Positions 1 to 63,647 are shown, numbered from the whole stretch's first letter. The stretch: 63,647 nucleotides of DNA, filler included, from Guillardia theta CCMP2712 (GCF_000315625.1; 5 parts of 5 records of this genome joined end to end with filler, not necessarily neighbours in it), one strand, 5' to 3'. Translations and numbers: made by a program. Notes: generated by a model not told the origin, from the letters alone.

Positions 1-200
1 GGTAAGAGCACGACGTGCTCTCTATAAACTGCGTCCTGCTTAGGTCATGAGCCACCAGCCAGAGGATAGCAGCGACCCACGTCGAGAAGAGGCTGCCTGA
101 TCCAAGATCCGTGAGGAGGCGTCGGGATGGGGCGGCTAACCCCTCGTAGCGACAGCCTGCCTAGTGAAGCTGCGACAGCACTCGACGAAGGGTATCCACA

Positions 201-643
201 CCTCGACAAGGGGCGACCTGCCTCGGGAAGGGGCGGCCTGCCTCGGGAAGGGGCGGCCTGCCTCGGGAAGGGGCGGCCTGCCTCGGGAAGGGGCGGCCTG
301 CCTCGGGAAGGGGCGGCCTGCCTCGGGAAGGGGCGGCCTCTGCCTCGGGAAGGGGCGGCCTGCCTCGGGAAGGGCCTGCCTCGGGAAGGGGCGGCCTGCC
401 TCGGGAAGGGGCGGCCTGCCTCGGGCCCGGGAAGGGGCGGCCTGCCTCGGGAAGGGGCGGCCTGCCTCGGGAAGGGGCGGCCTGCCTCGGGAAGGGGCGG
501 CCTGCCTCGGGAAGGGGCGGCCTGCCTCGGGAAGGGGCGGCCTGCCTCGGGAAGGGGCGGCCTGCCTCGGGAAGGGGCGGCCTGCCTCGGGAAGGGGCGG
601 CCTGCCTCGGGAAGGGGCGGCCTGCCTCGGGAAGGGGCGGCCT
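201..643. repeat. 20-bp minisatellite (CCTCGGGAAGGGGCGGCCTG)n, about 21 copies, at the 5' end of a minus-strand telomeric element whose body runs off the window
   Basis: Direct tandem repeat; the same unit recurs about 3 times at 6388-6447 at the 5' end of element B, each time next to a telomeric tract. Confidence 0.95.
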
Positions 644-665
644 CCTAAACCCTAAACCCTAAACC
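644..665. repeat. Telomeric tract T1 (CCCTAAA)~3
   Basis: cctaaaccctaaaccctaaacc. Confidence 0.95.
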
Positions 666-956
666 AGGATAACGCGTGGAGATGAGGGAAGATGACGAAG
701 AAGAGGAAGACATGGGTATTGGCATGATCTCCGATACAGCAGGTTGCGAACATTTTCATCATACTGAAGAACCATACTTAGAAAGCTATTTGAAGTATAC
801 AAACCTCTTGCTTGCAGCTTCCTTGGCGCCCTGACGGCTTCCCCTACACCTGGCAAGGAGCCATGCTGCCGAAAATAACGGCGCCCTGCTGCCGAAAATA
901 ACGGCGCCCTGCTGCCGAAAATAACGGCGCCCTGCTGCCGAAAATAACGGCGCCCT
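666..956 (-). mobile_element. Fragment of A-type telomeric element: 5' end only, with 4 copies of a 23-bp repeat and an inverted 40-bp piece of the ORF 3' region
   Basis: 716-870 nearly identical to 3354-3510; (GCTGCCGAAAATAACGGCGCCCT)4 at 865-956; 676-715 is the exact reverse complement of 1521-1560. Confidence 0.8.
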
Positions 957-974
957 CCTAAACCCTAAACCCTA
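957..974. repeat. Telomeric tract T2
   Basis: cctaaaccctaaacccta joined to (TTA)n. Confidence 0.95.
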
Positions 975-1154
975 TTATTATTATTATTATGTGAGTTTAT
1001 TAGAATGCTAGAATGTTGCTCGGCCTCGTTGTGGGCTTATGCAATTTGATCCTAGTCTAAAGAGGCGCTCGAGCACTGGGAGTACACGGCCTACAATGCG
1101 AACCCTGCTTCTGAGGCGTCTTTCTACTCTCTACTTCTGCTGTCTTCTCTTGGC

Positions 1155-1440
1155 TTCCTCAGCCTCAGTCAGGAGAGTTGCCTCTCCTCACCTTGGCCTT
1201 CGGTCACCACCTACTCTACCTCCATTCAGCTTCCTCAGCCTCAGTCAGAAGAGTTGCCTCTCCTCACCTTGGCCTTCGGTCGCCACCTACTCTACCTCCA
1301 TTCAGCTTCCTCAGCCTCAGTCAGAAGAGTTGCCTCTCCTCACCTTGGCCTTCGGTCGCCACATACTCCTCCATTCAGCTTCCTCAGCCTCAGTCAGGAG
1401 AGTTGCCTCTCCTCACCTTGGCCTTCGGTCGCCTCCTACC
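1155..1440. repeat. ~76-bp tandem repeat (about 3.7 copies) in the 3' UTR of copy A
   Basis: Units start at 1155, 1231, 1307, 1380; a single homologous copy lies in the B UTR near 3750-3815. Confidence 0.9.
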
Positions 1441-1464
1441 TTCTCTCCTTACCTTGAGCTCAGC

Positions 1465-3413
1465 TCAAGCTCGGTACGGGCTCGCCCCGTCTTCTTCCTC
1501 GCCCTCGCCTTGCTCTTCCTCCATGTCTTCCTCTTCTTCGTCATCTTCCCTCATCTCCACTCGCAGTCGGTCCTTCTTGTCCACCTTCAGCGAGCAGGCC
1601 AGCACATGCATCTCTGCGAATTTACTCAGTGCTATGAACAGGAAGCCTCTATGTCGTCGCTCTCCGCCTCCTGCTCAAGCTCAGCAGCTGCCGTTGCCCG
1701 TGGCGAGAACGCGCTGCCCCTCCTTGCCTTCTTGCTCTCTCCTTGCACGCGCCGCGGCGAGTCCAGCGCTTGCTCTGCAGCCACTTCCCCAGCTTCTCCT
1801 TGAGAACGTTGCGCCCAACTCCCTGCTCCTCTGGCATCTTCGCCCACTCTCCCAGCGACATGAACTCCAGGCTCCCCGGAGAGTAGAACGTGTCGTGGAG
1901 GTTGCCAACGGCCTTGTCCAGGACCAGCTTGATCGGCTCGCTCGTCCCTGCCTCGTTCAAAGAAGCTGCATCTTCGATGACTGCTGACAGCTCGCTGACG
2001 AGCTGCATGTCCTCTTGGCTTGACGGAGATGCTGCCTCCATTGTGATCCTCTCCAGGTCTGTAAACTCCAGCCACTCTCCCTCGCTCTCCTCCTGTCGCT
2101 GCGCTGCGTCGCTGGTGCCCCGCTGACCAGCCGCCTCAGGCTCCTTGTCGAAGCCGACTGCTTCGAGCTTGGTTGCTGCGCCTTCGAGATAGAAGGGCAG
2201 CTCCTTCATCATGCGTCGAGCATCCTCCGTGGAGCCGAGGAGGATGCATAGCTTGGACCCGTTCCAGGACTTGGTGTTCAAATCCTCCTCCATGTCGATG
2301 CCTTCAACGTTGATCTCGAGCCTGTTAGCGATCTCCAACAGGACTCTCTTGACTCTTGCGATAGACGTGTTGCCGCCGTTGCACAGCCCCTCCATCTCCT
2401 TCCTCGTGAAGCGACCAGATGCCGCCGTCGACTTGATGATGATCTTGATCTCCTTGCCGTCCTTGCCGCCTGCCTTCTTCTGCATCCTTGATGCCTTCTT
2501 CAACTTATTTCTGGACACAAAGCGATCAGCTGTCAACTCGACTGCGAGCGCCTCTCTGATCTTCGGGTCCTCGCTGAACAGAGTCAGGTGTATTCCCTCC
2601 ATCGCTTTGCTCTCTCGGAAAGCTCGAAATGCTGTATCGTTCGCCTCTGGGCAGCTCGAGGAGACGATCCACTTCACCTCCCTCTGTCTCCAGATGACGT
2701 TGGCCCCTACAGCGATGAAGCCTTTCTGACCTAAGCCTTTGTGGACTTGCTATCCTGGCGCCCCAGCGACCAGCATGCCTGCCAGCGGCTGGAGTTGGAC
2801 CGCTGCAAGGGACTGGCGCAGCAGCTGATAGCGATAGACGGCAGCTATCTCAGCCGTTGTCATGCCGCCCAAGGTTAGCAGGTGAGTCAGCTCTGCCAAG
2901 CTGCCCCCTTTGCCCCAGGGTCCTCTCTTGGCTCGAATCTTGAAAGATCGATCGTGCACGATGCTCACATGTACAGCTGTGAACTTGCGACCATCGATCG
3001 CGAAGTCCTCTCTTCCCTGCCAGAGCTTCTCCGCTTGTGCATTGCGGAGGAAGGAAACAGTCACCGGGATCTCCTCAGCACTCGCTATCTCGGGTCTATA
3101 CGGAGCCTTCCACATGATTGCTTTACTCTCTTGCACTGAGTCTACGATCAGTCCGATCTCTTCAAATTTCTTCTTCAGCTTTTCTTCATGGTTGACATAC
3201 ACCGAGGAAAACCACTCTCTGGATGCGTCACTCCATCCAGTCATCGCTTCTTGTAGATAGGCTATCCTGCTGTTCGGATACCGCTTCGCGAAGCTCTTCA
3301 CCCTCTCGACGTTTAGGGTTTAGGGTTTAGGCATCCACAAGTCCGCTCTGCGTGTATTGGCATGATCTCCGATACAGCAGGTTGCGAACATTTTCATCAT
3401 ACTGAAGAACCAT
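1465..3413 (-). pseudogene. Disrupted ORF1-like protein of element A, with putative RRM-like domains and an acidic C-terminus
   Basis: ORF pieces 2750-3301 and 1649-2677 plus shifted frames align to the B protein (KAIMWKAPYRPEIA, RAKRGPWGKGGSLAEL, GGNTSI, RITMEAASPS, LHDTF.SPG); in-frame TAG at 2750, frameshifts, inverted telomere insert at 3311. Confidence 0.75.
3311..3331. repeat. Inverted telomeric tract T3 (TTTAGGG)~3 inside ORF A
   Basis: gtttagggtttagggtttagg replaces about 24 bp present in copy B near 6192-6215. Confidence 0.9.
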
Positions 3414-3545
3414 ACTTAGAAAGCTATTTGAAGTATACAAACCTCTCGCTTGCAGCTTCCTTGGCGCCCTGGCGGCTTCCCCTACACCTGACGAGGAGCC
3501 ATGCTGCCGAAAATAACGGCGCCTCTGCCGAAAATAACGGCGCCT

Positions 3546-3573
3546 CTAAACCCTAAACCCTAAACCCTAAACC
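3546..3573. repeat. Telomeric tract T4 (CCCTAAA)~4
   Basis: Direct sequence. Confidence 0.95.
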
Positions 3574-3592
3574 AGGAAGGGGCCCGGTCCTA

Positions 3593-6448
3593 GTAGTAGT
3601 AGTTGAGTTTATTAGAATGCTAGGTAGGTTGCATGGCTTGTTATCACCTTGCTCTATTCTAGTCTAACAGGGATCTCGTGACCTGGCAGTTCGGCCCGAC
3701 TTGGCTGGCCCTTATGGCAGCCGTGCTTCTGCTCTGCTCCCTCCTCTGATATACTTCAGTGGTCTTCCCCGGCCTCAGCCAGTGGAGTTTCCTCCGCCGG
3801 CCTTGGCCTGGGTCGTCCGTGCTTTCAACTTGTGTTGCTTCCTCGGCTCCGACACACCTTGGCGGTCTCGGCCGGCCTTCGGCCAATGAGTGAATGAGGG
3901 ATAAGGACAATCAGGAGATAAGGTGGTAGGTGGAATGCGTATGGGTCCCTGGGACTCACGTCCCTTCCCCCGGGCCTCGGTCCGGACCGGGCCCTAGAGC
4001 CCGGCCGGCCTCCGCCCGGCCTCCTCCTCCCGGCCCCCCTCCCCCCTCCCCCACCGGCTTACCTGCCCTTACCTTCGTTGCTTGCCCCATGTCCACCTCA
4101 TTTATTTCTTCCTCCTTCCCCCCTTGGGGCCCACAGCTCCGCTCCGCCTCTTGTCCACCTCTAAGACTTGACTCGAGCCTCAAGCGCGCGAGGGGCCTGC
4201 ACCGGCCTCCTCCTCCACGCCCTCGCCCTCCTCCGCCTCCATGTCGACTTCCTCCCTCATCATCAGCCGCAGCCGGTCTTGCTTGTCGACCTTGCCCGTG
4301 CAGCTCAACCCATGGTGCTCAGCAAATTTACTGATCGCAAGAAACAAGAGGCTTACAGATCGACTCTCGATGTCATCGCTCTCAGCCTCCTGCTCGAGCG
4401 CATCAGTCGCTGCTGCCCTTGGAGAGAAGGCGCTGCCCCTCCTCGCTGCCTTGTTCCCTTGCACCCGTGTCCAGCGCTGCTCGCCGAGGTACGCTCTGAG
4501 CTTTTCTTTCATCATGTTTCGCTTCGATCCCAGCGTCGGCGTGGCTGCCCAAGCTCCGAGCGTCATGAACTCCACGTTGCCCGGCGAGCAGAAGGTGTCA
4601 TGCAGCTTGCCAACACTCTTGTCTAGCTCCAGCGAGATCGGCTTGCCAGCTAGCAGCTCCTCCTCTGATGTCTCCAAGAGCATCGTCGAGAGGTCGAGCA
4701 AGACCTGTTGATCGACTGGCCCTGACGGCGACGCTGCTTCCATAGTAATCCTGTCGATGTCGCTGAGCTCCAGCCATCCAGCGCCTTGCTGCTGCCCTTG
4801 GGGCTCTTGGGCTTGCTCCTCGCTGCTCGGGCTCCTCTCCTCCTCATGCTGAGGGTTGAGCTTAAAACCCATAGCTTCCAGCTTGACTTCCAGGATCCCT
4901 TCCAAGTAGAAGGGCATGTCTTCCATCAAGCGTCGAGCCTCTGCCTTGGTCGCCAGGGAGAGAGCTATCAGGCTCCCATCCCAGCTGAGCGTGTCACGAT
5001 CCTCCTCGGCCTCGACGCTGACCAGCTTGAGGTTCATTCTTCTTGCTAACTCCAACATGGCTCGCTTGACTCTCGTGATCGATGTGTTACCTCCTCCGCA
5101 CAGCGCTTCCATCTCCTTCCTCGAGAAGCGGCCTGTGCTCATGCTTGACCTCGACTTGATCTGTACTCTAAAGCTGCTGTGCCTAGCTTGGTCCCTGTCG
5201 CGAAGTACCTTCCTCTGCTTAGCGATCTTTCCCCTCGGCACGAAGGTGTCGGCTGTGAGCTCGACTGCAAACGTCTCTCTGAGCTTGGGCCGTCGTCGCT
5301 GATGAGAGTGAGATGCACCCCCTCCATCGCCTCGCTCTCTCTGAACGAGGCCAAGGTCTGCTCGCAGCTTGCCGTCGAAGGCGAGCTGAGCACCCACTCT
5401 AGCTCTTTTTGCTGGAGAGTGCCCGTACTTGCCCCAACAGCGACATACGTCTTCGGGCTCGGCCCCTTGCGACCTCTCTGCCCAGGACCCTGCAAGAGCA
5501 TGCCTGCAAGTGGTTGTACCTCTGCGGCTGCAAGAGATTGCGAGAGCAGCTGAAATCGATAAATCTGAGCGATCTCAGCCGTCGACATTCCTCCGAGAGC
5601 TAAGAGCTGCGATAGCTCGGCAAGGCTCCCTCCCTTGCCCCAAGGTCCTCGCTTGGCTCGAAGCTTGAACGACCGGTCTCTCCCTTCTATGCAGTATTCT
5701 TTCCTGCCTTCCCATAGCTCCATGGCTGCTTCATTCCGAAGGAAGGAGACGGTGACTGAGATGTCGTCTGCTCGTGCTATCTCAGGTCTGTAAGGTGCTT
5801 TCCACATGATGGCCTTGTCGACTCCATCGACTGAGTCTACCATGAGACCTAGCTCCATAAGCTTCGTTTTCAACTTTTCTTCTTGTCGAACATACATCGA
5901 GGAAATCCCTAGGAGAGTCATGGAGATGAAGGAGGTCCCCTCGGTGCCTTCGGTGCCGATGTATGTCTCGACATTCTGCTTCTTGGCCTCCTCCATCTGT
6001 TGAATAAACCATGCTCTCGACTCTGAGCTCCATTCACTCAGAGAGTCTTCAAACAGGTCGCGTCTCGCCTGCCGACATGTCGAGCGGATGGCTTCAGCGA
6101 TAGCGTCGGGAGTGCATCCCCCCTCAGCTCTGCAAGCCTGAGCTGTCCTACTACCAGGATACCGCTTCGCGAAGCTCTTCACCCTCTCGACGAGGTCGGC
6201 GGCCTCCTCGACGTGGCCTCCAGAGCGCTCGCCCTGCGTGTATTGGCATGATCTCCGATACAGCAGGTTGCGAACGCTCTCATCATACTGTAGTACCATG
6301 CTTAGAAGCTGTTTGAACTATACCAAGAACTTGCTCGCAGCTTCCTCCGGTCCCCTTGCGCTCTCCCTACGCGCCGCGGATGTGCATGCCTCGGGAAGGG
6401 GCGGCCTGCCTCGGGAAGGGGCGGCCTGCCTCGGGAAGGGGCGGCCTC
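3593..6448 (-). mobile_element. Telomere-associated ORF1-only non-LTR-like element, copy B
   Basis: 5' 20-bp repeats, ORF 6299-4180, 3' UTR, CTAGCATTCTAATAAACTCA plus (ACT)n tail; flanked by direct repeat CCCGGTCCTA (3583-3592 and 6449-6458). Confidence 0.75.
4180..6299 (-). pseudogene. ORF1-like protein of element B (~700 aa), one apparent frameshift near 5290
   Basis: ORFs 5139-6299 and 4180-5397 join by comparison with copy A (LFSEDPKIREAL vs LISDDG/PKLRETF); no RT or endonuclease motif seen. Confidence 0.7.
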
Positions 6449-6454
6449 CCCGGT

Positions 6455-6478
6455 CCTAAACCCTAAACCCTAAACCCT
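6455..6478. repeat. Telomeric tract T5
   Basis: cctaaaccctaaaccctaaaccct. Confidence 0.95.
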
Positions 6479-6951
6479 CCTCCACGCCCTCGCCCTCCTC
6501 AGCCTCCATGTCGACTTCCTCCTTCTGTAAGGTGCTTTCCACATGATAGCCTTGTCGTCTCTATCGACTGAGTCTACTACGAGTCCCAGCTCCATCACTG
6601 CTTCATTTAGAGTCATGGAGATGAAGGAGGTCCCCTCGGTGTCTTCGGTGCCAATGTATGTCTCGACATTCTGCTTCTTGGCCTCCTCCATCTGTTGCAT
6701 GAACCATGCTTTCGACTCTGGGCTCCATGCGCTCCGAGCCGGTCTTCAAACAGGTCTCGTCTCGCCTGCCGACATGTCGAGCGGATGGCTTCAGCGATAG
6801 CGTCGGGAGTGCATCCCCCCTCAGCTCTGCAAGCATGAGCTGTCCGACTATTCGGATACTACGCTTGGTGAAGTTCTTCACTCTCTCGACGAGGTCGGCG
6901 GGGCCGGGGCCTTGTCACCAAGCGACAAGGCCCCGTGCCTCTGACAAGGCC
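6479..6951 (-). mobile_element. Internally deleted B-like element fragment C
   Basis: 6476-6522 matches B 4211-4256, fused to sequence matching B ~5787-6201 with further deletions; hairpin at 6906-6934. Confidence 0.8.
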
Positions 6952-6978
6952 CCCTAAACCCTAAACCCTAAACCCTAA
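6952..6978. repeat. Innermost telomeric tract T6, boundary to unique gene-rich DNA
   Basis: (CCCTAAA)~4 followed by non-repetitive sequence. Confidence 0.95.
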
Positions 6979-7799
6979 GCTCAGTCACCGTTCGGGCCGC
7001 TCAGTCGGAGGCTCACAGTGACTGGTGGGATGTCGGACTCGAGTCCGGGAGTAGGTGGGAGTCCGAGGCCTGACGAGAAGGCGTCGGAGGGAGTCGGAGG
7101 GAGTCGGAGTCCTCCTCAGTATCGGGAGCAGTACTAAATATAGATTTCAATATATTTGTATAATGATTTACAAAACATTTACCACTTATACTGGTTACAG
7201 TTGTAAATATCATGACCCCTACGCATGTTCACAGTTTTGCCCTATATATGACCGGTACAGTAAGACAGATCTTGTAAAAAAATAAAAATGATTGGTACAA
7301 ACCAGGTACTCATGTCTTTAAAGTAGTTGTAAACTTGAATTTACCCAAAACATGAGAGTTTCCAAAAAGTGTTGATAATGACATTAATTGCCCATATGTG
7401 ACTCAGCCCTCACAACAGTCTACCCATCGGCAGCCTCAGGCTCCGCCGGGCCGAGTCTCCGAATGGCATCAGCTTTCACTCAGTCTACCCGGGCCATCTA
7501 CCTGTTGCCTAATTTCGTTTGATATCACCACACATCACTACAAATGAAGCAGTCCCGGGTGATAACTCTGAATCCCTGCTCTGACATTCGTCCTGTTCTT
7601 CACGATGCCGACTCATGTGCTTGTACTCGGGATGTGTAACCTTGTGTTGCTTTTTAACTTGAAAAATACAGACTAGAAACTGGCATGAATGAGGCTGAAA
7701 CATTGTTAGGGTCAGGTGTGGAGAAGACTCGAACCAAAGTTCAACAGTTTCTAGAGCTCTGCCCCTAAAGGTCTGAATGTATGGCTGTACATATCATTG

Positions 7800-9617
7800 A
7801 AAGTTGACTGATATTCTTCATGTCGTCGTTGCTTTGTACCTAAGTGATCAATAGTCAAATACAGGAAAACAGGACACGAAGGGGTAAGAACCAACCAAAC
7901 GAGTTCCTCGCTTCTTGAATTTGACGATCAACTTCATATTATGTACTATGCTCCGCCCTATACCTAAACAGACCTGAGGTTCACTGCTGCTTGGCTGAAG
8001 TCGACAACTTTTGGTAAATCCTTCTCCTTGGAAAGGCTCTGGTGGAACACTGATGAGATCGATCCATCTGCAGCACTTAAATTCATTCCTGCAAAGAGTT
8101 CAACCCAAATCATCTTACGGCAGCACAGTCTCTGCTTCATCTTCGTTCATCAGCAGGCTTGACCTTCCACTGACGCTATGTTTCCCTCTCTCACCAACGG
8201 CATGAGCATTGACTGGGAGGTTGTTCTTGCAGTTCATCTCAGGGCTTTCTTTTACCGAGGTTTCAGCTTGTATGGAATAGCTTCAACACAAATGTGAATA
8301 GCATGGTTTCCAACAAAGGCAAACCGCACATGGAAGCATATGGAGGGACCGACTTGATCCGAGAAGTGTCAGTTTCAACATCTCGAAGGTGACGCAACAC
8401 TTCGTTGACGGCTTGCAAGTCATTCTCTTCACATCTTTGAGCTTCCAAGATAAATGATTGCCTGGAATAACATGACACTATCAAAGCTCTGCTGACGTTA
8501 GAAGGAAACAGACTGAGAGAGCTGCAGGGCATCCGGTCTCGATTCAAAATCTTTCACAAGGCAGCTGCATCGAGAATGGAATGTTTTTCAGCAACGTCTA
8601 CTACAGCAACAGAAGATTCACCATTGGACGAATTCGTGCAAAGATTGTGGCCAGATATCACTGATCCCAGACGTCTGCAATATTGATTGCAGCACGGGTG
8701 GGTCGTTTTTACGGATGTATTCGATTGCTTCGATGGGATGCAGATGCGCCAATGGTGGCAAAGAGAGGACCATCTCGATGACGGTGATTCCGAGTGACCA
8801 GATGTCAGCCTTGTAGTCGTACTCTCCTCTCGAGCAGACTTCTGGAGACATCCAGTACCTACTCAGGACTCAGCAAACAGCTCACCTCAACTGAATGCTC
8901 ACGGTGTTCCAACAAAAGTGCAACGGCGATCATTTGGTACCTGCAACCTTGCTGATACTCCGAAGTCTGCAAGCTTGGCCTGAAAAGCACTAAGCATGCA
9001 ACAGCAGAAAGCATGAAAAATGTTGTCGTTTACTCACTCCCGATGAAGACAACAAGATGTTACTGGCCTTGATGTCTCTGAACTCATGTCAAAATCGCTC
9101 TCACATGCAAGAAATACACCTGTGTATCAATTGCTCTCCGTGTAGATAGCTCAATCCCATTAATGAGCAGCAGGTGATGCAACGAAGCTCTTGCAAGCCC
9201 AGCCCTCTTCCCAGCTTCTCCATCAGCTGCGACGCGAGTCAGCGGGGATTGACGAGCTTTCGCTTGAGTTACGTCAGAGACGGCACCACCATGACAAAAC
9301 TCTAACGCGATCCACAGCTGAGAGTCTTTCTCCCATGTGCCGTAGTAGGAAACAACATTCGGATGGCTGATAGTTTCAAGAATTCTCAGCTCCTTCTTGG
9401 CATCATCAGTTCCAACAACGACTTTGATCGCAACAGGCTCCCGTGAAGCAATACGTTCTGCATAGTAAACCTGAAGCAAGGCTATGCGTTAGACGACCAC
9501 AACCTCAAGCATCTCAATTTCGACAGCCTCTCTACAACTCACCATCCCTGCTGCTCCTTCTCCCAGCATCCTCTGCACCTCGAACAACGTCTCAGGGTCT
9601 TCGCGCCTTTCTGCCAT
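7800..9617 (-). CDS. STE20-family (MST/GCK-like) Ser/Thr kinase, multi-exon; 3' end approximate
   Basis: Exons encode LGEGAAGMVY, VAIK, ALEFCHGGAV, RDIKASNILL, KLADFGVSA, TFVGT, WMSPEV, DIWSLGITVIEM; GT-AG intron 9542-9471. Confidence 0.9.
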
Positions 9618-10029
9618 TCTCAAGGGGAGGAGAAACATCTTGGGTACCGGTGTAAATGAAATGGAATGGAGGGGTACAAAGGCTGAATGCAATGCAGGAT
9701 TCTTGTGAGCGATTAGCGGAAGAGGATGATTGAACCATGACAGGACGCCTAGAGCTGACCAGTGGCGATAGGAAGTGAGCAAGAACTTGAACGAAGATCG
9801 CTGGGAAATTGTGGGAAGAGGAAGAGTGGGAAGAGAGGAAGCCTGGGAGGAGTGGGTGTCGAAGCAAGGATTAGCTCATGGAATCTTGTCCTCTCTGAAC
9901 CGTTGACTTGCAATGTTTCTTCGGCTCAAACGAATCGGACTGCTGCTTGCATATGGTTTACAACTCTTGTTGACATCGCGCTTGTGTTCTGGGGAATACA
10001 GAAATCAGCCTCTCCGACTGAGAGGAGGC

Positions 10030-10838
10030 ATGCGGTGTGTGATTCAGCGAGTGACGTCGGCATCGGTCAAGGTAGACGGCGAGACAGTGTCAAGGTAAGT
10101 AAGGTCTGGTATCAAACACTTTCAACTGACCTGATGTATCAGCATTCACAGAGGTCTGTGTGTCTTGGTGGGACTCTCGACTGAGGACAAGCGCGAAAGT
10201 CTTGAATGGATGTCAAAGAAATTGTTATCTGGTCAATCTGAAGCAGATTTTGCTAAATGCAATGTTCACATGTGGTTGACAGTGAGGTTTTTCGAAGGAG
10301 AAGATGGAAAAATGTGGAAGAGAAATGTGCAAGAGGTGAGAATGTTGAGACGAGCGCTATTGGTTTCTGAATCGATTGATGCATTGTTGCAGATTCAAGG
10401 GGAAATCTTACTCGTCAGTCAATTTACTCTACATTTCAGGCTTGTTTTCATGCGATCCTCTGACAGACATTGTACTGACAGCCTGCAAGGCTCAAAGGTT
10501 CGAACTTGGATTTTTCAAAGAGCATGTCGACAGAAGCTGCTCGAGAGATGTATCAGGTAAGAGCGTTCGGGAGGGAGTGCAACGTTTGAGACATGCGTAG
10601 GAGTTTGTTGATCAAGTGAAGAGGGATATTGGAGACCCAAACTTGGTATTGTAAACCTGGGTCTACCATTGCTAACCAGGTACCAAGGTAAAAGATGGAA
10701 AATTTGGAGCTAAAATGGAAGTTGAAATCTGCAATGATGGGCCTGTATGTGCATGTTTCATTTCACATTCCACTCACAGAGCTGCAGGTCACAATGCAGA
10801 TTGAACATCCTGAGCCAAGCACTCAAAAGAAGAGCTGA
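10030..10838 (+). CDS. DTD1: D-aminoacyl-tRNA deacylase, multi-exon
   Basis: MRCVIQRVTSASVKVDGE, GLCVLVG, LLVSQFTL, GKFGAKMEVEICNDGP(VT) signature motifs. Confidence 0.93.
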
Positions 10839-11340
10839 GTGAAGCCATCTGCTAAGAAAGAAGGCAGAAATCTCATGTTCAACAATCTCAAATGCATCCT
10901 CGGTTAGTGTAACATGCTTGGTAGAAATGTTGATTGAAAACAGCTTCAAGTAGCCTTCATTCGTGACCGGCTTGGCTTCCGTTACCTATGGCAAGTAAGA
11001 TTCAACCAACACGGATGGTGTGCAACAACCATGAACAAACGGAATGTTTGATCCGATTGTTGCCAATCCTCCCATCAAGCCATCCATCTGCAATGAGTAT
11101 GAAGGAGGAAAACATCTTTGATTGCATCACCATTTTGTTGGCCGCGTCTTTGGACTGGTTCACCAACTTCGATGGGTTTGAAAAATCAGGAACCTGACAG
11201 GAAGTCACATGGCAAGATTTCAGTTACGTGCTCAACGAACCTGAACTGGAGAGAGAGTCTTGTCGGTGAAGTTCTGCGCAAATGCGCCAAGAGACCACAT
11301 CTACCATCTGGGTCAAGGGACTTGTGAGGAGACAAGTCAA

Positions 11341-14176
11341 TTACCCGATCCGGAGCTGCTCCTCGATGCGTGAGGTGACCACCTCGCTGGGAGAGATTAT
11401 TGAGGTTGTCAGCACCTTTTGCCTCCTGCGATGCAGGGGTTTGCATTGCCCTCCTCGTCGCTGCCTGCTTCTCGATGAAAGAATCTGTGTTCCAAAGCTC
11501 AGCAGCGCTCGAAACATGTCCAAGTCATCACCTGAAACTTTGGCATTCGACTCATTCTTGGCCCGCAGGACCGTTGATTGATCCATCTCTTGAGCTCTAC
11601 GTCCTTTGGCAATATAGTGCCCATCTTCCATGTGATTGGCATTCAGCTCAGATATTTCAGTCTTCTTCGCATCCTCCTTTTCCCTCTTCTTTTCTCCATT
11701 CACAGCATTTCGAGGAGATCCTTTCTTGAACCTAGTGCGAGCACTTCGGATGGCGTGCAAGTCCATCTCAACAGCATCAAAGCGAGCATGCATCTTATGC
11801 ATGTCAGCGATCAGCCGCTTCAAAAGTTGATCCACTTGCGGGTCGTACTCCATGCTCGCATCAACTTTTCCATCTCGCGTAGAAGCAATTGAGTTCTCAT
11901 CATCCATTGGCCCGACGGGAACCTTTTCCAACCTCGCATGTTCCTCATCCTCCAGAAGCATTCCCTTAATGCCCAGGAATAAGCTTCTGATATTGTTTCT
12001 GTTCCAGTCTTCGTTCTCATCTTCCATGCAGGCGTTCAGCTGTCTCAGCTGGTGCCGTTTGAGCGCTTGCTTCATCAAAAGCATGAAGCCTTGGCGATTG
12101 AGGATACCGCCTTCATCGCAAAGACGTGGCCGCATGATGTAGTCGTCCCAAATCTGACGCGTCACTAGAATAGGAGGAATAAAGCCGATGTTCTTTAGCC
12201 CCATCCTAAATTCTGCAAATCCCATGCACCCATCCCCCACATTTGGAATTTCTCCTGTCTTCCAACGATTGAAATAGACCCTCAAGATTTCACTGTCTTC
12301 ACGGGCAACTTCTTGTGTGAACAGATCGTACTTCTTTTTGATGGTGGTGTAAAGAATCTTGTCATAAAGATTGTTGATTTTGGTCTCCAGATCATCCAAA
12401 TTCCTGAGGAAAACATAAAACATAAGGCTAAAACTACTCACCAACGTCAGAAACTTACTTGTACTTTGAAAGTTCTCTTGAGATCTTCTCGAAGGGGCAA
12501 GCTTCTATCTCCTCTGAAGCCAGACTCTTAGAGATTTCTGCTTCAGAGTTGCGTTGGTCGGCAGCCTTCGAGAACTCATCGAGTAGGACAGCAATCACCA
12601 CGTTCAGGAGTACCAGAGCAACTATTAAATGAAAGCTAACAAAGAAGATGGCAACCCCCGTATTCTGACCAGTCAGTGTGAAAAGACCTCTGGCTATGTC
12701 AGACCAATTGTCGCCTGTCATCACTTGGAACATGGTGAACATGCCAGTAAAAAAGTCTCCAAACTCTTCGGGTGCGTAGGAGCTGAAGAAGGTCACAGAC
12801 ATGATAGCATAGATTGCTGTCACCAAACACACCAGCGCAAATGCATTGATCATGGGAGGAATTGATGCAGTCAGCGCTATCATGATCTGGCGGAGTGAAG
12901 GAATCCTTTTGAACAACCGAAATACTCGAAAACATCGCATAAGCCGAAGAATATTAGCTCCCGGAAGATTAGTAAGGACCAAACTCAGCAACGACACGAG
13001 CACGACTCCGAAGTCGAACCAATTCCATCCATCGGAAACAAATTCTACAAACCACGTGGCAAATATATTGATGACAAGCTCCACCGTGAAAAATATGGTG
13101 AAAAGAAGATCGATCTGATCGAAAACATTAGCTAACTGAGTGTCTGGTGCAGCATTGAAGTGCGCTTCAAAAATGTTCAACAGAAAGTTACACATGATGA
13201 TCCCCGCAACAAAGACTTGACAGCGATCTCCCACATAGAACCAGCGGACCTTGCGCCTGAATGTATCAAGACGATTCATGTGGACAACAGGATATCCAAC
13301 GTAAGAAGTCATAACTCTTGTAATCGTCTCGGACCATCGCTCCATGGTGTCCCTGCAGTCCGTTCGGAACAGGTAGATCCTTCCACCATGATACGTGCCA
13401 AAAGCGGTACAAATGCCAAAATCAGCTGCTCCAAGCTCAACTTGCTTTGCTAGATCTATCTCATGCTCAAAAGCTCCTTCTTCTCTCCATGTCACAACAT
13501 TGGAACTTTCTAAACCAATGGAACTCTGGGTGGTGAATCAGAATCATAACAACCAACAAATTCAAAATAGTTACTTCAGCTCTAGTTTTGCAGACAACCA
13601 AGCCGATGATGTCGGTGAAGTTGATCCTGTCGATTTCACGAGTGTCTTTCGAGACTGAGTAACTAACAAACTCTCGTGTCACTGCGACCCATCTTGACTT
13701 ATACTCATCTCCCTCATGGCCACCACGTTTCCAGATCTGCCAAGATGCAGTGTCACAAAAGAATGAACGACTAACCCTAAAGAGGCACTCGCCTGCCCTT
13801 GAATCAACGAGGAAGATGTCGAGTCCGTCACCCACTCTTCCGGCTGTTCTGGCATTTTCACTTTCCACGCAGTCACAACATTCTGTATTGAATGTAATGC
13901 CTGTCGTGCGATCTTAGATGTGAGGGTTGTATCTTCTGGGATATTGCTGGGAAGTGCAGGCTCTTTCACTGAAGATACTTTCTTCAAAGGAAAAACGGTT
14001 GCTGAGTCAGCATCGACTCGTGATGCTCTTCGAGCATCATTGTAGCCATCTACATCGCCGTCGCTCTTGTTGTCATTCTCGGGTGTGATTTCGCAACTGA
14101 TACTACGTGGCGATGGCTGCTGAGCGATCTCGGGAGCACTGTCTCTTCTCATCTGGAATAGTTTGAGAAAATCCAT
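11341..14176 (-). CDS. Single-domain (6TM) voltage-gated cation channel (EukCat/BacNav-like) with N-terminal PH-like domain and C-terminal EF-hand-like pair
   Basis: S4 LRLMRCFRVFRLFKRI; WNWFDF; pore TMFQVMTGDNWSDIAR; S6 LLNVVIAVLLDEF; PH-like WKRGG..KSRWVAVT..YLFRTD...ERWSETI. Confidence 0.88.
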
Positions 14177-15878
14177 TTTACGGGGAAATTAGAACTCAGC
14201 AGAGAACGACGACTGATTTGATCTCAAGACGCTTTTGTTTGCCGCACACCACTCAGCTGATTTGTAACTCAGCTGTGCAACATGAATCTAGTCTCAGCTG
14301 TACAACATGAATCTAGTCGGAAACTGCCATGTTGTAGGGAATATCCGGACCACTTAAAAGCTCTCACAACTTCTGAAAAAAGATTTCAGTGTTGAGTAAC
14401 ATCGAATAGATTGATTTCATCATGTAACAAGAAAGGAAAGCGACGAGTGCAAGGATGGGTGGTTGAGTGAATGGATTAAATATCGCATTTAGAAGATGAA
14501 GTGAGGAAGCATAGTGACATGCGATCGCAGCATGATCACCCAGGTGAGCACAAACGACAGACAATCTTTGAAGAAAGAGAAAACGCGCAAGGGAGGAGGA
14601 TGACGCGAGCAAGCGAGCACGCTCTCTCCTCATGAGCAAGCGACCGCGCCATTCTTGCTTCCCTATTTTTACCACAAGGACACCAGGGGTCAAAAGCCAA
14701 GACGATTGAAGGGTGGTGCAGAAGGAGAGACCGTTCTATTATGCAGTGGCCCGCCGCCGCCCGGCGCGGCCCGGCCCGGGCCGGGCCGGGCCCCACAGGC
14801 TGCCCTGAGGGCGGCCACCGCGGGGCTGAGGCTGCCAGGACCGTCGGACTCGCTGACCGTACTGACTCTGACCACCGCCCGGCGTGAAACAGATCCGGTC
14901 GGATCTTACATGACCGATCAACGCCATCATGCAATCCGACCGCGGGGCGGGTGTGCATTCCGGCCCGGCGCCCGGCGTCTTATTCCCGGCGGCCCTTCAA
15001 CTCAACGGCCGGGCGGCGGACTAGGGCCCGGGTGGCAGCGACCCGGCCCCCGCGGCGTGATGCATAATCCGATCATTGGTCACCTGCCACTCGGAGTGGC
15101 CGGGTCCGATCAACTTGCCGCTCCGAGGCTCCGAGGCTCGCCTCTCCCGGAGTCCTGATTGTCCTCGTACGGTAATACTGATCTTTTCTTGGAGTTAACT
15201 TTTTTTTAACGTCAGTTAACTTGAAGCCGCCTGATCATGGTTCCCTACCCGGTGACCGCGGCGCGAATGATTTGAAGACCGTACGGTCGCGGCCGCCGGG
15301 CGCCCGGCCGCACCCGGCCGCGCCCAGGTACAAATGAACTTCCGGGAAAGTTGACTTCGTGACGGCGTGAAGGGTTGACAATCCCAAAGGAAAAAAAACG
15401 CGCCGGCCCGCGGCAATGGCGACACCCCAGAGAAACTTGTGACAGAGTGCGACTCGGAGGTGTCGCTTGAGCCCCTCCCTTCCACCGGACAGTAGAGGAG
15501 AGAGGCAGGGGTCACCTCTGTAACGCCGGGGAAACATGCCCGTCGGGGGTTCTCGGCCGCCTTGTTTCCAGGCGCAACCTTGTTTACCACAGCCTCGAGT
15601 ACCCCTCCTGGTTCCCTTGCGCCTGGAAAAGCATGACCCCCTGTGACCCCCTGAGTTTGTGTGGTATGTGCGGGGTAGGGTTGCTGGAAGTTGCACGGGT
15701 CCGCAGCAGATCGAAATCGCATCTTCTCCCGCGCTTTTCCTCCTGCTGACCAACCTCCGCCAGCGCTGACCACAACAATACTGGTTTCAATCCCTTCGGC
15801 ATCAACTTTACTGTCGCCTCCCTCTCATCCTACCACTCGCTCCCCTTCTTTGCCTCTCACCACATACGCACACAACAT

Positions 15879-16501
15879 CATGATGCTCTCGGCATTTGCT
15901 CGCACCATCTCTCACCCCCTCCGATGCTCCATGCGAAGCTGTAGGGTAATTCTGCCTGATGGAATCTCATGCAACCAGAGTAAAGCCTATTGCAGGTCTG
16001 TGCTCAACACTACAAGATCAACGTGTTACTCCCCTTCGCCAATTCATCTGCAGCGAGCGAGACATTGGCCAAGCAAGAGGCGGCTCCGACAAGCTACGGA
16101 AAGAAGCCATTGCAGTGCACAGAGGAATGTGTTGGATGGGAAGACTTATTTCCAAAGGTAAGCTCAGTAGGGCTGATTGATTTCTTTTCGAGGAGCACTG
16201 CTGAATTCGATTCACAACAGGATATGTGCGAATACCAAGCTTCCTCTACCTGCCTGGGAATTAATTTCATAGCTCGTAAGTGAGCTCACGTGTAGGACGC
16301 TTCCAACCTGCAAGTGTCTTTGTACATAGATTCGTGACCTGCATTAATTGCTGCGCGAATGTGACGATTCTTGATGATAAAGATTGCCACAAAATAACTT
16401 TCAAAGTTCCTTGTTGGCGTTCAGAATCGGCAAGGTGTAGAATGAGAATCAACAGTGACTGGTACAGTAAGCATAGACTAAAGGTGCTAGGGAACAACTA
16501 G
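15879..16501 (+). CDS. Small hypothetical multi-exon Cys-rich protein
   Basis: Short ORF pieces separated by plausible GT-AG introns (e.g. gtaagc at 16158); no family recognised. Confidence 0.35.
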
Positions 16502-17374
16502 CATGATACCATACGATCATCGGCGACAAACATACGTGAGGAGACGAAAAAATCTAGTATAAAATGACCCATGTTTCTATCACATCCTCCTGAGCCCGGC
16601 TGAGGCAGTTGAGGTTACTGGATTCACGACTCGTCCAGAACAGAAATGTCGGCCAGAGAGAACAACCCTCATCCTTCCGACTGCTGCCCCCCTGACCGTA
16701 CCGTACAGCACAGTTGACTTAATGCACCGTCACTGTGTTGAGGCTGCTGATCCGATGATCATCGGATCGGACTGGGGGACCGTGTGGCGGGCGCGGCCAG
16801 TGGCAAGATAGGAAGATGATGCCGCAGGGTCCGATCAGTAACCGGCTAGCTCCGATCAGTAGCCTCAACACACTGCTGCCCCCCGGGCCAAAAGTCCTGC
16901 CAGGACTCGCCGAGTCGGGAAGATCGGACTCAGGCTCCGCCGTCCGATCTGTCATCGTACTCGAGACTCTGTCTCGAGCGTCGACTCACTGAGACTCCGT
17001 CGGCGAGACTCTGTCAGTGTTACCGTACTGGGCCAGTTAACTTTGAGTAAAGTTGCGGCCAGTCCGATCGGAGTAAAGTAGGATTTTAATAAGTGATTTT
17101 TTAAGTAGGATTTTTAAGTGATGCAGTGGGATCGACCGGGCGGCCGGGCGGGCCTGGACAAAAATCCTTGGATTTGTATGCGTCCGCGGAATGGCGAAGA
17201 GGGTCGGCGAAAGTGAGGTAAAGGAAGAAGGGAGCCATTGAGGGAGGAAGAGATGTGAGCAAGGGTTTGGCTGCTCTTACGGAAGCAGGGGAGAAAGGCC
17301 GGGTTGAGGGTGTGGTGAGGGCGGGGAAGGACTGAATGAGAGAGAGCAGCAAATTGATCTCTGGCTGTTTGTCA

Positions 17375-18755
17375 GGAGGAGCTCAGGCTGGAAGGAAGGT
17401 GTGGAGATGGAGTATGGGAAGACATCGAGGTATTATCGTGCACCGATGATGGATCATTTCAAGTCCGACAATCCTCTAGCCTGGAAGAAATTAGCATGGT
17501 AAGGGCCAGGCCAGCCGATTAAAGCTGAACCGTACTCAGGGTGCTGAGGAGATAAGGATGGTTGGCAATGGTCTATGCAGAGACTATATGCCGCAGAAAG
17601 ACGATATGCTTCTTTGCAATGACATGAGATCTTTGAGAATGGACGAGGCTTTACACCCGTGTACGTCGTGTGCATTTACAGTTCTCATGAGCGATTGACT
17701 GTTCACACAGCCTGCTGGAGTGAAGTTCGGGTTGTGGAGGTAGTCGACGATGATGAAGACAAGCAGGGTCCGAAACTGATCGTTGCGCTAAGTCAAAGAA
17801 ATGCAGACATCAATTCTGCGAGTCCAGATCCCCCAGTTTCCTCCAAGCTTCCCCTCTCATGCTTTAGAAAACTCGGTTCCGCCATCCCAGTCGAAGAGTT
17901 GAAAGGACTTTGCAGAAAGAGGAGCAGATGCAAAGAAAGTCAGGAAGGCTCGGAAGCTGACAATTCCAACCCGCGTAAGGGTACCAAGGCTACCACATTA
18001 TCCTGCGAGAAGAAGGATGAAGGCTGGATGCTTGAAGATGTCGGGCTCAGGCCGGTCTTCTCTACTCTAACCTGTACAATACTGCGATGTTGAAGTTTCT
18101 TACGTAGTTGCACCTCCGCTCTTGCTCCGAATCCCCGCCTTCCATAGAGGTAGACTGTTCCTTACCAATCCGGCAGAAACATCTGAATGTGAGTGTCTGG
18201 CAGTTGTTAAAGGGAATGAACGTCTACGTGCGCAATGAGAACGGTACCTGCAGAACTGGCACTCTCAAATTCAACCCAATCACCACACGGTGAGATTCTC
18301 TATGACCACATCTGTCGCACGATGACACTACGTGCAGTTGGATCATAGTAGAAGGCGACAACAGATTTAACCTCGCCACTTTTTGTGAGGAAGCCGGCGG
18401 CGCTTCTGTAAAGCTTCCAAGAGAACGTCTGCTCTGTGCAGAGACGCATGAACCGATCATCCCCAAGGTGCGGGCAATCATGATTTGACGTCGTTTGATG
18501 AACCTCAGGTCGAAGGGTTCGCATTGCCGACAAGGCGATGGTTTCTCCATAACTTCCCGAACTATGTATTGACCCTTCTTGTCTCCTTCTTGCTTTCTTT
18601 CTTCTTCTCGTTTCCTCTTGTCGTTTTGGTGATTGTTTGCGCAGCGAGAAATGGGAGGAGATATCTCGCAGCCCGGAAACAAACGTATGGTAGGAAGGTA
18701 ACCTGAGGTGATTTGAAGCTTTATGAGCTTGTTGAGCTTCGACGCGGTAGGAATC
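17375..18755 (+). CDS. Hypothetical multi-exon protein, apparently ending at the junction with the dynein fragment
   Basis: Chain of short ORFs with ~50-bp GT-AG introns; no family recognised. Confidence 0.4.
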
Positions 18756-21296
18756 ATCCGCCACTACCTCCTCCAACACCGGGTATCGAACAACTTGCTG
18801 CCCGAATATGGTCTGAAAGGACTGATTCTGCTTTGCCGTCTTTTCAATCGCATTCGCTTGCTCCTTGAGTTCTTCGCAGACGTGAAGTACAGGATCAATG
18901 AATTCTACATCCTCAAGAAGCTGAGGGTCCTGCGATATCTGTCGCAGCTTCTCGATTTCATGGTGAAATAATTTGATGTCTTCTTCAAGCTGAGTACTCC
19001 ACCTGGCCATCTCATCGTCTTGAGTGCTCTCGAAGATATCCAACATATTCTTCATTTGATTGTATTCTGGCACCAGCATCTGGAACGCAGCCCTGTCCAT
19101 GCTATTCACCTCCACCGAGTTTTCATCCATCAAGCTGTAGTGATCCTGAAGCTCTTTAAACTCGGCGTCGATCTCATCCTTTCGTTCGTTGCATTGCGAA
19201 ACAAAATCTAACACAGATACGAAACTGGCCACATTGGTTGGTTTCCTTGAAAGATTGTTGTTGGCTATGTTGACTTCGTCCAGCAGCCTTCTTTGCTTTG
19301 CAACTGTCAGTTGTGGAAGTATGTCTTCCAATTTTTCGAGACACGAGGCGGGCGAAGGAGAAAGAAGGGTTTTCAACTTTTTGGAATTGACTTGCATAAT
19401 TCCACAATCCATTTCATCTGGCAAATTGCGAATATTATCAGCTTGGCTGTGGTACAAATCAAATTTCTCCTTAAAGTTTTGAAGAACAAATTCACCCTCT
19501 TCTGCTTTTTGTCTCAATTCTTCTTCGTCGAGTTGCTCATTTTCGACTACCATTGTCTGATATGGTTCAAAAATACTCACGTAATCATTACAGGCATCAA
19601 ATGCATTTGCAACTGCCACTTTGATGCGAGCAAGTAATTTTCTATATTCTTCATCATTGGTTACAATCTCAGAAACCGTGGAGCTTTCACTGGTCTCTGT
19701 TTCTGAGTCGAAAAGCTCTGTATATTGTTCCAGATCCTCATTATTCAAAAGCCTCACACTATTGGATCCGGAAACAGTGTCAACGAATCCCCCCACGATG
19801 CTATCTAGTTCATTTTCAAAATCCGCAGCTCCTGGGACGAAAGTAAGGTCTCCGAGAATCAATGATATCTCTGTCAAGAAAACAGCTTTGCGCTTTTTCT
19901 GACTATCTTCTAATTGGTCTTTGACATTCGGCTCAATCTGGGCAAGCAGTTCTGAGGTAGATTCGACCACCATAGTGTGCAAAGTGTTGAAAATCACGTA
20001 GTCACAAAGCCTAAGAAAATAATAGAGTCTCCTCTGGACGACTCGTTTCGATGCCATCACAGTATAACGGAAATTTTCCGCACGGGGAGAAATCTTATCG
20101 CCTTTCTCTTGCTCATTTTGTTGTTGACCTTGAGTTTTGACTGAATTAGCACCAAACAATCCTTCTTCTAGAGAGTCAAGCGTCGCAATGCACGAACTCT
20201 TCGCAACATCGATGGCTTGCAACCAAAACTCTTCGAGATGATTCAATACAACATTTCTTTGTGCTTGTTGTGCTTCAAAAAAGTGAACAATAGTGTACAA
20301 AGTGTCTTTTTGAAAACTGTATAACTTCACCTTCTGCAAATCCATGCACATGTCGCGAATCCTGAGCAGAGCTTCTCTGAAGGTTGGATTCAAAAAGAAC
20401 AAATTCTTCGTCAACGCTTTGGCGCTGCTTCTCATTTTCCCATATCGGACTGAGTCTCTCCACACCTTGTAAGATTTCCAGATCCGATATCTTTTGAATA
20501 CGGGGATTTTAAGGATAGCATTGAATAGGAAATGCTCTCGTTTCCACTGTTCCAACTCAGTAAACTCAGGCTTGCCGTTAACAAAATGAGTGACACCAAA
20601 GGAACTCAGAGTAAAGAAGTCGCTTTTAGGAATCTGATTATGAGGTACTATTTCAAGATGATAAGGGTTCAACGGAGTTATCTCATCGATTTGGAATGAC
20701 TTCAGATACACAAACTCCGTACTGTCAGGATTTTGCCGTAAGCGTTGTAAAACGACTAATGGATTTTTGTTGTCAGGCAGGCAATACAAAACAGACTGTT
20801 CGTTGGCCTTCTCTTCATCTCCCATCTGTTCATGGTCTTCGTTTTTGTTCTCCAGTTCGATTTCTTTACCATCGTCAACATGCCCATGAGCATGAAGATT
20901 TGTTTGGTCATGAGCATGAGCAGATAGGATTTTTGAAGTTTCATGTTTTGTATCTCCATTGAAAATAGACCCATCTTCACCTTGATGCTTTGGTTGATCA
21001 CTTTTCAATTCGTCAGGCAGCAAAGCTTGATGAATTTTCTTTGGCTTCAACTTTGCACTCTCTGGCTTACTCGAATGCACGCTTTTCGAAGGCTTTCTTT
21101 GAGGTGTCAAAACTTTCTTGCAATGTAAAACGTCTTTGATCGGATTGGCTGTGTGCTTTGTGCTCAGCAATAACCCTGACGAGATATTGATGCCCTCTAA
21201 CTTACTGAAATCAGCGTCCTCCACTTCTTGATCAAAATATCTGCGTTAATCGTAAGTTTTTCATGCAAATACTTTCACATTTCACCTGTTCTCCAT
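18755..21296 (-). pseudogene. Axonemal dynein heavy chain N-terminal tail only (DNAH6-like), no motor domain
   Basis: NPYHLEIV, FFTLSSFGVTHF, EFTELEQWKREHFLFNAILKIPVFKRYRIWKSYKVWR resemble the inner-arm DHC tail; similarity ends near 18755; likely start ATG 21296 with intron 21285-21241. Confidence 0.75.
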
Positions 21297-21651
21297 CTAA
21301 TGAATCTCTGTTGCTAGTGCCAACTGTTATGTGTTCTTTTCACTTCCAGAGCTTCCATGGTCCTGGTTCGATCCCTTTCGGTAAGTTCCGCGCCATGTCT
21401 GCCGTTGCCTCCAACTGGCCCTGTAGTAACAGATGCCTTTGCCACCACACCGGTACCTATCCCCAGATATTTGCCTTCGATTACGGGGTGAAGGAGGGTA
21501 GTAGAGCCCTACCCTCACAGCTTACCTGCAGCCTACCCTACCCTCATCAGACCCCCATGGTCGGTGCGGGGATGGGGTACAAATTTTCCAGGGGCAAAAA
21601 ATCCGGCAAAACATCTTTAATTTCCCCGCCCATCCGTTGGAGGCAACGGCA

Positions 21652-23060
21652 ATGCTAGAACGACTGGACGTGTATGCGGCGCTGGAGCTGAGCAGAGGAT
21701 GCTCGGAAGAGGATGTGAGGAGGACTTACAGGAAGCTTGCGCTTAAGACCCATCCGGATAAGGAGAAGGGGACTGAGAGTGAGTTCCTAGCTATTGGGTT
21801 TGCTTATCGGGTGCTCAGTGATCGCAAGTTGAGAGCACTTTATGACAGAAGGGATATGGATTTTTCAGCATCAAAGGCAGACCTGATAGAAAGCTTTGAC
21901 ATCAATGAAGCTCTGAGGATCTTCGACCAGTTCTTTGGAACCTCCAACCCTTTCGCTGCAGTCTCTGAAGGAGTTGAGTCGCTCTTTGATTCGGAAGCGG
22001 ATAAACGCAAACCCAAGCCCAGTCCGAATAAAGAAATCGACTTGTCCTGCACATTAGAAGAAATCTATAACTCAGCCTCAAAGAGCATTGATGTTCCAAA
22101 ACAGCGGATAAACTCCGAAGGGCAGGTTTTGTTCCTAACCCCTGATTCCTTTCAGCTCAAACTTCCTTCAGGTGGAGAATTACACCAGAACGTACAGAAT
22201 CCAAGCGGAGCCGAGCTGGATCTCAGGGACGAAGCTCAAGTACGACAAGGAACCCGATGACCTCACAGGGGACGTGATATTTACGGTCCAGGTAACCTAA
22301 ATCCTCTCCCTCTTTCGTCGATATGAACGCTGTTGATATAGATCGAGCCTCACCCGGTCTTTGAGATAGAGAGATTCTCTCTAAAGATGAAGCAGGAAGT
22401 GTCTCTGTGTGATTCATTAACAGGGTTTGTTATACCCATAAACATGCCGGATGGAAGAAAGCTCAATGGTTTGTTGTCTGCTCCTGGATCTGTGCAAGTC
22501 CTGAAATAGGGTTGCTCCAGTTTCTGTGGAAGAGGTCATCGATCCAAGCTATAGCAAGGTATCTCTCTTACAGACTAATCTGTTCATGTCAAGTTGGATT
22601 AAGTTGAATTCTCTTGCAGATCATTAAGGGCGAAGGTCTTCTAGACAAGGAGAGAAATACAAGAGGAGATCTTATCATCACCTTTCACATTAATTTCCCT
22701 AAAAAGCTCTTGTAAGTGACCTGGAGATCTCTTTGTTATATGTTGTAATCTGGCAGATGTCTTCAATGATATTTGATTTTAGATTATTCTCTCACTGATA
22801 TTGTTTTCCAACAGACCAATTCAAAGAAATCTTCTGCATTTAGCGCTACGGTAGTTGTCTGTCAACACTTTTTTCTTCATCGATGTTGATGGTTGAACAG
22901 TCTTCCTCAAGACCTCACGAACGCAAATAACATTCAGGTAAGCTGAGGATAGACAAATCTTGGGCTTCATTGAAAGTTACGTCAGACAAGACTCCTTGAA
23001 ACAGCAATGAGATTGCCTCCAAATTTGGCGGAGACAGAGAGACAGAAGGTGCGGTATGAT
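21652..23060 (+). CDS. Type II HSP40/DnaJ (DNAJB13/RSP16-like), multi-exon; 3' end approximate
   Basis: J domain with HPD (YRKLALKTHPDK); C-terminal domain LSCTLEEIY, GDVIF, VSLCDSLTG, IKGEGL, RGDLIITFHINFP. Confidence 0.88.
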
Positions 23061-23389
23061 TGTGAATGTCTGCGCGCGCGCTGCTGTCATAGCTGGCGGA
23101 AGGTGGTAAGGGAGGGATGACGCTGCGATGGCTAGGTTGAAGCTGTAAATAATCTCCTCGTCAAGCGCGACGATCAGCCTCCGCCTGAGTGACAGGCGCA
23201 GTCTACTACTTAGTGCTGGTCTAGTGCTGGTCAATCGATGGCTTCCGCCCTCCTCCCTCCGAACTGATTTACTAAGTGAACTCAAAGCTTAAATCGCATA
23301 GTCCCCTAGTCGCCTCCCTGGGCCCTCGATACCACGACTTTGTCCTCGTCCGCAAGACTTAGTCCCAAACCCCGTCAACGTCCAGGTGG

Positions 23390-23677
23390 AGGGAGAGGAG
23401 CGAGACAAAGAGAGAGAAGAAGAGCGGGGGAAGGGAGAGAGAGAAGAAGAGAGAGAAGAAGAGCGGGGGGAGGGAGGGAGGGAGGGAGGGAAGGGGGAGA
23501 GAGAGAGCGAGAGAGTGAGAAGGGGGATAGGGAAGGGAGAGAGGGGGGAATGCAAGGGAGAGAGAGAGGGAAGGAGAGAGGGAAGTAAGGGAGAGGGAGA
23601 GAGGGAGAGAGGGAGAGAGGCAGGGGAGAGAGAGAGGAAGAGTGGGAAGGAGGAGAGGGAGAGGGGAGAGCAGGAGT
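23390..23677. repeat. GA-rich low-complexity tract
   Basis: Nearly pure purine run. Confidence 0.9.
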
Positions 23678-23731
23678 GATGGGGATATTTGTCATGAGTT
23701 GATTCTGGATGCCTTTTTGTCAGTCGACAGC

Positions 23732-24765
23732 ATGTCGTTTCTTTGTTGTACATGTGTGGATCAGAGCCAGCGCGGCATTCTTCAGACTTGCGGTAAGTTC
23801 ACAGAGATTCTGAATCCAGGCTTCAGCTTTGTGTACTGGCCCTTTCAGACTGTCGACTTTGTCAGCATCAAGGTGGGAGATGAAAGAGTAAGTTTGATCG
23901 CTCTCACAAGTATGACAGGTGACTCAGATCAATGTAAACACCCACACCAAGACCAAAGATAACGTGACGGTGACGGTCACATGTGCGATACAGTACTCAG
24001 TCACTCCACAAGAATGTGACGATTACTATTTCAAGCTTCACAATCCTCATATGCAGATCTCAGCCTATGTAGATGATTGCATTCGCTCACAAATCCCCAC
24101 TATGACCCTCGACGAATCTTTCGAATCCAAAGAATCCATGGCGGATGCCGTCAAGTCCCAGGTGGCGCATTCCATGGAGCCCTACGGCATCGAGGTACAT
24201 CAGGCCTTGATCACCAACATGCAGCCGGACGCTACAGTGATGGCCGCCATGAACAAGATCAATGCAGCCCGTCGGCAACGCGAGGCGGCGATAGAGAAGG
24301 CGGAAGCAGACAAGATCCTGCAGGTGCGAGCAGCTGAGGCTGAGGCTGAAGCGAAGCACCTGTCGGGCAAGGGCACAGCCATGATGCGGCATGCCATAAC
24401 CAACGGCTTCAAGAGCAGCATCGAGTCGATGCAAGAGTCGTAAGCGCGCTGCTGCTTGAAAGCGACAATTGTAAGTTTACCTGCCCTCCAGTTGCGGTCT
24501 ACAGCCCTCAGAGGTCGTGCACATGATGCTGGTGACGCAGTACATGGACGTGCTGAAAGACTTTGCGCAGTCAGGTGCTCCTCTCCTAGCCTCGTCCCTC
24601 CTTCTGTCTTGCCGCGTCTCTTTTTAGTCTCATGTTCCTCTCGTTCCTGCAGGCCGAGCGACTATGGTTGTGCCACACGGGCCTTCCGCTCTCTCCGATG
24701 TCGAGCAGCAAGTGCGAGGAGGTTTCCAGCAATCTCTTCCCATGACTTCGAACAGCATGATCTAG
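23732..24765 (+). CDS. SPFH/Band-7 protein (HIR-like), 4 exons
   Basis: CCTCVDQS..CGKF..LNPG, TKTKDNVTV, ISAYVDDCIRSQIPTMTLDESF, AMNKINAARR, AEAEAEAKHLSGKG, MMLVTQYMDVLKD, PHGPSA. Confidence 0.93.
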
Positions 24766-24979
24766 TCAAGATCCTTAACACCCCACGACTAGACGCTGAC
24801 AGATTGATCCATTGTTATGCCTGTGTGATTGATGATTGATCTGCTGTGGTGTTATGAAAGTTGTACATATCTACTTTGTAGCTCCTTCTTTATGTTCTAT
24901 CGCGTGCCCATTGTAATCCGTTTCTCTAGCTCATTGTTTCAACATAAACATCTGCATCTGCAGGATCAGCGAGCTGTCA

Positions 24980-27856
24980 TAGCGACCCCAATGCACAAGC
25001 ACTAAGAAACAAAACCACGTGTTGACTGAAAACAATCGGAGATTTATGAAAAGGATTATTCAGAACATCACATTTATGGGAACAAATTACACGATGGGAA
25101 CACTTGACATTTTCAAAATGATTGAGAGTGTCAACTCCCGCCTTGGCTTGTGTGAGGTCTGCGTCCTTGAAACAAAGTTGAGAGGGAGCGAGAGGGGAAC
25201 AAAGAACAGCACCTCTGCCCTTGTATGAGCCTCGCTTTGCCGCAAGAAACTTGTGTCGGATCTGAGGCATGAGTGAGAAGTGCTCAACTTGCCACTGCAA
25301 GATTGACCTGATTGTAAGATTGATCCGAGCTGCGAACTCCAAGCTGAGCGGGACAAAGTCAATGTAACAGCTCGCAACCTCAGCACGAGTCTTACATCAT
25401 TGCCAACTCTCTCGAAGCCAAGGTTGTCCACAACATCGAACTCCTTGATGCTCGTTCAGTCGATCATGCCATTCAACCAGCATAGTCACCTTCGCTCCAA
25501 AGTGCTCTGACAGACGAGAGTTGAGAGCCTTGTCCCAAGGGTCCAGCTCACCCTGAACCCCAACTTACAACCAGCCAAGGCTGAGACCGACTGTGAACCT
25601 GCGTGATCTCGGTGCTCGTCTTCTTGATCTGCAGGATTTCTCCCCCAAACTCTTCGGATGATTCCGACATGTACTCCTGCTCATATTCAAACTAGACACA
25701 ACTTCGCTCTTTCTACCTGCAACATCTGCATGGGCGATTGCAGCCACAGCACTTTCTCCTGCTCCTCAGAGTTGAGTTCGTCTGTCGCATTCCTCCGCAA
25801 CTGCCAATAAAATGACAAAGGATTGTAAACATTTCCGATCTCATCGCTCAACCGCAATCTCAATCTTCTGCATGCGACTAGGGGCAGACAGCAAGTCAGA
25901 GGGGAAGAGCTCGTAAAGCCAGACAAAGATTACGCTCCGAAAGGATTGAAGAAATCTTCCAAGCCAGGAAAAGATCTCAACCTACAGGCACGTGAGGGAT
26001 GCAGCGGTGGGCTGGCCACAAGAGGGACTTACTCTTCTAGTTCGGAATCGGTCTCTTCCTGAAAGAGGGGTTGAGAAAGGCAGCTTGACTAGATAAATGT
26101 TCACCTCGTCCTCCTTGCCAGGGACAAAAGTTGCAATCTTGGGTCTTTCTTTGAAATACTTGATCTGAAACATTAAGAGAAGGAGAGTAAGAAGGGTTTG
26201 ACATCGATAACAAGAGTTCGAAAGCGACGAACGAGGCAGCTTACGTCTGGCAAGTCCTCTCGAAGCCTCTCAAAGATTTCCTTGATTTCTTTCTTCGATC
26301 GGTGCAGCCCTTGAACTCGATCAATGATGGGACCAACGATCTGTCTCCTGCTGTGATGGCCATGAAGAGAGCAAGACTGGCACCTGCTCGTGAATCATGA
26401 TGCTCTCACTCGATTCTTCTTTTCCTTCCTCCGAGGAATCTGACGGCTCGAAACCAGCTTGGGTAAGCACTTTTCGGTCCTGTAACCTGTCATTCTGGCG
26501 AATCTTACTTCAAAGTCACCTCTTCATCTGTTGTGGTAGACGAGGTGAACAGAGCGTCTTCTTTCCTTTCTTCTTCCCAGATCTGACAGCCAATTTCAAA
26601 TGATAAAACAGCACGTCATCTGCTCCCCACGTCTGCCGCTGCTTCTATCAACGTTTTTGCACACGCTTCACTGCAATTCCATCCTCTGACTACCACTCCA
26701 CACTTGAGCAGCCGTTTGGCTTCTTCGATGTCTCCTCTGAGTTTTTAAATTCCAAGTCATCTGACATCCATTCAGAGGTTATCAGACCTGTCGCAGGCGT
26801 CTTGGAGAAGCCTCTCAGCATCGTCAAGTACCTGCATGTTACAGTAAAGAGGGAGTTGGGTAGGCCAGAGGAGCGTGGTCACCTTGAGATCGTCCTCAAG
26901 ACTGTATTCGGTTTTGTCTATCGGAGGAGGAGGAGGTTTCAACTCAATCTTCCCAAAGAGCTACATCTCTTCTCAAATGTTTTCTTCTTACTCCTCCTCC
27001 AGTCACCTCGTCCAACTCCGAGTCCTGAGGTTCATTGCGAATGTTCCAGTTGTACCCAAAGTCGCTCTTCCTTGTCATTGACTGTGCCTCTACTTCTTGC
27101 CGTGTCCTGAAGCTTTCCTTGTTTGCGGCTGACCTCTCCTCTCCTGCACCTGTCATACATACTCAACGCATCGCTCTCGGAGATGGAAGGAGGTGTAACT
27201 CAAAGGTTTGCTTACGAGTCTCTTCAACCTCAGATCTCTTGTCTCCAGTCTGTCGTCGAGTTCTTGTCGGAGTCGTGGGGATTGCTGATTGTGACTTCAC
27301 AAGCGAACGACGAGGTCGTGTGGCCTTGACACCCTGCCATCAGTTCAAGTCACATATCAGTTCAAGTCACATATCAGTTCAAGTCACATATCACTTCAAG
27401 TATGATCAACACATGTGAAAACTATCCAACTCGAGAATAGCACGCAGAGCAAGAAGTGCAAGGCATCAAGAGCTTGACCTTGCTTGAATGCGGTTGATCG
27501 AGGTAGAAACCAACTCCCTTGCGGTCTCGTTTGAAGATATATCCTGGCTTCAATCCTGATACGCCAAATCAGCTCATGTACTGATGATAGCACTAAAGAG
27601 AGGTCGCACCAGTGAAACTACTTGAAGGGATGAAGTCAAGGGGAAGAGCTTGCGTCTCATTCGCTTTCGACGACCTCTTTCCACCTCGTAGCCTCAAGGG
27701 CTCCTCTCCTCCTCCCCTTCGCGCTGTAGCAATCATTCGCAGTAATCTCTCATCTACTTTTACGGGCGCAACGAGAAAAGATTCCTTCAAGCCCTCAGCA
27801 AGTGAGAGGAGAAGAAGACCCTGCAGCAGCATCGAAGCGACTGTTCTTGCTTTCAT
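24980..27856 (-). CDS. Hypothetical multi-exon protein with signal peptide and LRLRGG motif; 3' end approximate
   Basis: MKARTVASMLLQGLLLLSLAEG hydrophobic leader; LRLRGG at 27697-27680; many short exons and introns downstream. Confidence 0.55.
27341..27400. repeat. 17-bp tandem repeat (CAGTTCAAGTCACATAT) about 3.5 copies
   Basis: Direct sequence. Confidence 0.85.
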
Positions 27857-28646
27857 AACGTCTACACGTCCGAATGGATCGCGAGGAAGGAGGAAAGAGT
27901 TCACAACAGCAGGATCAGAAGCAGTAGTTGTTGGTGGAGGTTTAGGAAGGACTAAACAAACTATTCTCCTGATGGGAAGAGAAAGCAGGAAGGGGTGGTG
28001 AAGGGATTGGAGACGGGGACGGGGAGAGAGGGAGCGAGAGAGGGAGAGAAGGAGAGAAGGAGAGAGAGGGAGAGAAGGAGAGAGTGAGAGTGTGTGAGAG
28101 AGGGGGGGGCGGGGGGGCGAGGGAGCGAGGGAGCGGAGGGGAGCGGAGAGGAGGAGGGGGGGGGGGGGAGGAAAGGGGAGGGGAGGGGAGGGGAGGGGAG
28201 GGGAGGGGAGGGGAGGGGAGGGGAGNNNNNNNNNNNNNNNNNNNNNNNNNNNNNNNNNNNNNNNNNNNNTTAATTAATTAANNNNNNNNNNNNNNNNNNN
28301 NNNNNNNNNNNNNNNNNNNNNNNNNGAGTCTTGGCTGGGACCGGGCGGGGGACAATTCGTCGCCGTTACTGGGGGGATCCTTGTTAGTTTCTCTTCAGGC
28401 TCAGACGGCTCAAACTCTTTCAGTTCGCTGCTGCCATGATGGCTGAATAGAGTCAGCGGCCCCTCCCCTCAGGCCTCATTCAACTTGTTTCTCTATGTAT
28501 TGAGTAGCGCAGTCACGTTAAGAGCTCAAAAGATGACTTCCAACCTTGCAGGCTCGGGGCACTACTGTCCCTGACCGCTCGTCCTCAAAGTCCTGCAGAG
28601 CTCTGCTGCTCTCCTAGTCTCGCTGCCTTGTCGCTCGGTCCGACGG

Positions 28647-31100
28647 TCACCATTCTAGGACTCTCGGCTCTACACGTTGGCTCATCCTCGAGAGCATGTA
28701 GTCTCGATGAGCGTCCAGAAAGGTCCTGGTGCAGACAGCCTGGCTGATGTCTTGCGCCTGCTGCTCCTTGGCATCTGAGAGCCGCTCGGAGCATGACAGG
28801 AGCCAGGGAGGCACGTCCATGCCCATGAGGACGCAAGCTTGCTTCTGCATCTCCAGGCGAGCAAGATCCACGTCGATGACGTGGCACTGACAGTCGATCA
28901 TGCGGCGCTGACGCTCGACGTAGTCAACCGGGGCTTCACGTGTCTCCCTCCTCATCTTCTCCTGCGCGTCCAAGAGGCTGCGCTTGGCGGCCCGGTACTT
29001 GAGGTACTGCTTGGAGGGGTCCGAGCAGACTCGGAGGGCTGCGTCCTTGCTGATGGGGCTGCGACTGCTGTCGCGGACTTGACGGAGCACAAAGGAGCAG
29101 GCAATCCTCTCTTGCTCAACCTCCCGCTGCATATCCTGCAGTCTCCTCATCTCCGCTCTGCGTCTGACCTCGCGGGGGTCGAAGTATCTGAGCATGAAGG
29201 GCTCGCGCCGCTCCAGCATTGCGGAGATCCGCTGCGAGTCCGCTCTCTTCCTGTCCTCGTCGACAGGCTGGCCGGGAGCCAAGTGCCTGTGCGCGTACTC
29301 GACTAGGCTGCTCTCGATAGGCGACTCGACTCCGCGGTACTTGTCGATGACGTCCTTGATGGCAGGCTGTAGCTCCTCTGAGAACGACAGCAGGTCTGGC
29401 TTCCCCTGACAGCTGCTGTGGAAGTGGTCGATCGTTGGTTTGAGGCACCTCCAGCAGAACTCGTGCCGGCACTTCCTGCACGTCATGTGGTCGCATCCTC
29501 CCATCTTGACGATGCGGTACCCGCACTTGGTGCAGGGCTTGGAGGTCCTTGCGATCTCCTCCTGGTCACTGCGAGCCTCTGCTCGGGCCTCCTCGCGCTC
29601 TTTGCCGCTGGCGATCCTGCTGATCCTCGCCTTCAGGGAGGTGAGAAAAGCTTTATCGCACATGCTGTGGATGTCTTGAAGGCTCAGCGACGTCGTCGCC
29701 TCCGGCGGAGCATGGTGCTGCGGGTCCTCTACCGCCGGGTTGCGGATCATGCCCTCGAGCGTCTGTCGCGTGCTCTCGAACAGCTCACGCTTCTGCTCGA
29801 CGATCCGCAGACGCGCATCGAGCAGTTCGACGGCGACCTTGTCGGCAGGACGAGCATGGAGCTGCCGGGAAATGGCGGAGATCTCTAGCTCCTCCCTCCT
29901 CTTGATGCTGCTGAGCCGGTCTCGCATGCCTTGCATAGTCTGCTGCAGCTCCTCGTCCACGTAGTCGCCTTCCTCCTCAAATCTCCTCATCCTCCAGCGC
30001 ACGTGTTCATGGAGCTCAAGGCGTTCCTCGCCCTCCAGTCGGTCTTCCCCCCTGTACAGATCCATCCAAAGTAGTCGTGCTCGCAGCCGGGGGTCTTGCT
30101 GGGCTTCAGCGCCTCTGTCTTCCTGCTCGGTCCCTTGCGCCTCGACCTCCTGCGTCCTCGAGTCTGCTGCCGCCACATGCGTTTGACTGCCGTCAACTGT
30201 GGGCGGGCGAGGGTCGCGGGCGGCGGGCGGCGGGCGAGGGTACCGTCTGAGCGCTGCGGGAGGGTCGCGCAGTCTCATTCGTCTCAGCTCATCACCCGTC
30301 GCATCGTACACCTGATCGAGAGCTCGCAACCCCTCCTCAGTCAGGACTCGCTGCTCGCAGTCGACGAGAATGTGGGAGGGAACCAAGCTTCCGGACGCCA
30401 TCGAGCAAGCAGCGCAGTAGGTGGCCATGCAGCTGTCGCACTTGACCGTAGCCTCGCTCGCCGCATGTCCAATCAACACCAGCCTCGAGACGGCCTGGCA
30501 GCAAGGGGACAAGCAGGGCAGGTGACCCAACTTCCAAGCGTCGTACTTGCTCTTCTTGCTATGGTAAGCCTTGAGCAGACGCTGCGCTTGCTCATCGTCA
30601 GCGTAGATGAGGAGCAGAGCTTGGATGTTGTAGCCGACTATGGTGCTGCATCCGGGATGAGGGCAGGTAGGGGGCACCAGGGACTCTTGCTCGTCATGGA
30701 GGACGTGCTCCAGCAGCCTCTTGAAGCAAGAGGCATGGAACATGTGACGGCAGGTCAAGCTCACCTTGTTGCTCATGTCAAAGTCTGTCTCCTGGCAGAT
30801 CACGCAGAAGTACTCGCGGCCTGACTCCTCCTCCTCGTCCTCGTCGTCGTCGTCGATATGCTGCTGAGAGGAGCATGTGTTGCAGTCCACAAAGCGCTGG
30901 CTGAGGAGGTCTGTCATCTTACCAGAGTCTCCGCACGTCTGATCCCATATGCTGCGAGCGCGCGTCAGTGAGCTTCTCATACCAGCACATGCAAGGATCA
31001 GGTACCTCGCAGCATCCTCGCTGCAGACCTCCTGCAGGAACTCGTACTTCCGTTTCATTGGCATCACAGCCAGAGTTTCGGAGCTGCTCGGAGCAGACAT
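28647..31100 (-). CDS. RBR (RING1-IBR-RING2) E3 ubiquitin ligase, intronless, copy 1
   Basis: CVIC...CRHMFHASC...CPHPGC; IBR-like CLSPCC...CDSCMATYCAAC..H; RING2 KPCTKCGYRIVKMGGCDHMTCRKCRHEFCWRC. Confidence 0.9.
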   Translation of the reverse strand: MSAPSSSETLAVMPMKRKYEFLQEVCSEDAARYLILACAGMRSSLTRARSIWDQTCGDSGKMTDLLSQRFVDCNTCSSQQHIDDDDEDEEEESGREYFCVICQETDFDMSNKVSLTCRHMFHASCFKRLLEHVLHDEQESLVPPTCPHPGCSTIVGYNIQALLLIYADDEQAQRLLKAYHSKKSKYDAWKLGHLPCLSPCCQAVSRLVLIGHAASEATVKCDSCMATYCAACSMASGSLVPSHILVDCEQRVLTEEGLRALDQVYDATGDELRRMRLRDPPAALRRYPRPPPAARDPRPPTVDGSQTHVAAADSRTQEVEAQGTEQEDRGAEAQQDPRLRARLLWMDLYRGEDRLEGEERLELHEHVRWRMRRFEEEGDYVDEELQQTMQGMRDRLSSIKRREELEISAISRQLHARPADKVAVELLDARLRIVEQKRELFESTRQTLEGMIRNPAVEDPQHHAPPEATTSLSLQDIHSMCDKAFLTSLKARISRIASGKEREEARAEARSDQEEIARTSKPCTKCGYRIVKMGGCDHMTCRKCRHEFCWRCLKPTIDHFHSSCQGKPDLLSFSEELQPAIKDVIDKYRGVESPIESSLVEYAHRHLAPGQPVDEDRKRADSQRISAMLERREPFMLRYFDPREVRRRAEMRRLQDMQREVEQERIACSFVLRQVRDSSRSPISKDAALRVCSDPSKQYLKYRAAKRSLLDAQEKMRRETREAPVDYVERQRRMIDCQCHVIDVDLARLEMQKQACVLMGMDVPPWLLSCSERLSDAKEQQAQDISQAVCTRTFLDAHRDYMLSRMSQRVEPRVLEW

Positions 31101-32495
31101 GGAGGAGGAAGAGGCTTTCTGATCGCAAATGCAAGTAGGAGAGCTATGAAGATCTTGATTGAAGAAGAGCCGAAGATAGGGAAGGGAGGGAGATGTAGAG
31201 GGAGGGAGCTCGAGCAGGGGGTTTGCTTGGAGCGGGAAGCAGGTTGGGAGATATACCAAGGGAAACTGTAGGTAAGAAATGGTGGGTCTAGAGGGGTGGG
31301 GAGAGAGATATGTAGGGGTGGGGGGTATGAAGAGACGGGAGGTAGGTAGTTGATTGAGGCAAGGTAAGGAGGTAGGGTATTTTTGCAGTCAGCGCAAGGT
31401 GATGTTTCCACAGGTATATATAGGCAAGAGAATAAGGAGAACGAAGGAGCGTTCCTGGGGACAAGTAGGGGGTAGGGGGTAGTACCAGGAAGATCCAAGT
31501 GGAACTTGCTCTTGTGGTCAAGTTGTTTGTGGGACTGAACTTGAACCCTAACTAAACCCACCACCGTCTCGGATCCTTTACTCAAGTTTAAGGCTGATAG
31601 TCACTTGAGTGTCCGAGGGCGCCCGCAACATGAATCCGGGCCCTGAGTCCGGGACGGCCCGGGCCCCGGCGCCGAACTAAGTTCCGAAGATCCCCTCGGC
31701 CCGGAACCCGGCCGGCCGCGAAGTCGGACGGTGACCGGACGCCGTACGGACCTTGACGGTTCAAGTTCCCGGGCCGGGCCGCCGCCCGCTCTGACTCGTC
31801 GGCTCGCCTGGCACAGCGATCACTGGACATCGCTGGCATTGCGCGGGAGCCTCGGAATGGTTCTTCGCATAATCAACATCATCGTACTGATGATTAACTT
31901 AACTTCGAGTATAGTAACTTAAGAAACGGCGACCGCTGGAGCCTAGGAGGGACTATTGTACGCCGCCGGGGCCCGGCGGCGTAGTGACTGTGACGCCGGT
32001 CACCGGCCCGGCTGGGCAACTCCCCGGGCCGCGGCGGGCAGGCCGCCCCCGGGACTCCGCCGCACTGGCTACCGTACCGTCACTGGGTACCGTAGTACAG
32101 TACGGTGCCAAAGTCCGATCCCCGGACCGCGCGCCCGCCTCCCGCCGCCTCAACCGTGGCTCCGACAATCATGAGTCTCTGCTTGAGCCTCTGAGTCTTC
32201 CCGCTTCACTCGCCGTTACTGGGGGGATCCTTGTTAGTTTCTCTTCAGGCTCAGATGGCTCAGACTGTGTCAGTTCGCTGCTGCCATGATGGCTGAATAG
32301 AGTCAGCGGCCCCTCCTCTCAGGCCTCATTCAACTTGTTTCTCTATGTATTGAGTAGCGCAGTCACGTTAAGAGCTCAAAGATGACTTCCAACCTTGCAG
32401 GCTCGGGGTACTACTGTCCCTGACCGCTCGTCCTCAAAGTCCTGCAGAGCTCTGCTGCTCTCCTAGTCTCGCTGCCTTGTCGCTCGGTCCGACGG

Positions 32496-34956
32496 TCACC
32501 ATTCTAGGACTCTCGGCTCTACTCGTTGGCTCATCCTCGAGAGCATGTAGTCTCGATGAGCGTCCAGAAAGGTCCTGGTGCAGACAGCCTGGCTGATGTC
32601 TTGCGCCTGCTGCTCCTTGGCATCTGAGAGCCGCTCGGAGCATGACAGGAGCCAGGGAGGCACGTCCATGCCCATGAGGACGCAAGCTTGCTTCTGCATC
32701 TCCAGGCGAGCAAGATCCACGTCGATGACGTGGCACTGACAGTCGATCATGCGGCGCTGACGCTCGACGTAGTCAGCCGGGGCTTCACGTGTCTCCCTCC
32801 TCATCTTCTCCTGCGCGTCCAAGAGGCTGCGCTTGGCGGCCCGGTACTTGAGGTACTGCTTGGAGGGGTCCGAGCAGACTCGGAGGGCTGCGTCCTTGCT
32901 GATGGGGCTGCGACTGCTGTCACGGACTTGACGGAGCACAAAGGAGCAGGCAATCCTCTCTTGCTCAACCTCCCGCTGCATATCCTGCAGTCTCCTCATC
33001 TCCGCTCTGCGTCTGACCTCGCGGGGGTCGAAGTATCTGAGCATGAAGGGCTCGCGCCGCTCCAGCATTGCGGAGATCCGCTGCGAGTCCGCTCTCTTCC
33101 TGTCCTCGTCGACAGGCTGGCCGGGAGCCAAGTGCCTGTGCGCGTACTCGACTAGGCTGCTCTCGATAGGCGACTCGACTCCGCGGTACTTGTCGATGAC
33201 GTCCTTGATGGCAGGCTGTAGCTCCTCTGAGAACGAAAGCAGGTCTGGCTTCCCCTGACAGCTGCTGTGGAAGTGGTCGATCGTTGGTTTGAGGCACCTC
33301 CAGCAGAACTCGTGCCGGCACTTCCTGCACGTCATGTGGTCGCATCCTCCCATCTTGACGATGCGGTACCCGCACTTGGTGCAGGGCTTGGAGGTCCTTG
33401 CGATCTCCTCCTGGTCACTGCGAGCCTCTGCTCGGGCCTCCTCGCGCTCTTTGCCGCTGGCGATCCTGCTGATCCTCGCCTTCAGGGAGGTGAGAAAAGC
33501 TTTATCGCACATGCTGTGGATGTCTTGAAGGCTCAGCGACGTCGTCGCCTCCGGCGGAGCACGACCTGGCACGTCAGGAACAGCGGGGTTGCGGATCATG
33601 CCCTCGAGCGTCTGTCGCGTGCTCTCGAACAGCCCCACGCTTCTGCTCGACGATCCGCAGACGCGCATCGAGCAGTTCGACGGCGACCTTGTCGGCAGGA
33701 CGAGCATGGAGCTGCCGGGAAATGGCGGAGATCTCTAGCTCCTCCCTCCTCTTGATGTTGCTGAGCCGGTCTCGCATGCCTTGCATAGTCTGCTGCAGCT
33801 CCTCGTCCACGTAGTCGCCTTCCTCCTCAAATCTCCTCATCCTCCAGCGCACGTGTTCATGGAGCTCAAGGCGTTCCTCGCCCTCCAGTCGGTCTTCCCC
33901 CCTGTACAGATCCATCCAAAGTAGTCGTGCTCGCAGCCGGGGGTCTTGCTGGGCTTCAGCGCCTCTGTCTGCCTGCTCGGTCCCTTGCGCCTCGACCTCC
34001 TGCGTCCTCGTGTCTGCTGCCGCCACATGCGTTTGACTGCCGTCAACTGTGGGCGGGCGAGGGTCGCGGGCGGCGGGCGGCGGGCGAGGGTACCGTCTGA
34101 GCGCTGCGGGAGGGTCGCGCAGTCTCATTCGTCTCAGCTCATCACCCGTCGCATCGTACACCTGATCGAGAGCTCGCAACCCCTCCTCAGTCAGGACTCG
34201 CTGCTCGCAGTCGACGAGAATGTGGGAGGGAACCAAGCTTCCGGACGCCATCGAGCAAGCAGCGCAGTAGGTGGCCATGCAGCTGTCGCACTTGACCGTA
34301 GCCTCGCTCGCCGCATGTCCAATCAACACCAGCCTCGAGACGGCCTGGCAGCAAGGGGACAAGCAGGGCAGGTGACCCAACTTCCAAGCGTCGTACTTGC
34401 TCTTCTTGCTATCGTAAGCCTTGAGCAGACGCTGCGCTTGCTCATCGTCAGCGTAGATGAGGAGCAGAGCTTGGATGTTGTAGCCGACTATGGTGCTGCA
34501 TCCGGGATGAGGGCAGGTAGGGGGCACCAGGGACTCTTGCTCGTCATGGAGGACGTGCTCAAGCAGCCTCTTGAAGCAAGAGGCATGGAACATGTGACGG
34601 CAGGTCAAGCTCACCTTGTTGCTCATGTCAAAGTCTGTCTCCTGGCAGATCACGCAGAAGTACTCGCGGCCTGACTCCTCGTCGTCGTCGTCGTCCTCGT
34701 CGTCGTCGTCGATATGCTGCTGGGAGGAGCATGTGTTGCAGTCCACAAAGCGCTGGCTGAGGAGGTCTGTCATCTTACCAGAGTCTCCGCACGTCTGATC
34801 CCATATGCTGCGAGCGCGCGTCAGTGAGCTTCTCATACCAGCACATGCAAGGATCAGGTACCTCGCAGCATCCTCGCTGCAGACCTCCTGCAGGAACTCG
34901 TACTTCCGTTTCATTGGCATCACAGCCAGAGTTTCGGAGCTGCTCGGAGCAGACAT
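32496..34956 (-). pseudogene. RBR E3 ligase copy 2, frameshifted near 33634
   Basis: AGCCCCACGC vs AGCTCACGC in copies 1 and 3 splits the ORF into 33574-34956 and 32496-33707 (sequencing error not excluded). Confidence 0.75.
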
Positions 34957-36006
34957 GGAGGGGGAAAAGATGATAGATCAACCAGTACATATAGGCAAGA
35001 GAATAAGGAGAACGAAGCAGCGATCCTGGGGACAAGCAGGGGGTAGGGGGTAGTACCAGGAAGATCCAAGTGGAACTTGCTCTTGTGGTCAAGTTGTTTG
35101 TGGGACTGAACTTAAACCCTAACTAAACCCACCACTGTCTCGGATCCTTTACTCAATTTTACTGAGGCTGATAGTCACTTGAGTGTCCGAGGGCGCCCGC
35201 AACATGAATCCGGGCCCTGAGTCCGGGACGGCCCGGGCCCGAACTTCCCCGGACCGCCGCGACCGTTCCGTACGGATGGTCAGTCAAGTTCCGAAGGTCT
35301 CGGGCCCGGGCCGGCGCCGGCGCCCGCTCTGACTCGTCGGCCCGCCTGGCACAGCGATCACCGGACATCGCTGGCGGCATTGCGCGGGAGAATGGTTCTG
35401 CGCACAATTAAGTGAAGGTATCAGTTAAGTTTGGGGGACAGCAGCCTGCAGGATACTTTTTGGTTCTCGCTGTCTTGTCTATTGTCGCCATTTGGCCAGT
35501 GTGACAGTATCGTACTGATTCAAGTTCAACTTAACTTTGAGTAACTTAAGGAACGGCGACGGCTGGAGCCTAGGAGGGAGTACCCGGTGGCGTTCAACGG
35601 TCACCGGCCCGGCACCGGCCGCTGCCAAAGTCCGATCCCCGGACCGCGCGCCTCCCGCCGCCTCAACCGTGGCTCCGAATCATGAGTCTCTGCTTGAGCC
35701 TCTGAGTCTTCCCGCTTCACTCGCCGTCACTAGGGGGATCCTTGTTAGTTTCTCTTCAGGCTCAGATGGCTCAGACTGTGTCAGTTCGCTGCTGCCATGA
35801 TGGCTGAATAGAGTCAGCGGCCCCTCCTCTCAGGCCTCATTCAACTTGTTTCTCTATGTATTGAGTAGCGCAGTCACGTTAAGAGCTCAAAGATGACTTC
35901 CAACCTTGCAGGCTCGGGGTACTACTGTCCCTGACCGCTCGTCCTCAAAGTCCTGCAGAGCTCTGCTGCTCTCCTAGTCTCGCTGCCTTGTCGCTCGGTC
36001 CGACGG

Positions 36007-38460
36007 TCACCATTCTAGGACTCTCGGCTCTACTCGTTGGCTCATCCTCGAGAGCATGTAGTCTCGATGAGCGTCCAGAAAGGTCCTGGTGCAGACAGCC
36101 TGGCTGATGTCTTGCGCCTGCTGCTCCTTGGCATCTGAGAGCCGCTCGGAGCATGACAGGAGCCAGGGAGGCACGTCCATGCCCATGAGGACGCAAGCTT
36201 GCTTCTGCATCTCCAGGCGAGCAAGATCCACGTCGATGACGTGGCACTGACAGTCGATCATGCGGCGCTGACGCTCGACGTAGTCAGCCGGGGCTTCACG
36301 TGTCTCCCTCCTCATCTTCTCCTGCGCGTCCAAGAGGCTGCGCTTGGCGGCCCGGTACTTGAGGTACTGCTTGGAGGGGTCCGAGCAGACTCGGAGGGCT
36401 GCGTCCTTGCTGATGGGGCTGCGACTGCTGTCGCGGACTTGACGGAGCACAAAGGAGCAGGCGATCCTCTCTTGCTCAACCTCCCGCTGCATATCCTGCA
36501 GTCTCCTCATCTCCGCTCTGCGTCTGACCTCGCGGGGGTCGAAGTATCTGAGCATGAAGGGCTCGCGCCGCTCCAGCATTGCGGAGATCCGCTGCGAGTC
36601 CGCTCTCTTCCTGTCCTCGTCGACAGGCTGGCCGGGAGCCAAGTGCCTGTGCGCGTACTCGACTAGGCTGCTCTCGATAGGCGACTCGACTCCGCGGTAC
36701 TTGTCGATGACGTCCTTGATGGCAGGCTGTAGCTCCTCAGAGAACGACAGCAGGTCTGGCTTCCCCTGACAGCTGCTGTGGAAGTGGTCGATCGTTGGTT
36801 TGAGGCACCTCCAGCAGAACTCGTGCCGGCACTTCCTGCACGTCATGTGGTCGCATCCTCCCGTCTTGACGATGCGATACCCGCACTTGGTACAGGGCTT
36901 GGAGGTCCTTGCGATCTCCTCCTGGTCACTGGGAGCCTCTGCTCGGGCCTCCTCGCGCTCTTCGCCGCTGGCGATCCTGCTAATCCTCGCCTTCAGGGAG
37001 GTGAGAAAAGCTTTATCGCACATGCTGTGGATGTCTTGAAGGCTCAGCGACGTCGTCGCCTCCGGCGGAGCATGGTGCTGCGGGTCCTCTACCGCCGGGT
37101 TGCGGATCATGCCCTCGAGCGTCTGTCGCGTGCTGTCGAACAGCTCACGCTTCTGCTCGACGATCCGCAGACGCGCATCGAGCAGTTCGACGGCGACCTT
37201 GTCGGCAGGACGAGCATGGAGCTGCCGGGAAATGGCGGAGATCTCTAGCTCCTCCCTCCTCTTGATGTTGCTGAGCCGGTCTCGCATGCCTTGCATAGTC
37301 TGCTGCAGCTCCTCGTCCACGTAGTCGCCTTCCTCCTCAAATCTCCTCATCCTCCAGCGCACGTGTTCATGGAGCTCAAGGCGTTCCTCGTCCTCCAGTC
37401 GGTCTTCCCCCCTGTACAGATCCATCCAAAGTAGTCGTGCTCGCAGCCGGGGGTCTTGCTGGGCTTCAGTGTCTCTGTCTGCCTGCTCGGTCCCTTGCGC
37501 CTCGACCTCCTGCGTCCTCGTGTCTGCTGCCGCCACATGCGTTTGACTGCCGTCAACTGTGGGCGGGCGAGGGTCGCGGGCGGCGGGCGGCGGACGAGGG
37601 TACCGTCTGAGCGCTGCGGGAGGGTCGCGCAGTCTCATTCGTCTCAGCTCATCACCCGTCGCATCGTACACCTGATCGAGAGCTCGCAACCCCTCCTCAG
37701 TCAGGACTCGCTGCTCGCAGTCGACGAGAATGTGGGAGGGAACCAAGCTTCCGGACGCCATCGAGCAAGCAGCGCAGTAGGTGGCCATGCAGCTGTCGCA
37801 CTTGACCGTAGCCTCGCTCGCCGCATGTCCAATCAACACCAGCCTCGAGACGGCCTGGCAGCAAGGGGACAAGCAGGGCAGGTGACCCAACTTCCAAGCG
37901 TCGTACTTGCTCTTCTTGCTATCGTGAGCCTTGAGCAGACGCTGCGCTTGCTCATCGTCAGCGTAGATGAGGAGCAGAGCTTGGATGTTGTAGCCGACTA
38001 TGGTGCTGCATCCGGCATGAGGGCAGGTAGGGGGCACCAGGGACTCTTGCTCGTCATGGAGGACGTGCTCAAGCAGCCTCTTGAAGCAAGAGGCATGGAA
38101 CATGTGACGGCAGGTCAAGCTCACCTTGTTGCTCATGTCAAAGTCTGTCTCCTGGCAGATCACGCAGAAGTACTCGCGGCCTGACTCCTCCTCCTCGTCC
38201 TCGTCGTCGTCGTCGATATGCTGCTGAGAGGAGCATGTGTTGCAGTCCACAAAGCGCTGGCTGAGGAGGTCTGTCATCTTACCAGAGTCTCCGCACGTCT
38301 GATCCCATATGCTGCGAGCGCGCGTCAGTGAGCTTCTCATACCAGCACATGCAAGGATCAGGTACCTCGCAGCATCCTCGCTGCAGACCTCCTGCAGGAA
38401 CTCGTACTTCCGTTTCATTGGCATCACAGCCAGAGTTTCGGAGCTGCTCGGAGCAGACAT
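36007..38460 (-). CDS. RBR E3 ubiquitin ligase, intronless, copy 3
   Basis: Same domains as copy 1; open frame. Confidence 0.9.
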   Translation of the reverse strand: MSAPSSSETLAVMPMKRKYEFLQEVCSEDAARYLILACAGMRSSLTRARSIWDQTCGDSGKMTDLLSQRFVDCNTCSSQQHIDDDDEDEEEESGREYFCVICQETDFDMSNKVSLTCRHMFHASCFKRLLEHVLHDEQESLVPPTCPHAGCSTIVGYNIQALLLIYADDEQAQRLLKAHDSKKSKYDAWKLGHLPCLSPCCQAVSRLVLIGHAASEATVKCDSCMATYCAACSMASGSLVPSHILVDCEQRVLTEEGLRALDQVYDATGDELRRMRLRDPPAALRRYPRPPPAARDPRPPTVDGSQTHVAAADTRTQEVEAQGTEQADRDTEAQQDPRLRARLLWMDLYRGEDRLEDEERLELHEHVRWRMRRFEEEGDYVDEELQQTMQGMRDRLSNIKRREELEISAISRQLHARPADKVAVELLDARLRIVEQKRELFDSTRQTLEGMIRNPAVEDPQHHAPPEATTSLSLQDIHSMCDKAFLTSLKARISRIASGEEREEARAEAPSDQEEIARTSKPCTKCGYRIVKTGGCDHMTCRKCRHEFCWRCLKPTIDHFHSSCQGKPDLLSFSEELQPAIKDVIDKYRGVESPIESSLVEYAHRHLAPGQPVDEDRKRADSQRISAMLERREPFMLRYFDPREVRRRAEMRRLQDMQREVEQERIACSFVLRQVRDSSRSPISKDAALRVCSDPSKQYLKYRAAKRSLLDAQEKMRRETREAPADYVERQRRMIDCQCHVIDVDLARLEMQKQACVLMGMDVPPWLLSCSERLSDAKEQQAQDISQAVCTRTFLDAHRDYMLSRMSQRVEPRVLEW

Positions 38461-39499
38461 GGAGGAGGAAGAGTCTTTCTGATCGCAAATGCAAGTAGGA
38501 GAGCTATGAAGATCTTGATTGAAGAAGAGCCGAAGATAGGGAAGGGAGGGAGATGTAGAGGGAGGGAGCTCGAGCAGGGGGTTTGCTTGGAGCGGGAAGC
38601 AGGTTGGGGGATATACCAAGGAAGGAGGGAATCTGTAGGTAAGAAATGGTGGGTCTAGAGGGGTGGGGAGAGAGATATGTAGGGGTGGGGGGTATGAAGA
38701 GACGGGAGGTAGGTAGTTGATTGAGGCAAGGTAAGGAGGTAGGGTGTTTTTGCACTCAGCGCAAGGAGATAGATCAACCAGTATAGGCAAGAGAATAAGG
38801 AGAACTAAGCAGCGATCCTGGGGACAAGTAGGGGGTAGGGGGTAGTACCAGGAAGATCCAAGAAACTAGTTCCGACGGAGCTTTTCATTTAAAGAATTNN
38901 NNNNNNNNNNNNNNNNNNNNNNNNNNNNNNNNNNNNNNNNNNTTAATTAATTAANNNNNNNNNNNNNNNNNNNNNNNNNNNNNNNNNNNNNNNNNNNNCC
39001 TGGATCAGAGAAGAGATTTGGATGTTTTGTTGAGAGCAACATGTAACGTCGAATTCTTTGCTTAATTTATACTCGACATCTTCATGTTTGATATTTTTCC
39101 AATGACGATCGGATTGCGGCTACCACATAGCCCGGCATCACGCGAAGCTACTGAGGACAGCATGACGCTCAGTAGACACTGAAGTTGAGCATTACGACAA
39201 AAGGTAGAAGGGGAGGGCTGTAGGCTCGGCGTTGCCTGGTAGTTCAAGTTGAATAANNNNNNNNNNNNNNNNNNNNNNNNNNNNNNNNNNNNNNNNNNNN
39301 NNNNNNNNNNNNNNNNNNNNNNNNNNNNNNNNNNNNNNNNNNNNNNNNNNNNNNNNNNNNNNNNNNNNNNNNNNNNNNNNNNNNNNNNNNNNNNNNNNNN
39401 NNNNNNNNNNNNNNNNNNNNNNNNNNNNNNNNNNNNNNNNNNNNNNNNNNNNNNNNNNNNNNNNNNNNNNNNNNNNNNNNNNNNNNNNNNNNNNNNNNN

Positions 39500-40272
39500 C
39501 AAGGCCGAGCAAGAGGAGGAGAGAGGAGGAGGAAACGGCAAGAGAAGAGGGAGGAAGAGGAAAGACAGGGGAGAGAGGGATACGAAGAAAGCTATGCGAG
39601 CACGGGCGGTCACGATCACGGATCGTCATGCAAGGGATGCGGGGGCAGCGGCATATGCGAGCACGGGTGGCAGCGATCGACATGCATGGGATGCGGGGGA
39701 GGGAGCATATGCGAGCACGGGCGGGTACGATCGGTATGCAAGGGATGCGGGGGCAGCGCCATATGCGAGCACGGGCGACGGCGATCGGTATGCAAGGAGT
39801 GCGGGGGCAGCGGCATATGCGAGCACGGGCGGCAGCGATCGAAATGCAAGGGATGCGGGGGGGCAGGGGCATATGCGAGCACGGGCGGCGGCAATCGGTA
39901 TGCAAGGACTGCGGGGGCAGGAGCATATGCGAGCACGGGCGGGAGCGATCGGTATGCAAGGACTGCGGGGGGGGGAGCATATGCGAGCACGGACGGGTAC
40001 GATCGGTATGCAAGGGATGCGGGGGCAGCGCCATATGCGAGCACGGACGGGAGCGATCGGTATGCAAGGGATGCGGGGGAGGGAGCATATGCGAGCACGG
40101 GCGGCTACGATCGGTATGCAAGGACTGCGGGGGAGGGAGCATATGCGAGCACGGGCGGGTACGATCGGTATGCAAGGGCTGCGGGGGAGGGAGCATATGC
40201 GAGCACGGGCGGGTACGATCGTCATGCAAGGGATGCGGGGGGGCGGGGGGGGGAGGGGGGCGCATGCGATGA
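39500..40272 (+). pseudogene. CEHG Cys/His-repeat protein, unit 1 (12 repeats, two frameshifts; 5' end in gap)
   Basis: 54-bp coding repeats ICEHGRxRSxCKxCGGxx; 7-bp insertion near 39617 and G-run shift near 39860. Confidence 0.7.
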
Positions 40273-41611
40273 AGACTAGGACTTGGTGGAGTGCTTGCTC
40301 TTGTCATAACAGAAGCCTGGGATGACTGATGTGCCGTCGATCGAGGCCGGGATGTCTGTCAGGGTGATGCGCACGGCCAGGGTGCTGTCCCACGTCGAGT
40401 GCTGCGTCCACTAGAGTGAGCTGACTTGAGAGCAGCTGGGGATACGGGCAGCTGAACTAGGTGGGCTCACGGGCCTGGGCTTGTTCACCGTCACTGAGAT
40501 CACTGAGCTGACTCGGCCCGGCGGTCAGTAAGGGCCCTTAGGGCCGTTACGGCCTAGTAAGGCCGGCGGGAAACGGCCCTAAGGGCCCTAAGGCCTTTCC
40601 TTAGGGCCTTAGGGCCCTTAAGGCCCTTAGGGCCTATAGTTGAGTTCTCCAAAATATTTGGAGAAGAAAAAAAGAAATTGACTTATATTTGTACGAAACA
40701 ATCACTACTCCTCGTACTGATTTTAACTTAACTTTGAGTAAAGGCTCACTCTTCACCTCGATAGTATCGTCAAAGTCTTACAAGGAGAGCTACACAAGTA
40801 CAGAGAAACTCTCATCAAAATATCTAGATGGCCAAATGAGAGTCATCACAACTTCCCTGTAAACAAGTAGACTATTTTCTAGGCTCACTTGAAGCTAGAT
40901 GTATCCGACAAATATCCAACACATCATCTTGACGATACCCAACACCTTGTTCGGTCCCCCTTTCGCTGCTGTTTCCCTCTCATTCAGGCTATGGGCCCGG
41001 TATGGCAGGTGGGCCGGTACGGCAGGTGGGCCAGGTGCCATACCCTCAGTCAGCTAGATCAGACTCTGAGACCTTCCAGAGATGTGGTGGCAGTTCCGGG
41101 TATATCTGCATAGAGTGCGGTACGCGCTTGAGGCATGCTGATAGAACTTGGTGAAGGGAAAATAGTCTTGGCTCCTGGATCAGAGAAGAGATTTGGATGT
41201 TTTGTTGAGAGCAACATGTAACGTCGAATTCTTTGCTTAATTTATACTCGACATCTTCATGTTTGATATTTTTCCAATGACGATCGGATTGCGGCTACCA
41301 CATAGCCCGGCATCACGCGAAGCTACTGAGGACAGCATGACGCTCAGTAGACACTGAAGTTGAGCATTACGACAAAAGGTAGAAGGGGAGGGCTGTAGGC
41401 TCGGCGTTGCCTGGTAGTTCAAGTTGAATAACATCGGACCGGGCCCGGCCAGTCGGGCCGGGGCCTGCCCGGCGGTTGCACTACCGGTGACCATACCTCC
41501 ACTACCGTCACCCCACCCCCTATCCCGATGAACGATTCTTTCAACCGTTGTACTGTAGAGGGTACTGTTACCCCAATTCAGTGATTGGTCAAAACTCAGT
41601 GTATGAGGGCG

Positions 41612-42150
41612 ATGAGCAGAAGAGCGGGAAAAGGCGGCATGGCTGACACAAGGCCGAGCAAGAGGAGGAGAGAGGAGGAGGAAACGGCAAGAGAAGAGGG
41701 AGGAAGAGGAAAGACAGGGGAGAGAGGGATACGAAGAAAGCTATGCGAGCACGGGCGGTCACGATCACGGATCGTCATGCAAGGGATGCGGGGGCAGCGG
41801 CATATGCGAGCACGGGTGGCAGCGATCGACATGCATGGACTGCGGGGGAGGGAGCATATGCGAGCACGGGCGGGTACGATCGGTATGCAAGGACTGCGGG
41901 GGCAGAAGCATATGCGAGCACGGGCGGGAGCGATCGGTATGCAAGGGATGCGGGGGAAGGAGCATATGCGAGCACGGGCGACGGCGATCGGTATGCAAGG
42001 ACTGCGGGGGAGGGAGCATATGCGAGCACGGGCGGGTACGATCGGTATGCAAGGACTGCGGGGGCAGGAGCATATGCGAGCACGGGCGGGGTACGATCGG
42101 TATGCAAGGGATGCGGGGGGGCGGGGGGGGGAGGGGGGCGCATGCGATGA
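41612..42150 (+). pseudogene. CEHG-repeat protein, unit 2 (7 repeats, frameshifted)
   Basis: Same 7-bp insertion as unit 1 plus an extra G near 42090. Confidence 0.7.
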
Positions 42151-43471
42151 AGACTAGGACTTGGTGGACTGCTTGCTCTTGTCATAACAGAAGCCTGGGA
42201 TGACTGATGTGCCGTCGATCGAGGCCGGGATGTCTGTCAGGGTGATGCGCACGGCCAGGGTGCTGTCCCACGTCGAGCGCTGCGTCCACTAGAGTGAGCT
42301 GACTTGAGAGCAGCTGGGGATACGGGCAGCTGAACTAGGTGGGCTCACGGGCCTGGGCTTGTTCACCGTCACTGAGATCACTGAGCTGACTCGGCCCGGC
42401 GGTCAGTAAGGGCCCTTAGGGCCGTTACGGCCTAGTAAGGCCGGCGGGAAACGGCCCTAAGGGCCCTAAGGCCTTTCCTTAGGGCCTTAGGGCCCTTAGG
42501 GCCCTTAGGGCCTATAGTTGAGTTCTCCAAAATATTTGGAGAAGAAAAAAAGAAATTGACTTATATTTGTACGAAACAATCACTACTCCTCGTACTGATT
42601 TTAACTTAACTTTGAGTAAAGGCTCACTCTTCACCTCGATAGTATCGTCAAAGTCTTACAAGGAGAGCTACACAAGTACAGAGAAACTCTCATCAAAATA
42701 TCTAGATGGCCAAATGAGAGTCATCACAACTTCCCTGTAAACAAGTAGACTATTTTCTATCTCACTTGAAGCTAGATGTATCCGACAAATATCCAACACA
42801 TCATCTTGACGATACCCAACACCTTGTTCGGTCCCCCTTTCGCTGCTGTTTCCCTCTCATTCAGGCTATGGGCCCGGTATGGCAGGTGGGCCGGTATGGC
42901 AGGTGGGCCAGGTGCCATACCCTCAGTCAGCTAGATCAGACTCTGAGACCTTCCAGAGATGTTGTTGCAGTTTCGGGTATATCTGCATAGAGTGCGGTAC
43001 GCGCTTGAGGCATGCTGATAGAACTTGGTGAAGGGAAAATAGTCTTGGCTCCTGGATCAGAGAAGAGATTTGGATGTTTTGTTGAGAGCAACATGTAACG
43101 TCGAATTCTTTGCTTAATTTATACTCGACATCTTCATGTTTGATATTTTTCCAATGACGATCGGATTGCGGCTACCACATAGCCCGGCATCACGCGAAGC
43201 TACTGAGGACAGCATGACGCTCAGTAGACACTGAAGTTGAGCATTACGACAAAAGGTAGAAGGGGAGGGCTGTAGGCTCGGCGTTGCCTGGTAGTTCAAG
43301 TTGAATAACAGTAACTAACGCCGGGCCCGGGGCCTGATGCCGATCGGACCGGGCCCGGCCAGTCGGGCCGGGGCCTGCCCGGCGGTTGCACTACCGGTGA
43401 CCATACCTCCACTACCCACCCCACCCCCTATCCCGATGAACGATTCTTTCAACCGTTGTACTGTAGAGGCG

Positions 43472-44074
43472 ATGAGCAGAAGAGCGGGAAAAGGCGGCAT
43501 GGCTGACACAAGGCCGAGCAAGAGGAGGAGAGAGGAGGAGGAAACGGCAAGAGAAGAGGGAGGNNNNNNNNNNNNNNNNNNNNNNNNNNNNNNNNNNNNN
43601 NNNNNNNNNNNNNNNNNNNNNNNNNNNNNNNNNNNNNNNNNNNNNNNNNNNNNNNNNNNNNNNNNNNNNNNNNNNNNNNNNNNNNNNNNNNNNNNNNNNN
43701 NNNNNNNNNNNNNNNNNNNNNNNNNNNNNNNNNNNNNNNNNNNNNNNNNNNNNNNNNNNNNNNNNNNNNNNNNNNNNNNNNNNNNNNNNNNNNNNNNNNN
43801 NNNNNNNNNNNNNNNNNNNNNNNNNNNNNNNNNNNNNNNNNNNNNNNNNNNNNNNNNNNNNNNNNNNNNNNNNNNNGAGCACGGGCGGGTACGATCGGTA
43901 TGCAAGGACTGCGGGGGCAGGAGCATATGCGAGCACGGGCGGGTACGATCGGTATGCAAGGGATGCGGGGGGGGGGGGGGGGGGGCGGGGGGGGGAGGGG
44001 GGGACTTGGTGGACGGGGGAGTGAGCTGGAGGGAGATGCTTGCTCTTGTCATAACAGAAGCCTGGGATGACTGA
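43472..44074 (+). CDS. CEHG-repeat protein, unit 3 (mostly in gap)
   Basis: N-terminus and last two repeats visible around the N run. Confidence 0.5.
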   Translation: MSRRAGKGGMADTRPSKRRREEEETAREEGXXXXXXXXXXXXXXXXXXXXXXXXXXXXXXXXXXXXXXXXXXXXXXXXXXXXXXXXXXXXXXXXXXXXXXXXXXXXXXXXXXXXXXXXXXXXXXXXXXXXXXXXXEHGRVRSVCKDCGGRSICEHGRVRSVCKGCGGGGGGAGGGGGDLVDGGVSWREMLALVITEAWDD

Positions 44075-45363
44075 TGTGCCGTCGATCGAGGCCGGGATGT
44101 CTGTCAGGGTGATGCGCACGGCCAGGGTGCTGTCCCACGTCGAGCGCTGCGTCCACTAGAGTGAGCTGACTTGAGAGCAGCTGGGGATACGGGCAGCTGA
44201 ACTAGGTGGGCTCACGGGCCTGGGCTTGTTCACCGTCACTGAGATCACTGAGCTGACTCGGCCCGGCGGTCAGTAAGGGCCCTTAGGGCCGTTACGGCCT
44301 AGTAAGGCCGGCGGGAAACGGCCCTAAGGGCCCTAAGGCCTTTCCTTAGGGCCTTAGGGCCCTTAGGGCCCTTAGGGCTTATAGTTGAGTTCTCCAAAAT
44401 ATTTGGAGAAGAAAAAAAGAAATTGACTTATATTTGTACGAAACAATCACTACTCCTCGTACTGATTTTAACTTAACTTTGAGTAAAGGCTCACTCTTCA
44501 CCTCGACAGTATCGTCAAAGTCTTACAAGGAGAGCTACACAAGTACAGAGAAACTCTCATCAAAATATCTAGATGGCCAAATGAGAGTCATCACAACTTC
44601 CCTGTAAACAAGTAGACTATTTTCTATCTCACTTGAAGCTAGATGTATCCGACAAATATCCAACACATCATCTTGACGATACCCAACACCTTGTTCGGTC
44701 CCCCTTTCGCTGCTGTTTCCCTCTCATTCAGGCTATGGGCCCGGTATGGCAGGTGGGCCGGTATGGCAGGTGGGCCAGGTGCCATACCCTCAGTCAGCTA
44801 GATCAGACTCTGAGACCTTCCAGAGATGTTGTTGCAGTTTCGGGTATATCTGCATAGAGTGCGGTACGCGCTTGAGGCATGCTGATAGAACTTGGTGAAG
44901 GGAAAATAGTCTTGGCTCCTGGATCAGAGAAGAGATTTGGATGTTTTGTTGAGAGCAACATGTAACGTCGAATTCTTTGCTTACTTTATACTCGACATCT
45001 TCATGTTTGATATTTTTCCAATGACGATCGGATTGCGGCTACCACATAGCCCGGCATCACGCGAAGCTACTGAGGACAGCATGACGCTCAGTAGACACTG
45101 AAGTTGAGCATTACGACAAAAGGTAGAAGGGGAGGGCTGTAGGCTCGGCGTTGCCTGGTAGTTCAAGTTGAATAACAGTAACTAACGCCGGGCCCGGGGC
45201 CTGATGCCGACCGGGCCCGGCCAGTCGGGCCGGGGCCTGCCCGGCGGTTGCACTACCGGTGACCATACCTCCACTACCGATGAACGATTCTTTCAACCGT
45301 TGTACTGTAGAGGGTACTGTTACCCCAATTCAGTGATTGGTCAAAACTCAGTGTATGAGGGCG

Positions 45364-46050
45364 ATGAGCAGAAGAGCGGGAAAAGGCGGCATGGCTGACA
45401 CAAGGCCGAGCAAGAGGAGGAGAGAGGAGGAGGAGACGGCAAGAGAAGAGGGAGGAAGAGGAAAGACAGGGGAGAGAGGGATACGAAGAAAGCTATGCGA
45501 GCACGGGCGGTCACGATCGTCATGCAAGGGATGCGGGGGCAGCGGCATATGCGAGCACGGGCGGCAGCGATCGGGATGCAAGGACTGCGGGGGCAGCAGC
45601 ATATGCGAGCACGGGCGGCAGCGATCGGTATGCAAGGGATGCGGGGGCAGCAGCATATGCGAGCACGGGCGGGTCCGATCGCAATGCAAGGAGTGCGGGG
45701 GCAGCAGCATATGCGAGCACGGGCGGCGGCGATCGGTATGCAAGGAGTGCGGGGGCGGGAGCATATGCGAGCACGGGCGGGAGCGATCGGTATGCAAGGA
45801 CTGCGGGGGCAGGAGCATATGCGAGCACGGGCGGCAGCGATCGAAATGCAAGGGATGCGGGGGAGGGAGCATATGCGAGCACGGGCGGGTACGATCGGTA
45901 TGCAAGGACTGCGGGGGAGGGAGCATATGCGAGCACGGGCGGGTACGATCGGTATGCAAGGACTGCGGGGGCAGGAGCATATGCGAGCACGGGCGGCAGC
46001 GATCGGTATGCAAGGGCTGCGGGGGAGGGAGCAGGGGGCGCATGCGATGA
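45364..46050 (+). CDS. CEHG-repeat protein, unit 4, intact (10 repeats, basic NLS-like N-terminus)
   Basis: MSRRAGKGGMADTRPSKRRR...(CEHGRxRSxCKxCGGxxI)10. Confidence 0.85.
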   Translation: MSRRAGKGGMADTRPSKRRREEEETAREEGGRGKTGERGIRRKLCEHGRSRSSCKGCGGSGICEHGRQRSGCKDCGGSSICEHGRQRSVCKGCGGSSICEHGRVRSQCKECGGSSICEHGRRRSVCKECGGGSICEHGRERSVCKDCGGRSICEHGRQRSKCKGCGGGSICEHGRVRSVCKDCGGGSICEHGRVRSVCKDCGGRSICEHGRQRSVCKGCGGGSRGRMR

Positions 46051-47539
46051 AGACTAGGACTTGGTGGACTGCTTGCTCTTGTCATAACAGAAGCCTGGGA
46101 TGACTGATGTGCCGTCGATCGAGGCCGGGATGTCTGTCAGGGTGATGCGCACGGCCAGGGTGCTGTCCCACGTCGAGTGCTGCGTCCACTAGAGTGAGCT
46201 GACTTGAGAGCAGCTGGGGATACGGGCAGCTGAACTAGGTGGGCTCACGGGCCTGGGCTTGTTCACCGTCACTGAGATCACTGAGCTGACTCGGCCCGGC
46301 GGTCAGTAAGGGCCCTTAGGGCCGTTACGGCCTAGTAAGGCCGGCGCGAAACGGCCCTAAGGGCCCTAAGGCCTTTCCTTAGGGCCTTAGGGCCCTTAGG
46401 GCCCTTAGGGCCTATAGTTGAGTTCTCCAAAATATTTGGAGAAGAAAAAAAGAAATTGACTTATATTTGTACGAAACAATCACTACTCCTCGTACTGATT
46501 TTAACTTAACTTTGAGTAAAGGCTCACTCTTCACCTCGATAGTATCGTCAAAGTCTTACAAGGAGAGCTACACAAGTACAGAGAAACTCTCATCAAAATA
46601 TCTAGATGGCCAAATGAGAGTCATCACAACTTCCCTGTAAACAAGTAGACTATTTACTATCTCACTTGAAGCTAGATGTATCCGACAAATATCCAACACA
46701 TCAATCTCCGTCCTGACAAACTCTATTACCGTAATGTTCTGCTGCTGTTTCCCTCTCATTCAGGCTATGGGCCCGGTATGGCAGGTGGGCCGGTATGGCA
46801 GGTGGGCCAGGTGCCATACCCACGTGCTGGGGAGGCAGCCGGGCCGGTATGGCAGGTGGGCCAGGTGCCATACCCTCAGTCAGCTAGATCAGACTCTGAG
46901 ACCTTCCAGAGATGTTGTTGCAGTTTCGGGTATATCTGCATAGAGTGCGGTACGCGCTTGAGGCATGCTGATAGAACTTGGTGAAGGGAAAATAGTCTTG
47001 GCTCCTGGATCAGAGAAGAGATTTGGATGTTTTGTTGAGAGCAACATGTAACGTCGAATTCTTCCGATTTTTCCAATGACGACGATTGCAGCTACCACAT
47101 AGCCCGGCATCACGCGAAGCTACTGAGGACAGCATGACGCTCAGTAGACACTGAAGTTGAGCATTACGACAAAAGGTAGAAGGGGAGGGCTGTAGGCTCG
47201 GCGTTGCCTGGGAGTTTGCATAACGCCAGGCCCGGGGCCTGATGCCGACCGGGCCCCGGTCCGGCCAGTCGGGCCGGGGCCTGCCCGGCGGTTGCACTAC
47301 CGGTGACCATACCTCCACTACCCACCCCACCCCCTATCCCGATGAACGATTCTTTCAACCGTTGTACTGTAGAGGGTACTGTTACCCCAATTCAGTGATT
47401 GGTCAAAACTTGGCAAGGGGGTGATATTGAGTACAGGGGGTCATCACCCCCACCTCCCCACCTCCCCACCACCCCACCCCACCCCGTGTTATCCGTGTAG
47501 GCCCTTCCATCTTCCATTTCAAAACTTGGTATCCTACCC

Positions 47540-49823
<2,284 letters not shown>

Positions 49824-49992
49824 AGCGGGCGGATCACTCGTACCCCCCTTGGACAGGAGACGCACAGTTGAAAACTTACGGAGGATGCTGGAGCAAGATG
49901 GGAAATGAAGGCGAAGGTGACAAATTGTTCAAGGTGAATGCGAAGGTTGTTATGTTCATATATACATCATCTCTTCTGAACTCTGTTGTCAT

Positions 49993-52514
49993 CTAACAAC
50001 CTGCTTTCTTGCCACTCCTTACCTCCTCTGCCGCTCTTGCTTCACAGAGAGCAGCGTCAAGCTTGATTTTCGATTCATCCAAGGCATTCTTTACCTCTGT
50101 GAGCAATTCCTGCTTACAAGTGCAAGTTAGACAGCAAACCGAACTCAGAGACTCCTTTCTGACATGATTGGCACATGATTCACCTGCAAACATGCATCAG
50201 TGAAGAAAAAAGGCTTGGTTATCCATCAGATCAGCTACCAGCTGCAGTCTTGTTGAGCGTTGACTTCACAATGGCCAGTCTTTTCTCTGCTCCGTCTCGT
50301 TCTTCCAGCGCAGACAGAGCTTGCAAGCACTCCGACGAGCAGCAGCCTCGCATGCTCTGCATCACGATAAGAGAAGAGGGAGGAAGCGAGAGGGGGGAAG
50401 GAACGAAACGATGAAGAGGAGGAGAAGGAGGAGGAGGAGGAGGAGGAGAAGGAGGAGGAGGAGGAGGAGGAAAAGAAGAGGAAGCAAGGAAGAGGAGGAG
50501 GAGGAGGAGGAGAAGATGTAGACGCAGGGCTCCTGCACAACCTTACAACAGCTTGCACACTGTATGAACCTTCTTCGATGAAACGCGCGAGGGCAGTGTA
50601 TCATAGAACAGTCCGTCTGCCAGTCGCTGGGAGCTGAGGGAGAGGTGAGGTCGTGCAGGAGCAGGAGATTTCACCTCGACAAAGTTCGCAGCTGGACAGA
50701 ACCTCCTGCCCGATCCGCTGCCCTCCTACTTGAGTCCCGCAGCGCTGGTGAGATATTAGGGGGATTCAGAGATTGAAAAGAGGGGATGGGAAAGGGGAGA
50801 GTAGAGGGGAGGAGAGGAGAGGAGAGGAAAGGAGAGGAGAGGAAAGGAGAGGAGAGGAGAGGAGAGGAAAGGAGAGGAGAGGAGAGGAGAGGAGAGGAGA
50901 GGAGAGGAGTGAGGAGGAGAGGAGAGGAGAGAGAAGGGGATGGAAGAGGGAGAAGGGGGCAGGTGAAGTTGTGAGCGAATGATAGGATCTTGTCTAGTGA
51001 CAACAAACTGACTGAACTGTCTCTTTGTATGGCGCTGCCTGTCTGTCTGCCTGCCTTGATGTCTCTCTGTGTGTATGATGACTGGCCGGGAGCGAAGAGA
51101 AGAAGAGAGAAGAGAAAGACGATCACAGGCGAGCATAACCTGATCGAAGACATGGTTGACTCCAAGGAACTTGGAGCTGCAAGCAACGAAGGGAGTGAGA
51201 GAAAGGGAGTTGAGGCAAGTGTAATGATACCGCTGGTTTGTTTCTCTCAAGAACTTGCTGTAGTGAACAATGCCTCCCTGCAATGCAAAGACTTTGTTGA
51301 ACCTGACCCGAGCTAAGAGGGAAGTTGCGATATTGTTTGCGGACTGACCCCAACTTCTGAACGATGTATGCGTTTGCTTTCTCGCACCTGATCCCTCCAG
51401 TGCAGTAGGTCAAGATCTCCCTGTAATGGTGGTGAATTGAAGATGCACGGGATGCAGAAGAACAAAGTTGAGATCAGAAAGAGTACGATAATATCACAGA
51501 GAGAAAGATGAAATGGAAGGAGGTAACATGTGTCAACAAAGGTAAGGTGTAATCAGAGTAAAGCGATTTCAAACAACGAGAGGATGGGATCATAGCAAAC
51601 AAGAAGATTTCAAAGAAAACAGAATGAAATCACAAACAGAAGGTGACGTAAACAAAAACAAGATGATATCAAAGAATAGAAGGTGATAACAAACCATCAT
51701 GACATCATGAGATATGAAATCGAAGAAAAGAAGATGATTACAAAGTACAATGAGATACAAGTGAAGTTTACCGATCTTTGTTCTCATTTTGCAACAGATC
51801 GTCTAATATTTGCCAGGTCTCTTTGAATGTGGAGGTTGGCACAGGAGTTGCAGACTGAGAAGACAAAAAGAATCAACAACAGATGGAAAAGAAGATGGAG
51901 ATGCAGATGGAGATTATCGAGGGAGAGGTGGAGCGCGTTGAAGGAATAGTTGAAGGAGGACGATGACGAGGAGGAAGGAGTGAGCACAGAGCGGACAAGG
52001 AGGACAAGGAGGAAGACAAGAAGGACAAGGAGGAGGAGGATACGAAGAAGAAGAGAAAGGAGGAAGATGGGACTGAACCTGAAATCTGCCAATCTCGTAC
52101 TCGTAGATGTTCCTGATATCGAGAAGGAGAGGAGCTTGCGAAGACGGTGAGGAAGGGGAATGTGAAGGAGGGGAGGAAGCAGAATGTTTCTCCATCTCCT
52201 CCATTCTTGAATGCCATTCTGACAAGGGAAAGAGGGAGGGGGGGGTGGGGGGGAGAAGGAGGAGGGGAAGGAGGAAGAGGAGGAGGAGGAGGAGCAGGAG
52301 GAGGAGCAGGAGGAGGAGGAGCAGGAGGAGGAGCAGGAGCAGGAGCAGAAAAGGAACCAAGCAGCAGCAGCCAGACATGTCAGTGAGGGTGAGAATAAAT
52401 TTCAACTCTAACCAGCAGGCGTCAGCTTATTGCCGTTGTTGTTGATGTCAAGTGGGAATCCAAGACCATCCGACAGTACTTGCTGAGATTGAGAGTTACA
52501 AACTATTCTCTACG

Positions 52515-52568
<54 letters not shown>

Positions 52569-52794
52569 TCCTCCTCCTCCTCCTCCTCATGCAGCGCATA
52601 TTGACACTTTTGATTCCTCTGTTGACTACCTTACGATGTTTGACGGTCAACTTCTCGAACGGTTTCTGTGCATGGGGAACAACAACGTCGACATTCAGCC
52701 AGACGTCTTGCAGCTTGTCTGTCGACTTGATCTGTTGCAGCATCATCCTATCAGATTCAAGCGTCCTCCTCCTGCTCCTGCTCCTGCTCCTGCT

Positions 52795-52830
<36 letters not shown>

Positions 52831-52855
52831 CCTGCTCCTGCTCCTGCTCCTGCTA

Positions 52856-52903
<48 letters not shown>

Positions 52904-55151
52904 CCTCCTCCTCCTGCTCCTCCTCCTGCTCCTGCTCCTCCTCCTCGCTGTACACTCTTCTTCCTCCTTTTCTCAACGTACCCTGCTCATGCTCCTGCTC
53001 CCTCTCCTGCTCCTCCTGCTCCCTCTTCTGCTTCTCCTGCTCCTGCTCCCTCCTCCCTGTGCCCTCCTCGCTTCCCTCTCCTCTGCCTCGCCTCCCTGGT
53101 TTCCCTGCCCTCTCCATTCATTTTCAATCCTTGATCCTCGTTGCCCTGCTGGATATCCCTTCCCTCTTCATCCTCATCCTCTTCCCCTCCATCTGTTATC
53201 TCGCGCTTGTTGTAGATGCAGACTTCTGCATTTGTGATGAACAACCTGTTCTCCTCTCGTTCCCTCCTGCTTTCTCTTCTGTTCACATGCTCCTTTCTTC
53301 CCAGCGCTTTCTCTCTCTCTGCCCCTCGCCTCTCTCCCTCTTCAGCCCTCGTCCCCGTCCTCGTCCCCGTCCTCGTCCCCGTTCTCCTCTTCCTCCTCCT
53401 CTTACTGTATTTCGAAAGAGTGGGACGAGGCTGGCCGGTACCGCGAGCTGCAAAAGGACGTGAAAAGCACGTGAAGACGAGGAAGAGGAGGGGAGAGGGG
53501 CAGGGGGAGGGAGAAGGAGGGGGGAGAAGCGAGAGTAGGAGGAAGTGGGGGAGAGAGCAATCATGGAGGAAGGTGGAGAGCATTTGCGAGAAGAGAAGAA
53601 GAGAAGCAAGAGTAGGGGAAGTTAGAGGAGAAGTGAGGGAGGGAGGGAGGGAGGGAGGGAGGGAGGGAGCGAGGACGAGGAGGACGAGGAGGACGAGGAG
53701 GACGAGGAGGACGAGGAGGACGAGGACGAGGAGGACGAGGACGAGGAGGAGGAGAAATTGAATGCAATCGTCATGATCATTGACAAGCTCCTGAACGAAC
53801 ACACCTGGGCATTGATCCCTTCAGTTGCAACATACACTCTCCCGACAACATTCATAGGAGCCCAGGCTCCTATCAGTCGTTCTGCTCCATCATCACACAA
53901 GTACCGACAAGCATGTTGCAAGACTGACCAGCAAAAGCGTCCGGATCTTCTTCGTCGTAGAACTTGTAGAAGGATATCAGATTCCAGTAATCTTGACGGA
54001 TGTTGGAATCGTTCTCATCAGCCATCACAAGTGCAAGATGATTTTCTTGCCCATGGGACTTGAAACTTATACAGCAATGGCCAGCCATCATCGCACTTCG
54101 CTCTTGTGCTGTTGTTCTCACACCAGACATTTCAAGTCCTCCTATCAGATCCTCAAGTCCCTGACATGTCGAGTGACGAGAAACAAGGTCATGGCAGCAT
54201 GCAAGGGATGATTTCAAGCATACAAGTTGTCGCGATTGCTGCAGCTCCCGTTGCTTGCTCCGACGCTCAAGACGAGCAGCATGGTATAGAGCATGTCGCT
54301 GCTACAGAGTTAGAAAAAGGAAGACGAATGGAGAGGAAGGGAAGGGAAGGGAAGGGGGAGGGGAAGGGAAGTGAGAAGAGAACAGAGGGGAAGAGAAGAT
54401 AGAGGAGAAGGGAAGAGAAGCGGGAGAAGGGAAGAGAAGGGGAGGAGAGGGTAACAGGAGAGGAGAGGAAGGGAAGGAAAGTTCGAGATAGCAAGGGACG
54501 AGAGGCATGAGAAGGGAGAAAGAGAGCAGGTCAGACAGTCTTCAAGTCTTTGAATCATCAAGGTAGTGGCCGAATACCTGCTTGTAAGCAACACCCCTTC
54601 TAAACATGTGATCGGCAAACATCTTATCCGAGAAGATTCTCCTGTGAGTTTGAAGCATGTGTTCCTTCCTGTCCGAGCTCTCCTCCTCCTCTCTTCTCGC
54701 AAAGAGGTCTTCCAAGTCCGAGCAAGGTTCCATCAAGAACGTTTCATCAGGGCTGCTCTTCGATTCAACATGTTGCTTCTTGTTGTTTTCCACCGTGGTG
54801 CCTGTTTCACAGACAATCATCATCAGCATATACTTCCCAAAGATTGCAAGCTTTCAACCCACAAGACGTAAGGAAATTTCCAAACAAACGTAAGGGAAGC
54901 ATACTCGAATAGGAAGGTCGATTTGCAGATGAAGAAAAGATTCACTGTTGTATCACCTTCATACTTGGCGTGCGCTCCTTCGATAGAGATTCCTTGTCTT
55001 GTCACCCCGCACACTCCCTGTCATCGATGCCTTTGTCCGCCCTAGTACTCAGCATACTACTCGCCTCCCCCCCCCTCATCCTCATCGCCATTGAAATTCC
55101 TCCACCATGACCACTTAACCAGGACGACATGCTCGTCCCTTCCCTTCCTGT

Positions 55152-55215
<64 letters not shown>

Positions 55216-55307
55216 GCTCCTCCTCCTCCTCCTCCTGCTCCTGCTCCTCCTACCGCCGCTCCCATCCCTGCAGCCGCAACAGCTAGTATCGTCACGAGCG
55301 GGCGCAT
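49993..55307 (-). CDS. TrhO/YceA/TSTD2-family rhodanese-domain protein (putative tRNA U34 hydroxylase) with N-terminal leader; microsatellite-filled introns
   Basis: ISFYKF, GRVYVATEGINAQ, LLDIRNIYEYEIGRF, YCTGGIRCEKA, LQGGIVHY, FLGVNHVFD, C-terminal GCCSSEC. Confidence 0.88.
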
Positions 55308-56371
55308 TATTCTTCGTCAAAGGGACGACTGTACGGGTGGTTTTAACCACCAAAGACTGGGAGGAGTGTGGGTGGGGTAGTTTGTAGCCCTTTCAGTCTT
55401 TCATAGGCGTGCAGCCTTCACGGTTCGAATTGGCGTGTAAAAATTCAGTAGCGAGTGAGTTCTGATCAACAGCTGTGCGGCAAAAGTTTCGAATAGCTGG
55501 GCCAGTGGTGGGCTTTTTGCCGGGCCTGTCATTTATATCATGAAATGATTGCCCGGCGCTAGTCCGGGTCGGGCCGCGGGCCCGGCCGCGGCCCGGCCGC
55601 GGCCGGGGCACGCGCGGCCGCGCGCCCGGACTGACCATGAACTTTCTTTACTCAAGGTTAAGTTAAAAAATCAGTACGAGGCGAGGAGGCTGACCCTGAC
55701 GCACAGGCCAAACGGCCATGAATGGTGGGGATGTTCTCTTTACTCAAAGTTAAGTTAAAAATCAGTACGAGTGTTCTCTCAGTCCGTTCGGCGCGAGTCC
55801 AAGGGGGGGATCGAGTTAGCGAGTTTGATTCCGTTGCTGAGGCGACATGCCGCACAAGGAAAAGACTTGTTTTCACATTGCGACTGTAAGCAATCACGAT
55901 ACCAACTGTTTTGTTGCCTGGCCCTTTTATCGGGCCTTGCCGGGAGGAGGGGTCAGAGGACCAGGAATTACGGTCCTCGGGGGGGTGATCAGAGGTCTCG
56001 TCTCCCCACCTGTAAGTTACCGAAAAGACTTGTTTTCGATTTCCGACTAGACGCACTTCGAAAGGACCTCTTTTCATGAAACCTTTCCCCCAGGATAGGC
56101 AGCAGCTACGCCACCAGTAGAGCAGCGGGTACGATGCTGATGAAGCATCGGCTGTTGTGAGCAGAAAGGGATGTTCCTGTACTTAGAGTCAGCCTTGTCG
56201 ATCTCTTTCGCCTCCTCCTTGCTAGCTCAACGTTCCTGTCCTTACGCAAGAGTCCCAGTACGTCTAGAAAGACTTTAGAGCATCCCGACATTGAGTTATG
56301 CTGACTGTGTTTGACGCTGCTGACGTTTTCTCTCTCCAGGAGATCCAAACGATCAATCGCGGTCACTAGAC

Positions 56372-57130
56372 ATGCAGTCACAGTATCAGACGCCCTCCCT
56401 TCACAGCAGCCCCTCCTCTTCAAACGGCTCTACCACCCATGGCAGCTTCAGACCCCGCGTCCTTACAGCTGATCTCGCCTTCAAGATCTATCGGGAGATC
56501 CCCGCCGACCTCGACCAAACGTCCAACTCCCGCAAGAGCACCGAAGTCGCCATCAAGTACGGCACCAGCCCTAAGACAGTCCGTGACGTGTGGAGCCGCC
56601 GGACATGGTCTGAGGCGACCATGGCGCTGTGGACGGCAGAGGAGGTAGCAGAGAGGTTGAGGCGGAGGAAGCGAGGGCCGGGAAGACCGGTGGGGTCCAA
56701 GGATGCTCGGCCGAGGATGCGGAGATGCTTCAAGAAGGAAACGACTGGTGCAAGGGTGGAACAGCTGAGGGAGGTGAGAACCGAGGTGAAGGCGGAGCAG
56801 CCGCCGGCCCCTCCTCCATGCGCCATGCTCGGAGGATGGGAGGAAGGGGAGGCTTCAAGGACGTGCGGGGGAGAAGGTGGACACTGGGAACAGGATGGAT
56901 ACATGAACGCGGAGCAGGAGAGAGGGCAAGGTGGGGACGAGTGGGGAGAGAGGGAGGAGAGGGAGGAGAGGAGAGGAGAGGAGAGGAGAGGAGAGGAGTG
57001 GAGTGGAGATGAGTGGAGAGGAGATGAGTGGAGAGGAGAGGAGAGGAGAGGGAGCGACTGGTTGCAGATGAGCTATCCAGGTGCGGAGGCAGGCTGCCTT
57101 GCGATGTTGAATTTGCCTACCTGGACTTAG
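56372..57130 (+). CDS. Putative DNA-binding protein: HTH-like domain plus AT-hook
   Basis: LTADLAFKIY...STEVAIKYGTSPKTVRDVWSRRTW (HTH-like), then KRGPGRPVGSKD (AT-hook GRP). Confidence 0.7.
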   Translation: MQSQYQTPSLHSSPSSSNGSTTHGSFRPRVLTADLAFKIYREIPADLDQTSNSRKSTEVAIKYGTSPKTVRDVWSRRTWSEATMALWTAEEVAERLRRRKRGPGRPVGSKDARPRMRRCFKKETTGARVEQLREVRTEVKAEQPPAPPPCAMLGGWEEGEASRTCGGEGGHWEQDGYMNAEQERGQGGDEWGEREEREERRGEERRGEEWSGDEWRGDEWRGEERRGSDWLQMSYPGAEAGCLAMLNLPTWT

Positions 57131-57312
57131 TCGAGGAGTAATAGATGCGAGTTGTAAGGTGTAATAATAGATGAGAGAAGATCAGGCGAGTTATGCGATG
57201 GTGTACTGACTTNNNNNNNNNNNNNNNNNNNNNNNNNNNNNNNNNNNNNNNNNNNNTTAATTAATTAANNNNNNNNNNNNNNNNNNNNNNNNNNNNNNNN
57301 NNNNNNNNNNNN

Positions 57313-60300
57313 TTTTGACATGCTTGGCTGTAGTAGGCGTCGGCCAAGCGGAAATAGCAGCGGTCTTGGCGGTCTGCGTGGTCACACCTTCAGCAGACAC
57401 ATGATGACCGAGGAAATCGACACTGGTGCGAAAGAATTGAGCCTTAGATTTCTTGAGAAAAAGTTGATTTTGACGACAACGGTCCAAGACGGCTCGAACA
57501 TGATCAGCATGTTCTTCCCATGTCGAATAGGTGCCGATCACGATGTCATCGATGTATGCGAATGCAGCCGGAAGATCATGAAGGACTTGTTGAATAAATT
57601 CTTGAAAGATGCTGGTGGCTGTAACAAAGCCGAATGGCAGGCGCTTGTATTGAAAGCGACCTATGGGGGTGACGAACGCAACGTACTTGCGGTCGGAAGC
57701 GCGCACTAGCAGTTGCCAGAAGCTTTTGATACAATCCAAGGTAGTGACGCAGAGCTGCGTGTTAGGACGTCTAGCAGCCTGACCTTGGCGAACGATGTCC
57801 GCGAGACGTTCGAGCATCTCGTCGACCGTGGGAGTAGAGACTTTCGGTTGATTCAAGACGACCTGGTTCAAGCGGCGCAGATCACAGCAAAAGCGATAAC
57901 TCTTGGGATCAAGTGGGGAGCGAGGGTCGTTTGGGCGTCGAGAGAAGAGTACGGGAAAGCCAAACTCACTGGATGACGGCTCAATGATGTCATGCTCAAG
58001 CATATATTCGATGGTGGCTTTCAATTCGCCTTCCAGGTGAAGCGGCACGCGATATGGGCGGCTGTTAATAGGCAATGTCCCGGGCTTGAGATGAATCTCG
58101 GCTTCGAACGAGCGATTAAGCTTGAGGTTGGTCGGAAGATCGTCGACCAAGATGTCTGCATATTCAGTGCAGAGGTCGGCAGCTAGGCGAGCTGGGGTAC
58201 CCGTGAGGGGGTCGGTAGTGGATGCTGAGGACGAGTCCGGAGCGATAGCCATACATTGCACAAGGAACCACTCGTCCTCCGGATGGGCAGCGCGAAGGGC
58301 ATGCGCATCCGTCAGCGAGAGTGTTGTGACGGCCAGCACAGAGTTGTCGTAAGGAATCTGGTGCAGACTTGGCAGACAGACGGGCTTGGCTGATGACTTG
58401 CTGTCCACGTAGACTTCGCGTGTCTTGGGATGATAGACAGCGTTGTGAGCGTGTATCCACTGGAGGGAGAAGATCAGTGGCTGGGAACAATTCGGTAAGA
58501 TATGAAACGTATCTGTAAAAGAAAGACGTCCAATGCGATAGGTCAGCGAGATGGCGCCGAGAGTTTCCACGCGCCGATTGTCGGCGACTTGAACCACAAA
58601 TCGATGTTCGCGAGAAATGCGAGTGTCAGCGATTTTCAGCTGGCGAAGAAGTTGCTGGGAGACGATGTTGAGTGTAGCACCATGGTCCAGCAGAGCAACG
58701 GTTTCTGTTGCAGACGCATTCGAGGATGAACCGAAACAAACAGGTAAGCGAATGAGTTCGGGTAAGATGAGCTCGAGAGTAGCCGAATTGCAACTCTGAC
58801 TCGGGGCCAAGCAGGGGCAGAGGTTGATCTGACCCGTGGAAGAAGACGTGAGGGTGGTACACGTCGCAGGAGGCAGCACAAAAGAGCTTGGCAAAGACGT
58901 ACGGGTGCTGGAACCTGGTAAGGGAGGGGCATTAAGCGAATTGCCGGCAGGAAGGTCTGTGGACCCCCTCTTTCCTGCCGTCACTCGTTTCCCGAGGATC
59001 GGGCCGAGATGGTTTGGGAGGGCAGGCCAACAGGCTGAGTGTGGCGCTCCTCTTACCTGTTCTTGAGTAGCTTTCCAAGCTNNNNNNNNNNNNNNNNNNN
59101 NNNNNNNNNNNNNNNNNNNNNNNNNNNNNNNNNNNNNNNNNNNNNNNNNNNNNNNNNNNNNNNNNNNNNNNNNNNNNNNNNNNNNNNNNNNNNNNNNNNN
59201 NNNNNNNNNNNNNNNNNNNNNNNNNNNNNNNNNNNNNNNNNNNNNNNNNNNNNNNNNNNNNNNNNNNNNNNNNNNNNNNNNNNNNNNNNNNNNNNNNNNN
59301 NNNNNNNNNNNNNNNNNNNNNNNNNNNNNNNNNNNNNNNNNNNNNNNNNNNNNNNNNNNNNNNNNNNNNNNNNNNNNNNNNNNNNNNNNNNNNNNNNNNN
59401 NNNNNNNNNNNNNNNNNNNNNNNNNNNNNNNNNNNNNNNNNNNNNNNNNNNNNNNNNNNNNNNNNNNNNNNNNNNNNNNNNNNNNNNNNNNNNAGTGTCT
59501 TGAGCAAGGTCGTAGCACGCGCCAAATAAGCCCAAGCATTCTCCGAAGAGGACTGCTTCAGCTCGGCGAGTTGAGCCTGATAATCCTTGGAACGCATGGC
59601 GGGCGCCATGCTTTTGCGGAGCTTGATTGCCAAACTCGGTCCAGGAAAGACGATGGATGTCCATCTTGCGAGGGGATAGATACAATCGAGCATCACCATT
59701 TACCTCTCCCGAAATCAACGGGCATATGGATTGCACCCGGCATTTGGCTTCGGGGATCTCTTGCGAGGCCAGAGCTCGTGAACACTGCCGAAGAAAGTCA
59801 TCGATCGAACGTGTATCGGTCATACCCTTGTAGGTGGGGATGCGGCTCCCGTTAAATTTGGGCGCCACGGTGCCACCGTGGGAGTAGGCAGAACTTGGAA
59901 AGTGTCCGTCGAAGGCGCGGATGGCGGAGTGAGCTGAGCTGGCACGATGCTGTCCGATGGGACCTCAGGGGGACGGAATCATAGATGGAGCTGGCATCGG
60001 CGTGAGGACAGCATCCGACAGGGGCGCCTGGCCGGTCAGCATGGAGAGCTGAGGCGCCAGCACGGCAAGACTTGGGGTCATTGTCGGCTAAGATGGCACA
60101 AATGTGGCCGAGCAGTTGGAGGCATTTGTCTGTTTTAGCATCCAACGCTGCGAGGTGATCAGAAGAAAAATTTTCTGACCTGGGCAGACATGCAGGATTT
60201 GCAGAAGAGGCTGCTCGTGGTTGAGCTGTCTCGACTGATCTTGGAACATTTGGTTGGGAAGCGTCCTCCCCGATTCGGGCCCGTTGCTCCACGCCTGCTG

Positions 60301-60803
60301 GCATGATGCTTTGCATGTCTCCGCTCATAATAAGTTGTGTCGGGATAATCTCGGCGTCCGTTCCATGAGCACTAAGAATTTCCGTTTCCCGAGCAGGGGA
60401 GATCGATTCTTGAATCTCCATTCCCTCTTGTTCGCTACCAGAGTCTTCTTCTTGAATGAATCTTAACTCTGATTGTCTGCTTCTTGACGATGGGCTTCTC
60501 CCTGAAGCAGCTTGCTTTCTGTATCCTGTTCCTCTACCGTACTTCGATGGCATGAATGAACCAACTTCGCTTCCAGAATGTTGTATACACAACACAGAGG
60601 TTCAGAACGAGGCTAAGTAGAAGTTAGGAGATAACTTGAGAGCAAGAGAACAAAGGTAGACTACGTTTACTTAAGGTAAACTGCACACACGCACTGCGCA
60701 CGGTAGTGCATGCGCGTCAAAGGGAGGCCCTATTTAGATGTCAGGGCGGATACTAAGTACCCGTACGAGTATCCGAGACGTCCGGATCCTCACGGATACA
60801 ACA
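57313..60803 (-). mobile_element. Ty3/Gypsy LTR retrotransposon, partial (5' LTR, gag, protease, RT; remainder lost in gap)
   Basis: Protease ALLDHGATLNIV; RT RFCCDLRRLN, LPFGF, AYIDDIVI, FLGHHVSAEG; gag-like ORFs 59053-60595. Confidence 0.93.
60579..60803 (-). repeat. Putative 225-bp 5' LTR
   Basis: Termini TGTTGTAT...ATACAACA (8-bp inverted repeat), followed on the minus strand by TTC-TGG (PBS-like); second LTR not visible. Confidence 0.7.
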
Positions 60804-61249
60804 CATCCGACAATTTTGCATATCTGCAGAATGATCACACTACAGAGAGTGGAAGAAAGCAACATCACAGACTTACCGCAAAAAGTATTCGTAAATCGTG
60901 GATTGTAATGAATTCAAATCTTCGAAATGCGAGGTAGACCACTTTTCGATTCGGGAAAAAAGAGTTCGATGCTTTCTGTGCATATTACCAAGCTGTGTAC
61001 GAAGTCGATTTAAATGCTCATACATAGCAGTGGTTCCTGCATGTGGATTTCCAGATGCTTGTGTTTCGAAAACCTTCGTGTAATAGTGGAGAAAGTGGAC
61101 TTCAAATAAGGATACAGAACGAAGACTTAAACTTCAGATGCTGGGTCGCTGAAGTGAGAAGATTGACTACCGTGGCACCCCCTCCCCACCCATGCAGATG
61201 CCTTGAGGTGCTAGTGTATGAGGGGGACGAATGTAAGTGCCGGAAAGCC

Positions 61250-61639
61250 ATGACGGTAGACGGCAGCAGGAGGTCGAGCAAGAGGAGGAGGCTGGAAGGA
61301 TCAGACAAGACGAGAGAGGAAGGAGGAGAGGGAGGAGATGTGGATGCAGACATGGAGCAAAGAAGGAAAGGAAGGGGTGTATGCGAGCACGGGCGGGTCC
61401 GATCGAGATGCAAGGAGTGCGGGGGCAGCAGCATATGCGAGCACGGGCGGGTCCGATCGGTATGCAAGGGATGCGGGGGCAGCAGCATATGCGAGCACGG
61501 GCGGGAGCGATCGAGATGCAAGGGATGCGGGGGCAGCAGCATATGCGAGCACGGGCGGGTCCGATCGCAATGCAAGGAGTGCGGGAGAGGGAGCAGCAGG
61601 TACAAAAGCAGGGGAGGAGCTGATCAGGTGCGGACGTGA
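61250..61639 (+). CDS. Dispersed, diverged CEHG-repeat protein (4 repeats)
   Basis: SSKRRR N-terminus homologous to the array copies plus 4 CEHGRxRSxCKxCG repeats. Confidence 0.8.
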   Translation: MTVDGSRRSSKRRRLEGSDKTREEGGEGGDVDADMEQRRKGRGVCEHGRVRSRCKECGGSSICEHGRVRSVCKGCGGSSICEHGRERSRCKGCGGSSICEHGRVRSQCKECGRGSSRYKSRGGADQVRT

Positions 61640-62161
61640 GGCTGCTGTGTAACAGGATGACAGGCTTGCAGGGATGGCATGGTAGCGCTANNNNNNNNNN
61701 NNNNNNNNNNNNNNNNNNNNNNNNNNNNNNNNNNTTAATTAATTAANNNNNNNNNNNNNNNNNNNNNNNNNNNNNNNNNNNNNNNNNNNNGGAGGAGGTA
61801 AGGAGGGAGGAGGTAAGGAGGGAGGAGGGAGGAGGTAAGGAGGGAGGAGGGAGGAGGGAGGAGGGAGGAGGGAGGAGGGAGGAGGGAGGAGGGAGGAGGG
61901 GTTAAAGGAGGGAGAAAGAAGTGGAGGCAGGGTTGAGGGGAGGGGAACGAGAAGGTCGGAAATGGTGAACGAGTAGGGAAGAGGGCGGGGGGGGGAGGGG
62001 GTAAGGAGTGAAGATGAATGAGGAAGATGGCGAGGAAGGAGGAAGGGAAGTATGGAGGAAAGAAGAAACAGAAGGTCGAGACTCGGACCAGGACGAGGAT
62101 GGAGAGGAACGAACAAGGTGGAGCTGACAGGAAGGAGGAGGCCGGGAATGGGTTGCAAGGG

Positions 62162-63250
62162 TCAGGGAAAGGAGGAGTGTAAGGACCTGTACGCCTTCTG
62201 TGCCTGCACTGTTGTCTCAGGAGTGAGCTTGATCAGCCTCCCATCGCGGTAGGATCGGAACCACGCCCCCTCCTCCTCCACCTTCATCACTGTGTTGGTC
62301 CAGCCATGGCGACCGGAGCGTGACTTCATGTTCAGCTCGTCCTCGACGCTGCCGTAAGAGAGGGAGAACAGCTGGAAACCTCCCGAGTCTGTGATGATCG
62401 GCCTGTCCCTCCCCACAAACTTGTGTAGCCCTCCCATCTGGTCGATCAGCTCGGGTCCAGGTTGAACGAGGAGGTGGTAGGTGTTCATGAACATGAGCTC
62501 GCAGCCTGCATCGTCCGCTGCTCTGTGATCTACAGCCTTGAGGGCCCCGTTGGTTCCTACGGAGACGAAGCCTGGGGTGTTGACGATGCCGTGTGGGGTA
62601 TGGATGCGCCCGACGCGAGCCAGGGACTTTTTGGACTGGTGAACCAGCTCATAGTGGAAGAAGTCCTTCTTGTCGTATGCCCAGGAAGGGAAGTCGGAGG
62701 GAGGAGGAGGAGGAGTGAAGGGGTCGATGCCATTTTTCTTCTTCCGCTTGCTCTGCCTCACAACCTTTGCTGTCTCATCCTTCGCACTTTCATGGATCTG
62801 CCTTGCCACTGGAGCAAAACAAAGTTTCCTCCGGCAACTCAAAACAGTGCTGCTTACAATGTCAGTACAATGTCAGTTCAATGATTAATCAGGATATTAG
62901 CACTCAGGCACAACTCAAACAACTGCAAAGTGCCGTATCCCATGCTTCTCTCCATCACACGCTGAAAACTCAATCTATCCTTATCCAAAAGTTGCGATAC
63001 CCGTCTCTCCTCTCTCCTCTCTCCTCTCTCCTCTCTCCTCTCTCCTCTCTCCTATCGATCGATCCTCCCTCCTTTCCCCTCCCTCCTCCCTCCTCCCTCC
63101 TCCCTCCTCCCTCCTCCCTTCTCCTACTGTCGCACCTGCGTGTAGCCATGAGCGGCCGCTTCTCACTCCACCCCGCCTCAGAACCGGTGAAGGCAGTCAA
63201 AGGCGAAATAGGAGGAGCGTGAAGGGCAAAAGATGCTGATGGGGCTGAAT
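62162..63250 (-). CDS. tgt: Queuine tRNA-ribosyltransferase (TGT), partial; both ends uncertain
   Basis: ARVGRIHTPHG..TPGFVSVGT, NTYHL, ITDSGGFQLFSL, FRSYRDG, LTPE. Confidence 0.92.
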
Positions 63251-63647
63251 GAGAACAGCAGCAGTGATGAATGATGAATGAAGTGTAGTTGACATGAGCA
63301 TGCAGTTGTTTTCATTCATGTTACACGAGCTAGAAATGTTCTATCACCAAAATGTCTCTGAACTCGGTTACAGATGATTTCTTGTCACTCGATGCCGGAG
63401 AAACAATCAATGAAAGTTCGTGAGATCGATAGAGAACTCGTCATCCTCGTCTCGATGCACCCCTACAAGATATATCAATCTCCTCCTCCACCTCCTCCTC
63501 CTCCTCCTCCTCCTCCTCCTCCTCCTCCTCCTCCTCTTCCTTCCCCTCCTCCTCCTCACCGTAAGGATCATATCTGATCGTCCCGTACGCTAACCAGTGC
63601 AACGTGTGAACATCCTGCAAAGAAAAGTCAGAGCGAGAGCGGAGGAT

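Follow-up and report, generated by a model that had tools for sequence, protein, structure and literature searches.

Telomere-repeat-associated LINEs with ORF1-only members, probably mobilised in trans, in a terminal array of the cryptophyte Guillardia theta

Among telomeric retroelements, SART1 and TRAS1 of Bombyx mori are LINEs of the R1 clade that are specific for telomeric repeats; SART1 first nicks the C-rich strand at a T/A step, CCT^AA (PMC7265360). Drosophila HeT-A, which encodes protein 1 only and apparently uses the reverse transcriptase (RT) of TART/TAHRE in trans, takes the place of telomerase, attaching to the free chromosome end with its 3' end on the proximal side. The Magnaporthe elements MoTeR1 and MoTeR2, of the CRE clade, insert into telomere repeats, form arrays interleaved with short tracts and make up an autonomous and non-autonomous pair with common termini. 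Yeast Y' elements, subtelomeric tandem units with short internal telomere tracts between them, encode a helicase and spread by recombination, and Athena arrays also carry short telomere tracts between their units. Cryptophytes are known to contain Dualen (RandI) LINEs, namely Dualen-1_GCr, Dualen-5_CCu and a 2543-aa Tara Oceans ORF (Lescot et al. [quoted passage not shown] These elements were rebuilt from transcriptomes, and their insertion sites, ORF1-only partners and telomere specificity are unreported in that work (PMC5029228).

We analysed a window of 63,647 nucleotides (the whole stretch of DNA, filler included) from the 87-Mb genome of Guillardia theta CCMP2712, matched to C64:17187-45467. 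Its first 6978 positions hold five element copies or fragments in one common orientation, with 2.5-4 CCCTAAA repeats between neighbours, an arrangement claimed in an earlier note on this DNA and borne out by the coordinates of tracts and elements. Five CCCTAAA tracts lie on the + strand in 1-6978, where none is expected by chance. The first piece (1-643, - strand) comprises the 5' part of an element that continues to the left, outside the window and behind an N gap in C64; it consists of an unplaced variant of the 5' region (1-207, -) and 21.6 copies of the 20-mer minisatellite AAGGGGCGGCCTGCCTCGGG (208-643, -). A telomeric tract of ~3 CCCTAAA repeats (643-664, +) leads to piece 2 (665-956, -), a fragment without a 3' end that contains an inverted 43-nt scrap from the C-terminus of the A ORF (673-715), an A-type 5' UTR 96% identical to that of an intact A copy (716-931, -) and a 23-mer repeated 4.2 times (860-956). 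The next tract (956-974, +) ends in ...CCCTA and is followed by the tail of copy A, an ORF1-only, degenerate element (975-3545, -). Four CCCTAAA repeats (3544-3573, +) and a 16-nt filler (3574-3589) then precede the tail of copy B, which is likewise ORF1-only and represents a second subfamily (3590-6453, -). A further tract (6454-6477, +) caps the eroded 3' side of piece 5 (6478-6951, -), a B-like fragment whose 3' end is cut inside the ORF C-terminus (B position ~2228 of 2855), which lacks ~1.56 kb internally and has its own 5' repeat variant at 6902-6951. The innermost tract (6952-6979, +) borders unique host sequence of lower GC with host genes, from 6979 on. Distal to the window, C64 continues with a further 17 kb of similar array. 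The chromosome-end array described earlier is real, but 1-6978 is not the end of the contig: it forms the inner section of a terminal array that spans at least 24 kb.

Copies A and B share a layout on the - strand. Copy A has a (TAA)n tail (975-990, -; (TTA)n on the + strand), the 3' motif (991-1011, -; TGAGTTTATTAGAATGCTAG on the + strand), 76-bp repeats in the 3' UTR (1153-1439, -), ORF pieces at 1649-2677 and 2750-3301 (-), a 5' UTR (3333-3503, -) and a 21-mer repeated 2.1 times (3504-3547, -). Two internal deletions were found at ~3208 and ~3258, together with an inverted TTTAGGG tract (3310-3332), which occurs nowhere else in the genome and had been overlooked. Copy B has a (CTA)n tail (3590-3603, -; (GTA)n on the + strand), the 3' motif (3604-3623, -; TGAGTTTATTAGAATGCTAG on the + strand), a 3' UTR to ~4180 (-), ORF pieces at 4180-5397 and 5139-6299 (-) broken by a 2-nt excess near 5289, a 5' UTR (6300-6386, -) and a 20-mer repeated three times (6387-6447, -). 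Both copies thus show the shared 3' motif and the two tail types described before; the A tail is, as stated, joined to the telomere repeat without intervening bases, whereas B has the filler instead. The single ORF of ~700 aa attributed to A and B proved to be split in both, and these window copies are dead, carrying frameshifts and deletions. Intact ORFs of 715-717 aa occur in several sister copies: copy A is 97.6% identical to a copy at C64:143-2287 whose 715-aa frame is open, and copy B 98% identical to a copy on contig C39 whose 716-aa frame is open.

Conservation of peptide blocks and past purifying selection had also been proposed. The block KAIMWKAPYRPEIA is common to A and B, and dN/dS is 0.24-0.27 between A and B and 0.16-0.25 among B copies, which confirms purifying selection. 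The ~715-aa ORF is the only one in each unit of 2.6-2.9 kb, whose length is fully accounted for, and contains no Pfam domain, no RT and no endonuclease, again as first read; the predicted model of this ORF1 protein is rich in RRM-like folds, and CCHC knuckles are absent from it. A and B are members of two ORF1-only, non-autonomous families.

A partner with the same 3' end, an RT and an endonuclease is present on the same contig. It is a 10.3-kb LINE (C64:2466-12757, lineage I), 10 kb distal to A and B and in the same orientation; such partners are also present at many other contig ends. Its ORF1 measures 701 aa counted from the first ATG and shares 29-34% identity with the A/B ORF (blastp E 1e-59 to 4e-78), and its ORF2 measures 2502 aa. 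In two lineages the homologue of the A/B ORF stands directly upstream of an APE-RT ORF2. The APE of ORF2 matches Pfam Exo_endo_phos (aa 450-632, 31.7 bits; cut-off 24.5) and the RT matches RVT_1 (E 4e-35), with R2 (E 1e-22) and L1 ORF2p (E 2e-18) as best PDB sequence matches. The ORF2 C-terminus carries C-x2-C-x8-H-x4-C followed by IPDG ... E.ARTSE ... KEEKY, a PD...E...K-like series kept in four lineages including Rhodomonas. Its AF2 model matches the CCHC and RLE region of R2 (VIA Z 11.6-13 over 190-210 residues; Foldseek E 5e-6, with cap-snatching nucleases ranking lower), suggesting with moderate confidence, as the model stems from a 4-sequence alignment and has a mean pLDDT of 58 (60-86 in the nuclease core), that ORF2 carries an R2-type RLE downstream of the CCHC motif. 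A precomputed Peptidase_C48 match exists for lineage II ORF2; in lineage I the match is weak (17.0 bits, below the Pfam cut-off of 20.7), with H, D and NCG residues visible. Pfam RNase H gave no match in ORF2 aa 1700-2502, even at E 10. The partner ends in CTAGCATTCTAATAAA and a (CTA)n tail joined to telomere repeats, the last ~130 nt of the 3' UTR are 73% identical between B and lineage I, and by tail type A goes with lineage II and B with lineage I.

These relations bear on the idea that the array stems from subtelomeric duplication of an ordinary host gene family, or from misassembled repeats. An ORF without a Pfam domain, members annotated as hypothetical proteins and an old assembly with a gap beside the window would fit such an origin. 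We find it hardly credible, since two lineages have a homologue of this ORF, as ORF1, immediately before an APE-RT ORF2, the termini of the units are defined on both the 5' and the 3' side, no introns need be invoked, and the same layout recurs on dozens of contigs and on an independent metagenome contig. On the latter (L047, from an independent assembly), an element end is followed by three telomere repeats, a full lineage II element, an (AAT)n tail and at least 15 telomere repeats.

Insertion is directed at telomere repeats genome-wide. The genome contains 154 exact copies of the 3' motif, against 0 for the control, and AACCCTA lies 4-34 nt distal of the motif in 76 of 82 cases on one strand and in 61 of 70 (hand-counted) on the other. 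The expectation that copies abut TTTAGGG is met by ~90% of the 154 motif copies, almost always with the junction phase ...CCCTA|tail; 5' junctions read ...CCT|CCTAAACCC, and tail length lies between 0 and 10 units. Any target-site duplication is masked by the 7-mer periodicity of the target together with the terminal TA of the tails. The 3' end faces the nearer contig end in ~92 of the first 100 motifs listed, and a small number of motif copies are remote from contig ends or oppositely oriented. The sense strand is the G strand with the 3' end distal, which upholds the SART-like orientation read from the window.

This orientation is informative about attachment without an endonuclease (HeT-A/TART-like or Athena-like), in which the 3' OH at the chromosome terminus would directly prime reverse transcription of the RNA. 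Their terminal position and ORF1-only make-up recall HeT-A, and short telomere tracts separate the units as in Athena arrays. However, priming from the G overhang predicts antisense on the G strand and a proximal 3' end, the opposite of what is seen in ~92% of those first 100 motifs; the partner has two endonucleases, the APE and the probable RLE, and its RT is LINE/R2-like rather than PLE-like. Such attachment, including the Athena/Penelope-like alternative raised earlier, is contradicted by these features, and we regard it as very improbable.

Many B matches include the 3' end but do not extend to the 5' end, and one A copy of ~320 nt (L024 40-520) retains an intact 3' end with a telomere tract on either side. 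Such 5' truncation, severe in some copies, with intact 3' ends and variable tails is a signature of retrotransposition. Many other copies are truncated distally, on the 3' side, at random positions that telomere repeats then cap. An A-distal/B-proximal adjacency recurs on at least seven contigs, so that spread may partly reflect recombination between chromosome ends rather than independent insertions. Could recombination account for the whole array? In a Y'-like scheme, units of retroelement origin would have been arrayed and spread by break-induced replication or unequal exchange at internal telomere tracts, and the ORF1-only units would no longer retrotranspose. The repeated A-then-B order, the suitability of internal tracts as invasion sites and the defective window copies all speak for it. 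Against it, (i) 5' truncations between telomere tracts are private; (ii) templated tails are family-specific, variable in length and joined in one phase; (iii) the tract between recurring A-B pairs varies from 25 to 131 bp; (iv) purifying selection is strong and many frames are open; (v) transcripts occur in two genera, family members being found in the MMETSP transcriptomes of G. theta and Hanusia phi; and (vi) endonuclease-bearing partners with long open frames exist. We consider this scheme unlikely as a full account, and recombination probably contributes to spread in G. theta, as for Y'.

What, then, is the mechanism of insertion? The evidence makes it quite probable that the elements form a SART-like, endonuclease-driven, telomere-repeat-specific LINE superfamily whose HeT-A-like ORF1-only members are mobilised in trans by Dualen-type partners, alongside telomerase, in line with the trans-mobilised, telomere-specific LINE-like family envisaged earlier: the partner, the shared 3' motif and the ~90% telomere junctions support it. 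The partners would copy ORF1-only RNAs in trans; CTAGCATTCTAATAAA and a templated trinucleotide tail are common to partners and passengers. An element endonuclease would nick the C-rich strand within a telomere tract, at CCCTA^AA or beside it, and the freed 3' OH would prime reverse transcription from the RNA tail, perhaps assisted by pairing with read-through UAGGG. C-strand nicking with tail priming would leave the sense strand on the G strand and the 3' end of the element distal. The 5' junction would be set when the G strand is cut in turn after ...TTTAGG, and new copies could enter the terminal tract or internal tracts. Erosion of distal 3' ends and healing by telomerase would leave the short interleaved tracts; a TERT RBD gene is present in G. 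theta. The families may still be active today.

The G. theta family belongs to the SART/TRAS functional class, inserting at a fixed position inside the telomere repeat array with the sense strand contiguous with the G-rich strand. As in SART1, the likely nick, CCCTA^AA or one base off, falls on a T/A step of the C-rich strand, an element endonuclease would be needed and telomere repeats coexist. It is nevertheless of another LINE clade: tails are trinucleotide rather than poly(A), ORF1 lacks CCHC knuckles, ORF2 adds the putative RLE and a putative peptidase, and ORF1-only families are long-lived. Membership of the R1 clade itself is ruled out by the tails, the ORF1 and the RLE. HeT-A is matched in the selection on a protein-1-only unit at chromosome ends with RT-bearing relatives beside it, apparently used in trans, but the orientation is reversed, insertion is into the telomerase repeat itself and a TERT gene is present. 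MoTeR is matched in its interleaved arrays and paired elements, but has an RLE only, MoTeR2 has no conserved ORF1, and clade and host kingdom differ. Y' has no RT partner, fixed 3' tail junction or 5'-truncation series.

By domain set and order, with the lineage I C48 match below cut-off, the ~2500-aa ORF2 and the cryptophyte host, the autonomous partner appears best filed with cryptophyte Dualen. It differs in that the SET domain of Dualen-1_GCr was not seen and RNase H was not found by Pfam. We found no earlier report of Dualen elements that target telomeres. The view that nothing of this kind was described in cryptophytes needs qualification: cryptophyte LINEs with the Dualen domain set are known from transcriptomes (PMC5029228), though with neither telomere targeting nor genomic context. 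An architecture previously known only from transcriptomes is here placed at telomere repeats. The ORF2 C-terminus is also found in the Rhodomonas salina transcriptome (MMETSP), and in G. theta family members are annotated as hypothetical proteins.

The array at window 1–6978 consists of five element pieces (54–64% GC) lying between C-strand telomere tracts on the + strand (643–664, 956–974, 3544–3573, 6454–6477 and 6952–6979; zero such tracts in shuffled sequence), and includes two long ORF1-only copies on the minus strand, A (975–3545) and B (3590–6453). Past position 6979 the GC content drops to about 45%, and host-type domains occur a few kilobases inside the array boundary, in an Ion_trans/PKD-channel ORF (12455–13495, −) and a DnaJ-domain ORF (21637–22260, +). 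A 974-aa ORF (18300–21224, −) gave a weak coiled-coil match and nothing else, and long purine-rich low-complexity tracts (GA or GGGAGGGA-like, + strand) are present at 23389–23670 and 28024–28225. The earlier note took the array for the chromosome end itself. In the genome (87.1 Mb, 669 contigs) the array maps within C64:17187–45467, the contig interval of the first part of the window, and a further 17 kb of array continues distally on C64, toward the chromosome end. Each unit there is telomere-bounded: one A-type copy whose 715-aa frame is open (C64:143–2287), a 10.3 kb element (C64:2466–12757), additional fragments and one B copy.

The layout that the earlier note gave for A and B was accurate, three corrections aside. 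On the minus strand, each copy opens with a telomere tract and a 5' minisatellite (units are 21–23-mers in A and 20-mers in B). A single long coding region follows, between a short 5' UTR and a 3' UTR, and the copy closes with the 3' motif CTAGCATTCTAATAAACTCA (992–1011 in A, 3604–3623 in B), a tail of trinucleotides, which are (TAA)n for A and (CTA)n for B, and another telomere tract. The proteins are 58% identical. The ORFs had been read as intact and both are broken: that of A lies in two pieces (2750–3301 and 1649–2677) and carries two internal deletions besides, and that of B is interrupted by 2 extra bases near 5289. Introns were ruled out as the cause by sister copies with uninterrupted frames of 715–717 aa, and contigs from sequencing runs without the 2 extra bases also contradict this reading. 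Three smaller irregularities were observed. In A, a 19-nt TTTAGGG tract at 3310–3332, overlooked before, is oriented opposite to all others; it stands in place of about 21 coding nucleotides, its junction was found nowhere else in the genome, and it may have arisen by template switch or micro-conversion. At 673–715, 43 nt from the C-terminal end of an A-type ORF lie inverted immediately beside an A-type 5' UTR fragment. Finally, a 16-nt filler, AGGAAGGGGCCCGGTC (3574–3589), separates the telomere tract from the (CTA)n tail of B, unlike most other copies, in which tail and CCCTA are joined directly.

What mobilises these elements? The earlier note called for a search for a partner with the same 3' end, a reverse transcriptase (RT) and an endonuclease, and the 10.3 kb element at C64:2466–12757 is such a partner. 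It is oriented as A and B, its 5' end adjoins telomere repeats, and it encodes ORF1 as a 716-aa open frame (701 aa counted from the first ATG), followed after one stop codon by an ORF2 of 2502 aa and a 3' UTR of ~550 nt ending in CTAGCATTCTAATAAA, a (CTA)n tail and telomere repeats. ORF2 contains Pfam Exo_endo_phos (the APE domain; aa 450–632, above cut-off) and RVT_1 (aa 1167–1420, E 4e-35), the solved structures nearest to its RT being R2 and L1 ORF2p. Its N-terminus matches Peptidase_C48 weakly, with H/D/C residues there, and a C48 hit is recorded for a second autonomous lineage (lineage II, the C64 element representing lineage I). Between the peptidase-like and APE domains, at aa 300–400 (C64 about 9340–9640; also locus L033), a peptide of ~20 aa, TSTTKLEEEVQPNAIQRLM, is repeated four times in tandem. 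For the APE-RT region, a word-based search of proteins returned 3 matches only.

The best-conserved part of ORF2 between the lineages is its C-terminal 190 residues (55–59% identity), where a CCHC motif is followed by IPDG ... E.ARTSE ... KEEKY, and a Rhodomonas salina transcript is homologous to this C-terminus. A model of moderate quality (core pLDDT 60–86) folds it into an alpha-beta-beta-beta-alpha-beta nuclease core. Its top fold matches were to the C-terminal CCHC and restriction-like endonuclease (RLE) region of R2, by Foldseek (E 5e-6) as well as by VIA-align (Z 11.6–13.0 over 190–210 residues), with PD-(D/E)xK cap-snatching nucleases next (Z about 10). By two accounts, the joint presence of APE and RLE within one ORF defines the Dualen/RandI clade (PMC4640811, PMC9977147). 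The domain order C48 (weakly matched in the partner ORF2), APE, RT, CCHC and RLE is also that of the "cryptophyte Dualen" that Lescot et al. describe as rebuilt from transcriptomes, in a set that includes a 2543-aa Tara Oceans ORF (PMC5029228).

The A and B proteins are homologous to lineage I ORF1 (29–34% identity, E 1e-59 to 4e-78). Lineage II, which is found on many G. theta contig ends, shares 36–38% identity with lineage I in ORF1 and about 45% in the C-terminal third of ORF2. One metagenome contig of 10.7 kb (L047) carries a complete lineage II element and shows the arrangement independently: three telomere repeats separate the 3' end of a neighbouring element from the full lineage II element, whose (AAT)n tail is followed by 15 or more telomere repeats. 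Scanning metagenomes for the protein pattern, or for the 3' motif together with telomere repeats, found nothing beyond this contig. Genome-wide, the tail type follows the family, (CTA)n always in B and lineage I and (TAA)n in A and lineage II (L047:10590–10640, L034:2441–2500), which suggests two passenger-driver pairs, A with lineage II and B with lineage I. The final ~130 nt of the 3' UTR are 73% identical between B and lineage I. All four families have in common a block about 60–90 nt from the 3' end, GGGCC...CT.CCA.G...CCC.TTTAGAC, which includes a telomere-like TTTAG; the consensus RNA structure computed for the common 3' UTR end (5 pairs, −2.3 kcal/mol) was not convincing. As for ORF1 itself, Pfam gave no significant match to the four window ORF pieces or to the intact ORF1s. 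An exhaustive profile search detected no outside homologue or named domain: for each of its 59 matches the best alignment was to a member of these ORF1 families, and the ten clusters examined among them came from Guillardia theta, from transcriptomes of Hanusia phi or from metagenome/Logan contigs. The top folds matched by an ORF1 model (mean pLDDT 70) were multi-RRM RNA-binding proteins, among them Prp24, PUF60 and hnRNPA1, with match probabilities of 0.99–1.0 and TM-scores kept low by the domain arrangement; RRM-like folds predicted in this way are in line with the RNA-binding role of LINE ORF1.

The earlier note proposed a non-autonomous, LINE-like family mobilised in trans. The partner is now at hand; trans-mobilisation of A and B we infer from the common termini, the ORF1 homology and the lack of an RT in A and B. 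Past purifying selection, also proposed, was borne out by a Nei-Gojobori dN/dS of 0.24–0.27 between A and B (dS about 1.2), and the same method gave 0.16–0.25 among seven open-frame B copies and 0.37 for the closest B pair, which has very few differences. Comparison with the partner ORF1 was saturated. MMETSP transcriptomes, which are poly(A)-based, contain complete ORFs of the family for both G. theta and H. phi. These entries are better evidence of expression than the contigs from four presumed-RNA runs, which cover A and B at ≥95% identity and do not prove expression. The protein-1-only elements have remained under selection despite saturating divergence from the partner ORF1, which makes trans-mobilisation and the analogy to HeT-A testable in a culturable alga.

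Do the copies consistently abut telomere repeats? A genome-wide count gave 154 copies of the 16-nt core of the 3' motif (reversed control, 0), and AACCCTA lies 4–34 nt distal of 76 of the 82 motifs on the reverse strand and, by hand count, distal of 61 of the 70 forward-strand sites listed. Over 233 kb of loci, the 3' junction is near-invariant (telomere tract ending ...CCCTA, tail of 0 to about 10 units, motif), and the 5' junction of full-length copies is ...CCT joined to CCTAAACCC. The 3' end points toward the nearer contig end in about 92 of the first 100 motifs listed, contig-end position being directly known only for some, from loci that reach a contig end.

What is the mechanism of insertion? 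From the chromosome end inward, the C-rich strand has 5'→3' polarity, and a nick in this strand would expose a 3' OH. Its extension on element RNA would write the antisense strand inward, the complement of the tail first. Priming at a C-strand nick predicts exactly the + strand arrangement observed, namely CCCTA, (TTA/GTA)n and antisense motif. The same strand and nick arrangement is known from SART1, in which TTAGG marks the sense strand and the nick falls in CCT^AA (PMC7265360). Alternatively, element RNA could be attached at the chromosome end as in Athena/Penelope-like elements, which the earlier note had considered. HeT-A and Athena prime on the G-overhang, in contrast, and such priming is incompatible with the arrangement found here. 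For insertion by C-strand nicking, the fixed 5' junction would imply that a second cut is made at a set position of the G strand. Together with the bottom-strand nick, this cut is consistent with a 4-nt stagger (TAGG), an assignment made ambiguous by the 7-mer periodicity and by tails ending in TA. The two endonucleases, APE and RLE, would make the two cuts, in either assignment. A two-endonuclease clade with fixed phases at both junctions offers a direct route to asking which strand is cut by each nuclease.

Copies truncated at the 5' (proximal) side with a perfect 3' end and telomere tracts on both sides, such as an A copy of ~320 nt in locus L024, are what incomplete target-primed reverse transcription usually leaves behind. 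Truncations of the 3' (distal) side at random points, capped by telomere repeats, are also common (window 6478, L024 about 470 and many more), as would be expected if chromosome ends eroded and were then healed by telomerase, the elements lying 3' end outward. This erosion-then-healing record would be a useful measure of end dynamics. The genome contains a sole Telomerase_RBD (TERT) match (G000:C21:562211–562372, −), with one in-frame TAG that is probably an intron boundary. Thus, telomerase coexists with telomeric LINEs in G. theta.

Telomere-targeting LINEs have emerged on several occasions (insect SART/TRAS, Drosophila HeT-A/TART, Giardia, Chlorella Zepp and Magnaporthe MoTeR), and every example sheds light on the way in which retroelements and telomerase divide or exchange the work of end maintenance. 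What is new here is a telomere-repeat-specific LINE system with ORF1-only partners, from a clade not known for such targeting. The literature searched, Repbase being outside its scope, described neither telomere targeting by Dualen nor telomeric retrotransposons in cryptophytes. The remark in the earlier note that none were described in cryptophytes holds for telomeric elements, for which no paper was found, and needs qualifying in that Dualen elements of cryptophytes are known from transcriptomes. An expansion of LINE/Dualen elements has been reported for every cryptophyte but G. theta (PMC12747079), and our survey shows that those of G. theta are restricted to chromosome ends. We put at about even the chances that this is both the first telomere-repeat-specific Dualen lineage and the first telomere-targeting retrotransposon system of cryptophytes, with at least two autonomous lineages, each matched through its tail type, (CTA)n or (TAA)n, to an ORF1-only family that is long-lived and under purifying selection. 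If so, a HeT-A-like division of labour would have originated independently in a telomerase-positive protist, in which elements and telomerase would build and rebuild every chromosome end. Telomeric LINE arrays at chromosome ends would also account for the "hypothetical protein" genes in which many scaffolds of G. theta terminate.

The order of the window, A distal and B proximal, recurs on at least 7 other contigs (C321, C160, C152, C66, C172, C39 and C115), with a telomere tract of variable length (25–131 bp) between the two. The recurrence may reflect successive bursts, the proximal copies being older, or array blocks may have been exchanged between chromosome ends; probably, both contribute.
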